From the NCBI GenBank assembly GCA_963666985.2, contig CAXXIA010000002.1, positions 160,001 through 224,000 on the forward strand: 64,000 nucleotides of DNA, written 5' to 3'. This DNA comes from Spirochaetia bacterium (lineage in GTDB: Bacteria; Spirochaetota; Spirochaetia; DSM-2461). A program made the translations under genes and the position numbers. The first letter of the stretch is position 1, and each line of letters begins with the position of its first letter. Positions 1 to 64,000 of the stretch are shown here, in pieces. Under the pieces are notes generated by a model. It was given only the letters and a program-made list of their open reading frames with translations. It did not search any database and was not told the DNA's origin.

Positions 1-1
1 G

Positions 2-469
2 CTGGAATGGATGGACGTTATGAACCCCGCCGGCAGCGTTCGGCGAATCGCCATGGACCGGAAAGAATGGGGCTACAAACAGTCGCCGCTTCAAACGGGC
101 GGCCTGATTGTTCTCAGGGCCGCTTTTAGAACGTCCAAAGGAAATCCCGAAACCCTGCGAGCCGCCATGAGGGAAAAACGAAACGACCGTGAGGCCAAAG
201 GGCACTACCGATTCCCCTGCGCCGGAAGCGCCTTTAAAAATAATCGCTCCTTCGGGGAACCGTCGGGAATTCTGATTGACCGCTGCGGGCTAAAAGGATT
301 AAGAATCGGTGGAGCATCGGTTTCCGGCTGGCACGGGAACATCATCGTGAACGACCGCGGCGCCAAGGCGGACGATATCAGACGTCTTCTGGAAGAAACC
401 GCCGCGAACGTTGAACGGGAAACCGGGTTTAGAATGGAGCAAGAAGTGCTTTTTGTGGGCGAATGGTAG
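2..469 (+). CDS. murB: UDP-N-acetylenolpyruvoylglucosamine reductase, C-terminal part (5' end outside window)
   Basis: MurB C-terminal motifs WGYKQS, P-C-AGSAFKN, LIDRCGLKG, HGNIIVN and EQEV; frame is open to the window edge. Confidence 0.93.
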   Translation: MEWMDVMNPAGSVRRIAMDRKEWGYKQSPLQTGGLIVLRAAFRTSKGNPETLRAAMREKRNDREAKGHYRFPCAGSAFKNNRSFGEPSGILIDRCGLKGLRIGGASVSGWHGNIIVNDRGAKADDIRRLLEETAANVERETGFRMEQEVLFVGEW

Positions 470-577
470 CCTTAGGGCCTGTAAAAGGCTGAAAAAGAAC
501 CGGCTCACACTCAAAGGACCTGCAAAAAAAAACGCAAAGCGTCGGAAAATCACAGGCGAAACGATGGGAGAGTCGAT

Positions 578-1918
578 ATGGCGGAAACAATCGAAACCTT
601 GCGGCGCATTCTGGAAGAGGGAGACGAAGCCCTCCGCTCGGAACTCCCCGACTTTTCCGTATCGGAACTGGCCGATTGGTGGTACGAACTCGACGAGGAG
701 GAAAGCCTCAAGGTTTTTTTGGCCTTAAGTCAGGACGTACGGGGAGAACTTATCTCGGAACTCTCCTCAACCGACCAGCGCGACCTTGTTACGGCTCTTT
801 CGGAGCAGGCGACCAAAGATCTTCTGGAGGTGATGGATCCGGACGATCTTGTCGACCTTATCCAGGCGGTTTCGCCCGAAGTGCGCTCCGAGGTTCTCGG
901 GCACCTCAGCGATGAGGCGCGCAAAGAGGCCGAATTTCTTCTCCGTTTCGATGACGATGACGCCGCCGGTCTCATGACAACCAAATACGCGGCCATTCGC
1001 GCCGACATCAATGTCGGACATGCCCTGGCCTTTCTCAGACGCTCTTCGGAAGATTTGGAAACCATTTACTACGTTTATGTCGTCGACGGCCTCCAGCGGC
1101 TGAGCGGAGTTGTCTCTCTGCGGCAGATTCTTATGGCTTCGGACGATAAAAAAATCGCCGAAATCATGGAACGCAACCTCATCAGTGTTCGGGACGATAC
1201 GGACCAGGAGGAAACGGCGAAGGTTCTGGAAAATCATGACCTGATCGCGCTGCCCGTCGTGGACCGCTGGAACCGCCTTTTGGGTATCGTTACCTTCGAC
1301 GATGTTATCGACGTTATCCGTGAAGAGCAGAGCGAAGACGTTTACAGGATGAACGCCATCGGCGGTGAAGCCGAGCAATACCTCGACTCATCCATACCCA
1401 AACTCATCTGGCGCCGTCTGCCCTGGCTCGTCCTTTTACTTCTGGCCGGAACGATTACAACCAATGTTCTGGCCGGATACGAATCGCTGATGGCCCAATT
1501 CGCCTTTTTAGCCCTTTTTATTCCTGTTATCACTCAAACCGGCGGCAACTCCGGCACCCAGTCCTCCACCCTGATGATCCGGGGGTTGGCGACGGGTCAT
1601 CTCCATTTTCATCTCATCGGACGGGCGATTTTGAAGGAACTGCTGACGGGGATGGCCATCGGGATTGCAACCGGAGTCGTGATCTTTTTAAGAAGCGTTC
1701 TTCTTCCGCCGGGAGTCGGGATAACCGAAGCCCTGGCCGTGGCCGTTTCGCTCAGCGCCGTCGTGCTCTTCGCCACGCTTCTGGGCTGTCTGGTTCCGTT
1801 CATCATCGACAGATTCGGCGGAGATCCCGCGGTGGCGGCGGGCCCGCTGATGTCCACGCTCATCGACGTGGCCGGTCTTTCGCTGTATTTCGAAATATCC
1901 CGGCTTCTGCTGGTCTGA
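578..1918 (+). CDS. mgtE: Magnesium transporter MgtE
   Basis: Acidic MgtE_N domain, CBS pair (YYVYVVD, ALPVVD), TM domain with GGNSGTQ and DPAVAAGP motifs. Confidence 0.96.
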   Translation: MAETIETLRRILEEGDEALRSELPDFSVSELADWWYELDEEESLKVFLALSQDVRGELISELSSTDQRDLVTALSEQATKDLLEVMDPDDLVDLIQAVSPEVRSEVLGHLSDEARKEAEFLLRFDDDDAAGLMTTKYAAIRADINVGHALAFLRRSSEDLETIYYVYVVDGLQRLSGVVSLRQILMASDDKKIAEIMERNLISVRDDTDQEETAKVLENHDLIALPVVDRWNRLLGIVTFDDVIDVIREEQSEDVYRMNAIGGEAEQYLDSSIPKLIWRRLPWLVLLLLAGTITTNVLAGYESLMAQFAFLALFIPVITQTGGNSGTQSSTLMIRGLATGHLHFHLIGRAILKELLTGMAIGIATGVVIFLRSVLLPPGVGITEALAVAVSLSAVVLFATLLGCLVPFIIDRFGGDPAVAAGPLMSTLIDVAGLSLYFEISRLLLV

Positions 1919-1925
1919 ATTCCGC

Positions 1926-2721
1926 ATGCACAATCCGTACGCCCCTCTGCCGGAAGATTTCTATCTGCGCGGAACCCTGGATGTGGCCCGTCATCTGCTG
2001 GGACGCCTTCTGATTGTCGGAGAAGCCCGGGGAGAAGATCTCGCCGGGTACGATTCGGCTTCGCCGCCGATGAACCTTTCGAGCGGACCTTCCGGAACCG
2101 GAAGAATCGTGCGGGATTACGGTTCGCCCGCCGCCGGCGGACCGAAGGATGCCGAAAATCCCGCGCCGTCCCGCGTTCTCGCCCGCATCATTGAAACCGA
2201 AGCCTATCTTTGGGACGATCCGGCTTCCCATTCCTTCCGGGGCCTCACCCGAAGAAACGCTTCGATGTTTCTGGAAGGAGGTTCCGCTTACGTTTACCGG
2301 ATTTACGGGATCCACCGCTGTCTGAACGCCGTGACTTCTCCGGCCGGAATCGGAGAGGCGGTTCTCATCCGGGCCGTTGAGCCGCTGGAAGGAATCGCAT
2401 CGATGTGGCGGCGCCGATACGGAGAAGAAATGCCCGAAGAAACCGCCGACGTCTTGCGGACATCGGAAAAGAACACTCCTCCAAGCCGCATCCGAAACTT
2501 ATGCAGCGGTCCGGGGAAGCTCTGCCGAGCCCTCGGCATAGAAGTAACAGAAACACGACGGCACCGATCTTCGAAGCGGCCCCATACGCATCCTTCGGGG
2601 TTTTCCGGTGGAAGATGGAGCGGTCGGTCGCAGCGTTCGGATCGGACTCTCCGAAGGGAAAGGCGATAAGCGGCCGTGGCGCTACTTTATCGCGGGAAAT
2701 CCTTATCTCAGCCGCCGCTGA
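1926..2721 (+). CDS. mpg: DNA-3-methyladenine glycosylase (Mpg/AAG family); one +1 frameshift near 2551
   Basis: Motifs IIETEAY, AYVYRIYGIHRCLN, AVLIRAVEP and SGPGKLC. Removing one A at ~2551 gives HDGTDL...RIGLSEGKGDKRPWRYFIAGNPYLSRR* (stop 2719-2721), the canonical Mpg C-terminus. Confidence 0.9.
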
Positions 2722-2778
2722 GCGCCTCAGCCCGCAAGCGATACGGATAATCCCGTCTTCGGATTTCTTCTCTGCCGA

Positions 2779-3318
2779 TCAGCGCACGAATTCCTTGCTG
2801 ACCGTCCGAAAATGAGGATGGGAAGCTCCTTTCAGCCACTCGAAAGCAATCATTTCCCGGCTGACGATCCGCACGCCCTCATCTCTCATCCTCGCCAGAG
2901 CCAGCTCTTTATCCCGCGGACGGCGTGAACCGACGGCTTCATCCGCTATAAAGACGTCTTTCCCTTGAGAGCGAAAATCAAGGGCGGTCTGCAAAACACA
3001 GACGTGGGCTTCAATTCCGCAAAGAATCACTTGCGTTCTGTCGTTTCCCGGCAGCCCGGCAAGACATCCGTCCGCACAGGAAAAGGCGGTTTTCTCCCCC
3101 ACCGCTCCCGCTGCGAATTCATTTCGAAGCTCGGGAACGGTCGCTCCCAAACCTTTGGGATACTGTTCGCTGGCCATAACCGGAATTTCGAGAAGATTCG
3201 CCAGTCTCGTCAGCCAAAGCGCATTTTCAAGAATCCGTTCTTTCTCATGAATAACCGGAAGGAGTTTTTCCTGGATATCGATTACAAGGAGAACCGACTG
3301 TGCCGCATCAATTTTCAT
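2779..3318 (-). CDS. Isochorismatase-family hydrolase (YcaC/ISOC-like)
   Basis: LLVIDIQEKL, SEQYPKGLG, KTAFSC, GIEAHVCV (D-K-C triad). Confidence 0.9.
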   Translation of the reverse strand: MKIDAAQSVLLVIDIQEKLLPVIHEKERILENALWLTRLANLLEIPVMASEQYPKGLGATVPELRNEFAAGAVGEKTAFSCADGCLAGLPGNDRTQVILCGIEAHVCVLQTALDFRSQGKDVFIADEAVGSRRPRDKELALARMRDEGVRIVSREMIAFEWLKGASHPHFRTVSKEFVR

Positions 3319-3490
3319 GGCAACAGTATCACCCGAACCGGATTCTCAAGCAATGGAGGGATTCCTCAAAAAAAAGCGTCATTTTCCCCATGCGGGCGGA
3401 GAATTGCCCAACACCTTATTGAAGTCTTCGAAGCGTTTGGCCGATACCGAAGATAAGGGGCAAACTATGTCCCGGCCCTTTGAGGAAGAT

Positions 3491-6340
3491 ATGAGCCGAA
3501 ACGACACGATAGACGAGAACGCCCTCTGGGCTTTATTGATTGATCTCCAAAAGGCAGCCGAGACGACGTTCTCACGCGCGGTTAAAGCACGAAAGAATAC
3601 ATCATTCGGTCCTTTGAGCGCCTCCTTAAGACGCATGCACTGGGCGGCGGCCTTCCTTGCGCTTACCGATCTCGCCGACATCTGCGCGGCGGGAGCCGCT
3701 TTCGTCTATCAGCTCCAGGACGGACGAAGCCCATGGTCGAACGAACTGACGGCCGCTGTAAAAACACTTCTCAAACGCACACGGGCCTTTATCGAGGCCA
3801 GAGCCTCGGAACCCGCCGCGGGAGTTTTCATCGACAGCCATGACGCGGTTCTTCAGGGGCCGCAGCTCCTCAGACCCGTTCCCACGGACGACCTGAAATC
3901 CCTCTTCCGACGGCGCCAGATCGATATCAATCGCGTATCGGCGACTCACCATCTTACCGTGAGTCAGGATGAAGCGTTCAGTCACGCCATTACCGTTCCG
4001 TCTTTCGCCAAGCAGCGTCATAAGCCCAACAAACACCTCACCCTGGTTTACCTTGATTTGGAAGAACAGGAAGAAAGTCTTACGGAATTGGTGGAAATCT
4101 TCGAAGCGGCGTTTGAATCTTCACAGATTCTCCTCCACGGTCCTTTGGGGATTCCATGGAGCAAGTACAGAAATTACACGGAGAACCGTCCTTATTACAT
4201 TCTGCTCGATACCGTTGATGAAGCACAGGAATGGCTCCGCTCCGCCGGATTAAAAGGGCGCGTCGTCAAAGTTCTGAAAACCCCGGAAAAGGAATCCTCA
4301 TCGGACGAGCCGAAAGTCATCATCCGCGAGATACCGGTTCAGCATGCCGCTCCCGCACCCGTTCGAACCTCCACGGGATTTTCCGCGGAAATTATAGAAC
4401 CCGGAGAACCGGGCAGCCTTGAACCCTTAAGCGGCCGCGCCGGAAGACGCCCACCGCGTAAAAAAAAGAAAATCAAGAACCGGGACTTAAACATTCGCTT
4501 CCCCGTCGGAGCGAAGCTCATCCTCATCGTTTCCATCATCATCATTGTCGCCATGACAACCCTCACCTACTTAGCCCTCTTTTTCTTCCAGAAGGAAACG
4601 GAGAACAGAGTCCGGGACACGAACCTTTCCCTCTCCCGAATCGTGGCGCAGCAGGCCGAGAAGGAAATCGTTCAACTGTTCGATTCGGCGAATCTGCTGT
4701 TCCAAATCGGCGGCGCCGCCGGAGGCTCTGTTTCGCTGGTCGGCGACTTCTTCGACAACTCGCAATCACTGATTTATGTCGGGATTCCAAACAGTGATAT
4801 GAATTTTTCAAATCGCGACTGGTTCCGCGCCAATCGGATTTTCAACGAATCCGCCGTACTTCAGGACATTTTCACGGAACGATCGGAAGACTTCGAAAAG
4901 GCCAAGGCCGGTGAAACGGTCGTAATCAACGTTTCACCGCTTATTTCAAACCTCGAAACCCCGGTTATCGCCTTGGCGGCTCCTTTCCTTTTGGGCGGCA
5001 CGCAGGAGGCTCTTATCGTTCTGGCGGATGTCGGCGACACACTTGCCGAAAGCGTTCGTATTCAGGAAGGCTTTACAACCACCGTTATCATCAATTCCGA
5101 AGGTGAGATTCTGGCTCATCCCGACTACACCCGAATCTTCGGCGGCGAAACACTCCGCGACTCGGCGGTATTCCAGGAAATGTACGGAAAAGGACTGCCC
5201 GAAGGTCAGCTGGTTTTCCGAGAAAATACAGCGGAAGGAAGCAAGGATGTCATCGGGTCGTTTTCCCTGATTTCGGTCGGCAATCTCGGAGTCGTCACAA
5301 CGGTTCTGAAAGAGGATGCCTTCAGCGTTGTCGACTATATTCAAAAGCTCAATCTCTACATGCTCGGAGCCATTCTGTCCCTGGCTATTCTCGCGGTTTA
5401 CTTTTTCTCGTTCAGAATCTCCAATCCGCTGAAAGAACTGACATTGGCCACGCGCATGATTAAAGCCGGGAACTGGAATATTGCCGTGAAGCCCCGTTCT
5501 TCGGACGAAGTGGGTCAGCTGACGAGGAACTTCATGAGCATGATTCCTTCACTGGAGGCAAGAGACCGCCTGAAGCAAAAAACGGAAACCTTCATCAACC
5601 GTCAGGTGGCGGCCATGATCGACGAAGATCGGCTGCCGGACCATGCCGAAACGAAAAACGTTACGGTGTTCTTCTCGGATGTTCGAGGTTTCACGGCAAT
5701 GAGCGAGGCCATGGGCGATCCCCAAATAGTCCTCGACAATCTTTCGGAATACTTCAAAGCCATGGTGCCCTGCGTCGAAGAAACCGGCGGAACCGTGGAT
5801 AAATTCATCGGCGATGCCGTCATGGCCGTATGGGGGAGCATGCAGGATCTGCCCAATAATGCCGAATCCGCCGTGAACGGCGCTTTAAAGATGCGCAGCG
5901 CCCTGAAAGAATTCAATTTTTCCCGGGGAACACCCAATCGGCCGATTTTTCATATCGGCTGCGGACTGAACAGCGGCCCGGCCACCGTCGGTCTCATGGG
6001 CGATCAGACGACAAAAATGGAATGGGCACATATGGGAGATACGGTGAATTTGGCCAGCCGCATCGAAGCGCTGAATAAGCCCATGGGAACGGACATTCTT
6101 ATTTCCCAAGGCACGGCCGATCTGGTGGAAGGCATTTACGATTTGGTTCCCATGAATAAAATCAAAGTGAAAGGAAAGGGCCGGCCGCAGCAAATTTATG
6201 CCGTCCTCGGCCGCATGGACGACGATTTCCGACCGCGCAGCCTGGCCGAAATGAGGGCCATGGTCGGCATTACCGGCGATTTCGGCAATGTGTCGATTAC
6301 GGAAGAACATGAAGTCAAGTACGAAATCCTCGATTCGTAA
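3491..6340 (+). CDS. Membrane class III adenylate/guanylate cyclase: degenerate Hpt/CheA-like N-terminal module, TM, Cache-like periplasmic domain, TM, HAMP, cyclase domain
   Basis: VFFSDVRGFT, VDKFIGDAVM, GDTVNLASRIE, HAMP (ISNPLKEL...DEVGQL), two TM helices. ATG 3491 follows a GAGGA RBS; the longest ORF starts at 3317. Confidence 0.9.
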   Translation: MSRNDTIDENALWALLIDLQKAAETTFSRAVKARKNTSFGPLSASLRRMHWAAAFLALTDLADICAAGAAFVYQLQDGRSPWSNELTAAVKTLLKRTRAFIEARASEPAAGVFIDSHDAVLQGPQLLRPVPTDDLKSLFRRRQIDINRVSATHHLTVSQDEAFSHAITVPSFAKQRHKPNKHLTLVYLDLEEQEESLTELVEIFEAAFESSQILLHGPLGIPWSKYRNYTENRPYYILLDTVDEAQEWLRSAGLKGRVVKVLKTPEKESSSDEPKVIIREIPVQHAAPAPVRTSTGFSAEIIEPGEPGSLEPLSGRAGRRPPRKKKKIKNRDLNIRFPVGAKLILIVSIIIIVAMTTLTYLALFFFQKETENRVRDTNLSLSRIVAQQAEKEIVQLFDSANLLFQIGGAAGGSVSLVGDFFDNSQSLIYVGIPNSDMNFSNRDWFRANRIFNESAVLQDIFTERSEDFEKAKAGETVVINVSPLISNLETPVIALAAPFLLGGTQEALIVLADVGDTLAESVRIQEGFTTTVIINSEGEILAHPDYTRIFGGETLRDSAVFQEMYGKGLPEGQLVFRENTAEGSKDVIGSFSLISVGNLGVVTTVLKEDAFSVVDYIQKLNLYMLGAILSLAILAVYFFSFRISNPLKELTLATRMIKAGNWNIAVKPRSSDEVGQLTRNFMSMIPSLEARDRLKQKTETFINRQVAAMIDEDRLPDHAETKNVTVFFSDVRGFTAMSEAMGDPQIVLDNLSEYFKAMVPCVEETGGTVDKFIGDAVMAVWGSMQDLPNNAESAVNGALKMRSALKEFNFSRGTPNRPIFHIGCGLNSGPATVGLMGDQTTKMEWAHMGDTVNLASRIEALNKPMGTDILISQGTADLVEGIYDLVPMNKIKVKGKGRPQQIYAVLGRMDDDFRPRSLAEMRAMVGITGDFGNVSITEEHEVKYEILDS

Positions 6341-9071
6341 TATCCTCGTCTCCCTCGTTCTCGTTGGGATATCAGCCTTCTTCGCGCGTCAATTCTACCT
6401 TGAACTTACCCAATCGGTGGAAAACGTCGACGGCGTGGTTGTCGGGGAAGTCCTGGAGATTCGCGGGCAGGTTCAGCGGCGCTACGAAGACCAATCACGC
6501 TGGGGCAGCCTGAAGGGCAATGAAACACTCTACAACCTCGATGCCATCAGAACATATTCGAGTTCCGGAGCGGAAATCATTCTGCTCACCTACGACGACG
6601 AAGGAGTCTCGAAGAAAGACACCATCATTCTGGGGCAGGATACGTATATCATTCTCGACCTCTTGGGTGAAGCTCGAAACATCAACTTTGTCGGCGGCGA
6701 CATTTCGGCTTCGGGCTCCGGAGGATTAACCGTCAGCGCCGAGGGCACCGTTGTCTCCGTCGATGACGGTTCGGTCAACCTTTCACGGGAAGAGGGACGG
6801 CAAACCAGCGTTACGGTCACCGACGGGAAAGCCAGGGTTATCACGGGCGAAGGCGAAACCGTCGTGGGAACAGAGTCCAAGTTCCTCATAGACGAGGGCA
6901 CGGGATCGACAAAACGGGAACAGGTCGCCGTCGTTCCGACTCTTCCGAAATCCAACGCCCTGCTTCTTACCTACGAAACCGAACGGCGCGTGAATTTCGC
7001 ATGGGATTTGCTTGCCGAATGGGAAAAGCCCGTCCTGGAAGTCTCTTCCAATCCGGCATTCTCGGAAGAAAGCGCACCCGTGGAAAAGCAGCCGGCGAAT
7101 GAAAACGCCGTACTGACATTAACGCCCGGAGTCTGGTACTGGCGCCTCGGCGACGAATCGACCGGAGAAAAAGGTCCCATGAACATTTTCACCGTCGATA
7201 TGGAACGTCCCGCGGATCCCGTCTCTCCGGCCAATGAACTGACCATTCCGTTCCGCGGAGAGGCTCCCGCCGTCAATCTTCAATGGAACCGTGCGTGGTT
7301 CGCCGATTCCTACACCGTCGAGGTGTCGCGAAACGCCGCGTTCACCGAGATTCAGAGAACCCGTGAGGTCACAGGATCGTCGCTTCTGCTCGAAGAACTC
7401 ACGGCCGGCAGCTGGTGGTGGCGCGTCAAACCGAACTACAGGCGGGGTTTGCTGGATACACCGCGCACACCCGCGATTCGACAATTCGTTCTGGAACATC
7501 GTGTCGGACACGATCCTGTTACGCTGATCAGTCCCGCGAACGGCAGCGAACTCTCGGGACTCGATGTCCGGGACGGCATCCCTTTCCGCTGGAAAAATCA
7601 GGAAGGTCTTGTTTCCTACCGGGTTTTAGTCGCGCAGGATTCGAATTTCAGCGTTCCGACGGCCGACTCCGACGGACCCGAGAATTGGAGAGTCCTGCTC
7701 ACGGCGCCCAAGCCGGCGACATACTGGTGGAAGGTGGAGGCCACCTCGGCCGACGGTCTTCCGGTTCCGCAAAGTGAGATTCGAAGCTTTACCGTCAAAC
7801 CGGTCACCGGTTCGGTGGAACTCGTGGATCCGGCACCGGGTGCGACAAAGGAACTCGAACCGTATTCTCCCTACACCTTCGTTTGGCGCAGCGGCATACC
7901 GGGAACGGCCCGTTTTCAGCTGACCCGCTTCGAGTCCGATAATGCGAGAACGAAAATCATAGAAAGTCTTATCAACGGCGAAACCTTTACGGCACCCATT
8001 CCTGGTGAAGGAACCTATGCCTGGAGAATACAGATTCTCGACGAGGGCGGACGAATGATCGTTGAAAGTCAGGAAGCGCGCTTCCGGCTGAGAAGCGGAT
8101 TTTCCGCGCCGGTGCTCAGGAATCCCCGGCCTGGCGACAGCATATCCCTCATAGGATCCGATTCTCTGATTCTTCAATGGGATCCGGAGCCGGCGGCCGA
8201 TGCCTACAGTGTTGTCCTTAAGGCTCCGAACGGTTCGGTGGTGGACAGGGACGACCGGGTTCTCGGATTGGAGCGGGAATTCACGGTAGCGCCATCCTCG
8301 GGACCGGGAAGCTATTCGGTGGAACTCACATCGATTCGCGACAATCCGCCCGCGGGCGCCGCCCGGATGAGTGAATCGAGAACCTACCGGTTCGATATTT
8401 CCAATTTGGTCGGCTACAGCGCCGCCGTTCCCGTTTCCCCCGCCGGCGACGCCTTCATCGACGGATTATCGGCGCTTAAAAACGGCATTCTTTTACGCTG
8501 GACTCAAAATCCCTCCCTGGGCCGCTGGACCGTCGAGGTTGATAACGGTACGGTAACACGCCTCTATCAAACCACCGAACCTTCGCTGAAGCTCGAAGGT
8601 TTGGATTCGGGCCGCTACAGCTGGAAAATCCGCTCACGGGACGGATTCGGCCGGGAAGCGCCGGACAGCGGAATCTCGGTATTCACCGTCGGCGCCATTC
8701 CGAATCCGGAAGCACCCGTTCTCACATCGCCCGGATACGGAGAAACGGTTGATATGACGGGGGCCAAAAATCTGGTTTTTTCATGGAATCCGGTCCCGAA
8801 TGCTGAATTCTACGATTTGGCGCTCTATGCTGTCGGTTCGGAGACGCCTCTGTTCAGGAAAAACGACCTGACCGAAACAACCTTTATTCTGGAAAACCTG
8901 CGGATCCTGGACGTGGGCGATTTTAAAGTGGCCTTAAGGGCCAGAATCGAATATGAAGATGTGGGGATGTCAAAGGCAAGTTCCGTTTCGGAAACACCGT
9001 TCTCATTATCGGTGAACATCGGAAACAAAGCCCCCACCATCCTCACCGACGAATTGCAGTATGCCGATTAA
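6309..9071 (+). CDS. FecR-domain protein with N-terminal TM anchor and about 6 FN3/Ig-like periplasmic repeats
   Basis: TM helix then FecR-like segment (GQVQRRY..W..L...ETLYNLDAIRT; VTVTDGKARV); repeated P.L.SP...F.W...Y.V.V...L.PG.YWWRV units; overlaps the cyclase stop. Confidence 0.8.
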   Translation: MKSSTKSSIRNILVSLVLVGISAFFARQFYLELTQSVENVDGVVVGEVLEIRGQVQRRYEDQSRWGSLKGNETLYNLDAIRTYSSSGAEIILLTYDDEGVSKKDTIILGQDTYIILDLLGEARNINFVGGDISASGSGGLTVSAEGTVVSVDDGSVNLSREEGRQTSVTVTDGKARVITGEGETVVGTESKFLIDEGTGSTKREQVAVVPTLPKSNALLLTYETERRVNFAWDLLAEWEKPVLEVSSNPAFSEESAPVEKQPANENAVLTLTPGVWYWRLGDESTGEKGPMNIFTVDMERPADPVSPANELTIPFRGEAPAVNLQWNRAWFADSYTVEVSRNAAFTEIQRTREVTGSSLLLEELTAGSWWWRVKPNYRRGLLDTPRTPAIRQFVLEHRVGHDPVTLISPANGSELSGLDVRDGIPFRWKNQEGLVSYRVLVAQDSNFSVPTADSDGPENWRVLLTAPKPATYWWKVEATSADGLPVPQSEIRSFTVKPVTGSVELVDPAPGATKELEPYSPYTFVWRSGIPGTARFQLTRFESDNARTKIIESLINGETFTAPIPGEGTYAWRIQILDEGGRMIVESQEARFRLRSGFSAPVLRNPRPGDSISLIGSDSLILQWDPEPAADAYSVVLKAPNGSVVDRDDRVLGLEREFTVAPSSGPGSYSVELTSIRDNPPAGAARMSESRTYRFDISNLVGYSAAVPVSPAGDAFIDGLSALKNGILLRWTQNPSLGRWTVEVDNGTVTRLYQTTEPSLKLEGLDSGRYSWKIRSRDGFGREAPDSGISVFTVGAIPNPEAPVLTSPGYGETVDMTGAKNLVFSWNPVPNAEFYDLALYAVGSETPLFRKNDLTETTFILENLRILDVGDFKVALRARIEYEDVGMSKASSVSETPFSLSVNIGNKAPTILTDELQYAD

Positions 9072-10578
9072 AAGCCGGACGACGATTATATCCAGAATTC
9101 TCTTTTTCCTTATCGCCGCGGCAATAAACATCGTAACCGCGGGCGCTCAAGACCGTATCGAATGGGAACCCGTTGAGGGAGCCGACCATTACCGCGTGGA
9201 AATCCGAAGAGACGGGAACTTAGTCCTGGAAACACGCTGTGAAGAACCCCGGCTGCCGCTCTTTCTTCCGGCGGGAGAATATGATTTCCGCATCAATGTC
9301 ATCAATGCTTTCGACAAAGTCGCTTCCGAAGGCGAATGGAGTAAAATCAGAATAACGGCGGTTGACTTTCCGTTTATCATCGACTTACTTCCCGCGGAAA
9401 TCCACGAGGGTGAAAAACCCGATTTCAGAGTTCATGTTTCGGGATATACGGACGGTGAGAATGGAAGCTCCTTCCATTTTGAAGGCATCGACGGAAATAT
9501 TATCCCTCTCTCGATAAAAGAAATCAAAGAAGCTCCATCGTCCGCCGGCACCGACGCCGTATGGACGGAAGTCGTTCTTTCTTCGGGAAAAAAGAGCTTC
9601 GAGGAAGGAGCCTGGAACCTCGTTATGACGAATCCGGATGATCGGGAAAACCGTATGACTCCCGCTCTGAGGGTTTTGGAAAAACACCGGCCGAGAATTC
9701 GCGATGTTTCCCCCGATCAATTTCCGGCGGGAATGGAACATAACCCCGCTATCGTAACAATAAGCGGCATGGAAGAAGGTTCCATCGTGGAATTCAGCGG
9801 ACCTTCGGACATCAAAGCGCAGCTTTTAAGCAAGGACGACAAGGGAAACCTTGAATACAGCTTCAATCTGCTGAACGCGGAACCCGGATGGTATTCGGTG
9901 GCCGTCGCCAACCCCTCGGGAGGCACCGATTCCAAAGAAAGAGTCTTCCAAGTGTACCCCCGGCCCCCTACAGAAGAAGAACTCGAAGCCGAAGCGGCTT
10001 TTAAAATTGATGAAAAAGAACCCCGGGAGCTTTCCGATTATCCCCATGCGCTGACTTTCGGCTGGAACATGAATTTTACCGTCGGAGAGGCTGCCGACTA
10101 CTTCTCGAACGACTTCATCGGTCTTTCGGTCGGGATTTCCCAAGATTTCCATAATGATTTGATTCGCCGCGTCCCATGGCTGAACGGTTTGGGGTGGGAA
10201 AGCAAAGTTGTCTACTCGCGCCATCGAACCGAATATCCGCTGTATACCCTCTTTTGCCAGCGAATAACAGTTGAGGCAGGTATCCAATACATAACTCCCT
10301 TTGATTTTCCGCTGAAGATCCTATTCCGCGGAAGCGCGGGTGTGGCATGTTCGATATACACCTCTCCGGAATACAACCGGAACGAAGAACCTTTCGGAAC
10401 CTATAAAATCAGAGACCTTGATTCCTTTGACTTCACTCTTCGATTCGGTATGGGCGGCCGATTTGATATAACGTCCCGATGGTTTATCGATTTAGCGCTT
10501 GATCTAACGGGTACTTTCTATCTCAGCCATACATCCTGGACGCTGCAGCCGAATCTGAACGGGGGCTGGCGATGGTAA
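9061..10578 (+). CDS. Exported protein: FN3-like domain, two IPT/TIG-like domains, C-terminal putative outer-membrane beta-barrel
   Basis: Signal peptide; IEWEPVEGADHYRVEI; GxWNLVMTNPD and GWYSVAVANPSG; amphipathic C-terminal strands ending GGWRW. Confidence 0.7.
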   Translation: MPIKSRTTIISRILFFLIAAAINIVTAGAQDRIEWEPVEGADHYRVEIRRDGNLVLETRCEEPRLPLFLPAGEYDFRINVINAFDKVASEGEWSKIRITAVDFPFIIDLLPAEIHEGEKPDFRVHVSGYTDGENGSSFHFEGIDGNIIPLSIKEIKEAPSSAGTDAVWTEVVLSSGKKSFEEGAWNLVMTNPDDRENRMTPALRVLEKHRPRIRDVSPDQFPAGMEHNPAIVTISGMEEGSIVEFSGPSDIKAQLLSKDDKGNLEYSFNLLNAEPGWYSVAVANPSGGTDSKERVFQVYPRPPTEEELEAEAAFKIDEKEPRELSDYPHALTFGWNMNFTVGEAADYFSNDFIGLSVGISQDFHNDLIRRVPWLNGLGWESKVVYSRHRTEYPLYTLFCQRITVEAGIQYITPFDFPLKILFRGSAGVACSIYTSPEYNRNEEPFGTYKIRDLDSFDFTLRFGMGGRFDITSRWFIDLALDLTGTFYLSHTSWTLQPNLNGGWRW

Positions 10579-11970
10579 TCCGAAGAATACTTTCCGCGCT
10601 TATTTTCGCATCCATTACCGTAATCTCCATCCCGCAGGCTTTCGGAGAGGAAGAACCCGAACGGGAAGATACGGTACTCGGCGAAACAGGCGGCCCTTTA
10701 ATCATTGAATGGGAATCCACCGGCGCTCTCTACCGCATCGAAATCCGCCGAGATGGGATTGTGTTTATCGATACCGAACAGCAGGAAAGCCGTCTGGAAC
10801 TGAATCTCGCTCCCGGACGATATGAATACCGCATCAGTGTGCTCAATCCCTTCGGCAAAACCGTCACATCGTCGGACTGGCAGTCATTAACCGTTTCCCG
10901 CGCCCGTATTCCTTATTTTCGCGTTATCACCCCCCTCACGGTTTGGGAAGGTGAAACTGCGGCCGAATTCGACATCGACTCATCCAATCTCAGAAACGAA
11001 ACGGTCTTTTCACTGGTAAACGGTGAAAAGCGAATTCGTGCGGAATGGATTCAAAAGGAAGGATACGACTCGGTTCGTGCGGATATTACGGAGCTTCCGC
11101 CCGGTTCTTGGAATCTTGAAGCCGTCGATCCTTCAAGACGTTCGTTTATTCATCCGGACGCATTAACGATCCGCCCGACCAGGCCGCCGAAAATCACCGA
11201 AGTCGATACGCCTCAAATACCCAATAGGGGTCTGGTTCCCATTGAAATCGAAGGCGAAGCCTTCGACGCGGAAATGGAAGTAACCGTAAAGGGACCCGGC
11301 GGAGAGTTGAAAATCGCCGCCGTGAATGTGGAAGACAGTAACAAAGCGGTCCTCTATCTCGATTTGGAGGGAGAGAAACCGGGAAGCTACACGATTACCG
11401 TCATTAATCCGGCAGGAGAAAAAGACAGCAGGAACGACATCCTCCTTGTTACGGAAGCCGAGGATTCGATAAAAGAAAAAAAAACAGCCGCGCATGGATC
11501 TTCAAGCGGGATTCCTAACCATGTTTTTATTCGCTTCCGATGAAATTCTGCTTGCTCCGATAGGCATTGAAGGAACCATGGGATTTCAATCGGGATTAAC
11601 CGCACCGTTTTTCAGAGGACTCGGCATGGAAACCCGGGGCACGTTCGGAATGATGATCGCACCGGATGTAAACAGCATCGGACTTACGCCGTTCGGCAGC
11701 CTGGATTTAACGGGCTATTGGAGACCCCTGGTGAGCGGGAGATGCGCGCCGGTTCTATTTTTCGGCATCGGAAACTTTTGGTCCGGCTACACATCGGAGG
11801 AAGGGAATAAAAATATTCTTTTCATCAGAACCGGATTCGCTTTCGATCTTATGCGGAAACATCGGATGCACGAACTCGCACGAGTGGGGATTAACATCCA
11901 GCTGGGACTCTGCAAAGACGAACAAATCGGTATGGTATCGATCATGATGAGACGCGGATTTCAAATGTGA
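10572..11970 (+). CDS. Paralog of the preceding FN3/IPT/beta-barrel protein; +1 frameshift in the A9 tract at 11476-11484
   Basis: ORFs 10572-11543 and 11494-11970 join (EKK-QPRMDLQAG) when one A is removed; same domain order as 9061-10578. Confidence 0.7.
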
Positions 11971-11996
11971 CTGATGCGGTTTCACTCAAAGTCCAT

Positions 11997-12022
11997 GGAA
12001 ACAACATCCGGAAACAACATCC
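11997..12022. repeat. Perfect 13-bp tandem direct repeat (GGAAACAACATCC)x2 upstream of the lipoprotein gene
   Basis: Read directly from the sequence. Confidence 0.85.
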
Positions 12023-12091
12023 GAACCGATAAAATGAATAAGGCACCCGTCCGATGCGGAAAAGACCATTGGGAAAGGATATATTGACGTT

Positions 12092-15000
12092 ATGTATCGC
12101 CTGAAGACGACAGTATTTACGGTTCTTCTCATCGCCGCCCTCCTGATTCTGGCCGGATGCAATGCCCTTCAGCGCGGCGATATCGGCCGATTCGTCGACG
12201 ACGAACTCGCCTTCAGTTCAATCGGCTTTCTGATGACCGACGGTTCCAACGGTTCTCTTCTTTACAGAAACGCCGTTACGAAAGTACACGGTACCGATAC
12301 CTATATCGAAATCACCATCCCCTACTTCACCGATCAGGCCGGAACCACGCCCCTCGTTCCGCAAACGGGAAGCGAACTCACCCTGACATTCGAAACCGTG
12401 GCCAAGGATGCCGAAGTCTTCGAATCAAACGATTTGGTCAATTCCATTTCCCCGGGCGTTGATTCGTTTACGTTTCACGACGGTTCCTATCCCTTAACAC
12501 GAGACTTTATTATCAGAAAAACCGATTCAAATGGCGATGTAAATGAACGAACTTTCACCATCAGCGTTGTGAAAAGCTTCTATCCGGTCGTTGAACTTAT
12601 CAGCAATCCGAGTTTCTCGGCACCGCCGGACTATCCGGCCGCCATCGCCGTTCATTTCGAGGATGAACTGGGCAATGAGATTCCATTCGGAACGCCTCTG
12701 GATACTCTGGATTCGGCCGACCAAATCTGGCTTTCGGACGGCGATGGTATCGACGAAGAATCTTCCAAAAAAAATATCACAGCCGATTTTACTTCCTGGG
12801 ATACGGCCACGGTAACCGATACCGGACTGGCTCCGGCCAGACCCTTGACTTTGGGGAATTTCTGGCTGACCGTCCCGGAAAGCAGTGCTTATTTCTACTT
12901 TGAAGATGAAAACGGATATCCAAGCGGCCTGAAGGAAGACACCTTTAAAACCGCTTGGAATCCCGATGCCGTTTATATGGCGGCTTGGGGAGACACAATC
13001 GCCAACGGAGCCACGGGAACCAAAACCGATCCGGTCGATAACCTTACCGATGCCTTATCGCTCACGGGTACCGCTTACTCCCGCTGGGAAATCCGCGTGG
13101 CCGAAGGTAAATATGATTTGGGCTCCGGTGAAACGATTGATGAAGATGTTTCCATCTACGGCGGCTACAAAACTGACTTTTCCAGCCAATATGACATGGA
13201 AGATGAAGATGTCCGGCTGGCGCATGGTTCGATCTTCACCGGTATTCCGACGGCCGGATCGGATTTTGACAGCATGGGGGGAGTTCTTACCTACAATCCG
13301 GGAACAACCATCAACACATCCTCCATTCTGTACGGCATCGTCATTCAGGCCGCCGATGCAGACAATGGAGGCGGGGATTACACCACGGCACTGAAAATTA
13401 CAGGCAACGCCAGCCCGACAATCCGGTTCTGCACCCTTACAGGCGGCGGCGGAGGGGCCTTAACGTTTTTCTCGGGGGCGGCATTAGTTAACGTAACATC
13501 CGGGGCCTCACCCACATTCCAATGGAACACGATATCAGCAGGGAAAGCCGCGGACGGGGCAAACGCCGGATTATACTCTTACGGCTCAACGACTTTTTTT
13601 ACCGCGACAAACAACACCATCGGCGGCGTTCAATCCACCGGCGGCAGCAGCCACGGTGTTTATCAGTATATGTCGGGATGTGAACTCGGCTACAATACCA
13701 TCTCATCCGCTCAAGCCTCATCCGACAGCATCGGAATTTACTCCAACCAATCAACCTCTTTTCTCCTGTACGGGAACAGAATCAGTTCGGCCGTCGCGGG
13801 CGATGAATCCACGGGAATTCTGAGTGTTAATATTCCCGCATCCTCTTCCGCCCATATCTACAAGAACGCCATTACCAGCGGGAGCGGAGATTCCAGTTAC
13901 GGATTTTATATTCTTAACGCCTCTTCGGCCGATTACGAAATCATGAACAACGCCGTATCCGTCGGCGGCGGTACAACAAATGCAAACGGGATCTATTTGT
14001 ACAACGCATCAAATCCAAATACATTTTATGTGTTCAACAACCTTTTTGATTCTTCCGACGCGGATTTCGCCGGTATTACCACATTCATCGATATTACCGG
14101 CGATTCTTTCTATCTGATTGAATGCAATGCCTTCGACGATGGCGATCATTCGATTGATATGGACTTAAGCGGCGGTACCGTAGCAACCCTCTGGGATACA
14201 CAGGAGAGTAACGATTACCTGCTTGGAAACATTACAAAAAGCTTTGCATTCAACTCCGGCGGCTATGTGACATCGGGAATGGACGCCAATCTGGCCTACG
14301 GCGGATACAGAACCTCAAGCTATTCAACGGATGCGCAAAATTACAATGCTTACGACTGGAACGGAGATTCCCGAACCTCCGGATATACGGCGAATTTCGA
14401 CTGGTCCATCGGTCCCTATGAAATCGACTCCATCAGTTTTCCTTCGGCCATATGCGTTACCATGCCCACCTCAACCAATCCGGGCAGCGACAAGTATGTT
14501 CTGGGAACGGCCCAATATCCCTTCGCGACCGTGGAGAGAGCCTATACCAAAATCACCAACTGGGGTGTTTCTCCATGGGAAATCCGCGTGGCCGTAGGCA
14601 CCTATACGTTTGATTCATCCATCACCATGAACACGGACGTAACGTTTCGCGGCGGCTGGAACCAGAATTTCACCTCACGGAGCAACACAGCCTATTCCAC
14701 CATATTAACCGGTGCCGTCACACCGCTTCTGGCCCTTGAAAACACAGCCGTAACCGAAGACTTCCTGATGGAAGGCCTTACGTTCGAGAGCACATACACC
14801 GGTAATGCGGTTCTCCTGGATATCACCAACTACGCTTGTCCCGTTATCCGGAATAATACGTTCGACGGTTCGGGAGTTACTCCGACACAATCCACCCTTC
14901 TCACCATCGATTCCTATTCCTGTCCAACAATTAATAACAATACGTTTAAGGGAGGCTCTCCATCGGGAGACGACTTCTGTATTGATATATCAAACCTTTC

Positions 15001-16654
15001 TTATCCTTCATTCAACAACAACATCATTACCGGCGGCACCCCTGCAGGTGCATCCATCGCCATTCGGATTCTCTCCTATTCCTATCCCTATTTCAATAAT
15101 AATGAAATCCATGGCGGCTCACCAACGGGCACAGGGGACTCTCTTTGCATGAGTTTCGATACAAGCGGATATTCGGTGGTAGAATACAACGACATCTACA
15201 GCGGTACACCGGCCAGCGGTGCTGTCGTTATGATACAGACAAACAATTCCAGCACACCAATTATTCGGGATAATGATCTTACCGGGAATTCCATCACCGG
15301 CAATTTTACCGGAATTAATATATTAAACAGTGCCGTTCCGGTTATCGACAGCAACACAATCACTACAGGCGACAGCGCCGCAGACATCTGTGGGATCCTG
15401 GGTACAACTTCCAGTGCCTATACAATTTCAAACAACATCATAACAACCGGAGCTGCGGGATCAACCAATACGAATTACGGCATAAGCTTGTCCAACAACA
15501 GCACTGCTCCTCCCACCATCAGCGGGAATGAGATTACCCTCGGTTCGGGTATAAACGTTTACGGACTTTACACAAACTCCGTGGAATCGGCCGTTATCGA
15601 GGGCAACAGCATTTCCGGAGGGAATGCAACGACGGCCTGTTACGGAATGTATCTGGATAGCTCCACCAGCAGCACAATAACCAACAGCGATATAGATATC
15701 GATGGTGACGGCTGTTCCTTAAGCTGCGGTCTGTATCTTGCTTCCAATTATTTAACCATAAACAACAATGAAATCAGCGGAGGAACCGGACAAATCGCCT
15801 ACGGATTAAACAGCAGCAGTGTGAGCTATCTTATTCTGACTGATAATATCATTACAGGAACCGCGGCCGGATCGGCAAGCACGACAATCTCCTATGGATG
15901 CTATTTCCCCGACGGCAACTATGTTTGTACAATCATCCAAAATACTATTCACGGAGGAGAGGCCACAACGAATTCCTATGGGATTTATGTTCTGCCGAAC
16001 ACACTGCATATCGTAAACAATCTTATCCACGGCGGAGGGCCGGTCAGCGGAACATCCTGCGGAATCCACATTTACGCTCCGGCCGCCTCCGGCTACTGGA
16101 GTACGATTTATAACAATACAATCTACGCCGGCCGCTCCAGCGGAATGAGTATCGGAATTAATATGAATTCCGACGATTATTACACCCGATTCAAAAACAA
16201 CCTGATTGTCGCCGGGAATCATTCGGGAAGCTACGGTATATACCAGAGCAATGCTTATGCGCCATATGAATTCCTTGAAAATATTATCCTGGGGACAGGC
16301 TCCAATTCCATTGCATACAGAGACTATAACTCCAACAATTATCTCACCGCCGATGATATCAATACGTATCTCACAGGAGAGGGAAAAACCTGTAGCTTTG
16401 CTTGTATTGCCGATACATCGGCCAACCTGACCGATGAACATCCTTCGGACTACCTTGTGTCTTTTACGGCGAACGGAGGCATTACGGAATTCCTCAGCGA
16501 TAACTGGCACTTAATCACCGGAGGAACACAGAACGCAACAACGGGAGGAGTCTCACTTCAGACCGACAGCAGCGGTGCCTACAGCTTTGATAACGACCGG
16601 GACGGCGGCAGCTCCCGGACCGATCCGTGGTCCATCGGGGCCTACGAGTACTAA
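12092..16654 (+). CDS. Large surface lipoprotein (1520 aa) with two parallel beta-helix (pectin-lyase fold) modules
   Basis: Lipobox LILAGC; two DUF1565-like starts (GT...P......A...WEIRVA.G.Y); many I..N.I..G repeats; each module ends D..G..R...WSIG[PA]YE. Confidence 0.85.
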   Translation: MYRLKTTVFTVLLIAALLILAGCNALQRGDIGRFVDDELAFSSIGFLMTDGSNGSLLYRNAVTKVHGTDTYIEITIPYFTDQAGTTPLVPQTGSELTLTFETVAKDAEVFESNDLVNSISPGVDSFTFHDGSYPLTRDFIIRKTDSNGDVNERTFTISVVKSFYPVVELISNPSFSAPPDYPAAIAVHFEDELGNEIPFGTPLDTLDSADQIWLSDGDGIDEESSKKNITADFTSWDTATVTDTGLAPARPLTLGNFWLTVPESSAYFYFEDENGYPSGLKEDTFKTAWNPDAVYMAAWGDTIANGATGTKTDPVDNLTDALSLTGTAYSRWEIRVAEGKYDLGSGETIDEDVSIYGGYKTDFSSQYDMEDEDVRLAHGSIFTGIPTAGSDFDSMGGVLTYNPGTTINTSSILYGIVIQAADADNGGGDYTTALKITGNASPTIRFCTLTGGGGGALTFFSGAALVNVTSGASPTFQWNTISAGKAADGANAGLYSYGSTTFFTATNNTIGGVQSTGGSSHGVYQYMSGCELGYNTISSAQASSDSIGIYSNQSTSFLLYGNRISSAVAGDESTGILSVNIPASSSAHIYKNAITSGSGDSSYGFYILNASSADYEIMNNAVSVGGGTTNANGIYLYNASNPNTFYVFNNLFDSSDADFAGITTFIDITGDSFYLIECNAFDDGDHSIDMDLSGGTVATLWDTQESNDYLLGNITKSFAFNSGGYVTSGMDANLAYGGYRTSSYSTDAQNYNAYDWNGDSRTSGYTANFDWSIGPYEIDSISFPSAICVTMPTSTNPGSDKYVLGTAQYPFATVERAYTKITNWGVSPWEIRVAVGTYTFDSSITMNTDVTFRGGWNQNFTSRSNTAYSTILTGAVTPLLALENTAVTEDFLMEGLTFESTYTGNAVLLDITNYACPVIRNNTFDGSGVTPTQSTLLTIDSYSCPTINNNTFKGGSPSGDDFCIDISNLSYPSFNNNIITGGTPAGASIAIRILSYSYPYFNNNEIHGGSPTGTGDSLCMSFDTSGYSVVEYNDIYSGTPASGAVVMIQTNNSSTPIIRDNDLTGNSITGNFTGINILNSAVPVIDSNTITTGDSAADICGILGTTSSAYTISNNIITTGAAGSTNTNYGISLSNNSTAPPTISGNEITLGSGINVYGLYTNSVESAVIEGNSISGGNATTACYGMYLDSSTSSTITNSDIDIDGDGCSLSCGLYLASNYLTINNNEISGGTGQIAYGLNSSSVSYLILTDNIITGTAAGSASTTISYGCYFPDGNYVCTIIQNTIHGGEATTNSYGIYVLPNTLHIVNNLIHGGGPVSGTSCGIHIYAPAASGYWSTIYNNTIYAGRSSGMSIGINMNSDDYYTRFKNNLIVAGNHSGSYGIYQSNAYAPYEFLENIILGTGSNSIAYRDYNSNNYLTADDINTYLTGEGKTCSFACIADTSANLTDEHPSDYLVSFTANGGITEFLSDNWHLITGGTQNATTGGVSLQTDSSGAYSFDNDRDGGSSRTDPWSIGAYEY

Positions 16655-16696
16655 AAAGCCTTCAACCATTACCGCATCATTGCGGCTCGATTTCCG

Positions 16697-16727
16697 AAAA
16701 AAGGCGGGAATTTAAAAACTCCCGCCT
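16697..16727. terminator. Hairpin between the convergent lipoprotein and SET genes (T-tract on minus strand)
   Basis: AGGCGGGA-N10-TCCCGCCT preceded by A6. Confidence 0.55.
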
Positions 16728-17321
16728 GCTTCCAGCTCCCTCTCTCCCCCGCTCCAGTACGCATCTCCGTAATCCACTGTAATCTCTTCTCCGGCCGCGA
16801 TGGACCTGCGGGCCAGAAAAACGATGCGCCAGCACCCTTTCCAGGGGAAATGTTCAGGGTACGATGAAGGATCGGCGGCATGATTCGCAAACCGCAGCGC
16901 TCCGCCCGCTTCCCGAGCGTCGATTTCCAGATTCCGACCGAGGGTACGGACGCGCGGGAATCCCCAGGGCGTAGTCCGATGTGAAGCCCCCATCCGGAAG
17001 CGGGCGCCCCGGCCGCGCGGGCCGGACGATACCGGTATATTCACCGATAAGATCGCCCGGAGAAAGCGCATCAAGAGTATAAAGAGCGCGGCCGAGGAGT
17101 CCGCCGAGGCTGCGGATTTCCAGGCGGGGAAGATGTGTGTTCTCACGCGGGCTCGGATCGGCATCCGATGCACTCTCTCTCACGGGTAGAGCGGCCCCGG
17201 CCGGCTCTACGGCGGCTTTCGACGCTGCCCCGCTTTCGGGATGAATCGTCAGCAGAGGTCCGTATCGTCCGGCAAGAGTGTCGAATTCCTTTCGATTGCG
17301 GGCGATAATACAGGGTTCGTG
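16712..17321 (-). CDS. SET-domain protein-lysine methyltransferase; +1 frameshift at ~16967-16969; start codon uncertain
   Basis: Joined frames give GRALYTLDALSPGDLIGEYTG...DYAWGFP...IDAREAGGALRFANH...IVFLARRSIAAGEEITVDYGDAYW. The 5' frame is open up to 17321 and the nearest start in it is GTG 17183. Confidence 0.82.
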
Positions 17322-17532
17322 TTACATCGCGTCCGGCCGAAGAGGGCGGTTCATATCGGTTGGAGGCCAGAAACTCAACACCGAGATGCGCAAAAAAGTT
17401 CCCTGAAGGCGGCGGGGGTCATTCTTCTTCCTTATCAATCTATTATTCAAATCCGACAGGCATCTAGAGGCATAACCGTTAAGCGAAGATGCGTTCATCA
17501 CGGCATTCACGAATTTTCCGAGGAGCTTTCAG

Positions 17533-17562
17533 TTGACATTTGGGTCCTCCTCGCGGTACATT
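17533..17562 (+). promoter_or_regulatory. Sigma70-like promoter of the tRNA gene
   Basis: TTGACA (17533-17538), 18-bp spacer, TACATT (17557-17562), just upstream of the tRNA. Confidence 0.55.
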
Positions 17563-17575
17563 GGCGCTCGGTTTC

Positions 17576-17648
17576 GGTGGCGTAGCTCAGTTGGTAGAGC
17601 AATCGGCTCATATCCGATCGGTCAGGGGTTCAAATCCCTTCGCCACTA
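17576..17648 (+). tRNA. tRNA-Met (CAT), elongator type; CCA not encoded
   Basis: Acceptor stem GGTGGCG/CGCCACT, D-arm TAGCTCAGTTGGTAGAGC, anticodon arm ATCGG-CTCATAT-CCGAT, T-loop TTCAAAT; lacks the fMet C1:A72 mismatch and the Ile2 C4/C5 identity elements. Confidence 0.95.
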
Positions 17649-17705
17649 AAACGTACCCGGAAGGTGTACGCACAGCACCCGGCTTTTGCCGCGGTTTTAT
17701 ATAGA

Positions 17706-17749
17706 GAGGGTCGTATTCCCGTTTGGGACGCGGCCCTCGGTTTTTTTTT
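17706..17749 (+). terminator. Rho-independent terminator after tRNA-Met
   Basis: GAGGGTCG...CGGCCCTC stem followed by T9. Confidence 0.75.
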
Positions 17750-20710
17750 ATAAGAACTTCAGCCTCTGAGCTTCTTCCATAAGCCGGCGGTTCCAGGGAT
17801 TGGCCGTTAGCCAGGCATGCTTGGTTTGATTGTCGTCGAAACGCCCGGCCCGGGCCTGAAGATCGTTAAAAGCCCAGCTCACAAACCGGGTTCGGGATTC
17901 ACGATCCTCCTCCGGTGTAATCACCGGCGGCCCAGTAAGCATAAAGATAGCTGAACGGCCTGGGGATACGGCGTCCGCCTTTCTCCAGAAGACCGAGAAG
18001 CCTATGCACCTGTATTCTCTTCGCCGTCCAGAGCCGCCAGATACGCATCGAAGCCCTCAATCCATTCGCCCAGGGAATCCAAAGGACCGTCGATAACCGG
18101 AAAGACGGCCTTCAATCGGAAAAAATCCGTCCGACCAGTCTTCGGCCTCTCCCTGAAGGCGGCGGCTGAGTCTTTTTTGCGGAAGAACATCGGCAAGACG
18201 CTTCCGGGCCGCCGCCGGATCTCCGACCATCCATGCCGCCTCGGCGGCGAAGGCCTCGGCCTCCCGGCCGGCTCCGTTCATTCGAATCCGCCGCCTCGTT
18301 AAGAAGACGCAACCCTTCAAGATTACCCGAAGAGAGCATGCACCGTCCTTTCCAAAGTCCCATGACGCACTCTTCGTCTTCGAGTCCGTAGAAATGGGCG
18401 AGACGGCGGCCCTCCTCGGCCGCGGCGGTTCCTTCCGCATAACGTCCGAGCTCCCACTGAATACGAACCTCAACGAGGGTTAAGAGAAGCCAAAGATCGC
18501 GCGGCGCCCCTCTTTCTGTGAAAAGATTCTGTATTCTCGGCAGTTTCGGAGAGCACGCGAAAGATTCCCGAAAAGAAACTGGGCCACCGTTTTCCATGGC
18601 GACGGCTCTGAGGACTCCCCAGGATGCATTCACTTGGCTGCCCGATGCGGGGCGGATATGCCGAAATGCTCCAGAGCGTCTCTGGTTTTTCCGGCGGCCA
18701 AAAGGGCCAGGGCCAGCTCCAGATGAGAATTGGTTTCCCCCTTCATGATCTCCGGCCTTCTGGAACGTGAACAGGGCATCCTTTGAGGCGCTCAGGGGCA
18801 TCATCCCAGCGCCCGAGTGCGTAAGAGTACCGGGGCATTGTGCAGCCGAAACCGCTCCGAATAAGCGCCTCTTCCGGCGACAAGCGTAACGGTGCCGTCG
18901 CGAACAAGATTCTTCGCGCCTTCCGAATCGCCTGTTAAAAGCACATAGCGCAAACGAGCTGGCGCCGACGACATTTTGCAGAGATTCCATGTTCGGATTA
19001 TCCAAATCCGAGAGAGGACATGGGAGGTCCATTAAGCAGGATACCGGCCATTCGGAGCCGGCGGTTGGTCATCAGACTGTCCAGAAGTCTGTCCAGAACC
19101 GCAATGCCGCGATTCATCGGTCCCCACCGTTCCAGATAACGAAAGAGCCGGAAAAGATCGACCGAATCACCGGCCCGGTAGCGGTTCCACAGATATTCAC
19201 CGAATCGTTCGGCCTCCCTGTGGCTTTCGAAGTCGTTTAAAAAAGCCGCCGGACCGCCGGGAATGCTTCGAACCCGGCCGTCCGGATCTTCACGAATCAG
19301 ACCGTAGTCGACAAGTCCTTCGTACAGGGCTCCTTCCCTCTGACGTTTTTTCCGCGTCTTCTCCATGACGCTCAATAAGAAACCGCCTGTCGGCCAACCC
19401 GGAAGAAGCATGCACGAGAAACAAAAGACGCTTGGCGTCGCTGTTCAGGGAGGCCACCAGAGCTTCGCCGGGATCCGATTCCAAGTCCAATCCCCTTTCC
19501 CGGGCCAAGAGACGGGTGGAACAGCCTGTAAAGACTGGCGCCGCAGGTTTCGGAAAGAGACGAAATTTCTTCCTCGTTCAGGGAGGTCCGCAGGAGGCCC
19601 CGTTCACCATGGTCCTCCACTCGATATCGGTCGGATTACGGAAGAGAACCTCCTGCCCCTTACCGGGCAGAGGCATCGATTCGGTGAAATCGTCCGAATC
19701 GCGGATAATGATGAGCCGAAAGGACTCCCTGCCGAGGAATTCCCCTACGAGCGAACGAAGCCAGAAAGAGGCCTCGGATTCGGGGCAGAAACCATCGACC
19801 ACCAGATATGCCGGCCGGCCGGCCTGACGGCGCCGTTCGACATGAGATTTCACATAGAGCGCGAAAGCCTGAATCAAATCTATGGCCCTTCGTCCCGGGA
19901 CGTTTCCCAGATACGGCCCTTTGTGCGACATTTCCAGCAGTTCCGCGCCTTCTTTTTCCACCAGGAGGCCTCCGCTTCATCCAGGGTATTCGGGGATTCC
20001 GGCGAACGGACGCTTTAAGGCGCGGATGAACGGCTCCATGGGATCCTCGGAATCCTCGGCGAACGGAATAACCAGAGGAGAGCCGCCGTCGTCGGGATAA
20101 AGAATCTTAAGAGCCTTCGCCAGAACGGCCTCTTCCCGGAACCGGAACGTCCCCGGATAACCAGAACCGTCCTCTCCGCGTCTTCGGAGTCGAGATTTTC
20201 CAAAGCCCTCATAACAACGGGCAGGCCGATCGGGGACGCTCCAGAAGCCTCGGCAGCCGCTCTTCGAGTCTTAAACCGACTTCCTTAACGGTCTCAACCC
20301 GAAACAAACCTTCTTCTTCCCCGATTTGAAAATATTCCTGAAAATCATCGGCGGCATCGTCCGACACCCAAAAGCCGTTTTCCCTCCGGAACGAGAAAAA
20401 GCAGCGATTCAATATCCCGACAGCTCTCGCCGTCCGTACCGGGAGATTTGTAAACAAACACGGTACTCCCGTAAAGCTCCCTATCATGCTCTCTGAGGCA
20501 GGCATGCATGGCACCGGCGGCCTCGGCCGTTTTGCGGGCGACTTCTCCCAATCCCGGCGGAAAGATAAAGGTTTCGGAATCAAGAGATCTTCCCCCGAAA
20601 CGCCCCGCAATCTCGTTCAATTCCGAACGAATTTTGCCGATAAGCGCAGGACGAAGTTTAATCAATTGATTAACATGGGATATCCCGGTATAAATTGAAT
20701 ACGAGTGCAT
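17748..20710 (-). CDS. About 980-aa STAND-like protein (degenerate cyclase-like N-terminus, P-loop NTPase, helical/TPR C-terminus), broken by many frameshifts
   Basis: Consecutive minus-strand fragments (20345-20710, 20209-, 20015-, 19578-, 19372-, 19290-, 18998-, 18112-, 18057-, 18002-, 17748-) tile the interval; Walker A VLVIRGRSGSGK, Walker B-like YLVVD, TPR-like LGRYAEGTAAAEEG. Confidence 0.6.
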
Positions 20711-20750
20711 GCATGAATCCTAATGGGGCTATTATAAACCAGAAGCTGAG

Positions 20751-21277
20751 ATGCGTCATATAGTATTCCAGGGCCGAAAGTATAAACACGTTATCATGAA
20801 TATCAGCGGCAATGCGCCCCTTTCATGAGATTCTCAAAAAAGTGAACGGCCTAACCATACCCGACAGCCCTCATGATGATGAACATACCCGATACGCCGT
20901 TCTCGAACTGATCAACAACTCCTTAAGGGCTCATCGGGAAAAAGGGATACTTGAAAATATCCGAACCGAATATAAAGTTAAAGATGACGAATTGGAAATC
21001 ATCATCACGGACAAAGGCGGCGGATTCGACATTTCGAAGCTGCCTTACGACATCGGGGATTCGGTCGACGACGTGGATACCAACGACGGCCGATTTCAAG
21101 AATACCGTGAGGAAAACCAATATAAAAGATTTGGAATGGGATTGCTTGTGGCAAAAAGGCTTTTCCCGATATTCTCAATCAATTTTTACGACAGTGAAGG
21201 AAATGAGGTTCCTTATGCCGCCGGGAGAAGTGGAAGGAACCAGAATTGATATGGGAATTAGGTTGAGCGATGTCTGA
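20751..21277 (+). CDS. HATPase_c (RsbW-like) ATP-binding protein; +1 frameshifts near 20817-20820 and ~21218
   Basis: N-box ELINNSLRAH, G1 ITDKGGGFD, G2 FGMGL, C-terminal GTRI; ATG 20751 joins the frame after removing one C. Confidence 0.78.
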
Positions 21278-21596
21278 ACATCGGATGGAAGCCCGGAATC
21301 AGGGTTATGCCAAAGTGATGATGGATTCCCGCCCGGGATATCTGAGGAATCTCACCGACGAAGGATGTAAGATCGTCATGATCAGCGCCCTGCCCCACGA
21401 GGAAGGCGAACGAATTCCGTTCCAAATCATTCCGGACGAAACCAGCGGCTTAGGACGTGTCTCCGTGGACGCGGAGCTCAGGTGGAAAAAAAAAGACGGA
21501 CCATACTTTGTTTACGGCTTTCGCATTGAAGAATTCGGCTCGGAAAAAGAAGCGGAAGCATACCATAAACTCGTAACGCAATACGGTCGTTCTTGA
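21270..21596 (+). CDS. Stand-alone PilZ-domain protein
   Basis: RxxxR (RMEAR), NLTDEG (D/NxSxxG-like), AELRW and YGFRI beta-barrel strands. Confidence 0.8.
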   Translation: MSEHRMEARNQGYAKVMMDSRPGYLRNLTDEGCKIVMISALPHEEGERIPFQIIPDETSGLGRVSVDAELRWKKKDGPYFVYGFRIEEFGSEKEAEAYHKLVTQYGRS

Positions 21597-21622
21597 CGGT
21601 TACGAAAAGCCGATGATATAGT
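21593..21622 (+). promoter_or_regulatory. Sigma70-like promoter with extended -10 upstream of the STAS gene
   Basis: TTGACG, 18 bp, TGaTATAGT. Confidence 0.4.
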
Positions 21623-21759
21623 TTCTTAGTGAAATTTGGATGCGGACAAATTGCATCCTGGAATAGAATTATTCAATATTGGCCGCAAGTGCCGCATATC
21701 GGGATTCTAAGATTCTCCGGTATCAGCCTGTATAAACCTGAGAAGCGAGGAGACCACAA

Positions 21760-22099
21760 TTGGAACTGAAGATCCGAAAAAGCGCCGATATTTATATCAT
21801 TGATGTTAATGGCGAGATGGATCTCTACAACTCCTACAAACTTAAAGAACTGGTGATGAAAATGCTGGAGAAAAAAATCCAGAAATTCATCATCAACATG
21901 GAGAATGTGGAATACATCGACTCCAGCGGAATCGGCGCTCTCATCTATATCTGCTCAACCGATAAAAAAGCTCAGCTTAAAGCTTTTGATCGCCAATGTC
22001 AGAGGGTCGGTTAAAAAAGTCATCGAACTGACGAAGCTCATGGGCTACTTCCCCATATCCGGCAGCGTTGTCGAAGCCGTTAAAGAACTTACCGACTAG
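21760..22099 (+). CDS. STAS-domain anti-sigma factor antagonist (RsbV/SpoIIAA-like); +1 frameshift near 21960
   Basis: GEMDLYNS, YIDSSGIG (phospho-Ser motif); continues IKKLSLKL..NVRGSVKKVIELTKL in the next frame; GAGGAG RBS. Confidence 0.88.
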
Positions 22100-22111
22100 G
22101 AGGAGGCAAGC

Positions 22112-22660
22112 ATGAGCGATACGAAAAAAATTCTGCGGGACGACAATCACCCTCTCTTCGATAAAAGTGACATGTACTTCGAAGGAATTTCCCAGCGATT
22201 ACCGGCAGATCCGTTTTTTTACCCTGATGATCGTGCAAAAAGCTCCGCCGGAAATTAAGGAAATCAACCTTCTGGAACAGCAGGTCAGCGAAATCATTAA
22301 AAACGCCGTAAAAACACGGGAACCAATCCGATAAGAATTAAAAACATTCGTGTCTGGTGGACCTTCACCACCGAGGAAGCGAAACTCATTGTCGAAGATG
22401 AAGGCGAAGGATTCCAAAACATCGACGAATGGAATGAGTTCAATGTCGTTCGTCATGAATGCCTGCAGAAAGAAGACTATATCAAACTCGCCGACTATGT
22501 GTCTTACCGTACCGAAAAGAGCGACGAGAACGACGGCGGCAACGCCATGTTCGCCGCCGTGGAATACTGGAACGAAGGCGTGGTGTTCACATCAAAGGGG
22601 AATACCATCGCCGTAGGAAAGAAGTTCCCCAAAAAGCGCCCGAGAATCGAAGTCTTTTAA
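22112..22660 (+). CDS. Anti-sigma factor / RsbW-like serine kinase (HATPase_c); three +1 insertions (~22181, ~22311-22314, ~22338)
   Basis: Corrected translation: KEFPSDYRQIRFFT...SEIIKNAVKHGNQSDKNKNIRVWW...VEDEGEGF...DGGNAMFAAVEYWNEG; AGGAGG RBS. Confidence 0.8.
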
Positions 22661-23260
22661 TCGGATTCAGGCTTCGGTTCGGATTCGGCCTCGGGGTTCG
22701 ATGTTCCCTAATGATTTCATTCCCGTAAGATCAAGCGCCCACTGGTCGATGAACCAGCTTCCCTCATCCGTTCGAACCAGATAGATATACCCGTAAACGG
22801 CTCCGCTCTTTGAGGCTAAGCGCACCGGCACCGAAACACGCCGTCCTTACCCGCAGCGGCAGCCCGTACCGCGGGTAAACCTCCAAACACCGCCGCTTGC
22901 CAGCACGGGTCTCGAATTTCCCGGACGAGCAGCGGCCTCATCCCGCTCCAAAACGGCCTCTTCGGGAGCAATCCCGGAGCGAATGGACCGGAAGGCCGCA
23001 TCTGCAGACCGTTATCCTGCCGCCGCCCATTCATCGCCGGGGACGGCGGGGAATTCGGCCAGAAGGCCCATTTCTTGAGTCTTCTGGAAGCCGCCCTTCG
23101 CCGGACATCCACTCGACCGCGGTGTCCCAAAAATCATTCTCGGGCGAGATGAGAGCGGATAAAGACGCCGTGAAGAGAAGCAAAAGGGCCAAAGAGAAAT
23201 GGAATGCACACGCGAACGGTCACGGGATCATCCCCAAAAAACCATCGGTTCGGCCACGTC
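22658..23260 (-). CDS. Hypothetical exported protein, frameshifted (boundaries approximate)
   Basis: Signal-peptide-like FSLALLLLFTASLSA near 23200 and C-terminal GAVYGYIYLVRTDEGSWFIDQWALD near 22740-22800, in different frames. Confidence 0.4.
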
Positions 23261-24380
23261 AGCTTTGAAGCAGATCGCCGATATCATCGAGCGAGATATC
23301 CAAAGCCCCGCCCTCCTTATCTTCAACGGCATTGCGTTCCTTAAGCGGCAGGTATTCATCGTTATAAGCGGCGGCCATGCGGAAAATATCATCCGAAGCG
23401 TATTCTTTCGGAATGCTCACTTCCAGATTGTAGCTCTTCTCTTTAAGCCCCCGAAGCATCACGTTCACAGGGTCGCTTACCGTAATGGCGAAATGCGGAC
23501 TGTAGGTAATCATCATCAAAAGCACAACCGCCAGGGTAACGGCGAAAATGGTCAGGTTCAGCCGCGACTGGGTGACCGAGGCCGGTCTGATATCGAACCA
23601 GACCGAATAGGAGCCCGCTGTTCTGACGGCGAAATCTCCGGGGCCGAAGAAGCGTTTCAGATACGCATCGTCGTTGCGGGCATACAGTGTCCACTCCTCA
23701 TCTTTGACAAGCAGAACCGAAGGTCTGGAACGGCCCCAAGCCTCGGCGGCATCGGGCCCATCGGCAAGTTCCGGCCGTTCGGCCAGCGACTCGACCGCCG
23801 CGATCTGATCGTTCAGCCAAACCTCTTCGGCCCCCGAGGACTCGGTTAAGGCGAACACGGTTCCGATGATCGTGGCGGTAAAAATCAGCGTGGCCGCCGC
23901 CGTGGTAACGATGCGGACCGTATGACGCTGCACCATCACCGAATCGGCGAACCTGATGCGGCGGAAAATCTTCAAGAGCCTGAGAAGCCTTAAGACACGG
24001 GCCATCCTGACGGCCTTGACAACCTTCAACAGTCCGATAAGAGCGCCGGTTCCGGCGAAAGCCGCGCCCGAGGCCATCGCGAAAACCTCGGGCCCCGAGG
24101 TGAAGATAAGAAGAGGAACGGAGGCGACGAAGTCCACCCATCCGTTTTTTCGGATGAAATACCGGCCGTATTCGCCGGCCGTAACGGCCGACCAGGAGCG
24201 GATAAGAAATTCGATTGTAAAAAAAAGGTCGAACGCGAAACCGGTGTATAAAAAAACGCGCCTTAACGCCCAGGAGGCTCCGGAAATAACGAACATGTCC
24301 TCTAAAAACGTCTGAATGAGGACCAGAATAATCGCCGCCGTAACGACGCCTTCGATGATGTTTCCGATTCGCTTCTTCAT
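23259..24380 (-). CDS. Ion_trans-like membrane protein: voltage-sensor S1-S4, extracytoplasmic loop, TM, HAMP-like domain
   Basis: S2 FFTIEFLIR, S3 GWVDFVASVP, S4 KVVKAVRMARVLRLLRLLKIFRR; C-terminal DPVNVMLRGL...DDIFRMAAAYN. Confidence 0.78.
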   Translation of the reverse strand: MKKRIGNIIEGVVTAAIILVLIQTFLEDMFVISGASWALRRVFLYTGFAFDLFFTIEFLIRSWSAVTAGEYGRYFIRKNGWVDFVASVPLLIFTSGPEVFAMASGAAFAGTGALIGLLKVVKAVRMARVLRLLRLLKIFRRIRFADSVMVQRHTVRIVTTAAATLIFTATIIGTVFALTESSGAEEVWLNDQIAAVESLAERPELADGPDAAEAWGRSRPSVLLVKDEEWTLYARNDDAYLKRFFGPGDFAVRTAGSYSVWFDIRPASVTQSRLNLTIFAVTLAVVLLMMITYSPHFAITVSDPVNVMLRGLKEKSYNLEVSIPKEYASDDIFRMAAAYNDEYLPLKERNAVEDKEGGALDISLDDIGDLLQS

Positions 24381-24384
24381 CGTC

Positions 24385-25305
24385 CTACCACCCGTTTTCC
24401 GCGGCTATACCGTGGAGTTCCACCAAAATGTCCAAATCGAAGCCGTAGTACTTATAGTTTTTCCTGGCCACGTTGAACCAGCTTTTATCGGACGACTCGG
24501 CCCCCCTGTCCACTTTCATTCCCGGTTTGAGATTCCGGCACCGCAGAGAAAACACCGCCGCCAAACGGGCCGTGCTTTCCAGATAAGGATTGTCCTGAAA
24601 CGAAAGGGCGCTGTTGATTCCGGCCTTCACAACCGATTCGGGCATAAGGTTCAGCGTCTTGGATGCCTCTTCGGCCACCTTCGCCGCGTAGGCCGGTGAA
24701 ACCAGAAGCCCCGCGGAAGAAGACTGACCCGGCGGAATGAAGTAATGAATGGCCGGTCTGATAAGCATCGTGGCCTTCAGCAAATCGGCAATCTCGTTCG
24801 GACTGATTTTCAGCCGCTGAACCTTGCGCAGTTCGAAGCTGATGTATTTCTGACGGATAAAAATCTTTTCCATGTACCGGTCGATAATTCCCGTTCCCAC
24901 GCCCATCAGCGGCCCGGCGAGTTCCTTTCGGGAAACTCTCTTCGCCGAAAGATCTTTAAGAAATCCGTCCATCTGCGTTTTCACAGCCGTGGGCGCGGCC
25001 GTACGGTGCGAAAGGTGCTGGGTAAAGGAAAAATCCAACCGCTTTTCCAGAATGGCCTCATAAAGCGGCGTTAACGCCTTATCGGCGAAATCAGATAACG
25101 TCCGGCTCATCAATTCCCGAATCTGAGGCCACGGCTTTCCCTGAAAAAAAGCCGCGGAGGTCAGCGTCGGCTTCAGCGTCGCGGCGTTCACATCCAGAAA
25201 CTGGCGCAGCTGGTCCTCTTTCTGGAGAGGCGAAAGACCTGCAAGTGAAGGATTGTTCCACAACCGGCCGATAAACGCGGCCGCTTTTTCTTGTTCTGCA
25301 TTCAT
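24385..25305 (-). CDS. Conserved hypothetical cytoplasmic protein
   Basis: Long ORF with host-like codon usage; likely start MNAEQEK at 25305; coupled to the downstream gene (4-bp gap). Confidence 0.7.
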   Translation of the reverse strand: MNAEQEKAAAFIGRLWNNPSLAGLSPLQKEDQLRQFLDVNAATLKPTLTSAAFFQGKPWPQIRELMSRTLSDFADKALTPLYEAILEKRLDFSFTQHLSHRTAAPTAVKTQMDGFLKDLSAKRVSRKELAGPLMGVGTGIIDRYMEKIFIRQKYISFELRKVQRLKISPNEIADLLKATMLIRPAIHYFIPPGQSSSAGLLVSPAYAAKVAEEASKTLNLMPESVVKAGINSALSFQDNPYLESTARLAAVFSLRCRNLKPGMKVDRGAESSDKSWFNVARKNYKYYGFDLDILVELHGIAAENGW

Positions 25306-25388
25306 ATGATACTCAAATCGGTGCTCGTTCAAAAATAGGCGATCCATCCCTATGGTTCCAACCCATTTCGTGTCAATATTATATACGG

Positions 25389-28300
25389 ATGCATCGAGTT
25401 GCACGGCTTTTTTTGTCAGCTGCCTTTCTCTTCCCGATTTTTTTCGGTTTGCTGATCCCCGAAGCGGGAGCCGAAGATGCCGTTTCCGATACAACGAAGG
25501 ACGCCCTAATCGGCGCGGAAGGCGTGGACGAAGAAGGCGCTCCGAACGGCGCCTCCGGCAATGCCTCTTCCGACTCGGATTCCGATGTGGCTGCTTCGGC
25601 CGCCTCGGGGGCCGATACCGCCGAGGTTTCCGGCGCTTCCCCGGTTCTCTCGGAAGAGGCTTCCGCTTATCTTGTGGACTGGAAACTGGGAGATGCCGAT
25701 ATCGACCTTATCTGGGACGGATACTGGAAGGTCCGCTTTGTGGCCGGAGGCGCCTTCGGGAAAAAAACCGACGACAACGTCTTCAGCGGGCTCTCAAGGG
25801 GAACAACCTTCGAGCAGGAACCCGATGTAACCCTTTCCCTCTGGATGCACAACAGGTGGTTCATCGAAACCACCTTCCTGGAAGGATTCGACCACAACAC
25901 CTACCGCGCCGGCTACGTGGGGGCAAATGATGAATTCGTCCGGGAAGTTGTTATAGGAAACGCGGGCGTGAACGCCGATTCCTTCGCCGGCGCGGCCATC
26001 TCAAACCCCGACTACAACGCTCCGGGTATTGTTGGGAAATTCGCCACGGACCGCTCGGAGCACCAGCTTCTCCTCCGCTACGATCCCACAGATCCGGAAA
26101 CGAAAACCTTCTACGGGCAATACGAGGTGGAAAGTCAGGACATCGGTCTGCCGGATTTCATCGAAGGGCGGTTTTTCATTCTGCCCGACACCAATGTTTC
26201 CGACGTCGCGGTTTACCTGGAGGACAGCGGCGGGAGCGTTACCGGCACGGACGGAATAGGAACCGCACGCCGCTACCGGAAGGCCGAAGCCACCGAGTTT
26301 TTCGTGGATGAGGACGAGGGGCTTCTGGAACTCTCCGAGAGCTCCGAAGGTCAGGTGATTGCAACCTATCTGAACGGCTCGGGGCACCGAGTCGGCGCGG
26401 ATACGGTGACCGATTTCATCATCACGCCCGATTCTCAGCTCCATCCGGACCTTGCGGCGGGAACCGGCACTTACGGTTTCGACTTCACAGGCAGCGCAAA
26501 CCCTTACGATCCGGACGGCCGCGACTTTTCGGAAACCTCCCGGGTAACCATCGGCGGCACGAATTATCTGGTTCTCTACACTCCGGGGACGTTTTCCCCC
26601 TTCGAAAGGCAGAACGTCTACCTTTCAAGCCGCTCCCTGCCGAATGAAAGTTGGCGTATCACGACGATGATCGAGGAGCGGGGGGCTCTGTATCCCGAAT
26701 CGACAACCGAGTTCAGCTTCGAAACCGACGCGGACGAAAGAACCGTTGAAGTCTACGGTTCCACCGGTTCCGGCAGCTCTCTTCGGGATGTTCTGAACCG
26801 CTACCCTTTTGCCGAGGACGATCCTGCGGCCTACGGTCCGGGAAGGGAAACGGATGAGAATAAGCTCTCCAGGCTCATCGTCCTGGCCGTCCGAAAATCG
26901 AATGACGACTACTATCTGGGAACGGGCGTGGTGGCCGGTTCGGTTTCGGTAACCATCAACGGCGTGCTTGATTCCTCGGCCGAAGTCTCCGACGACGGTT
27001 ATCTGGAGTTCTCCCGATACATCTATGCCACCGACTGGATTGAAGTGGATTATAGAACCGAATCGCTGGATTTGGACGGCGGAGATTTTTTTCTCTACCA
27101 GGGGAACCGATTTCTTTTGGGACCGAATCTGACGTGGGAACTGGCCGAAAGCGTCCGCTGGAACATCAGCCGGGAAAGTTCGCTGGAGGAATACGGCGAC
27201 AGCCCCGGCGAAATCGCCCTCTCGTCGGTTCTGAATTGGCAAACCGAGACGGCGGGAGTCACCGTTACCGCCGATGCGTCCCTTACCACCCCGGACACCG
27301 TAGGCAACCTTCGCCTCTACGGGATGGAAGAGGGAGAATACTCCCTGGTTCTCTATGACGATACCGTGGTGCGCTCTCCGGATTCCATACCCGGATACGG
27401 TACGGACCGGACGGCCCTGGACCAATACAATTACATCGATTACAACGCCCTGGGGCAGGAGGTTCTCTACGGCTACATGTGGTCCGGAGCCGAATCCACC
27501 GGCGATGACGGACCGGCGCTGGCCGCCGATCTGAGCGGCGATCCCACCGACGGCCGGGTGATGGAGCTGCGCTTCGACCTTTTCGACGACGGTTTGGGAA
27601 CCGGCGAATGGGCCGCCGGAGATGCTCTGGCCGATACCGAAAGCGCCATCGATCTCTCGGGCTACACGGCTCTGGAAATCCCCGTGCTGTTTCTCGACGA
27701 CTACGGAAGCCCGGGCTTGGGCACAACGGCGCCGACGATCCTTCTGCAAATCGGCGAAATCGGTGAATACGAAGACTACCACGACGACGGTTCGGTGAAC
27801 GGCGCGGATTCGGGCGCCTCCTGCGAATGGGATTTCACGGACGCCGACGTGGAATGGGATGCCGGAGATTTATCCTCCGCCTGGACGGCCGAAGATTGGC
27901 GGACTCTCCGCATTCCCTTCACAACCGCGGACCGGGCCAAACTCGGAAGCGTCCGCTCCTGGCGCATCGTTATCGACAACCAAACGGATGCCGAACTCTC
28001 CGGCCGCATGATCGTCGGTCCGCCCAAGCTCGAAGGCAGTTCCTTCCGCACGGTCGTCCGCAATCCTTCCGACGATTTGGCCGATGCTCAGGATGTCACC
28101 TCGGATGAAGTTACCGACGAATCCCTGGAATCGGCTTATCCGGAAACCGATACGATTTTTCACGCGGACGGGGACGAGAACAAATCTCTCAAAATCCAAT
28201 GGGGCGACGACGCGCCGGGAGGAGATCCCTTGGGTGACGCTTCCGGAACCGATGACCGATGGGAAGCGGTTTCCTGGTTCTCAGACGCCGTTCCGATAAC

Positions 28301-30311
28301 CTCGTATGAAACCGCGGTGTTTTACGTTAAACCCGCCCAATCGGGTACGGGGAAGCTCACGGCGAAAATTACGGACGAAGACGGTAAAGGAATCACCGTT
28401 TCCTGGAGCTGTCACGACACGACGGCCTGGGACCGCATCGAAATCAATATTCCCGAAGGAACCGCTTCGGCGGATCGGGGAACCGATTTCACGGTAACCG
28501 TGGATGAAGACTCAGGCGAACTCACGCGGTTTCTCCTCTCCGGCGCGGACCAAGACGGAGATGCAACATCCTCCGCCGATTCGGGAACACTCTATGTGGA
28601 TGAAATTCACTTTTCCGAACCGACCTATTCGATTTCCGGAAGCGCCGGCGTCGAGGGATTCTGGAACTATAAAGACGATGTGGCGTCGTGGGGAAATTTC
28701 CCGATCCTGGGCGACATTTCCCTCAGCGGCGGCACGGAAGTTACCGGGGGCAAGGTGCTTTCGGGCGTTGATGAAGGCAACACCGTCACCACGGGAGAAG
28801 TCGGCATGGGCGCCGATGTTCTCGGTATGAAGCTGGAAACCGATTGGCGTTCCTCCTGGGGACTGGGAGAACGGAATTGGTCCGGGAGTCATTCTCTTCG
28901 CATTCCGGCCCGCTTTAATACGTTCTGGATCGGGGATGAATATTCCCGAAGCGTTTCCGGCGACGAAGCCACGTTTTCACGCCGCAACGACATCAACCTG
29001 AGACTGAAGCCGGGATCGGCCACGCTCTACGGCGAAACCGAATACGACGGCACCTCCTTCATCCAAACCTGGGGAGGAAAAACCGGATGGGGCGGTCAAA
29101 TCTGGAAAACATCCCTGAACGTGGAATACGCCCTGGAAACCGAGCAGGCGGCGACGGCGGAAAACGGCTACATGGAATCGTGGGTGAAGGATTACGCCTA
29201 CCTTCTCCCTTCTTCGGAAACAGCGGCCGGACGGGAAGCCCACCACGCGTTCGAAGGGAACATCCGCTTGGGTCCGGCCTCCCTCAATTGGTCGCCGGAA
29301 CTGGAATTCGATGTTTCCGAAAGCCCGGACTGGAGCCAGGAGAACACCTGGGCGGGAACGCTCTCGCTCCCCATTCGCTTTGAGAATTGGCTTGTTACCG
29401 CATCCTATCGCCGCGATTTGACTCAAATCCTCGATACCTCAGGCAGAAGCAACGGCGGTTTCGACGATGCCTGGGGCATTTTCCTGGAAGGCCTCCAAGG
29501 ACAGTGGCCCTTATTAACCTATGCGCCCTTCCTGGAACTCTTCGGGACGGGAGTCGGGTCAACCTTTGAAGCACTGACCGACGGACTGGATGAAGTGGAT
29601 TACGAAGCCGAATTCGCCGTCGATGTAAGGCGTTCTTCGGGAAATCATTGGCTGGATTTCTTTGTTCCCTCGTCGATGAACCTTTCCATCAAGCGGGAAT
29701 ACCAGCGTGAAGGCGACACCGCCGGATGGGAAGACGAATGGAACGCCGTCTTAAACTTCAGCGCCTACAATCTTTTCGGAGAGTTCGGCCGCTATCCCCT
29801 TTTTTACTTCTATAACTCCGACGAACTGACAAGTCTTTTTCAATTTTCATTGGAAGATCTTAATGAGACGGGGATTCCATCCCCGGAAGAATTGACATGG
29901 CAGATCGACTGGAGTTTCGAAGGAAACAGGGAGCGCAAGCTTGTTCTGTTTCACAGAGCCACATGGTACTGGGACTCGGATTACCGGGAAACGGTCGAGG
30001 AAGGCAGCGTGGAGTTCCATTGGAGAGCCCCGAGCAAGGATGTTCTGCACCTTCCTTTCATCAATAAGGCCATCCCCCGCAGAAACCACATGGAATGCGT
30101 GGAAAAAATCTCATTAACCGGAGAATACCCCTGGAACGATGCGCCGGAGGATATCGTTCTTGATTTCGGAGTAACTCTTTACCACGAAACATCCTGGGTT
30201 TTCCAGGATCTCGGCGAGTTCACCGGCTGGCTGGCCTTCGGACTCGGAGGAACCGACGGTCTGGTGACAAACGGCTGGGAAATCGGCCTGGAGGCCGAGG
30301 TTCACTTCTGA
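25389..30311 (+). CDS. Very large exported / outer-membrane protein (1640 aa) with SprA-like features
   Basis: Signal peptide, acidic linker, beta-rich body, VVAGSVSVTING...G.LEF...IEVDY segment, C-terminal GLEAEVHF beta-signal. Confidence 0.72.
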   Translation: MHRVARLFLSAAFLFPIFFGLLIPEAGAEDAVSDTTKDALIGAEGVDEEGAPNGASGNASSDSDSDVAASAASGADTAEVSGASPVLSEEASAYLVDWKLGDADIDLIWDGYWKVRFVAGGAFGKKTDDNVFSGLSRGTTFEQEPDVTLSLWMHNRWFIETTFLEGFDHNTYRAGYVGANDEFVREVVIGNAGVNADSFAGAAISNPDYNAPGIVGKFATDRSEHQLLLRYDPTDPETKTFYGQYEVESQDIGLPDFIEGRFFILPDTNVSDVAVYLEDSGGSVTGTDGIGTARRYRKAEATEFFVDEDEGLLELSESSEGQVIATYLNGSGHRVGADTVTDFIITPDSQLHPDLAAGTGTYGFDFTGSANPYDPDGRDFSETSRVTIGGTNYLVLYTPGTFSPFERQNVYLSSRSLPNESWRITTMIEERGALYPESTTEFSFETDADERTVEVYGSTGSGSSLRDVLNRYPFAEDDPAAYGPGRETDENKLSRLIVLAVRKSNDDYYLGTGVVAGSVSVTINGVLDSSAEVSDDGYLEFSRYIYATDWIEVDYRTESLDLDGGDFFLYQGNRFLLGPNLTWELAESVRWNISRESSLEEYGDSPGEIALSSVLNWQTETAGVTVTADASLTTPDTVGNLRLYGMEEGEYSLVLYDDTVVRSPDSIPGYGTDRTALDQYNYIDYNALGQEVLYGYMWSGAESTGDDGPALAADLSGDPTDGRVMELRFDLFDDGLGTGEWAAGDALADTESAIDLSGYTALEIPVLFLDDYGSPGLGTTAPTILLQIGEIGEYEDYHDDGSVNGADSGASCEWDFTDADVEWDAGDLSSAWTAEDWRTLRIPFTTADRAKLGSVRSWRIVIDNQTDAELSGRMIVGPPKLEGSSFRTVVRNPSDDLADAQDVTSDEVTDESLESAYPETDTIFHADGDENKSLKIQWGDDAPGGDPLGDASGTDDRWEAVSWFSDAVPITSYETAVFYVKPAQSGTGKLTAKITDEDGKGITVSWSCHDTTAWDRIEINIPEGTASADRGTDFTVTVDEDSGELTRFLLSGADQDGDATSSADSGTLYVDEIHFSEPTYSISGSAGVEGFWNYKDDVASWGNFPILGDISLSGGTEVTGGKVLSGVDEGNTVTTGEVGMGADVLGMKLETDWRSSWGLGERNWSGSHSLRIPARFNTFWIGDEYSRSVSGDEATFSRRNDINLRLKPGSATLYGETEYDGTSFIQTWGGKTGWGGQIWKTSLNVEYALETEQAATAENGYMESWVKDYAYLLPSSETAAGREAHHAFEGNIRLGPASLNWSPELEFDVSESPDWSQENTWAGTLSLPIRFENWLVTASYRRDLTQILDTSGRSNGGFDDAWGIFLEGLQGQWPLLTYAPFLELFGTGVGSTFEALTDGLDEVDYEAEFAVDVRRSSGNHWLDFFVPSSMNLSIKREYQREGDTAGWEDEWNAVLNFSAYNLFGEFGRYPLFYFYNSDELTSLFQFSLEDLNETGIPSPEELTWQIDWSFEGNRERKLVLFHRATWYWDSDYRETVEEGSVEFHWRAPSKDVLHLPFINKAIPRRNHMECVEKISLTGEYPWNDAPEDIVLDFGVTLYHETSWVFQDLGEFTGWLAFGLGGTDGLVTNGWEIGLEAEVHF

Positions 30312-30566
30312 CGGACGGCTGTCGGCCGATTCGATTCCGCCCATCCCGCCGCAATCCGGGAGAGCGGTCTTCTGTAAAAAGTCCGTTAATTCGTATTCAC
30401 TCCACACAAAAAAACTTTTGAGCTGCTTCTGAAGAATCGATGAAGTCCGCCCATCCGTATGTTCCGCATCCGAACGACCGCGGGAAGAGCGGCAGAAGAT
30501 TTAAGTCCGCGGAAAACCGCTTCCGATGCGGCTGTCAATAAGACTCTTCCCGTGTAGACTTGGGGC

Positions 30567-32453
30567 GTGAGTACAAAAAGAACTGTTCCGGATCCGGCGG
30601 GCAGAAGCGTCAAAATCCTCGCCGAACCGGTGGCGCGTAAAATCGCCGCGGGTGAGGTTATCGATCGGCCGTACGCGGCGGTGAGAGAACTCTTGGACAA
30701 CGCCCTGGATGCCGGAGCCGATGAGATAACCGTATCCCTCCTTGGAGGGGGCGTGAATGAAGTCAGGATTACCGACAACGGCTGCGGAATGAGCGCGGAG
30801 GATTTGGAACTCTGCTGGCTGGCTCACGCCACGAGCAAAATCACCTCCGTTGAGGATTTGGAATCGGCCGGAACCCTGGGATTCCGCGGAGAGGCTTTGG
30901 CGAGTCTGGCGGCCTGTTCAAGACTTGAAATGGTTTCCTCCAGAAAAGAAGGCGAAGCTTACGGCCTCGAAGTCCACGGCGGGAAAAAAGTCTTTTTCGG
31001 ACAAAAACCCGGGGGACTCGGTACGGTTGTTTCGGTACGGGATCTTTTCTTCAATCTGCCGGCAAGGCGGCGATTTCTTAAAACTTCACGAGCCGAATCA
31101 GGGCTCTGCCGCCGCGTGTTCCTTGAAAAGGCCGCGGCCCATCCCGAGAGAACCTTCCGGTTCTTCTCCGAAGATTCGATGAAAATTTATCTTCCGGGAG
31201 GAACGCCGGCCGAACGCATCATGGCGGCCTGGCCTTCCATCGCTCCGGAAGCCGCTTGGTGGGAAACTCGGGGTGAAGGCGACGGATTTGAATTCGTTCT
31301 CGTCCATGCCAGACCGGAGATAAACCGCAGAGACCGGCAATATATCCAAATTTACGTCAACGGCCGACGTATTGATGAGTTCTCTCTGGTTCAGGCGGTC
31401 CAATACGCCTACGACAGCCATATGCCGGGAGGCGCGTTTCCTTTGGCCTTTGTCTTTATCGACATCGATCCCGTTCTGGCCGATTTCAACATTCATCCGG
31501 CAAAGAAAGAAGCACGGTTCCGCGACATCCAATCGATCCGGCACCGCATCATCGATTCTTTAAAAGATCGCCTGCTGCACGAAGCCTACCAAAAAAGAAC
31601 TGTTTCTTCGGAACCGAATTTCGAACAATCGGAACTTCCCGCCGTCGGCGGTTCGAATAGGGAATCCGGAACCTACGTCGGTTATGCGAACGAATTATCG
31701 GGTGATACGGTTTCCGAAGTCTCCGACGGTTCAAAACCATTTAATCCGAGCGCTAAACCCGGAAACCGCGGCGACCGCACCATGGTGCTGCGCTGGACGG
31801 ATAGTCCCGTTATTCAAAAACCCAGCCGCTCAGCGGCGGCCTTATTCGGGGACGCCGCGACCTCTCTGAGGAATTCGAAACAAGCCGAATCGTCTCAGGA
31901 AACAAACTCATGCCGATTTCATTACCTTGGCCGGGCCATGGGTGTGTTTCTCGTGGCCGAACGTTCCAAATCACTCTACATCGTCGATCAGCACGCCGCA
32001 CACGAACGGATTCTCTTCGACGAGTATAGAAAAACTCCGCCTGTCGCCGAACGTCTTCTGATCCCCAGACCGCTGGAATTGGATGATTCGGCCCGGATGA
32101 AGCTGGAACTCCGCCGAGAGAGGCTCGAAGCCATTGGTCTTGAATTCGAAATCGATTCAAAAGGACGGATTCTCCTGATTTCCCTTCCCCAGGCCGCGAG
32201 AGGGATGGAGAATGAAATCGCCGAATTTTTGGAAACGGGGGCCGGCGATGCCGAAGGGATGGAGAAAGATCTCTGGGCAAATCTCTCCTGCAAAGCCGCC
32301 GTTAAAGACAACAGTATTCTCGACGATACGGCGGCCTGCGTTCTTCTGGAGAAAGTCTTCGCGCTGGAGATTCCGCGCTGCCCGCACGGCCGGCCCATTT
32401 GGTTTGAAATAAGCCGATCGGAACTGTTTTCCCTGGTGGGCAGAACGGTATAG
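30567..32453 (+). CDS. mutL: DNA mismatch repair protein MutL (endonuclease type)
   Basis: KIAAGEVI, ELLDNALDAG, GFRGEALAS, NIHPAKKE, DQHAAHER, SCKAAVK, CPHGRP. Confidence 0.97.
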   Translation: MSTKRTVPDPAGRSVKILAEPVARKIAAGEVIDRPYAAVRELLDNALDAGADEITVSLLGGGVNEVRITDNGCGMSAEDLELCWLAHATSKITSVEDLESAGTLGFRGEALASLAACSRLEMVSSRKEGEAYGLEVHGGKKVFFGQKPGGLGTVVSVRDLFFNLPARRRFLKTSRAESGLCRRVFLEKAAAHPERTFRFFSEDSMKIYLPGGTPAERIMAAWPSIAPEAAWWETRGEGDGFEFVLVHARPEINRRDRQYIQIYVNGRRIDEFSLVQAVQYAYDSHMPGGAFPLAFVFIDIDPVLADFNIHPAKKEARFRDIQSIRHRIIDSLKDRLLHEAYQKRTVSSEPNFEQSELPAVGGSNRESGTYVGYANELSGDTVSEVSDGSKPFNPSAKPGNRGDRTMVLRWTDSPVIQKPSRSAAALFGDAATSLRNSKQAESSQETNSCRFHYLGRAMGVFLVAERSKSLYIVDQHAAHERILFDEYRKTPPVAERLLIPRPLELDDSARMKLELRRERLEAIGLEFEIDSKGRILLISLPQAARGMENEIAEFLETGAGDAEGMEKDLWANLSCKAAVKDNSILDDTAACVLLEKVFALEIPRCPHGRPIWFEISRSELFSLVGRTV

Positions 32454-32576
32454 CCGGACATCCTCGCCGGCGTTACGTCCTTGGCTTATAACCCTTTCAT
32501 TCACGGGGATTCCCGGGCGGATGAACGAACAGGCGGCCGGCCGACGAGGTGAAAAATCATGCGCCCCGGCGGGCGG

Positions 32577-34610
32577 TCAGTTCACCAGCAGCTTTAAATC
32601 CGCCAGAGCGGGATAGGAGGGATCAATCCGTTCCAAATCGGAAACGGCCTTCGAAGCCCCTTCACTGTCGCCTGAAGAAAAACGCAGCCGGGCAATCCTG
32701 TCGTAGGCCTCGCTCCGTTTCGAATCCAGGCGAATCACCGTTTCATAAACCTTGAGCGCCCTTTGAACATCACCGGTTTCCGTAAGAGCCAAGGCCAGGT
32801 TCATCTGCAGATCCGCGTCGTTCGGCTCCGCACCGACAGCCTTTTCGAAGAACTTCAAACTGTTGGCATAGTCCTCGGTATGCAGGTACACCTTGCCGAG
32901 ATTATTCCACACAACGGGAGAATTCGGTTCGATGCGCAGCGCTTCCAGAAGAGATTCCAAAGCTTTGTTATAATCGCCCGTTCCATCATAGAGAACACCG
33001 AGATTAATTCGGGGTTTGGCGTATCCCGGATCGATGGATGCCGACTGACGGTAGGAATTGACGGCCTGGTCGGTCATCCCCGCCTTCTCGGCCGCCTGGC
33101 CGAGTGTGTAGAGATAGACGGCGTTGGTTCCGTCGCTCTTCACGGCCGCCGCGGCTTTGGAAAGCGCGTCATCCGTATCGCCGAGCATCAGCGAAGTCAA
33201 AGCGAGGTTGTACAGCGTATCCCCGTGTGACGGTTCCAGTTCCAGAGCCTTGGAATACGCACTTCGGGCTTCATTATACGATTTCGCTCCGTAGTAAGCC
33301 GCGCCGAGACTGCGCCAATAGGCCGCTTTGTCCGGTGAAAGATTCGCGGCCATGGTGAATGAATCGATCGCTCCGGACCAATTTTCGTTCGCCAGATAAA
33401 TCTTTCCCAATTCGTATCGGCTGGGAGCATGATCCGGCCTGGCTTTCACACTTTCGGAGAATGCTTTCGCCGCATTCTGAACACGGGATGTTCTTAAGTA
33501 ACTTAGGCCCAGGTTGAACCAGTTTCCCTGATAATCGGGTTCGATTTTAGAGACCTTTTCGAAGGACGCCGCGGCATCGCCGTACCGTTTATCTCTGAAT
33601 TGAACCTTTCCGAGTTCATACCAAATCTGAGTCATGCCGCCGTTCAGACGGGCGGCCTTTTCAAAAGAAGCGATGGCATCGCCCAGATTTCCTTCCGCCG
33701 CCTTTATCTGGCCAAGCCGGAAATGAGCGTTCCAGTCTTCCGGATTTCTTCTGAGGGCCTCTTCATAGGCGCTTCGGGCCCGCCGTCGATTCTCACTGTT
33801 TTCCGGATCGGCCAGATACCAGGCATCGCCTTCTACGGCCCAGGCATCGCCCGAATCGGAATCGAGCTCTCTTGCCTCGGCGGCTTTTTCCCTGGCCTCC
33901 GACCAGCGTCCGGACTCAACGGCGCGATGAGCCTCTTCCAAAAGCCGTGTTAGCCGTCTCTCCCGTTCTTCGCGAGCGGCCCTCTCGGCCGCCGATTCGG
34001 CGTCTCTGCGGGCTTGTTCGGCATCTCTCTTCAAACTCCGGGCCGCCGATGAATCGGGCATGATGCGCAAGGCGTCGTTGGCCGCCTCGATCGCCTCGTC
34101 GAAACGCTGCCTTTCAAGCGCCTTTCGCCCCTTCTCCACGAGAGCTTCAACTTCCTGCTTTTGGGCCTCTTCCTGACGCCGCCGTTCGGCCTCGGCCCTT
34201 TCCCGGGCCGCTTTATCTTCCGGATTTTCTCTGTTGATGGACTCCCCCAGCTTTTCAAGGCTTTCGGCGAGTTCCTTATTTTGTTCCCTTTGGGCATCCA
34301 ATTCGGCCTGCAGGGATTTTTCCTCGGCCGCCCGTCTGGCGCTGATAACATCATCACGCAATCGGCGCGCTTCTTCATCTTGGGCATCATCTATCAAAAG
34401 ATCATTCAGAAGATCCAGCGCCATCTGGTATTCGCCCTGATCGGCGTAATCCCGGGCCAATACGAGAATATTATCCCGGCGCGACAACGATCCGTTATCC
34501 GCATCGTTCCCGCCGCCTCTCGAACGCAGTCCGAAAAAAAGCCCCAAAGAAAGAAGAATCACCAGGAGGGCCGCTCCTCCGATAACGAGGATTTTCTTAT
34601 CGATTCTCAT
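32577..34610 (-). CDS. Membrane-anchored multi-TPR protein with coiled-coil
   Basis: N-terminal TM helix, E/R/A coiled-coil, more than 10 TPR repeats. Confidence 0.88.
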   Translation of the reverse strand: MRIDKKILVIGGAALLVILLSLGLFFGLRSRGGGNDADNGSLSRRDNILVLARDYADQGEYQMALDLLNDLLIDDAQDEEARRLRDDVISARRAAEEKSLQAELDAQREQNKELAESLEKLGESINRENPEDKAARERAEAERRRQEEAQKQEVEALVEKGRKALERQRFDEAIEAANDALRIMPDSSAARSLKRDAEQARRDAESAAERAAREERERRLTRLLEEAHRAVESGRWSEAREKAAEARELDSDSGDAWAVEGDAWYLADPENSENRRRARSAYEEALRRNPEDWNAHFRLGQIKAAEGNLGDAIASFEKAARLNGGMTQIWYELGKVQFRDKRYGDAAASFEKVSKIEPDYQGNWFNLGLSYLRTSRVQNAAKAFSESVKARPDHAPSRYELGKIYLANENWSGAIDSFTMAANLSPDKAAYWRSLGAAYYGAKSYNEARSAYSKALELEPSHGDTLYNLALTSLMLGDTDDALSKAAAAVKSDGTNAVYLYTLGQAAEKAGMTDQAVNSYRQSASIDPGYAKPRINLGVLYDGTGDYNKALESLLEALRIEPNSPVVWNNLGKVYLHTEDYANSLKFFEKAVGAEPNDADLQMNLALALTETGDVQRALKVYETVIRLDSKRSEAYDRIARLRFSSGDSEGASKAVSDLERIDPSYPALADLKLLVN

Positions 34611-35381
34611 TTAGTCCTCCAGGAGGGAATCTTCGAATTCCTTTCGAATGTCCTCCGTGCCGGCGCTCACGCTTGTCGTATCGTCTCCGCTGTCGCTCAG
34701 AGAATCAAGCACTTCCCGCATTAAAGCTTCTCTCCTGGCCTGTTCTTCGGCTTTTCGGGCTTCTTCGGCAAGACGGCGGGCTTCGGCGGAGCGCGCCGCC
34801 TCAATGTCTTCGGACAAGAGGGCGATAATTTTTTCTATCGTCTCTCTGTCCGGGGCGTTCGGCTCCATGACAAGATAATTCTCATAATCTTCCAAAGCCG
34901 CAAGATGCTTTTCGCCGACCAGTTCCAGGTTCGCGCGGTTTAACAGGGCCGAAGGCGTATAAGAACCTCCGGCGTCCACAACCCTCGTATAATCCTCCAG
35001 GGCTCCCTCAAGATTCCCCCGAACCCAGCGGAGATTTCCTCTGCGGAAAAGCAGAGAATCTTTTTGAGGACCGCTCAGAGCGATACCGCCGGTATACGCT
35101 TCTTCCGCGTCTTCAAACCGTTTTATTTCATGAAAACAGATTCCGAGATATAAAAAATATTCGTCGTTTCCAGGATCAATTTCTCCGGCTTTTCCGAAAA
35201 AAGCCGCCGCGTCGGCATTCTTTTGCCAGCGAAAAGCGTCCAGACCCTTCGCAAACCACTCGTCGGCGGTTTGCGCTCCGAGAGAAATCGGTATACAAAT
35301 AATGATGATGACTAACATTATTGATCCGAAAGTTTGTTTGACACTTCGGTTTGATGTCACTACCCTTGCATCAGCCTCCAT
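34611..35381 (-). CDS. Exported TPR protein (true start possibly 35318)
   Basis: Signal peptide ending SLGA-Q, about 4 TPRs, coiled-coil tail; stop abuts the next ATG. Confidence 0.82.
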   Translation of the reverse strand: MEADARVVTSNRSVKQTFGSIMLVIIIICIPISLGAQTADEWFAKGLDAFRWQKNADAAAFFGKAGEIDPGNDEYFLYLGICFHEIKRFEDAEEAYTGGIALSGPQKDSLLFRRGNLRWVRGNLEGALEDYTRVVDAGGSYTPSALLNRANLELVGEKHLAALEDYENYLVMEPNAPDRETIEKIIALLSEDIEAARSAEARRLAEEARKAEEQARREALMREVLDSLSDSGDDTTSVSAGTEDIRKEFEDSLLED

Positions 35382-35398
35382 AAAATCGGAATTGTAGT

Positions 35399-36787
35399 AT
35401 GGACACGGGAATCTTAATTTTATTCATCATTATAGCCGCCGGATTCCTCGGAGTCCTGGTTTTTTTCCTCGTTAAGAGTTTAGCCGCTCCCCGACGCATA
35501 TCCACGCTTCAGCAGCAGATGAAGCAGGGAAAAACGAGCCAGGCGATTCGAAGCGCCAAGCAGATCCTCGCGAAAGATACCCGAAACTGCGAAGCGCACT
35601 ATCTCTTGGCCCAAGCTTATCACAAAGACGGAAAACCGGAATTGGCCCTTATGGAATACAAAGCCGTCAACCAGCTCAGTGATTTTTCCGGCATCTGCAA
35701 AGAAGTTCCGTTTCGCAAGGCTATTCTCTCACTCTTTCTCCAATTCGGCCAAGATGAAGAAGCCCTGAAGGAATTGCTCCTTCTGATAAAGCTGGAACCT
35801 TACGAATCGGAACACTACTACCAGGCCGGAGTCCTTTTTGAAAAACGCAACAAAGCTGCGCAGGCATCGCAGTTCTATAAAAAGGCTCTCGAAGTCAATC
35901 CGCGGCATTCGGACAGCTGGTTCGCGTACGGATCTCTTATGTACAGAGCCAAACGGCAGCCCGAAGCCAAAGAAGCTCTGCAAAAAGCTTTGAAGCTCAA
36001 ACCGGATAATTACAAAGCCTACTTCTACCTCGGACGGATCTTCAAAGATGCCCGGGACTATAACGGTGCCCTGGGAGCCTTCGAGAACGCACAGAAAGAC
36101 GCCGATTTTAAAACCAAGTCGCTGATTGAACGGGGCTCCTGCCTTATCGCGATGAAGAATTACAGCCGGGCACAGTCGGAACTGGAACGGGTTATGAAAC
36201 TTCCCGATATCGATGATGATTCCAACGAAATCATGCATGCCCGATATTTTCTGTCGATGTGCTATGAGCATACGAGGAACATCGATAAAGCCATAGAACA
36301 GTGGGAACACCTCTACGCGAAAAAGAAAAACTTCCGGGATGTCGCCGAAAAACTCAGCCAATACCAGGAATTAAGGGGCGACGATCGAATAAAGGATTTC
36401 ATTACCGAAAGCCCTGAAAAATTCGAAAAAACCTGTCACAAACTGGTTGAGGCCATGGGCTTGTCCGTTACCGAATATTCAAGCCACTCGGAAGGATGCC
36501 AAATAACCGCGGTTGAAAAGAGTACGGGCCAATGGAGGAATACCAGAAAATTCCCAAAATTCATACGCATCACACGGATTCCGGAAACTATTGATTTACC
36601 GGTTATCCGGGATTTTCATGAAGTGATGAAAAAAGCCGGAGTAAACAGGGGATATTACATCTGCAGTTCCAATTTTACCCGTTCGGCACAGGAATTCGTG
36701 GAATCCCGTCCCATAGACCTTATCGCCAGGGATCAGCTCCAGGAACTCTTAAAAAAAGCGGAAGCACTGGGTAAAGGATCAAGTTGA
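35399..36787 (+). CDS. Membrane-anchored TPR protein with C-terminal Mrr-like restriction-endonuclease-fold domain
   Basis: N-terminal TM, TPRs, then FEKTCHKLVEAMG...GYYICSSNFTRSAQEF...IDLIARDQL (Mrr_cat pattern). Confidence 0.82.
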   Translation: MDTGILILFIIIAAGFLGVLVFFLVKSLAAPRRISTLQQQMKQGKTSQAIRSAKQILAKDTRNCEAHYLLAQAYHKDGKPELALMEYKAVNQLSDFSGICKEVPFRKAILSLFLQFGQDEEALKELLLLIKLEPYESEHYYQAGVLFEKRNKAAQASQFYKKALEVNPRHSDSWFAYGSLMYRAKRQPEAKEALQKALKLKPDNYKAYFYLGRIFKDARDYNGALGAFENAQKDADFKTKSLIERGSCLIAMKNYSRAQSELERVMKLPDIDDDSNEIMHARYFLSMCYEHTRNIDKAIEQWEHLYAKKKNFRDVAEKLSQYQELRGDDRIKDFITESPEKFEKTCHKLVEAMGLSVTEYSSHSEGCQITAVEKSTGQWRNTRKFPKFIRITRIPETIDLPVIRDFHEVMKKAGVNRGYYICSSNFTRSAQEFVESRPIDLIARDQLQELLKKAEALGKGSS

Positions 36788-38358
36788 ACTTCCTGGCGGT
36801 TGCCGATCATGTCGATCCCTTGGTATATTCCCGGAACATCAAGGAAAGGTTCGAAGGAATCGACTGCGTTTTCGGTGCCGGAGATCTTGAGCTTCCCTAT
36901 TATGAATACATCATCTCCTGCATCAACAAACCTCTTTATTTCGTCTTCGGAAACCATAATCTGAAGGGTCTTTCGTTTTTCAGACCGACATCGAATGAAG
37001 TCTCTTCCGCCGGATGGGAAACCCATCAGGCGGGTTTGGGATACGGTTCCATCTGCATCGACGGAAGAATAAAAAGAAATAAGAAACTGAACATCATCAT
37101 CGCGGGTTTGGGAGGCAGCAGAAAATACAACAACGGAAAAAACCAATTCTCCGAAACGGAAATGTTCTTCCGTATCCTCAGGCTGATTCCCGCCATGATG
37201 TGCAACCGTGTGTTCCACGGCCGGTATGTCGATGTGCTTCTAACCCACGCAACGCCTGAAGGAATCCATGACCGTGACGATCCGTGTCATAAAGGGTTTA
37301 AAGTCTTTCTATGGTTCATGAAAGTCTTCAAACCGCGTTATCTTATTCACGGACATGTTCATCTTTATGATATTAATGCCAATCGAGAGTCGTATTATGC
37401 GGAAACGACTGTGCTCAATGCTTACGATCACATCGTCGTCGATTGGGAGGAAGGAATGAAAGACAACTCCTTTGTAGTAAGCCAAGCCGAACAGGATTTT
37501 ACAAAAGCCCGGCATAAAGCCTGGATTCAATCCATGATATCCATACTCAATCCCGAAGCAGGACAATTGCTGTCGTTTCACGATATCAAAAACATTCTCA
37601 AACCGGGAAAAGAAATCTATTTGGGCATGCAGACCGTGCCCATTAAAAGCATTATAGGGAGCGAAGACCGCTATCTTGATTTCAGCCGGCACTTTTTCCC
37701 GAAAAAAGAACACCTGCGCCAGCGGTGGACAAGCATCGACAAAGCCCATTTGACCGATGTCGTTCTTCCGCCCATAAAACTCTTAAAGTTGGCCAACATG
37801 TACTTCGTCCGCGACGGGAATCACAGAGTTTCCGTCGCCCTTATGCAGGGAGCGGAGGCCATCGACGCCGAGGTAATCGAGCTGTCCTCCGAAGTGGAAG
37901 TCGCTGAAAACGCTACGCGCGAGGAAATCCTGGAAGCCGTTCTTTCATACGAACGAACCCGCGTTCTGGAACAAACGGGCCTGGATAGAATCATCCCCGT
38001 TGAAATGATCGACTTTACCGCTCCCGGGCGATGGCATGAAGTGCTTAATCACATTGAAGGCCATAAATACTTCATCAATATGGACCAAAAAGAAGAAATT
38101 TCCTTCGAAGATGCGGCACGTTCCTGGTACAACACCCTTTATGTCCCCATTATCGAAATTATTCGTTCCGAGGGTCTCCTCTCGCGTTTCCCCGGCAGAA
38201 CCGAAGCCGACCTCTACATCTGGGTTATTAAGCACTGGCACAGTCTTAAGGAAAAATACGGTCAGGAATATCCTCTCGATCAGGCCGCGCACGAATATGC
38301 GGCGGTGCATGGGAAAGGCTGGTTTACACGCTTAAAGAAGCGGCTCTTGAAGAAATAA
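36784..38358 (+). CDS. Metallophosphoesterase fused in frame to a ParB/Srx-like + DUF4032-like protein
   Basis: ADH, AGDL, FGNHN, LLTH and HGHVH calcineurin-like motifs; then PPIKL...YFVRDGNHRVSVA and FPGRTEADLY; internal RBS and ATG at 37456. Confidence 0.8.
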   Translation: MNFLAVADHVDPLVYSRNIKERFEGIDCVFGAGDLELPYYEYIISCINKPLYFVFGNHNLKGLSFFRPTSNEVSSAGWETHQAGLGYGSICIDGRIKRNKKLNIIIAGLGGSRKYNNGKNQFSETEMFFRILRLIPAMMCNRVFHGRYVDVLLTHATPEGIHDRDDPCHKGFKVFLWFMKVFKPRYLIHGHVHLYDINANRESYYAETTVLNAYDHIVVDWEEGMKDNSFVVSQAEQDFTKARHKAWIQSMISILNPEAGQLLSFHDIKNILKPGKEIYLGMQTVPIKSIIGSEDRYLDFSRHFFPKKEHLRQRWTSIDKAHLTDVVLPPIKLLKLANMYFVRDGNHRVSVALMQGAEAIDAEVIELSSEVEVAENATREEILEAVLSYERTRVLEQTGLDRIIPVEMIDFTAPGRWHEVLNHIEGHKYFINMDQKEEISFEDAARSWYNTLYVPIIEIIRSEGLLSRFPGRTEADLYIWVIKHWHSLKEKYGQEYPLDQAAHEYAAVHGKGWFTRLKKRLLKK

Positions 38359-38580
38359 CCATTTTACAGGGGTAAGCTCCAATCCGGCCTCCCGGTATTA
38401 CGTTCACAAAACGGCGGCTTGTGGGAAACATATCGTTTACTTGCGAACGCGCTTAACGGGCCGTTAATAAACCATCCGCCGACTTCAATTCGTTCCCATA
38501 TGCCGCCGTTTCGCTGTGTTGAGATTTTCGGGACACCAAACCCTCAGCCTCAATCTCCCGCAATCATCTAATCGGAGATT

Positions 38581-39378
38581 TTACTCCGATGGACTCAAAC
38601 GGCGCGGCGGCTTCCCGGGAGAAGCGGAATCTTCCCCCGCCGGAGTCCCTTCAGCACCCCTCTCCGTGGGAAATGGCCCGATTCGAAAACCCCTCGCCGC
38701 ATTCTCATCAACCCGTGCGGCCTCGGAGCTCCCGCCGCCGGAAGAATCATCGAATCCGAACCAGAGTTCCCACCAAAGGGCCCCTGCAAAATCCGGAACA
38801 TCGCCGTCGAAGACCTCAGAGCGGCTTAAAAAAACCCTTTTCTCTCCGCGAAGAATCAGATCACCGCTTGTAAACGGACCGGTAAGGCGGATAACACCCT
38901 CATCAAGAGTAACCTCCGGCCAGTCGATGTTCTCCGGATCGGGCCTGTCGGATAAAGGCCGAAACGTTATTTCATCAGTCCGCCCGGCCAGATCGGAAAC
39001 CCGGACCGTATACAATCCGTCCGGAAGACTCATCCCCATGTGGGGAATCATCGGCGGAAGTCCCCAAAGATTCTCCTCATCGGGAGCTTGAGTCCATTCA
39101 CCGCTGCTGAACATCCATTCCAAATCGACCGACTCAATCAGTACCGTCAAAGACGCCAAATCGGCGCTGCCGTCGGGATCCGACGCCCTGAAAAAACCGT
39201 AAAGCTCCTCGTAACGGTGCTCTCCGTCGTCCCGATAGAGAATGCGCCATTTCCACTCCTCGAGAGTCGGCGCGGTTCCGCTGCAGGAAGCTGAAAAAAA
39301 AGCGATGCAGACGCAGACAAAAAAGCGGCTGATAACCGCAATGCCGATAGAACTCCGCTGCCGGAACGGCCTTTTCAT
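38581..39378 (-). CDS. Hypothetical lipoprotein
   Basis: Lipobox-like FSASC after a hydrophobic signal; overlaps the upstream gene stop (ATGA). Confidence 0.65.
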   Translation of the reverse strand: MKRPFRQRSSIGIAVISRFFVCVCIAFFSASCSGTAPTLEEWKWRILYRDDGEHRYEELYGFFRASDPDGSADLASLTVLIESVDLEWMFSSGEWTQAPDEENLWGLPPMIPHMGMSLPDGLYTVRVSDLAGRTDEITFRPLSDRPDPENIDWPEVTLDEGVIRLTGPFTSGDLILRGEKRVFLSRSEVFDGDVPDFAGALWWELWFGFDDSSGGGSSEAARVDENAARGFRIGPFPTERGAEGTPAGEDSASPGKPPRRLSPSE

Positions 39379-40895
39379 ACAACCACCCTCGCATCGCCGT
39401 CCTCGGCCCGAACAAGAGAACCCTCATCCTCCATCACCGCGAGCACCTCCAGCGTCACCGCGCGGCTGCCGCCCAGACGAGAACGCGCTTCGGCAAGGGA
39501 AAACCGGCTGCCGGACTCGGCATGACCAAGAATAACGGCCGCGGCCTCCGTATAGGCCGCTCTGGAAAGCCAAACCGCCTCGCCCCCCGCAATCAAACCC
39601 GATCGCGCAAGAGCGCCCAGAGCCTCCCTGTCCGCATCCGAAGAAGCCGCACGGATTCGAATTCCCTCAAGCCCCGCCGCCTCAATCCGTCCGAGCCATC
39701 CGCGGTGAAAAGGAGAAAGAGGCGGCTCCCCGGGCGGGAAAAACCAGCCGCCGCGCTCAACCAATTCCCCCCGGAAACACATCGAAACCGCTAAAGAAAG
39801 AACCAGATCGTCCGGATATCCCGGAAGACGTAAAACCGCCTTATCCGCCCCGCCGGGACGCCTGGCGAGCTTCCGAATTTTTCCTTCCAGAATCTTCCGC
39901 CTGTCGTCCAGAAGCACCCAATTCCCGCACCGCGCGGCATTCGGCCACTCCCGGCCGTCCAAAACCGGCGGGAGGCGGACAAATCCGAGAACATACAACA
40001 GCCGTCCGTAGATTTCGGCCGCATCGGGATGCGGATTCGGCCGCCGCATCCCCGACTTCTCCAGCCGCCGCTGCTCATCGGCCTCCGGCCTTCCCGGCCA
40101 AAGAAGCGTCAGCGGCCGAACTGTGCCGCTCTCCCCAACAGAAAAAGTATATTCGGCGCCGGGAAGCAGAGGAAAAGGATGGGGAAACCGGACCGAAATA
40201 TAAGCCCCTTCGGCCTTCAATCGGCCCCGGCCGATCAACCCCTCCAGATTAAAAGACGGATCGGGCCCGCCGCAAAAGGCCGCGGGCTCATCGGGCACAA
40301 TCCCGCCGTCGTGAAGAAACAGCGCCTCCCGCCCCTCGGCAACCGGCCATTCCCGCGGAAGGAGAACCGCACCCGCCTTTAGAAAGGAACGCGCGGCGCC
40401 CTTAATCTCCACAATCCTTCGCCCGGCCTCCTCCGAAACAACCCGAACCCGAACACTTTTATCCCCCGGAAACAGGCGCATCGGCAGCCGCGCCGCGAAG
40501 TCCCGCTCAACATCAGCATCAACGGCATCAGCATCAACCGCGTCATCCGCGCCATCAACCTCATTATCGGGGAAACCTCCGGCCGCCGGTTCACAGAGAG
40601 CCTCGACGAACTTCCCCTCACCTTTCGGCAGAACCTCCCGGATTCGATACCCCGGCGCCGACAGACCCTTGGAAACCTCACCCACGGTGCCACTCCTCAA
40701 TACTTCCATAATAGCGGGTTTCACCGGCCTGTCCCACAGGATGAGCTCTTCGGCTTTTTTTAAGGTGATCCCGGCGGCCTGATTGCCGGAGCACTCTCCG
40801 GCCTCCCGGCCGCCTCTTCGAAGCTTCCGCGCCAAGCCCTTCGCCCTGCAGGAAGCTCCCGTCACACCGATACCGGCACCTCCTCCCCGCCGCAT
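39375..40895 (-). CDS. SelB-like protein with C-terminal winged-helix domains and no recognisable GTPase domain (start uncertain)
   Basis: C-terminus FSLAEARSRLGGSRAVTLEVLAVMEDEGSLVRAEDGDARV matches the SelB WH4 pattern; no GHVDHGK motif. Confidence 0.6.
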   Translation of the reverse strand: MRRGGGAGIGVTGASCRAKGLARKLRRGGREAGECSGNQAAGITLKKAEELILWDRPVKPAIMEVLRSGTVGEVSKGLSAPGYRIREVLPKGEGKFVEALCEPAAGGFPDNEVDGADDAVDADAVDADVERDFAARLPMRLFPGDKSVRVRVVSEEAGRRIVEIKGAARSFLKAGAVLLPREWPVAEGREALFLHDGGIVPDEPAAFCGGPDPSFNLEGLIGRGRLKAEGAYISVRFPHPFPLLPGAEYTFSVGESGTVRPLTLLWPGRPEADEQRRLEKSGMRRPNPHPDAAEIYGRLLYVLGFVRLPPVLDGREWPNAARCGNWVLLDDRRKILEGKIRKLARRPGGADKAVLRLPGYPDDLVLSLAVSMCFRGELVERGGWFFPPGEPPLSPFHRGWLGRIEAAGLEGIRIRAASSDADREALGALARSGLIAGGEAVWLSRAAYTEAAAVILGHAESGSRFSLAEARSRLGGSRAVTLEVLAVMEDEGSLVRAEDGDARVVV

Positions 40896-41055
40896 CGATT
40901 TTCCATACCGGAAACGAATGAATGGGAAAAAAAGATGTTAAGAGCCGTAGAAGGACTTGATTTCAAAAATCGCCGATTTTTAAAATCTTGAAATCCAAGG
41001 TGCCATCATTTATTGATATTGTTTTTAATAAGCTCGGCCGGGAATAATAAAGCAC

Positions 41056-41460
41056 ATGGAAATTAAGTCCGCGGAAAATGGAACCAAACTTATTCTCGAA
41101 GCGATCAATCGAAACGATTCCGCTGCGGATCAGCTCTCGGTACGCATCGACGGCGCGCGGTTTTCGGGAATGAAATCGGTCTACATCCATAACACGTCCT
41201 CACTTCTGGCTCCTTTCCTTAAATTCCGGAAAGCATTGGACGCATCCGATACGCATGTCCGCTGGGAAAGCATTGAAGAAGATCTGTCGGTGGAGCTGTA
41301 TCATCGTGACAGTCTCGGGCACATCTGCCTTAATGTAAGCCTCCGGGAAAACTGCGGAAATCCTCCGTGGTCGGTTTCCACCGAATTAATCCTGGAGTTG
41401 GGCCTCTTCGATTCCCTTGTTGCCGATCTCCAAGCTCTTCTCGACGGCTTAGAGACCTAA
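41056..41460 (+). CDS. Hypothetical protein, DUF6228/WapI-like
   Basis: WESIEEDLSV..HRDSLGHICLNVSL...WSVSTELILELG pattern. Confidence 0.6.
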   Translation: MEIKSAENGTKLILEAINRNDSAADQLSVRIDGARFSGMKSVYIHNTSSLLAPFLKFRKALDASDTHVRWESIEEDLSVELYHRDSLGHICLNVSLRENCGNPPWSVSTELILELGLFDSLVADLQALLDGLET

Positions 41461-41589
41461 TTTCGATTAAGAGCTTTTGATTCGCTCCCGAAAGGCCGGT
41501 TCAAAACGGCCGATTCTCAGGCCGCCTCGAAGCTTCCAATGAATCACCGTTCCCCGGCGGGGAACTTTCGCATTACAATGTGGATTGTG

Positions 41590-42156
41590 ATGAATCTCAT
41601 CGTATTCCTGGGCAATCCCGGAGATCGCTACTCACGGACCCGCCACAACGCCGGACGGATGGTGCTTGAAAAGATGCCGTTTTTCAAAGAAGCGGCCTGG
41701 AGAGAGAAATTTCACGGGAAAATCGCCGAAGTAACGCTGGGAAGCCGAAAAATCCGTTCTCTCGTTCCGGATACGTTCATGAACCTGACGGGGAAATCGG
41801 CCGCGGCGGCCGCAACGTTCTTCAAACTCAAGCCGGGAAATCTTCTGATTGTTCACGACGATTTGGAAATCCCCTTCGGGCAAATCGGGCTGAAGTTCGG
41901 CGGCGGGACGGCCGGACATAACGGTTTAAAATCGATCCGGGACAGTCTGGGAACGGCCGATTTCGGACGTCTGCGGATAGGGATTGGTAGACCGGAGAAA
42001 GGATCCGTGCAATCATGGGTTCTCGGCCGATTTTCACCCGAAGAGGAGGCGGCGCTACCCGTTGTTCTGGAAGCGGCCGCCGGATTGCTGGAACACGCCG
42101 CGGACGATTTCGACGGCGCGATGAGAACGAACGGAACTATAAAGGTTTACGGATGA
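41590..42156 (+). CDS. pth: Peptidyl-tRNA hydrolase
   Basis: LGNPG..Y..TRHNAG, TFMNLTG, HDDLE, GHNGLKSI, RLRIGIGRP. Confidence 0.96.
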   Translation: MNLIVFLGNPGDRYSRTRHNAGRMVLEKMPFFKEAAWREKFHGKIAEVTLGSRKIRSLVPDTFMNLTGKSAAAAATFFKLKPGNLLIVHDDLEIPFGQIGLKFGGGTAGHNGLKSIRDSLGTADFGRLRIGIGRPEKGSVQSWVLGRFSPEEEAALPVVLEAAAGLLEHAADDFDGAMRTNGTIKVYG

Positions 42157-43160
42157 TCGATTTTCCATGCGAAGAAAAAAGCGAAAACGACAAAGAGAGT
42201 GCTCCGAATAATCCGAATGAAAAACCGAATGAGGAAGCGCGGCTCAAACTCCTCAAAAAGGCCTCCTGGGCCGGTATCGTCGGCAACGCCCTGCTTTCCT
42301 CACTGAAAATTGTCGCCGGATGGATTTCGGGATCACTTGCGGTCGTCGGCGACGGCATAGACAGCCTCAGCGATGTCGTTACGTCCATTGTTACGCTGTA
42401 TGCGGCCAAAACGGCGGCGATGCCCCCCGACCCGGAACACCCCTGGGGACACCGCAGAGCCGAAGCCATCGCGACGAAAACCTTGTCGCTGGTCATCATC
42501 ATGGCCGGACTCCAGCTGCTGATTTTAACCGTAAAAAAACTTACCGGCTCGGTAACAACGGAACTTCCCGGCTCTCTGGCTCTCATCGCCACGGGAATCT
42601 CCGTTCTAGGGAAGCTGGGATTGGCCGGTTATAAATTCCACGCCGGCCGCGTCTGCGAGAGTGAGATGATGAAGGCCGATGCGATCAACATGCGCAACGA
42701 TATCATTCTCTCGCTGGTGGTGCTGATCGGAGTTTTTACCACGCGGATTCTCAAGATACCCATTATCGACATTCTGGCCGGATTCGGCGTAAGCGTCTGG
42801 ATTATCGTCGTCGGCATTCAAGTCTTTCTCCATTCGAACACCGAGCTCATGGACAGCATCGACGATCCGGATCTCTACCGTCATGTTTTCGAAGCCGTTG
42901 ATGCCGTTGAAGGGGTGTTTAATCCGCATCGCGTGAGAATCAGAAGCCTGAACGCTCTGTATGTTATCGACCTGGACGTTGAAGTGAACGGCAAACTCTC
43001 GGTCTCGGAGGCCCACCGGCTGGCCTGCAAGGTGGAATCGGAGATTCGCCGCAGAGTAAAGAAGGTTTTCGACATCATGGTTCACATCGAACCGGCGGGC
43101 GTCGCCGACCACGAAGAGGGATACGGTTTGGTTCCCGAAGATCTGAACAAACAGTCTTGA
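42153..43160 (+). CDS. Cation diffusion facilitator (CDF/FieF-like) transporter
   Basis: GDGIDSLSD, PDPEHPWGHRRAE, 6 TM helices, C-terminal EAHRLA...MVHIEP. Confidence 0.92.
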   Translation: MIDFPCEEKSENDKESAPNNPNEKPNEEARLKLLKKASWAGIVGNALLSSLKIVAGWISGSLAVVGDGIDSLSDVVTSIVTLYAAKTAAMPPDPEHPWGHRRAEAIATKTLSLVIIMAGLQLLILTVKKLTGSVTTELPGSLALIATGISVLGKLGLAGYKFHAGRVCESEMMKADAINMRNDIILSLVVLIGVFTTRILKIPIIDILAGFGVSVWIIVVGIQVFLHSNTELMDSIDDPDLYRHVFEAVDAVEGVFNPHRVRIRSLNALYVIDLDVEVNGKLSVSEAHRLACKVESEIRRRVKKVFDIMVHIEPAGVADHEEGYGLVPEDLNKQS

Positions 43161-43214
43161 CGGGTAACTTCTTTCTCCAAATATAATTAGGAATAGCTAA
43201 TTATCTCTTCGCTC

Positions 43215-43243
43215 TTGATTTTCTAAATCGATGCGCATACATT
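43215..43243 (+). promoter_or_regulatory. Sigma70-like promoter of the ferredoxin gene
   Basis: TTGATT, 17 bp, TACATT; GGAGG RBS at 43262; a second candidate TTGACG/TATAAT at 43157-43187. Confidence 0.4.
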
Positions 43244-43272
43244 GGGATCAGAAAAATAACCGGAGGTAGCCC

Positions 43273-43446
43273 ATGGCCTACTCTATCAACAAAGACGAAT
43301 GTGTTAACTGCGGCGCTTGCGAACCCGAGTGCCCTGTTGAAGCGATCAGCGAAAAGGACGATGCCCGTTTTATCGATCCCGACATGTGCACCAGCTGCGG
43401 TTCCTGCGCCGAGGTGTGCCCCACCGAGTGCATCATCGCGGACTGA
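43273..43446 (+). CDS. 2x[4Fe-4S] clostridial-type ferredoxin (57 aa; not in the ORF track)
   Basis: [57 protein letters not shown]; two CxxCxxCxxxCP motifs; strong RBS. Confidence 0.95.
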
Positions 43447-43467
43447 TATTCAACAACCCGTTGATGC

Positions 43468-43497
43468 AAAGCCGCCGCTTTCCGGCGGCTTTCTTTT
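43468..43497 (+). terminator. Rho-independent terminator after the ferredoxin gene
   Basis: AAAGCCGCCG-CTTTC-CGGCGGCTTT followed by CTTTT. Confidence 0.8.
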
Positions 43498-43591
43498 AAA
43501 TCTTATTCAAAGCGAACCCGCAAAGCATCCGATTCGCATCACGATCGCGGGCGGCATTTTTGAATAAGCCTCTTTTTGTTATATTCATTCC

Positions 43592-44815
43592 ATGCCGTTT
43601 AATCCGAAACCGTTTAATCCGAAACCTCTGCTGGACCGCTCCGCGATGTATCATGCCGTTCGCCGCTATTTCGATACTCACGGCTATCTGGAAGCCGACA
43701 CCCCCGTCCTTACCGCATCTCCCATCCCGGAATCCCATATCGATCTTTTTCACACGCAGGTTCATCACCCCGATAACGGGGCTTCGGATTCTTTCCTCGT
43801 CCCCTCTCCGGAGGTATGGCTCAAGCTTCTGCTGGCCGAAGGAGCCCCTTCCCTCTACCAGATCGCTCCCTGCTTCCGTAACGGAGAACAGATGGACCGA
43901 TGGCACCGTCCGGAGTTCCGGATGCTCGAGTGGTATGGCCTCGGAGCTACGGCCGAAAAGAATGCCGCGGTAATGCAGGATGTTTTGAACGTTTGCGTCG
44001 AAGCGGTGCGGCCGGATGCTCCGGCGGATGTTTCGGGCCGAATCACGGCGATAACCATGGAAGAGGCTTTCCGCGATTACGCCGGGTTTTCCCTGGAATC
44101 GGATTTAAGGGAAGCCGGACTGGCGGATTCGGGCGCGGCGGGCACAGCGGATGAGGTACAAAAGAAGTCGGAAAACGCGGCAAACGGGATGTCCGCGGCC
44201 GCTGCTCGAAGTGCCGAATCGGACGATACCTCTGAAAAGGCCTTAGAGGCTCAAGCAGCCTCGGAAGCCGAGGCGCTGGAAAGAGCGGCGGAGATTCTGG
44301 CGGCCAGGCTCGAAGAACGGGGACTTCCCGGCGGCGGCAACACGGCGGAGATGACCGCCGCCTCCGGGAAAAGCGGCCGGATGTGCCGCGAAACGGCCGA
44401 CGATCTTTTTCACCGCCTCTTTATAACTTTGGTGGAAGATGCGCTGCCGACCGATACCCCCCTTATCCTGACCGATTGGCCGGCTCTCATCCCCACCCTG
44501 GCCCGCCGCATTCCCGGAACGCCTTGGGCGGAACGCTGGGAGCTCTATATTCGCGGAGTTGAAGCGGCCAACTGCTACGGAGAAGAAACCGACTCGAATC
44601 GCCTCATTTCATACTGGCGCTCCGAATCGGAACGCGTAAAACGCGCCGGCGGAATCGCGGCCGGTGTCGCCGATTGGCCGGAAAAAATCGCCTCGGCGAT
44701 GCCTCCCTGCTCCGGAGCAGCGGTGGGTTTGGACCGCCTGCTGGCGCTCATTCGGGGCGATGATGACCTGAAGGGGCTGGACCTTTTCACGAAACATGAT
44801 ATGATTCGCCGGTAA
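43592..44815 (+). CDS. epmA: EF-P lysine aminoacylase EpmA (GenX/PoxA) with an ~80-aa Ala/Glu/Ser-rich insertion
   Basis: LEADTP, PSPE..LKLLLA, YQIAPCFRNGE...HRPEFRMLEWY, ERWELYIRGVE.AN, PPCSGAAVGLDRL; adjacent to efp. Confidence 0.92.
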   Translation: MPFNPKPFNPKPLLDRSAMYHAVRRYFDTHGYLEADTPVLTASPIPESHIDLFHTQVHHPDNGASDSFLVPSPEVWLKLLLAEGAPSLYQIAPCFRNGEQMDRWHRPEFRMLEWYGLGATAEKNAAVMQDVLNVCVEAVRPDAPADVSGRITAITMEEAFRDYAGFSLESDLREAGLADSGAAGTADEVQKKSENAANGMSAAAARSAESDDTSEKALEAQAASEAEALERAAEILAARLEERGLPGGGNTAEMTAASGKSGRMCRETADDLFHRLFITLVEDALPTDTPLILTDWPALIPTLARRIPGTPWAERWELYIRGVEAANCYGEETDSNRLISYWRSESERVKRAGGIAAGVADWPEKIASAMPPCSGAAVGLDRLLALIRGDDDLKGLDLFTKHDMIRR

Positions 44816-44906
44816 TTATCAACAGGTAAATCAATAAGCGCGGATCGACCGAACCTGTCGCATAAAACGCCGCGCATCCGGCAAACAATAGAAGCAGGAA
44901 CATATT

Positions 44907-45476
44907 ATGGGAATGATTAAAGCGGGCGCCATAGCTAAAGGCACCTATCTCTTGGAAAAAACAGAACCCTTTGTCGTCGTGGAACGGGAATTCGTTAATC
45001 CCGGAAAAGGCTCCGCGTTCGTTCGGCTGAAGCTGAAGAATCTGCGCAGCGGCGCCGTCCTGAAGATTACTCATAAGAGTCAGGATAACTGCGAAGAAAT
45101 CGATGTTGATGAATTCGACGCGCAGTTTCTCTATTCGGACGGAACCAGCTATCATTTCATGGACAGCAACACCTTCGACCAGTTCGAAGTACCGATGACC
45201 GCTCATGAAGACGCCCAATACTTCATGCTTGAAGGAGAAACATTTAAAGTTACCCGCTGGAACGGCGAAACTCTCGATATCCGTCTTCCGCCGAAAAAAG
45301 ACCTGATCGTGGCCGAGGCCGAAGAGGCCGTAAAAGGCGATACCGTAACCGGCGCGACGAAATACGTGGTAACCGAAACCGGCTTGAAGGTTAAGGTTCC
45401 CATTTTCATTAAGCAGGGCGAGAAAATCCGCATCAGCGTGGATACCAAGGAATATCAGGAACGCATCAACGACTGA
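44907..45476 (+). CDS. efp: Translation elongation factor P
   Basis: NPGKGSAFVR (Lys34 type), KGDT, ETGLKVKVPIFI. Confidence 0.97.
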   Translation: MGMIKAGAIAKGTYLLEKTEPFVVVEREFVNPGKGSAFVRLKLKNLRSGAVLKITHKSQDNCEEIDVDEFDAQFLYSDGTSYHFMDSNTFDQFEVPMTAHEDAQYFMLEGETFKVTRWNGETLDIRLPPKKDLIVAEAEEAVKGDTVTGATKYVVTETGLKVKVPIFIKQGEKIRISVDTKEYQERIND

Positions 45477-45495
45477 TCCTTTTTCCAGGATCGTG

Positions 45496-45570
45496 TCCCG
45501 ACGGGATTCGGATGCGGAGAACAGACAAGACGCCGCATAAGAGTTCTCCCGACGGGATTCGGGAGTGCTC
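45496..45570. repeat. 16-bp direct repeat TCCCGACGGGATTCGG (45496-45511, 45547-45562); the second copy lies in a hairpin between convergent genes
   Basis: Read directly; stem GAG.TT.CTCCCGA / TCGGGAG.TG.CTC. Confidence 0.7.
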
Positions 45571-45625
45571 AACGGCAAGCTCTCCATGAAATTCTTCGCC
45601 GAAGCCCGGTTTTCGGGAACAATTT

Positions 45626-46351
45626 CTATATCGCGGCAGCTTTCATTTGCCTGAGAAAATCCTGCATTTCCGAGGGATTATCCCGGAGCTTCAACACCGC
45701 GCTTCCGACAAAAAATCCATCGGCTCCGCATTCCTTGATGTACCGGATATCATCCGAAGTCCGTATGCCGACTCCGCAATAGATGGGGCGATCGCTCCCC
45801 TTGGTGACGGTCTCCCGGAGGAAGCGGATGCATTTATCCAGGGTGTCGTATTCCGGATGGACCTCTCCGGTGGACTTCGACTGAAGGTAGAGAAATCCAT
45901 TCGTTTCGCGGGCGTTGATGAGTTCCTCTTCCGGAAGATGAAAGGGGATATATGTGCTGACTTTCAGTCCGGAATCCATGCATGTCCGACGAAAATCCCT
46001 GTTGGGTTCGCCGAGGTACACCAGATTCTCAAAACCTCCGTCGGTGCAAAAACGAATAAAGCGGTCTTCACCGATTTCTTCAATGGTCTTCCGATAAGCC
46101 AGGATGATGTACTTCTTGTCGGGATGACACCGCTTGATTGCAAGAAGTGCATCCATGTACTCCTGATAGTCGCCGCATGCCTCCAGCGCCGCTTTCATCC
46201 GATCTTGGATGAACGGAGGATCGAGATACGGATCCCGGGCCGGGAAATCAGCTTCCAGGACATCGCATCCGGCCTCGAAGAACAGATCCGCCGATTCCGA
46301 TGAATACTCGATGGAAGGATATCCGTTGGATAAGTAACAAATAAGGTTCAT
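45626..46351 (-). CDS. Tryptophan synthase alpha (TrpA)-family TIM barrel, stand-alone paralog 2
   Basis: YLSNGYP, GCDVLEADFPARDPYLDPPFIQ (E49 and D60 equivalents kept), GFLY, YCGVGI, GADGFFVGSA. Confidence 0.88.
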   Translation of the reverse strand: MNLICYLSNGYPSIEYSSESADLFFEAGCDVLEADFPARDPYLDPPFIQDRMKAALEACGDYQEYMDALLAIKRCHPDKKYIILAYRKTIEEIGEDRFIRFCTDGGFENLVYLGEPNRDFRRTCMDSGLKVSTYIPFHLPEEELINARETNGFLYLQSKSTGEVHPEYDTLDKCIRFLRETVTKGSDRPIYCGVGIRTSDDIRYIKECGADGFFVGSAVLKLRDNPSEMQDFLRQMKAAAI

Positions 46352-47085
46352 GAGTTCGCCGCTCCTTGACATACCAGCTTAAATTCCCGGATTTTCTCCC
46401 TCAATTCGTCGGGAAAGCCTTCAAGTTCCATGAAGGTACTTCCGACAAAAATCCCGTCACTGCCCGATTCCAGGGCCAGAGCGGCATCTTGAGGAGTTTT
46501 AATGCCCACGCCGGTGTATATTTTTCGATCCTGCGCCAAACGGAGACGCAGATAATCGATGCAATTCCTCAATTCGGGGAATCTCAGCCGATCATCGGAA
46601 ACCTGGGGCTTCGCCTGAAGGTAGACGAATCCGTTCCCTCGCTCCGCCGCACCGACTTCATTCCAATCCATCTGGAACTGGACGTAGCAGCTGATATGAA
46701 GACCTGCGGCAATCAGCCGGTTCTTCATCACGGAGTCTCCCCCCCCGATGAAGGTTACGTCGAGAAACCCTTCTGCAAGGCAAAATCCGACGAAACGATC
46801 CTCGCCGATTTCTTCGATGGTCTCTTCATAAGCCAGAAGGAAGATCGTCAGGCCGGGACAGGCGCTCCGGATCGCCGTGAGATTCTCCATGTAGGCTTCC
46901 CAGTTAAGGCTCTTTTCCCGTGCAGTGAGCATCCTCCGGGCAATATTAGGCCCTTCCAAATAGGGATCTGCGGCAGGAAAATCGATCTGCATGGCATCAA
47001 TCCCCGCCTTATGATAGCGCAAAGCCAGATCCCGGCTGCCACCCAGCGAGGGATACCCGTTCGAGAGGTATGAAATCAGCTTCAT
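46348..47085 (-). CDS. Tryptophan synthase alpha (TrpA)-family TIM barrel, stand-alone paralog 1
   Basis: YLSNGYP, GIDAMQIDFPAADPYLEGPNI (E49->Q, D60->E), GFVY, YTGVGI, GSDGIFVGST. Confidence 0.88.
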   Translation of the reverse strand: MKLISYLSNGYPSLGGSRDLALRYHKAGIDAMQIDFPAADPYLEGPNIARRMLTAREKSLNWEAYMENLTAIRSACPGLTIFLLAYEETIEEIGEDRFVGFCLAEGFLDVTFIGGGDSVMKNRLIAAGLHISCYVQFQMDWNEVGAAERGNGFVYLQAKPQVSDDRLRFPELRNCIDYLRLRLAQDRKIYTGVGIKTPQDAALALESGSDGIFVGSTFMELEGFPDELREKIREFKLVCQGAANS

Positions 47086-47088
47086 CGG

Positions 47089-48231
47089 TCAGGATCCGGA
47101 ATAAATCGTCCGCAGCAATTCAGTCATTCCCTCCTTCGAAGGAATGATCGGATTGGTTTTCGTACAGCCGTCGGCCATGGCTAAGTCCGCGAGGGTTCCT
47201 AAGTTCTTCTCGAAGGCCTCTTCTTCAACCACATCGCCCAGAGTTCGGGGAATCCCGACTTTTTCGTTCAGACTTCTGACGGCATCTCCGAAGTCGCCGG
47301 CCCCCAGGGCTTCCGCCAGGCCGTCGTATAGGCCCTTTGCGCGGGAATCGGAGCAGTTGAAATCGATCACATAGGGAAGAATGATCGCATTTGCCTTCCC
47401 GTGGGGAAGATGAAAAAGTGATCCGCAGCCGTGGGCGATGGAATGGACGATGCCCAGAGAGACGTTGGTAAAGGCGAGTCCTGCAACCATCGACGCGTTC
47501 ATCATCGTCTCCCGCGCCTTCAAATCTCCGCCATCTTTGCAAGCCGCGGGAAGAGCGCGGAAGACATCCAGAATAGCCTGTTTCGCCAAGATGTCCGACA
47601 CGTAATTAGCTCGAGTGGACGCATAGGCCTCGACGGCGTGAGTCAGGGCGTCCATTCCCGTCGCGGCGGTCATTTCCGGAGGCAAGCTCACCGTCAGGAC
47701 CGGATCGCAGATAGCCAAATCCGGCATCATCTCCATATTGCCTATCCCGCATTTCACCCCGTCATCGTCGGTGATTACCACAGAACGGGAGACTTCGCTC
47801 GCAGAACCGCTGGTCGTCGGAATGCAGCCGAAACGCGCTTTTCCGCGCAGTTTGGGAAATCCTTCCTTGGACATCAGAGGAACGAGGGAATCAATCTCGG
47901 GATGCTCATAGAGCACCCACATCGTCTTGGCCGCATCCATAACCGAACCGCCGCCGACGGCAAGGATGAAATCCGGCTCTTCCCCGAGGAAGAACTCGGC
48001 GCCTTTCCTCACTGTGGAGAAGGAAGGATCGGGCTCCACGCCGACAAAGACGGAGAACGGAATCCCGACTTCTTCCAAGGGAGCGACGATGAGCGCCCAC
48101 TGCTCACTTTTTCTGATTCGTTCCGAGGAAACAACGATAACGACTTTTTTCGCGCCCAGGGTTTTCAGATGCCCCAGGGTCCCGGCTCCAAAAAGGAGTT
48201 GGTTCCCTGCGAGTTTCATTGGCCTCATCAT
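47089..48231 (-). CDS. Iron-containing alcohol dehydrogenase
   Basis: GGGSVMDAAK, PTTSGSASE, GMDALTHAVE, GIVHSIAH, HGKAN. Confidence 0.94.
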   Translation of the reverse strand: MMRPMKLAGNQLLFGAGTLGHLKTLGAKKVVIVVSSERIRKSEQWALIVAPLEEVGIPFSVFVGVEPDPSFSTVRKGAEFFLGEEPDFILAVGGGSVMDAAKTMWVLYEHPEIDSLVPLMSKEGFPKLRGKARFGCIPTTSGSASEVSRSVVITDDDGVKCGIGNMEMMPDLAICDPVLTVSLPPEMTAATGMDALTHAVEAYASTRANYVSDILAKQAILDVFRALPAACKDGGDLKARETMMNASMVAGLAFTNVSLGIVHSIAHGCGSLFHLPHGKANAIILPYVIDFNCSDSRAKGLYDGLAEALGAGDFGDAVRSLNEKVGIPRTLGDVVEEEAFEKNLGTLADLAMADGCTKTNPIIPSKEGMTELLRTIYSGS

Positions 48232-48236
48232 GAGCT

Positions 48237-49022
48237 TTATCCTTTGTACGCGGCAATCAGATCACTTGCCAAAGCGGAATCGATGGGATTCGTCAGAACT
48301 CCGCCCTTCTTGATGGAAGAACCGATAAAAGCGCCGTCGGCGATGTTCATTTGGTCCTTGATGTTGTCTGTTTTCACTCCACTGCCGACGAAAACGGGGA
48401 TTTTCACGTTCTTTTTCACATTTTCGAGGCTTTCGATCGGCGTCGCATGTCCGCTGGCCGCTCCGGTAATGATGAGACCGTCGGCACCGCAGTCAACGGC
48501 CATTTTTGCGCTTTCCACAAGCGTTATGGAAGGAACGAGCATGTAGGAATGCTTCACCTGGATGTCGGCCAAAATCTTGATATTCGATCCTTTCAGTTCT
48601 TCCCGATACCGCATGCAATCCGCCGCCGAAGGCTGGATCGTTCCACCGAAATACACGACGGTATCCACGAACACCGGCGTTCGGATGAAATCCGCATCGA
48701 GGATCTTGGCAATTGACAAGGACGTCTTGTAATCGTTGAAGGCCGCGTCTATGCCGATGGGCAGAGAGACATTCCTGCGAACCAGGGCGGCTATGGCGGA
48801 AAGGGCCGCAATCTGCGGAATATCCATAAAGGGCTTCAGCGGCGTATCGTTCATGTTCTCGATGCAGATCGCATCGAAGCCCGCTTTTTCAAGTTCTTTC
48901 GCGTCCTGGATAGCTTGGCTGATGATCTGTTCGCAATTATCCGCAAAATACGGGGTTTTCGGGAGCGGCAGGCAATGGACCATGCCGATCAGGTTCTTCT
49001 GATGCAAATCAAATTTCTTCAT
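48237..49022 (-). CDS. BtpA/SgcQ-family TIM-barrel protein
   Basis: IGMVHCLPLP, GFDAICIEN, ADFIR, LADIQVKHS, DGLIITGAASG, VGSGV, DGAFIGS. Confidence 0.93.
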   Translation of the reverse strand: MKKFDLHQKNLIGMVHCLPLPKTPYFADNCEQIISQAIQDAKELEKAGFDAICIENMNDTPLKPFMDIPQIAALSAIAALVRRNVSLPIGIDAAFNDYKTSLSIAKILDADFIRTPVFVDTVVYFGGTIQPSAADCMRYREELKGSNIKILADIQVKHSYMLVPSITLVESAKMAVDCGADGLIITGAASGHATPIESLENVKKNVKIPVFVGSGVKTDNIKDQMNIADGAFIGSSIKKGGVLTNPIDSALASDLIAAYKG

Positions 49023-49783
49023 GGCGTTTTCTTCTCCTTTTGATCGAGATTGAAAAAACTCTCCAGAGCCGCCCGGCAAAGGCGGTCTTCGGCCCGGGAA
49101 CGTTCTTCACCCTCCAAAACCCTCTTTAAGTTTTCCAGGACGGTAGCCAGGGTGAGAACCGCCGTCCGGACGCCCATGAGCCGTCCTACGTTCAACATCG
49201 CCGATGATTCCATATCAATGCAGGTCACCCCGAGTTCCTTCAGCTCGGTGAACGAAGCAACGATGTCACTTCCCCGCTCCCGGGAGAGCTTCGATTCGTG
49301 CATCTGAGAATAAAAACCGTCCTTGGTGCAATTCAGGCAGGTATGGTTCCTCTCGCCCATTTCGGCAAGGGTCTCACGGAGGTTCTGAACCATGGAAAAG
49401 TCGGCTACCGCGGGGTATCCCCGGGGCACGTAGCTGGAACTGGTGCCCTCCTGAGAGATGGAAGCCACAGGAATGAGGAAATCGCCGAGATAGTCGTCCA
49501 CCAGGCTCATGGTGGTTCCCATCCGCAGAGCCGCCCTCATGCCGCAGTTATACATTTCCTCCATGGCGATGGCGGCACTGGGCGCGCCGATTCCGGTAGA
49601 AGTAACGGTGATGGGGACACCCTTGTAGAAGCCCGTATAGGTGTTGAATTCCCGCGCGTAGGCGATATGCCTGGAATCGTCCAGATATTGCTGCACGTGT
49701 TCCACGCGCTGCGGATCGCCGGAGAAAATGACATAGGGCGCTACGTCGTCCGGCGAAACCTTCCCGTAGAGAGTTTTATTCAT
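49019..49783 (-). CDS. Nucleoside phosphorylase (PNP/UDP family 1, uridine-phosphorylase-like)
   Basis: GDPQRV, REF, STGIGAPS, RMGT, DMESS. Confidence 0.92.
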   Translation of the reverse strand: MNKTLYGKVSPDDVAPYVIFSGDPQRVEHVQQYLDDSRHIAYAREFNTYTGFYKGVPITVTSTGIGAPSAAIAMEEMYNCGMRAALRMGTTMSLVDDYLGDFLIPVASISQEGTSSSYVPRGYPAVADFSMVQNLRETLAEMGERNHTCLNCTKDGFYSQMHESKLSRERGSDIVASFTELKELGVTCIDMESSAMLNVGRLMGVRTAVLTLATVLENLKRVLEGEERSRAEDRLCRAALESFFNLDQKEKKTP

Positions 49784-50741
49784 GAGTATTCCTTTTCCAG
49801 GCAGCGTGGCGCACCGAAAGTTGGTCGGCATTCGGTGCGTTGGTCACGCAGCCCGTTTTTTCAATGATGAACGAGGAGCAGACAGTGCCGAGTTCGCAGC
49901 ATATCCGGGGATCTTCCTTGCGGAAAAAACCGTACAGGAAACCGGCGATGTAAGCGTCGCCCGCTCCGGTAAAATCGGCGATGGGTGTCTCGGTGGGGCA
50001 TGTTCCGACGCGGAAAGCCGCCTCCCCGCCCATTTTATCAAGGAAGCATCGGCTTCCCTTTTTACCCATCGTCTCGACAATAATCTTGGCGTTTCCAAGG
50101 CGGAAGAGGTCGGTGATGCTATCAAGGGAAAAAGTCCGTACGATATCTTCCGATTCATGCTCGTTGGTGAAGATAATCTCGCTGTAGAGGAGCGCTTCCT
50201 CCAAGAAATCCCTTGGAAAGGCGTCGGCATCGAGCTTCATCCCCAGGATCAGCGGAACACCGTTTTTCCGGCACCCCTCAAGGAAAAGCCGGTTGTCCTG
50301 TTCTGAAGCGACGGTCATCAGGCCGTAAGCGCTCCGTTGGAAAAGCTCGTCTGGAACCGGTTCGGCGAATCGGCCTTCCATAGCCCCGGGATAGAAAAGG
50401 GTGATATGGTTTCCCAGATCGTCCTCGATGATGTATGAGCCGCTGGTTTTCTCGTCCGGCATCTCGCGGACGGCGTCCAGTGGCACTCCGAGCCTTTCTA
50501 AAAAGTCCCTGTAGCCGATATCGATCCAGTCGCCGCCCACCCGCATAATGGGGAGGGCCCGGGAGCCTAGGACGGTAAGGAGGCAGCAGATGTTGGCCGC
50601 GCATCCGCCGAAATAAATCCGACGGTTATCGGCGTTGGAAATAATCGACGTGCGGCCAACCTCGGTCCGGCTTTTGGTCTTAATCAGGTTGTCCATGGAA
50701 ACATAACCGCTTCCGATCAGGTCATACCGTTTTGAACTCAT
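49776..50741 (-). CDS. PfkB/ribokinase-family kinase (nucleoside-kinase-like)
   Basis: GGCAANI, NEHE (NxxE), ETMGKKG, DFTGAGDAY anion hole. Confidence 0.92.
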   Translation of the reverse strand: MSSKRYDLIGSGYVSMDNLIKTKSRTEVGRTSIISNADNRRIYFGGCAANICCLLTVLGSRALPIMRVGGDWIDIGYRDFLERLGVPLDAVREMPDEKTSGSYIIEDDLGNHITLFYPGAMEGRFAEPVPDELFQRSAYGLMTVASEQDNRLFLEGCRKNGVPLILGMKLDADAFPRDFLEEALLYSEIIFTNEHESEDIVRTFSLDSITDLFRLGNAKIIVETMGKKGSRCFLDKMGGEAAFRVGTCPTETPIADFTGAGDAYIAGFLYGFFRKEDPRICCELGTVCSSFIIEKTGCVTNAPNADQLSVRHAAWKRNTHE

Positions 50742-51302
50742 AGGATGCCCCGCTCGATCCGATCTTCCACCTCCGCGCTCCCCAGGACTGTTCCGATGTA
50801 CTTAGAAATGTCCCTCAGATAAACGGCGTTGGTGGCCTCGTCGTCGGTTCCCACACAGTCGGACACAACAAAGGTTTCGTAGTTCCTGTAATAGCTGTCC
50901 AGCGCCGTGGCGTTGATACAGCAGTTGGTCTTGGTACCCACGATCACCAAGTTCTTCACGCCGTTCTCTCTAAGAACCAGATCCAGATCGGTTCCGTAGA
51001 ACGCCGAGTAGCGGCGCTTCGGAATCACGTATTCACCCTCGCGGGGAGCGAGTTCCGAATCGATTTCCACGCCGCGGGTTCCTTCGAGGCAGCATTCCCT
51101 CATGTTCTCAAGATTCTTCTCCGGCATGCCGCGGCGATAGCGGTGCTGCATGAAAATCACCGTCATACCCTTGCTCCGGAAAAAGTCGAGGAGGGTCCTT
51201 GATTCGCGGAATAATCTCCCTGTTTCGGGGATAGAAGACCTTTCCCTCCGGATGGGTAAAATCGAAAACCATATCGACAACGATCAACGCGGTTTCAGAC
51301 AT
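50738..51302 (-). CDS. Isochorismatase/nicotinamidase-family cysteine hydrolase; +1 frameshift at ~51197
   Basis: MSETALIVVDMVFDF joins TLLDFFR...KRRYSAF...GTKTNCCI after removing one base; D-K-C triad. Confidence 0.88.
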
Positions 51303-52209
51303 GGGAAATCCCCCGGATATTCGTTCGGGAATGCTTCACGCCTTCGACGGCGAAAAGAACCACCACAATGGCCAGGTAGGGAATCATCTTCAAAAGAATA
51401 GCAATGGATCCGTAGGTGACGGCTAAATTGATCGCCAGGGATTTGGCTGCACCGAAGAGGAAGGCGTAGAGACTGCTCTTCAGAGGCTTGCCGTCCCCGC
51501 AGTAGATGGCGGCGATGGCGATGAATCCGATGCCGTCGGTAAAGGATGGCGTAAAACTCGCCAGCTGCTCCACCGTAACGTTGTATCCCGCGAAACCGCA
51601 GAAAACGGCGCCCAAAATAACGGCGAAATACTTAATCTTCGCCGTCGGGATGCCCAGGCTCACCCCGGCGTCCTCGTTGTCCCCGCAAACACGCACGTAG
51701 ACGCCGACGGGAGTCCTGTAGAGAACCGCCCAGGCTGCAAAAACCGCCAGTAGGGAGAGGTAGGTAAACGGCGTGTGTCCGCTGAGGATTCCCCCAAGAA
51801 AAGGCAGACGGCCGATGAGCGGCAGATCCACCCCGAGATCCACCACCCTATCGATGTTGATCAGGTTAATCTCCGTCAGACCCATTTCAACGAGGATGTA
51901 TTTTCCCGCGGCTGTGGCCAGAAGATTAATTCCCAATCCCGTAATAATGAAGTTCGCATTCTTGTTCACCGAAAAATAAGAAAACAGCACACCGATGGCC
52001 GCCGAAATGACCATTCCCACGATGATTCCCAAGAAAAGGCTCTGGGTGAAGAATATCGCCAAAACCGAAGCCAAGCCGCCGAAATACATCATTCCCTCTA
52101 GACCGATGTTCACGATATTGGCCCGGTATGCGAACAGCCCGCCCACTGTGCAGAACAGGATGGGAGAGGTATAGAGCAGGACATCGGAAAGGAATCTGAT
52201 GATATTCAT
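51295..52209 (-). CDS. Nucleoside-type ABC transporter permease (NupC-like)
   Basis: NIGLEGMM, GVYVRVCGDNEDA, GIGFIAIAA; BPD_transp_2 pattern. Confidence 0.92.
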   Translation of the reverse strand: MNIIRFLSDVLLYTSPILFCTVGGLFAYRANIVNIGLEGMMYFGGLASVLAIFFTQSLFLGIIVGMVISAAIGVLFSYFSVNKNANFIITGLGINLLATAAGKYILVEMGLTEINLINIDRVVDLGVDLPLIGRLPFLGGILSGHTPFTYLSLLAVFAAWAVLYRTPVGVYVRVCGDNEDAGVSLGIPTAKIKYFAVILGAVFCGFAGYNVTVEQLASFTPSFTDGIGFIAIAAIYCGDGKPLKSSLYAFLFGAAKSLAINLAVTYGSIAILLKMIPYLAIVVVLFAVEGVKHSRTNIRGISHV

Positions 52210-53306
52210 CCGATCTTCTCCTTTCTTCTCCCGGAGTCCAGGAGGGACTCGATTCGTTTGTAGCCCCGAGTATTCGGACCGCCGATCATTTTGAGCGAGA
52301 GCAGAAGAATAATCATTGCCTGGATGAGCGCGATAATCTCGCTGGGGACATGGGTGAAGACGCTGATGTTCTGAACACCGACCTTCAGAGTGGCGTAGAA
52401 AATTGCCGCCACGATAATGCCCGCCGGATTGTGAGCCCCCAGTAAGGCGATGAGCATCCCGTCCCAACCCAGGCCCACGGCACCGCTGAACGAAAGGGTG
52501 TAGGCATATTTCTCGCTCATCAGCCATCCTGCCCCCGCCAGGCCGGCCAGGGCGCCGCTGATGAGCATGATGGTCAGAATCTTCCGGCCGACGTTCATCC
52601 CCACCGCCTCGCTGAACGAGGGATTATACCCGATGGCCTCGATTTCAAAACCAAGCCGGGACCGGTTGAAGAGGAAATACATCACGATGAACACCGCGAG
52701 AGCAACGAAGGTGAAGATGGTCAATTTTGTTCCCCCCAGATGATGGAGGATCGCATTGTCGGGCAGCATGTTCGTCGACACATATCCAGAACTGGGATTT
52801 CGGAACGGCCCGGAGGTTAGGTACTCCAGAAAAATGGCGATGGCATAGTTCAACAGCAGGGAGACCACCATCTCGTTCACGTTGAAGAAGGCCCTCAGAA
52901 CGGCCGGTACGGCGGCAAAGAGTATGCCGCAGACCATCCCCGTTACCAGACAAAGGGGCACGAGCAGCACCGGAGACATAGCGGGGAAGGATGTCCCGAC
53001 GATCATGGCGGCGAAGGCTCCGACCAGGAGCTGTCCCTCCACTCCCATGTTGAAAAAACCCGCCTTGAAGGTAACGGCGATCGCCAAGCCGGTAAGCATC
53101 AACGGCGATGCGTAATGCAGGGTTTTCATCAATCCCTGGAAGTCGAAAAGCGACTTGGAGAACAGAATCCAATAGGTGCTCAGAGGATTCTCCCGGGCGA
53201 TGAGAATCACCACCGCGCCGATAAGGAATGCGAGAATTACCGGGGATACCGCGTTCACCAGGGTGACGGCGGCCTTCGTATTGCGTTGCGGATCATTTTT
53301 TTTCAT
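52206..53306 (-). CDS. Nucleoside-type ABC transporter permease (NupB-like)
   Basis: FNMGVEGQL, NVNEMVVSLLLNY, GLGWDGMLIALLG. Confidence 0.92.
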   Translation of the reverse strand: MKKNDPQRNTKAAVTLVNAVSPVILAFLIGAVVILIARENPLSTYWILFSKSLFDFQGLMKTLHYASPLMLTGLAIAVTFKAGFFNMGVEGQLLVGAFAAMIVGTSFPAMSPVLLVPLCLVTGMVCGILFAAVPAVLRAFFNVNEMVVSLLLNYAIAIFLEYLTSGPFRNPSSGYVSTNMLPDNAILHHLGGTKLTIFTFVALAVFIVMYFLFNRSRLGFEIEAIGYNPSFSEAVGMNVGRKILTIMLISGALAGLAGAGWLMSEKYAYTLSFSGAVGLGWDGMLIALLGAHNPAGIIVAAIFYATLKVGVQNISVFTHVPSEIIALIQAMIILLLSLKMIGGPNTRGYKRIESLLDSGRRKEKIG

Positions 53307-54853
53307 TCTTTAACCCCCGCCATCAGCAGTCCCAGTTCACCCCTCGTTACGTTGCGGGCGTCGACTTCGTCGATAAACCGGCCACGGTACATCACGAGAA
53401 TCCTATCGCTCAAACTCATAATTTCACTCAGCTCCGTGCTGACCAGCAGGACGGCCTTCCGCTTCTTCCGCAAAGCCAGGATCGTTGTGTGGATGAACTC
53501 GATGGCTCCGATGTCGACTCCCCGGGTCGGCTGGGCCGCGATGAGAAAATCAGGATTGGATTCGAGTTCCCTCCCGATGATGATCTTCTGGGCATTTCCC
53601 CCTGAAAGGGACGACAGCTGTCCCCCGGCGTCGCTGATGCGGATATCAAAGTCCTCGATCAGCCTATCCCTCCAATGCTCGATGGCCCGTCTCTTCATCA
53701 GTCCTCTGGAGCAGAATTCAGAATTGTAGTGGTAGCCGGCGATGCAATTGTGAGCAAGAGTCATTTCTCGGCAGAGTCCATGGACATACCGTTCTTCGGG
53801 AATGATGCCGATCCGCCGGTCCCGAAGACCGCGGGGCCAGGAATTCGTAATGTCCTCCCCGCGCATCCTGACGGTTCCCTCGGTGGAGCGCATCAGCCCC
53901 GAGAGCACTCGAATGAGCTCACTCTGGCCGTTCCCCTCGACTCCGGCGATCCCGAGGATTTCACCTTCTTTCACTCCGAAAGAGACGCCGTCGACAACCT
54001 TGCGCCCATCGTCGGTCCTCGTGGAAAGATTCTCCACTTCGTAAACCAAGGGATTGTTCGGGGAGGCCGAATGGTCCGATTCCACCGAAAGCAATACGTC
54101 ACGGCCGACCATGAGCTGGGCGAGTTCCCGTTCACTCGTCTTGGCGGTTTCGATGCTCTTCACCACCTCGCCTTTCTTGATGACCGTGACGCTGTCGCTG
54201 ATCATCATCACTTCCTTCAACTTGTGGGTGATGATGATGATGGTTTTCCCCTGCTTCTTCAGCTGCCGGAGCGAATCGAAGAAATCATCGATTTCCTGAG
54301 GCGTGAGGACGGCCGTCGGCTCGTCGAAGATGAGAATATCGACGCTCCGGTAGAGCATCTTGAGGATTTCAACCTTCTGCTTCGCTCCGACGCTGAGATC
54401 CCGTACCAGTGTATCGGGATCCAGATCGAATCCGAAGCGTTCGATCAGCTCGAGGACCTTGGCCCTCCCCTTCCTCCTGCTCAGCAGGGGCAGCGTCACC
54501 GATCGTCCCGCCAAATTGATGGTTCCTTTCACCTCCGCGCCCAAAAGGACGTTTTCCCGGACCGTCAGGGTGGGGACGAGCTTGAAATGCTGATGAACCA
54601 TGCCGATGCTCGCCCTTATGGCGTCCACGGGAGATGTAAAATTTACACGGTCACCGCGAACCTCGACATGGCCGTTCGTCGGTTCAAGCAGGCCGTAGAG
54701 CACATTCATCAGTGTGGTCTTTCCCGCGCCGTTTTCACCCACCACCGCCTTGATTTCGTTCTCGGCGACACTGAAATGGATGTTTTTGTTTGCGTAAAAG
54801 TCACCGAATTTTCTGGTAACGCCCACGCATCTGATGATTTCCACGACCTGCAC
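53303..54853 (-). CDS. CUT2 ABC transporter ATP-binding protein (NupA-like, two NBDs)
   Basis: GENGAGKT, MVHQHF, DEPT, GVEGNGQ, LSGGNAQK, QPTRGVD. Confidence 0.95.
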   Translation of the reverse strand: MQVVEIIRCVGVTRKFGDFYANKNIHFSVAENEIKAVVGENGAGKTTLMNVLYGLLEPTNGHVEVRGDRVNFTSPVDAIRASIGMVHQHFKLVPTLTVRENVLLGAEVKGTINLAGRSVTLPLLSRRKGRAKVLELIERFGFDLDPDTLVRDLSVGAKQKVEILKMLYRSVDILIFDEPTAVLTPQEIDDFFDSLRQLKKQGKTIIIITHKLKEVMMISDSVTVIKKGEVVKSIETAKTSERELAQLMVGRDVLLSVESDHSASPNNPLVYEVENLSTRTDDGRKVVDGVSFGVKEGEILGIAGVEGNGQSELIRVLSGLMRSTEGTVRMRGEDITNSWPRGLRDRRIGIIPEERYVHGLCREMTLAHNCIAGYHYNSEFCSRGLMKRRAIEHWRDRLIEDFDIRISDAGGQLSSLSGGNAQKIIIGRELESNPDFLIAAQPTRGVDIGAIEFIHTTILALRKKRKAVLLVSTELSEIMSLSDRILVMYRGRFIDEVDARNVTRGELGLLMAGVKE

Positions 54854-54861
54854 CTCGATAA

Positions 54862-56028
54862 TCAGTTCTTACGGACGACGTTCTCCAGCTCGGCCCAGTC
54901 GATCTCTTCGCCGGACTGGGCGTCGATAACGTCGATAGCTCCGGAGCCGATCTGTTCCTCGATGCTCGCAATCTCGGCTTTGATGTCCGCCCAAACAGCT
55001 TGCGCTTCATCGGTTTGAAGGACGAATCCTTCGATCACGCTTAAGTCGGTAATCCCCGTCGCCCCTGAATTCATAGAATAGTAGATATCCGTGCCGGATA
55101 CCGCGCCGAGCTCCCCGTTGACAAGTTTCTCGGTGATGTCGAAGACGGGAACATTGGTGTTTTTGAGGACCGAGGTCAGGATGGTGCCGGGTACCTGAGC
55201 GTCCTGATTCGCGTCCACGTCCACACACAGGCGACCGGCCTTCTTGGCCTCGTTCCGCATGGAAACCGCGACACCGCCGGCAGCCGCGTAGATAATGTTG
55301 CATCCGGCGTCGTAGTAGGTGGCTATGGTCTGGGCGACAGCCGGAGTGGCTGCGAATCCCGCGGCGTAATCGGAGTAGTAGTCGTAGGTAACGCCGAGCT
55401 TCTCGGCTTCATAGTCCACGCCGGAAATAAAACCGTTTCCGAAGACGCTGATGCCGCTGCTCGCCGTTCCGCCGAGGAAACCGACGGCCCGGGCTTCGTC
55501 GGTAGACACGAATTTATAATCACCGCCGAAGAGGACGTCCGCGTTCTCATTGGCGAGGACGGACAGGGCGCCGGCAAGAAAAGACCCCTCGTTTACATTG
55601 AAGAGAACCTCCACCACGTTCGGCTGGATCTTGGACCCGTCTTCGGCCGTATTGGCGAAAGCGTTGAAGATAACGAACGTCGTTTCGGGATACTGCTCCG
55701 CGATGGATTTTCCGCTTCCGTCGTTATTGATCAGCGCATCGAAATTGTATTCGAGCGAAAAAATCAAATCGTACCCGGCGGCGGCCAAAAGAGTCAGCGC
55801 TCCGGGAACATCGTCCGCGTTGTCGACGACTTTGGTCTCGATGGAGTACTTCTCGGCAACGGCATTGAGTCCTTCGATGGAAAACTCGTTATATCCGTTG
55901 TCGTTCGCACCGGCGGCGGAGACAATCAATCCGACATGAAGAATATCGGATTCCTCGCTCTTCCCGCCGCAGCCGACGACGAGCAGTATCGAAGCCAAAA
56001 CCAAGAAACTTGCAATCATCCTTTTCAT
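54862..56028 (-). CDS. BMP-family ABC substrate-binding lipoprotein (nucleoside-binding type)
   Basis: Lipobox VVGC, NDNGYNE, NEGSFLAG, IYAAAGG, VDANQD, TSVLKN. Confidence 0.92.
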   Translation of the reverse strand: MKRMIASFLVLASILLVVGCGGKSEESDILHVGLIVSAAGANDNGYNEFSIEGLNAVAEKYSIETKVVDNADDVPGALTLLAAAGYDLIFSLEYNFDALINNDGSGKSIAEQYPETTFVIFNAFANTAEDGSKIQPNVVEVLFNVNEGSFLAGALSVLANENADVLFGGDYKFVSTDEARAVGFLGGTASSGISVFGNGFISGVDYEAEKLGVTYDYYSDYAAGFAATPAVAQTIATYYDAGCNIIYAAAGGVAVSMRNEAKKAGRLCVDVDANQDAQVPGTILTSVLKNTNVPVFDITEKLVNGELGAVSGTDIYYSMNSGATGITDLSVIEGFVLQTDEAQAVWADIKAEIASIEEQIGSGAIDVIDAQSGEEIDWAELENVVRKN

Positions 56029-56050
56029 TTATGCCCTCCGTGATTATGAA

Positions 56051-56084
56051 GTCTAGACAACAAGTCATTATGTTGTCATAACAA
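56051..56084. promoter_or_regulatory. Putative GntR/HutC-type operators upstream of the catabolic operon
   Basis: GTCTAGAC (56051-56058) and TTGTCATAACAA (56073-56084), both resembling the HutC-type GT..TA..AC palindrome. Confidence 0.6.
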
Positions 56085-56157
56085 GATAATACACAATATT
56101 TGAGTTTGCTGCGTTTGTAAAGATGACTTCGTCCATTTTCTCCGGATTCGCCGAATA

Positions 56158-56889
56158 TCATCGGATTTGATTGATGAAGAACTTGAACTGATCGGACCTG
56201 TAATAACAGGAAAATTGCTCAACCGGAATTTCGACTCCGTTTGAGATACCGTAAGTAAGGCAGCGAAAAAGGAGTATGGGCACATTCTTCTTGATTCTGA
56301 GAGACTTCGCGATTACCTCGTCCGCCGAGATGGCTTCTATCGTCCTATGAGCCCGGGAGATTTTAATCTGGTACTTCTTCTCAAGAATGTCATAAAGGGA
56401 ATTCAGAGAGAAATCGAGGAATTCGATGCCCGGAAGCAGACTGTAGGGCAGGAAGGACTGGGTCCGATTCAAAGGAACATCGTCGGCGAAGTATATCCGG
56501 TCGAGGTAGAAAAGCTTGTCGGTACTGTTGATCTTCAAGTCGTAGGCCTGCTTGACGGTGCAGGGGATCACTTCACTGGCCAGAACCTGTCGGCTTGGCT
56601 CCATGCCGTGGGCCCTGATATCCGTTGTACAGCTCGTCAGATTGATTAAATTCTGATTTTCATGATCCATCTCCACGTAGGTTCCCTTTCCCTGAATGCG
56701 AAAGAGGTACCCCTCCTGGACCAATTCGTCGATGGCACGCCTGACTGTAATCCGGCTGACGCCGAACTTTGCAATAAGCTCCCTTTCGCTGGGAATAGGC
56801 TTTCCTTCTTCTTCCTTCCATACCTCTATGAGTTTCTTGAGTTGTTCCTTAATACGATAATACTTCGGAAGAACGGCAAGATCTTTCAT
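56158..56889 (-). CDS. GntR-family (HutC subfamily, UTRA domain) transcriptional regulator
   Basis: PSERELIAKFGVSRITVRRAI, QGKGTYV, UTRA domain ending SCYYRSDQF; ATG 56889 follows AGGTGG. Confidence 0.94.
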   Translation of the reverse strand: MKDLAVLPKYYRIKEQLKKLIEVWKEEEGKPIPSERELIAKFGVSRITVRRAIDELVQEGYLFRIQGKGTYVEMDHENQNLINLTSCTTDIRAHGMEPSRQVLASEVIPCTVKQAYDLKINSTDKLFYLDRIYFADDVPLNRTQSFLPYSLLPGIEFLDFSLNSLYDILEKKYQIKISRAHRTIEAISADEVIAKSLRIKKNVPILLFRCLTYGISNGVEIPVEQFSCYYRSDQFKFFINQIR

Positions 56890-56899
56890 TTCCACCTAC

Positions 56900-56910
56900 T
56901 TGTTATAACC
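56900..56910. promoter_or_regulatory. Putative autoregulatory HutC-type operator
   Basis: TTGTTATAACC just upstream of the regulator RBS, similar to the 56073 box. Confidence 0.55.
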
Positions 56911-57043
56911 AGCATTTAATTAACATATCAAATCATCATAACTTGGTCACCAAAAAAATCATTACTTCTCCGAATCCGCAATCAATCCATTTAACATCAA
57001 TCCCCGTAGCGTATTTTCGCCTTGAAGTCTATGATTCCGCATC

Positions 57044-58306
57044 ATGACCACGGCCGACTTCATCAACCGGCGAACCGAATACAGGTTTGCCGGGAAAAAT
57101 CTCAAACTTGATCTTTCTCTGGGACTCTTCAGCAGCGCCGGTGTTGACGCGGGGTCTTTATTATTGCTCAAATCCCTGGCCAAGGAACTGGAGTTGGACG
57201 GCGTTGCGGCACCGCGGCGCATTCTGGATGTGGGCTGCGGTACCGGGACTCTGGGATTGGCGCTGGCATCACGTTTACCGGAAGCCCGCGTACTGCTCAC
57301 CGACCGTGACGAATTGGCGCTGACGTTCTCACGGCATAATGCCTCTCTTAATCGCTTAGAAAACGTCGAGACCTCTTCCCGGCTCATGATGGAGAATCCT
57401 CACGAGTTCCCGTACGACCTCATCGTCTCGAACTTTCCCGCCAAGGCCGGAGATCCGGTTCTGGAGGATTTTCTGCGGCGCTCCCTGGAAGCCCTGGCTC
57501 CGGAAGGACGAACGGCGCTTGTTATTGTGTACACCCTGGCCGAACGCTGCCGGGAACTCATCGGTCTTATCGGCGGCAATATTATCCATGAGGATACATC
57601 CAAGATGCATACGGTTTTCCATTTCCGTTCCAATACGGCGAAGGGAAACCGGCCGGCGGTTCCAAACAGCCCTAAAATCGCGGACTCCGAAGAAAAGACC
57701 GATGAATATACCGAAAAACTTCTGACTCCTTATATCCGGTACTCCGGTGAGTTCAAAATGAAGCGGACCCGCTATCATGCGCATACCGTTTGGAACATTC
57801 CCGATTTCGATACTCTTTCCTGGAGACTTACACTCATCGGAGAACTGCTCGAGAGGGAACCGCGTTCGGGAGTCCTGCTGTGTTCCAATCCGGGCCAGGG
57901 ACATTTGCCTCTCGCCCTCGCCGTCCGAAAAGGAGCCCGTCCGAACCGTATCATCCTCACCGGACGGGACAGACTCCAGCTTCTCATCAGCCGGAGTAAT
58001 CTTAAAAACGCCGTCCCCGGACTCCCGGTCGAAACACTCCCTCTGGCCGACCCATCGCTGCTGGCGGGCTCCATTGAAGATGATACGGCCGATTTTCTGC
58101 TCACCGACCTGAACCCCGTTCCACGAACCGATTGGACCGCGCCCTTAAGAGAAGCCGCCGCGAAAGTTGTTAAAAAAGGCGGTGAATGGGCCATTCTCGG
58201 CCGAAGCGCTGATGTAACCGCTCTTCTGAAATACTCCAAAGGATGGACGCCCTTGGACGACCGGCGCAGTCGGGGATGGAGAGCGGTAATCCTGCGGAGA
58301 AATTAA
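57044..58306 (+). CDS. Class I SAM-dependent methyltransferase (RsmC/MTS-like, duplicated domain)
   Basis: GLFSSAGVDAGSLLL, LDVGCGTG, LIVSNFPAKAG; degenerate second MTS domain. Confidence 0.85.
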   Translation: MTTADFINRRTEYRFAGKNLKLDLSLGLFSSAGVDAGSLLLLKSLAKELELDGVAAPRRILDVGCGTGTLGLALASRLPEARVLLTDRDELALTFSRHNASLNRLENVETSSRLMMENPHEFPYDLIVSNFPAKAGDPVLEDFLRRSLEALAPEGRTALVIVYTLAERCRELIGLIGGNIIHEDTSKMHTVFHFRSNTAKGNRPAVPNSPKIADSEEKTDEYTEKLLTPYIRYSGEFKMKRTRYHAHTVWNIPDFDTLSWRLTLIGELLEREPRSGVLLCSNPGQGHLPLALAVRKGARPNRIILTGRDRLQLLISRSNLKNAVPGLPVETLPLADPSLLAGSIEDDTADFLLTDLNPVPRTDWTAPLREAAAKVVKKGGEWAILGRSADVTALLKYSKGWTPLDDRRSRGWRAVILRRN

Positions 58307-58400
58307 CGGGCCTCCAAAGCCTTTACGCAATTCCGGAACAGATAATGCTCTTCCCCCGAATTCGGTAAAACAGCCGGTTGTTCATGCAAAAATCTCTCCG

Positions 58401-58877
58401 TTATTGAGAAGCATCCGGACTGTAAAAAAGTTCCGAATCCGCGTTCACACCGGCCTTTTTCAAGACATCACGCGCCGGTTCGGGAAGGACTGTCGTTGAT
58501 TTTGCCGTATAAGGCAGCTTTTTATAGAGCGCCACAAACAGCCTCATGCTGTCGGTTCCTATTTCCTTCCCGTCCAGCTCGCCGAAAAACGTTTCAAAGG
58601 ATTTCACTTGAAGAAGTGAAGGATTCTCCAGAGTCTCCAAACCGAATGCCTTAACCAGAACTTCCACGGGAATATCAAAAGCCTTTTGAATATCTTCAAA
58701 GGTGTAAGATCCTCGAATATCCGCGGGATTCGCCACGCCGAGGAACGCTCCCTCCGTGTATTTGGCGGGTTTTTTTGAATTCTCGGTTTTCCATTGCCCG
58801 GTGAGCGTGGTGAGCCCTATTCCCAAAAGAAGCAATCCGGGTACAAGAAGTCCCGCGATCGATGCGCGAAGAGTCAT
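58401..58877 (-). CDS. Membrane-anchored hypothetical protein
   Basis: N-terminal TM, NPADIRGSYTF motif; ATGA overlap with the upstream 4Fe-4S gene. Confidence 0.72.
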   Translation of the reverse strand: MTLRASIAGLLVPGLLLLGIGLTTLTGQWKTENSKKPAKYTEGAFLGVANPADIRGSYTFEDIQKAFDIPVEVLVKAFGLETLENPSLLQVKSFETFFGELDGKEIGTDSMRLFVALYKKLPYTAKSTTVLPEPARDVLKKAGVNADSELFYSPDASQ

Positions 58878-59707
58878 TCTTCCACCTCCATAAATCGATT
58901 GTTACGAAATTCCAATGTGTTCACCACGGGACAAGCACCGTCGGCCGATGTGCATTGATAACAGCTGATGCAATGATGATTCCTCACTGTTTTCGATGTG
59001 GAAACAGGAATATTCATCGGACAGGCCTTGTCACAGGCTTTGCAGGAAATACACGTTACCGTATTTCTCCGTAAAGGAAAAAGCCGGAAAAAATTCGTCA
59101 GCCCGAGGAAGGCTCCATAGGGACAGGCATACTTACAGAAGGGCCTTTCAATAAAGAGTGAAGCAAGAACGACAACTCCCAAAACAATGAACCCGGAAAC
59201 GGCGACTTCACCGGTCCAGAATTGGAAGAGAGCATAATAGGGATCGATGTTGGCAAAAAGAAGCTGACCGGATTTCGCGGTCATAAAAAGAACCCAAAGA
59301 AGAACCAGATAGCGGAAATAACCGAGCAGACGATGTACTGCGGGGGGAATCATCCGGTTATACCGTTTTTTAAAAATCTTCTTCCCTATTCCCGCAATCC
59401 ATTCCTGAAACGTTCCGAAGGGACAAATCCATCCGCAGAAAACAGGACCGAGAATAACCGCGGAAAGGAGGACGATAATCATCAGGATAAGAGACGATGC
59501 ATGGATTTTCTTAACAAAGCGACCTTCAGTAAACACTTGATAAAGAGTTACGACACCGCCGAAAGGACAGACCGCATGCAGCGACGCATCACTTAAAACG
59601 GGGATACTCCCGCCGTTTTCGGCTAAGGTGTGGTTCACCGCGATAAGAGCCATCAAAACGAAAAAGACGATTTGAATGGTTTTTCGAAAGACTTTTGCTT
59701 TTTTCAT
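58874..59707 (-). CDS. Membrane 4Fe-4S binding protein (NapH/MauN/YccM-like)
   Basis: CPFGG, FCGWICPFG, FCKYACPYG, two CxxCxxCxxxCP-type motifs, several TM helices. Confidence 0.9.
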   Translation of the reverse strand: MKKAKVFRKTIQIVFFVLMALIAVNHTLAENGGSIPVLSDASLHAVCPFGGVVTLYQVFTEGRFVKKIHASSLILMIIVLLSAVILGPVFCGWICPFGTFQEWIAGIGKKIFKKRYNRMIPPAVHRLLGYFRYLVLLWVLFMTAKSGQLLFANIDPYYALFQFWTGEVAVSGFIVLGVVVLASLFIERPFCKYACPYGAFLGLTNFFRLFPLRRNTVTCISCKACDKACPMNIPVSTSKTVRNHHCISCYQCTSADGACPVVNTLEFRNNRFMEVEE

Positions 59708-59728
59708 ATCTACTCCCCGTCATAATTA

Positions 59729-59756
59729 TTGTTCCTATCGTTCAGGATAGGAACAA
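59729..59756. terminator. Perfect 11-bp-stem hairpin between the DUF2202 and 4Fe-4S genes
   Basis: TTGTTCCTATC-GTTCAG-GATAGGAACAA. Confidence 0.5.
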
Positions 59757-59807
59757 CAACCGCCGAATGATTCCTAAATCATGCCGTGCGACACGAAAGT
59801 TCAGCCG

Positions 59808-60332
59808 CTACTTATAACGGGCCAGCTGCCTGTTGAAGGCATCCAAATGATTCTCCGATCCCCGAAGAAGATCATCATAAACAGAGAGAATCATCTGATT
59901 TTCCGTCTTGTCCATAAGGCTCTGAAGGTCATCGATATCCAGTTCTTCGATATCACGTCCCACAAGAAGGGCCTCATATTGAGATTTGCTTCCTCTCTCG
60001 ATGAGCTCATCATAGAGTTCGGTCAGCTTCGGATCCTTGAAATTGCCGATGTCCGATTCATTTTTCACGGGATCGGTAATATTGAAGGCTTCAAGAAGCT
60101 CCTTCATGTGATCCATGTGAACCTGTTCGCTCTTGCTGATGTTATTAAAAACTCTGAGATTCCACATCTCACCAAGCGTCAGGTAGACATCCCGAGCCAA
60201 TTTTTCCTCTTCCCTCATAAGCAGCAATCCATCGATTTCATCCCGTGAAAGACTGTCCGCCGCCGACTGAGCCCCTACCGCAAACGTGAGAACCGTAATG
60301 ATGAAAGCCGAAAAAACAATCCTTTGAAACAT
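59808..60332 (-). CDS. Exported ferritin-like DUF2202 protein
   Basis: Signal peptide; MREEEKLARDVY, SEQVHM, IEELDI, GSENHL. Confidence 0.88.
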   Translation of the reverse strand: MFQRIVFSAFIITVLTFAVGAQSAADSLSRDEIDGLLLMREEEKLARDVYLTLGEMWNLRVFNNISKSEQVHMDHMKELLEAFNITDPVKNESDIGNFKDPKLTELYDELIERGSKSQYEALLVGRDIEELDIDDLQSLMDKTENQMILSVYDDLLRGSENHLDAFNRQLARYK

Positions 60333-60517
60333 TGCCGAACCTCCCGCCCGAAATGGCCGATACCCTCCGGGCATTTACTATTTTCAAGTAGGAAATATCT
60401 CTGAGGATAATGAACCGTTCATGAATAGAATATGTTTATTCATATATTCTATCAATTATATTAAAAGGTTTTTATTCTGCCGTCTGTGAACAACGCGAAG
60501 AATTATCCAAAAAAGAA

Positions 60518-61729
60518 TCAGTCGTCGCTTTCACCCGAATCATCGAGAATCCGCGGATCGGCCGCAACAACGTCAACCGCGGAGACTTCGGGAGAGGGCT
60601 GAAAATCATCTTTCATGGGAGAAGGCTCGGCCATATGCACCACGCGCTGAGGAAAAGGAATCTCGATTCCGGAGTTTTTGAATGATCTCCAAATTTCCAT
60701 ATTGGTCCAACTCATGGCATCGGCGCGGTCGGCGACATCACGAATCCACGTCCGAAGCTGCATGGTAATCCCGGAGTCGGCGAAATTCATTACCCGGACG
60801 AAAATATTGGATGAAGGCTGCAGCCAGGGATTCTTTTCGGCTACCGTCCGAAGCACGCTTGAAACTTCATCCAGATTGGAATTATAAGAAACATCCACTT
60901 CGTTAACAATGACGACACTCCGATCCTTGTAGCTGAAATTGTGAATGGTGCCGCCCGTCAGATGACTGTTGGGAATAATGAGGGTTTCATTCTCGAAGGT
61001 CAGCAGTTCCGTATTCATCAGCCTGATTCGCTTGATAATCCCGTCGAAGTCGTCGACACGAATACGATCTCCCTCCTTGAGCAGTCCCATGCTGATAAGG
61101 GTAATTCCGGCAAAAAAGTCGGCTACCACGGATTGGAGACCGAAGCCGATACCAATACCGAGAACACCGAAAAGAACCCCGATGACCGATAGATCGATAC
61201 CGATAATGGAAAATCCGAAAAGAAAAACCAGGACCATTACCACGTAACGCAGGAGCCTGCCGATGGTGAAAGATTGTTCGGCATCAAGACCGAAGCGCTT
61301 AAGAGGTCTCGCCTGAAGACCGCGGTCAACAAGGCGGCCTGTCCAGCTGGCAACGGCGACAACGGGGATGATGAGTATAAGGGTGACGACGGAAATGGCG
61401 GTATTGCCGCTGCTGAAGAAAGGCGTATTCAAAATACGGAAGAAATTCCCGAAGGCTTTCCACGCCTGAGCACCCATCAGGGAAGTCGCCGCCAGAATAA
61501 TCCCCAGGACCAGCATCAGCCTGACAAGACGGCGGGACCAGAGAAGGACAACGTGCCGACGCTCTTCTTTTACATATCGGGTGCTGATGCGCCGTATGAC
61601 GATGGAAATAATCAAAACGGCCAAAAACATCCCAACAACGGGAACGGCAAAACGAAGCAGTAAGTCCTTCATGGAAAAAGGTAAGCTGTGACTCCCGATA
61701 ACGACGGTTTTATTCAGCCATTCACCCAT
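60518..61729 (-). CDS. mscS: Small-conductance mechanosensitive channel
   Basis: GIGIGFGLQ, GDRI, IPNS, NFS, GIEIPFPQR. Confidence 0.92.
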   Translation of the reverse strand: MGEWLNKTVVIGSHSLPFSMKDLLLRFAVPVVGMFLAVLIISIVIRRISTRYVKEERRHVVLLWSRRLVRLMLVLGIILAATSLMGAQAWKAFGNFFRILNTPFFSSGNTAISVVTLILIIPVVAVASWTGRLVDRGLQARPLKRFGLDAEQSFTIGRLLRYVVMVLVFLFGFSIIGIDLSVIGVLFGVLGIGIGFGLQSVVADFFAGITLISMGLLKEGDRIRVDDFDGIIKRIRLMNTELLTFENETLIIPNSHLTGGTIHNFSYKDRSVVIVNEVDVSYNSNLDEVSSVLRTVAEKNPWLQPSSNIFVRVMNFADSGITMQLRTWIRDVADRADAMSWTNMEIWRSFKNSGIEIPFPQRVVHMAEPSPMKDDFQPSPEVSAVDVVAADPRILDDSGESDD

Positions 61730-61896
61730 CAGATTCTCCTTTGGTATCGGGCCGTTTCATTGCCGAACGGCATGCCGCATCATACACCATTCCCCGATAT
61801 ATACATTACTCTCATCCGTAAGAAAACAATCCCCTCCGGCGATTCGGTCTCCGCCGGTCTCCGCCGGCATTAGGAGCGCCGAAGCCTTGATAAGGA

Positions 61897-63369
61897 TTAG
61901 CCCTCTCTTGCGAACGCTTCGGCTTTCGAGGCCATCTCTTCATCCAGGAACCCCGCGGCCAGCCCCGCCTGCAGAAGATCCTCGATTCTCGCCCAGGAAT
62001 GAAGCCGGATACCGGCGGATTCCATGTCACGGCGGCCCAGGGTTCCCCGTTCTATAAGCACCACAAGATCACCAACCGCCAGACCCGCTTCCTTGAGAAC
62101 CGCCGCCGCCTCGCGCTTGCTGCCTCCGGTTGTAATCAGATCATCAAGCATAACGGCACAATCCCCTTTCTTCCAAACACCTTCCACGCGGGCTCCGGAG
62201 CCATGTTCCTTTTTTTCAAGCCGCGGAAAAATAAGGCTCATGCCGGAAGCCAGCGAGGCGGCGGTCGCCAGCGGCAAAGCGGCTACCGGGATACCGGCGA
62301 TATGGTCGGCTTGTATGCCCGCGATAAGCTCCGCGTATGCCCGTCCCGCCAATGCAAGCAGACGAGGTTCGGCGCCGATGCGCCTTAAATCGATGTAGAA
62401 AGGTGATATTTTTCCCGACTTAAGAAGGAACTCTCCTGTGCGGAATGCACCGATTCGGAAAAGTCCTTCCAGAAGTTCCCGGCGTTCGTCTTCGGAAAGA
62501 ATCACGAAGCTCTTGGAAGATGCCGCTTTTTCATCGGCGGTATCGCTCTTCCCCGACTTCACGGCACCCCGATGTTTTCGTGCCTCGTCAAGAACATCCC
62601 GAAGCTCCTCGGCGGCCGCGGCCGGATCGGAAGCATCGGCAACCGAACGGCTGGCCGAAACAAGAACGCCGAATCCGTCGCTTCTGGCTCCGGCGGCCAC
62701 GGCCTCATCGGCGTTTCCGCCCTGTGCTCCAATCCCCGGAGCCAGAAACCAGGTTTCCGGATGGCGTTCGCGCACCGAAGCAAGGATGCGCGGATCGTTT
62801 CCCGCCACAACCAGCCCCACCGACGGGGTTTCGGACTTGCGATTCCAGCTTAAAACCTCATCGGCGACGGCCAGATAGAACGGTGTTCCATCATCCAGAA
62901 TTCGTTCTTGAAGAGCGCCGGCGCCGGGATTGGTGGTACGGCAGAGAAGAAAAACACCCTTATCCTTCCGACTCATAAAAGGCTCGACCGATTCGCGGCC
63001 GAGATAAGGCGACAAGGTAACGGCAAGAGCGCCGGGTCTGTCGAGAAGGGCCTGGGCATAGGCCTCCGCGGTGGAGCCGATATCACCTCTTTTGGCATCA
63101 AGGATAATCGGGAAATCAGGATCGATAGTTCGAATATAATCAAGGATCGCTTCAAGAGCGTTCCAGCCCGAGGCGCCGTGACGTTCGAAAAACGCCAATT
63201 GCGGTTTAAAGGCGACGACGAAAGGAGAACAGGCGTCGACGACTCTGCGGCCGTAGTCAACCAGTTCATCGAAAGAGTCGTTACTCTTCTCAATTCTGGG
63301 ATCAATCCCGACACAAAGCGGGCCGCCTTTTTTCCGAGCGGCGGCTTCCAGCGATTCAAAGAAAGTCAT
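61897..63369 (-). CDS. pyrF: Bifunctional OMP decarboxylase / orotate phosphoribosyltransferase (PyrF-PyrE fusion)
   Basis: LCVGIDP, KPQLAFFE, DAKRGDIGST, PGIGAQGG; then LKSGKISPFYIDLR, KEHG, LDDLITTGGS. Confidence 0.95.
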   Translation of the reverse strand: MTFFESLEAAARKKGGPLCVGIDPRIEKSNDSFDELVDYGRRVVDACSPFVVAFKPQLAFFERHGASGWNALEAILDYIRTIDPDFPIILDAKRGDIGSTAEAYAQALLDRPGALAVTLSPYLGRESVEPFMSRKDKGVFLLCRTTNPGAGALQERILDDGTPFYLAVADEVLSWNRKSETPSVGLVVAGNDPRILASVRERHPETWFLAPGIGAQGGNADEAVAAGARSDGFGVLVSASRSVADASDPAAAAEELRDVLDEARKHRGAVKSGKSDTADEKAASSKSFVILSEDERRELLEGLFRIGAFRTGEFLLKSGKISPFYIDLRRIGAEPRLLALAGRAYAELIAGIQADHIAGIPVAALPLATAASLASGMSLIFPRLEKKEHGSGARVEGVWKKGDCAVMLDDLITTGGSKREAAAVLKEAGLAVGDLVVLIERGTLGRRDMESAGIRLHSWARIEDLLQAGLAAGFLDEEMASKAEAFAREG

Positions 63370-63590
63370 GGGCGCCAGTATAGCCCGTATCCTTCAGGAG
63401 ATAAATCGGCGAAAAAATCGAACGGAACGGACCGATAAAGCGGCCCGTTTTCTCATACCACAAACCGCCGGGATTTCCCGTCCGCTTCTGATCCGTCCGC
63501 TTCCAATCCGCCCGAATTGAAAGAACCGACCGCCGACCGCGCCATCACCGCTCATCACCGCGGCCGCCGGCATAGCCCAAGCCTCTTTTA

Positions 63591-64000
63591 TCAAACACCC
63601 TCAAGCCACAGAACCGACCAGGGATCGAGTTCGATACGGCCGTCCTTTACGGTAATCCTGTTACCGCCGATCAGATCCCTCAAAGAATCGGCGGCCGAAA
63701 AATCACCGGGAATATCGACAAGCTGCGGCTCGCCCGATACAGACTGCAAACACAGAACGGAACGTCCCTCCGAGGAGGTTCGAATCAAGGCGAAAAGAAG
63801 AGGTCCCAAATCCAGAATCTTCTGCGCGGCCGCGGGATGAAACGCGGAATGGCCGCTTCGGGCCTTCAGCATTTTCGCGTATCCGGTGAAAATTCGATGC
63901 CGAAGACCGGAGGAATCATCAAGTTCGGCGATTAAGTCATCGTACGAAAGTTTCTCCCGGTTGATGGTGCGGTTTACTCCGGTAATGCCCACGCCGTCTT
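63591..64000 (-). CDS. GH13_18 sucrose/glucosylglycerate phosphorylase-family protein, C-terminal part (5' end outside window)
   Basis: NRTINREKL...AEL.D...R..IF..Y..ML.AR..HSAFHP.A.Q and terminal beta-sandwich LDPWSVLWL. Confidence 0.8.
   Translation of the reverse strand, partial: DGVGITGVNRTINREKLSYDDLIAELDDSSGLRHRIFTGYAKMLKARSGHSAFHPAAAQKILDLGPLLFALIRTSSEGRSVLCLQSVSGEPQLVDIPGDFSAADSLRDLIGGNRITVKDGRIELDPWSVLWLEGV

Follow-up and report, generated by a model that had tools for sequence, protein, structure and literature searches.

At one locus of a spirochaete genome, two adjacent genes encode relatives of the tryptophan synthase alpha subunit (TrpA) that differ from each other in their predicted active sites. 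This raises the question of which reaction these proteins catalyse and whether both of them are needed for it. The genes, here called TrpL1 and TrpL2 (paralogs 1 and 2), lie at the end of a series of genes on one strand of the window, that is, the whole stretch of 64,000 nucleotides that was analysed (Table 1). Both open reading frames are intact, and the ATGA overlap that joins them is real; an AAGGAG sequence precedes the ATG of the second gene. The proteins are 40% identical across 236 amino acids. Scans for promoters and terminators gave no signal above chance level. Between efp and TrpL2 (window 45497-45566), the 15-base word CCCGACGGGATTCGG is present twice, its second copy being a small hairpin.

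Table 1. Position of the tandem TrpL genes and of the genes preceding them in the window
Feature	Position	Strand	Remarks
GntR-type regulator	56158..56895	-	assigned by sequence motif; homolog in 63/80 genome loci
BMP/PnrA-type substrate-binding lipoprotein	54862..56028	-	PF02608; solved relatives include TmpC
ABC ATPase	53303..54853	-	two ATPase domains
ABC permease	52206..53306	-	BPD_transp_2
ABC permease	51295..52209	-	BPD_transp_2
Isochorismatase-family cysteine hydrolase	50738..51302	-	frame broken by an extra base near 51193
PfkB kinase	49776..50741	-	closest to MJ0406 nucleoside kinase and mycobacterial adenosine kinase
Uridine-phosphorylase-like nucleoside phosphorylase	49019..49783	-	phosphate and ribose motifs kept, base pocket altered
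BtpA/SgcQ family protein	48237..49022	-	TIGR00259, 219 bits (cut-off 153)
Fe-containing alcohol dehydrogenase	47089..48231	-	family-conserved SRS and CTKTNP motifs
TrpL1 (paralog 1), TrpA-fold protein	46348..47085	-	245 aa; Q33/D35/E44, lacks the Glu49 equivalent
ATGA stop/start overlap, TrpL1/TrpL2	46348..46351	-	same overlap in L094 and L140
TrpL2 (paralog 2), TrpA-fold protein	45626..46351	-	241 aa; E33/D35/D44, presumed catalytic copy

Judged by sequence, TrpL is a TrpA-fold subfamily separate from TrpA itself, and not TrpA by membership. It shares with TrpA (PF00290/TIGR00262) the fold, the Glu49 and Tyr175 equivalents, the phosphate motifs and, in TrpL2, Asp60; it differs in an identity of only about 25%, an Asp in place of Gly51, the loss of the GVTG motif and a changed interface. 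Both paralogs pass the Pfam Trp_syntA cut-off, and both miss the TIGR00262 equivalog cut-off of 102.35 bits (87.8 and 55.4 bits, the TrpL2 query lacking its first Met). The structural comparison proposed in the initial annotation clearly gives TrpA as the nearest fold. The TrpL2 model (pLDDT 95.7) is a (beta/alpha)8 barrel of the TrpA type (TM 0.85); among 48,161 representative chains TrpA came out on top (Z 28.4, rmsd 1.8, 227 residues), and the first neighbour other than TrpA had a Z of 18.3.

Alignment with E. coli TrpA (1v7y) places E33, D35, D44 and Y155, in TrpL numbering, on Glu49, Gly51, Asp60 and Tyr175, and G195 and G216-S217 on Gly213 and Gly234-Ser235. This upholds what had first been read by eye, namely Q33/E44 in paralog 1 and E33/D44 in paralog 2, with an Asp at Gly51 and with the phosphate motifs and the Tyr175 equivalent kept in both; a Pro at the Gly61 position of TrpL2 had been overlooked. 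The loop 6 region reads QAKPQ in TrpL1 and QSKSTG in TrpL2. Its proposed replacement stands insofar as GVTG is gone, but in TrpL2 T161-G162 still align with Thr183-Gly184 while Gly181-Val182 are gapped, so that here the loop is shortened and not wholly replaced. Asn104, Phe107 and Asp130, at or near the TrpB interface in TrpA as described in PMC8187860, correspond to K88, E91 and G114.

Family searches returned 279 and 484 relatives, the best 120 of each being listed. Among the 182 core members, which are those outside the two tandem clades, E33 is found in 180, E44 in 179, and D35 and R51 in all; Y6, Y134, Y155, Q157, G193, G195, G216 and S217 are each present in at least 95%, and GVTG occurs in none of the 173 rows that the pattern could read. 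In these alignments Gly51 to Asp, Asp60 to Glu and the QAK loop are traits that define the whole TrpL family and not the pair alone. The active sites of the two paralogs do differ as initially annotated, but E44 and QAK represent the family norm; therefore, of these sites only Q33 distinguishes paralog 1. The family alignment contains no invariant active-site lysine, the mark of class I Schiff-base aldolases. In the two tandem clades K159 has given way to Arg in 3/9 and 3/10 members, a pattern that speaks against a Schiff-base role, and it varies in 15 of the 182 others; K237, on the last helix, is Ala in P0276 and P0277.

The genes around TrpL say more about its function. In the genome loci (the best 80 of 150 confirmed), from Clostridia, Sporolactobacillus, Izemoplasmatales, Coriobacteriia and one member of the Sphaerochaetaceae, the dehydrogenase gene lies immediately upstream of TrpL in 80/80 cases. 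The complete, ordered block from transporter to dehydrogenase is found in 63 of the 67 loci having enough upstream DNA. As to the exceptions, L071 has the complete block, with two genes at or under the 35% identity filter, and L050 is devoid of one permease, the hydrolase and the kinase. Two Sporolactobacillus loci, L022 and L067, are without BtpA and retain the dehydrogenase and TrpL, which weakens the case for an obligate link with BtpA. In P0131, a single sequence on one contig, dehydrogenase and TrpL are fused. TrpL is thus the terminal gene of a conserved operon, which probably serves the uptake and breakdown of a nucleoside. Its distribution is patchy: the family was found in 0/40 relatives of the source genome, in 0/400 genomes of its phylum, in no plasmid searched, and in 5/400 scored genomes of the class to which G439 belongs, two of these five being already among the collected loci. 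Neither the operon nor the subfamily was found in the literature searched, mainly the main texts of open-access papers, and a word search of the available text of two papers on nucleic acid use by Izemoplasmatales (PMC8289736, PMC10470597) gave no mention of these genes. Downstream of TrpL, a glyoxalase/VOC-family gene directly follows in 19 loci (e.g. L027:10725-11192); L022 has a gene for a Cof-type HAD phosphatase at this side, and such phosphatases occur near TrpL in only 4 loci. Elsewhere in the window, on the minus strand, an apparent OMP decarboxylase-orotate phosphoribosyltransferase fusion was recognized from sequence (61897-63369).

The phosphorylase differs in its base pocket from the S. 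pyogenes uridine phosphorylase and keeps the motifs that we take to bind phosphate and ribose, the roles of all three regions in the window enzyme being presumed. The altered base pocket and the occurrence of deoC elsewhere in the carriers (see below) indicate that the substrate is probably non-standard. The PfkB protein retains the FYPGAM motif of adenosine kinase and scores far under every specific model, including NF053626 for the haloarchaeal ribose 1-phosphate kinase (61.9 bits, cut-off 330). The dehydrogenase matches its superfamily and reaches only 16.8 bits with NF053832, the model for glycolaldehyde reductase (cut-off 550). A 99% identical strain, with the whole stretch on one contig, is without the extra base in the hydrolase gene (one sample, low depth), so that the frame break either arose in the assembly or is a lesion peculiar to the strain. 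His, Glu, Asp and Lys residues are conserved in BtpA; its single-sequence model was of low quality (pLDDT 48.7), searches of PDB and Atlas provided no functional lead, and the family is described as still unassigned (PMC13343008). In L022 BtpA is missing and the Cof-type HAD phosphatase is present, which hints weakly at a phosphatase function for BtpA.

On the basis of these elements we tentatively favour, with slightly less than even confidence, the view that TrpL is a TrpB-independent retro-aldol lyase in the catabolism of a non-standard nucleoside: it would split a pentose phosphate derived from that nucleoside, the products being a triose phosphate and a small aldehyde. The ABC system would bring the nucleoside into the cell, the cysteine hydrolase would strip an amide or acyl group, and the phosphorylase and PfkB kinase would supply a pentose phosphate, with BtpA acting as isomerase or phosphatase. 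TrpL would then cut the C2-C3 bond of the open-chain pentose phosphate, or of its iminium, by a TrpA-type acid-base retro-aldol split, releasing a two-carbon aldehyde, to be reduced by the neighbouring Fe-alcohol dehydrogenase, and a triose phosphate, most likely glyceraldehyde 3-phosphate. During TrpA catalysis indole C3 receives a proton from Glu49, which then accepts that of the 3'-hydroxyl, while Asp60 stabilises the indolenine; both E49D and D60N are reported to abolish activity (PMC12930369, PMC9512447). We infer that the indolenine is in effect a 2-substituted pentose 5-phosphate closed to a cyclic imine; an open-chain pentose phosphate or its iminium would therefore fit a TrpA site. 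E33 would take the role of Glu49, where TrpA has indole N1 the C1=O or C1=N group would be polarised by E44 or D44, and the former indole pocket would have been turned polar by D35, Y6, Y134 and Q157.

Several observations favour this lyase function: the dehydrogenase is invariably upstream, the block is ordered and one fusion exists; TrpA is the nearest fold, and E33, D35, E44 and the phosphate residues are each present in at least 95% of the 182 core members; the glyoxalase-family gene of 19 loci would suit a reactive aldehyde. The proposal that the substrate is phosphorylated likewise finds its support in the conserved phosphate motifs. Other observations count against a lyase. The FYPGAM motif suggests that the kinase phosphorylates a nucleoside at its 5' position and not ribose 1-phosphate; TrpL is without an invariant lysine; and the conserved Arg and Lys residues of the dehydrogenase could mean that its substrate carries a phosphate, whether its step precedes or follows that of TrpL. 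Furthermore, an enzyme that cleaved a free aldose by aldol chemistry with nothing but two carboxylates would be unusual. A more elaborate scheme can be imagined, in which the operon is an anaerobic pathway for modified nucleosides (e.g. 2'-substituted, or N-acyl/ureido) that combines a cofactor-free retro-aldolase derived from TrpA, a role for BtpA and, where two copies exist, a heterodimer of an active copy of ancestral type and a translationally coupled dead copy, echoing the lost partnership with TrpB; as a whole this is rather unlikely.

A pathway of the same logic has been published and lends support to the lyase function: the haloarchaeal non-carboxylating pentose bisphosphate pathway, described as converting guanosine to triose phosphate and ethylene glycol (PMC9700705). 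Both systems would comprise a uridine-phosphorylase-like enzyme (at the family level), a ribokinase-family kinase, an aldol cleavage and an aldehyde reductase; the haloarchaeal one, however, uses a ribose 1,5-bisphosphate (R15P) isomerase, a HAD phosphatase and a FucA-type aldolase (PMC9700705), all three of which the core TrpL operon lacks. The latter instead has BtpA, TrpL, the cysteine hydrolase and the ABC importer, and neither R15P isomerase nor RuBP phosphatase nor FucA-type aldolase was detected among the scanned operon genes. In the deo pathway, DeoA or DeoD, DeoB and DeoC, together with an alcohol dehydrogenase, convert a nucleoside into glyceraldehyde 3-phosphate and a two-carbon aldehyde, but DeoC is a Schiff-base aldolase, whereas TrpL has no invariant lysine. 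The source genome carries deoB and four deoC matches outside the operon, and deoC is present in 5/5 other carriers; the operon is therefore not a deo replacement, and ordinary deoxyribose use as its sole role was rejected. Two of the deoC-like genes of the source genome are in tandem, the first being much diverged (G000:C3:34704-36028), beside a sugar kinase and an ABC transporter; genes for a nucleoside phosphorylase, a hydrolase and a BMP transporter are found within 20 kb. Salvage of nicotinamide riboside would account for at most three of the operon enzymes, and the expected nicotinamidase metal motif is absent from the hydrolase consensus. Cleavage of the riboflavin side chain was also dropped: the fin neighbourhood published for it consists of RibF, a class I aldolase and reductases, and its main text leaves tryptophan synthase, BtpA, phosphorylase and isochorismatase unmentioned (bioRxiv 10.64898/2026.02.13.705874). 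The E. coli operon sgcXBCQAER, described as induced on nitrogen-containing substrates including inosine, also combines a BtpA/SgcQ protein with an importer and a hydrolase (PMC13343008). It differs in its PTS uptake and an epimerase, and TrpL, phosphorylase and dehydrogenase are not among the genes named in that paper (PMC13343008).

What, then, is the role of the second copy? Single-copy loci dominate. One TrpL gene is present in 80/80 genome loci (77 of them with at least 900 bases downstream), 76 with E33/E44 and 4 with E33/D44; the metagenome loci, of which the best 80 out of 144 were compared and many come from gut strains that are nearly identical, comprise 78 with a single copy and two, L094 and L140, with the pair. 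A general need for two copies is therefore not supported: the pathway runs with one E33 enzyme and a heterodimer is not required. L094 and L140, 49-54% identical to the window, have its gene order, with Q33/E44 followed by E33/D44. Among the matches listed, Q33 and D44 proteins also occur on equal-sized contigs (lengths 53698, 20129, 1907178 and 1787), and 9/15 listed members of the P0277 cluster match members of the P0009/P0011 clusters in this way; equal contig size is an indirect sign of pairing, and two such contigs that were fetched (2092 and 3380) carry true pairs. No partner was seen for the D44 proteins P0005, P0007 and P0013 or for the Q33 proteins P0284 and, on contigs shorter than 1.4 kb, P0124, P0275 and P0301. 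The pair is a conserved minority, a lineage-level variant with fixed order and ATGA coupling in the three loci. It is real but secondary, the conserved pathway being the larger finding.

Since even E49D kills TrpA activity (PMC12930369), a Q33 protein should not perform this chemistry. In the two-gene lineage the E33/D44 copy would be the catalyst, and the co-translated Q33 copy might be a binding or structural partner or take a side step. It is somewhat unlikely that each of the tandem copies works on its own, with a substrate or a step to itself, and that they form no complex. Such independence would agree with a quick tree, with long outgroup branches and its careful search unfinished, in which the Q33 and D44 sets each group together (SH-aLRT 99 and 87) and the two tandem clades are not sisters (separating branches, SH-aLRT 80-93). 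In this tree the tandem D44 copies stand near single-copy D44 proteins and the Q33 group is nested among E33/E44 singles, so that the pair may have united two old subtypes instead of arising by local duplication; 9/10 D44 copies keep a TrpA-like Pro155 equivalent. Furthermore, E44, Q136 and the phosphate site are retained in the Q33 clade, whose own fixed changes are T192 and M220. However, the shared chemistry depends on the residue that Q33 replaces, gene order and ATGA coupling do not vary among the three loci seen, and Q33 and D44 proteins are found on contigs whose lengths match. The Q33 copy is probably a non-catalytic or re-specialised partner, the non-catalytic role being somewhat likelier than that of a separate enzyme.

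As to the reaction itself, it is unlikely that TrpL performs exact TrpA chemistry on another heteroaryl-glycerol phosphate or a C-linked sugar, releasing glyceraldehyde 3-phosphate and a polar ring such as imidazole, pyrimidine or pterin. The retained catalytic and phosphate residues, the polar pocket and the Asp60 to Glu change in 179 core members would all be in keeping with it, as would the handling of a base-bearing substrate by the operon. On the other hand, no operon enzyme recognisably makes such a substrate, the base would already have been removed by the phosphorylase, and the tight link with the dehydrogenase is less well accounted for. The probability is small, too, that TrpL is no lyase and acts on a sugar phosphate as isomerase, epimerase or Amadori-type enzyme, any bond cleavage being left to BtpA. 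With E33, D35 and E44 the barrel, which binds phosphate, has three carboxylates placed suitably for proton transfer; the closest structures after TrpA are epimerases and synthases of sugar phosphates, and BtpA has its conserved polar residues; but the two Sporolactobacillus loci retain dehydrogenase and TrpL without BtpA, and the fusion partner of the dehydrogenase is TrpL, not BtpA.

Finally, TrpL could be a stand-alone indole-3-glycerol phosphate lyase, such as BX1/IGL, or a spare TrpA. The Trp_syntA score, the Glu49 and Asp60 equivalents of TrpL2 and the existence of a stand-alone bacterial TrpA activity (PMC9100643) speak for this, as does carrier G441, with trpB and without canonical trpA, yet the idea is very improbable. 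trpB was found in 0/160 TrpL loci (80 genome and 80 metagenome), while the identical query was positive beside 13/13 canonical trpA matches. The source genome has trpE, trpG/D, trpC/F, trpB and trpA together at C2:1369851-1377517 (the upstream names being read from their sequences), and of five other carriers tested three possess canonical trpBA at another site, whereas two are without canonical trpA. Together with the replaced interface residues, this bears out the suggested independence from TrpB. The canonical TrpA frame of the source genome (G000:C2:1369851-1371005) begins with a long N-terminal extension and carries inserted residues behind loop 6. Maize BX1/IGL are likewise TrpA offshoots independent of TrpB, but they retain the indole pocket, the substrate and the GVTG loop (SVNGVTG in BX1, a motif with no counterpart in the TrpL alignment), whereas in TrpL pocket and loop are altered and the operon context is that of a nucleoside, unconnected with indole. 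The equivalog cut-off, too, is missed.

The database label of these relatives is tryptophan synthase alpha, a recurring misannotation; as two carriers lack canonical trpA, tryptophan or indole pathway predictions based on this label would be wrong. The TrpA offshoots in the literature examined all still cleave indole-3-glycerol phosphate. A TrpA-derived enzyme acting on another substrate would, if confirmed, be a clear change of substrate in a much-studied barrel, TrpL could be a new aldolase scaffold, and BtpA would gain a first biochemical role within a modified-nucleoside pathway. The operon is self-contained and highly ordered, and its carriers in culture include Coprococcus comes, Ruminiclostridium, Faecalicatena orotica and Sporolactobacillus, which makes BtpA/SgcQ function directly testable.

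That paralog 1 is a decaying duplicate, as might be suggested by its lost catalytic Glu and by most matched pairs, in which it has changed slightly faster than paralog 2 (e.g. 78% versus 86%), is scarcely credible, given Q33 in 9/9 clade members down to 48% identity and, with synonymous sites saturated (pS 0.75-0.79), a dN of 0.39-0.45 close to the 0.31-0.40 of paralog 2. In the between-locus comparison pS amounts to 0.71-0.79 overall, and dN/dS is about 0.1-0.16 where dS is computable, not near the value of 1 that relaxed selection would give; both copies are under purifying selection. The 99% identical strain has at least 4 synonymous and at least 3 nonsynonymous differences in TrpL1, and at least 2 and at least 4 in TrpL2, too few to judge selection. 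A distant Q33/D35/E44 group with altered phosphate loops also exists (P0169, P0173, P0174, P0177, P0179, P0181-P0183, P0185 and P0188), for which no gene neighbourhood was found among the 400 scored genomes of the class of G439; given the presence of Q33 in such distant relatives, proteins with this residue may be active in their own right. Just beyond the tandem pair of L140, on the opposite strand, lies a gene for a glycyl radical enzyme of the PFL2/dehydratase type (L140:1887-3380, minus strand).
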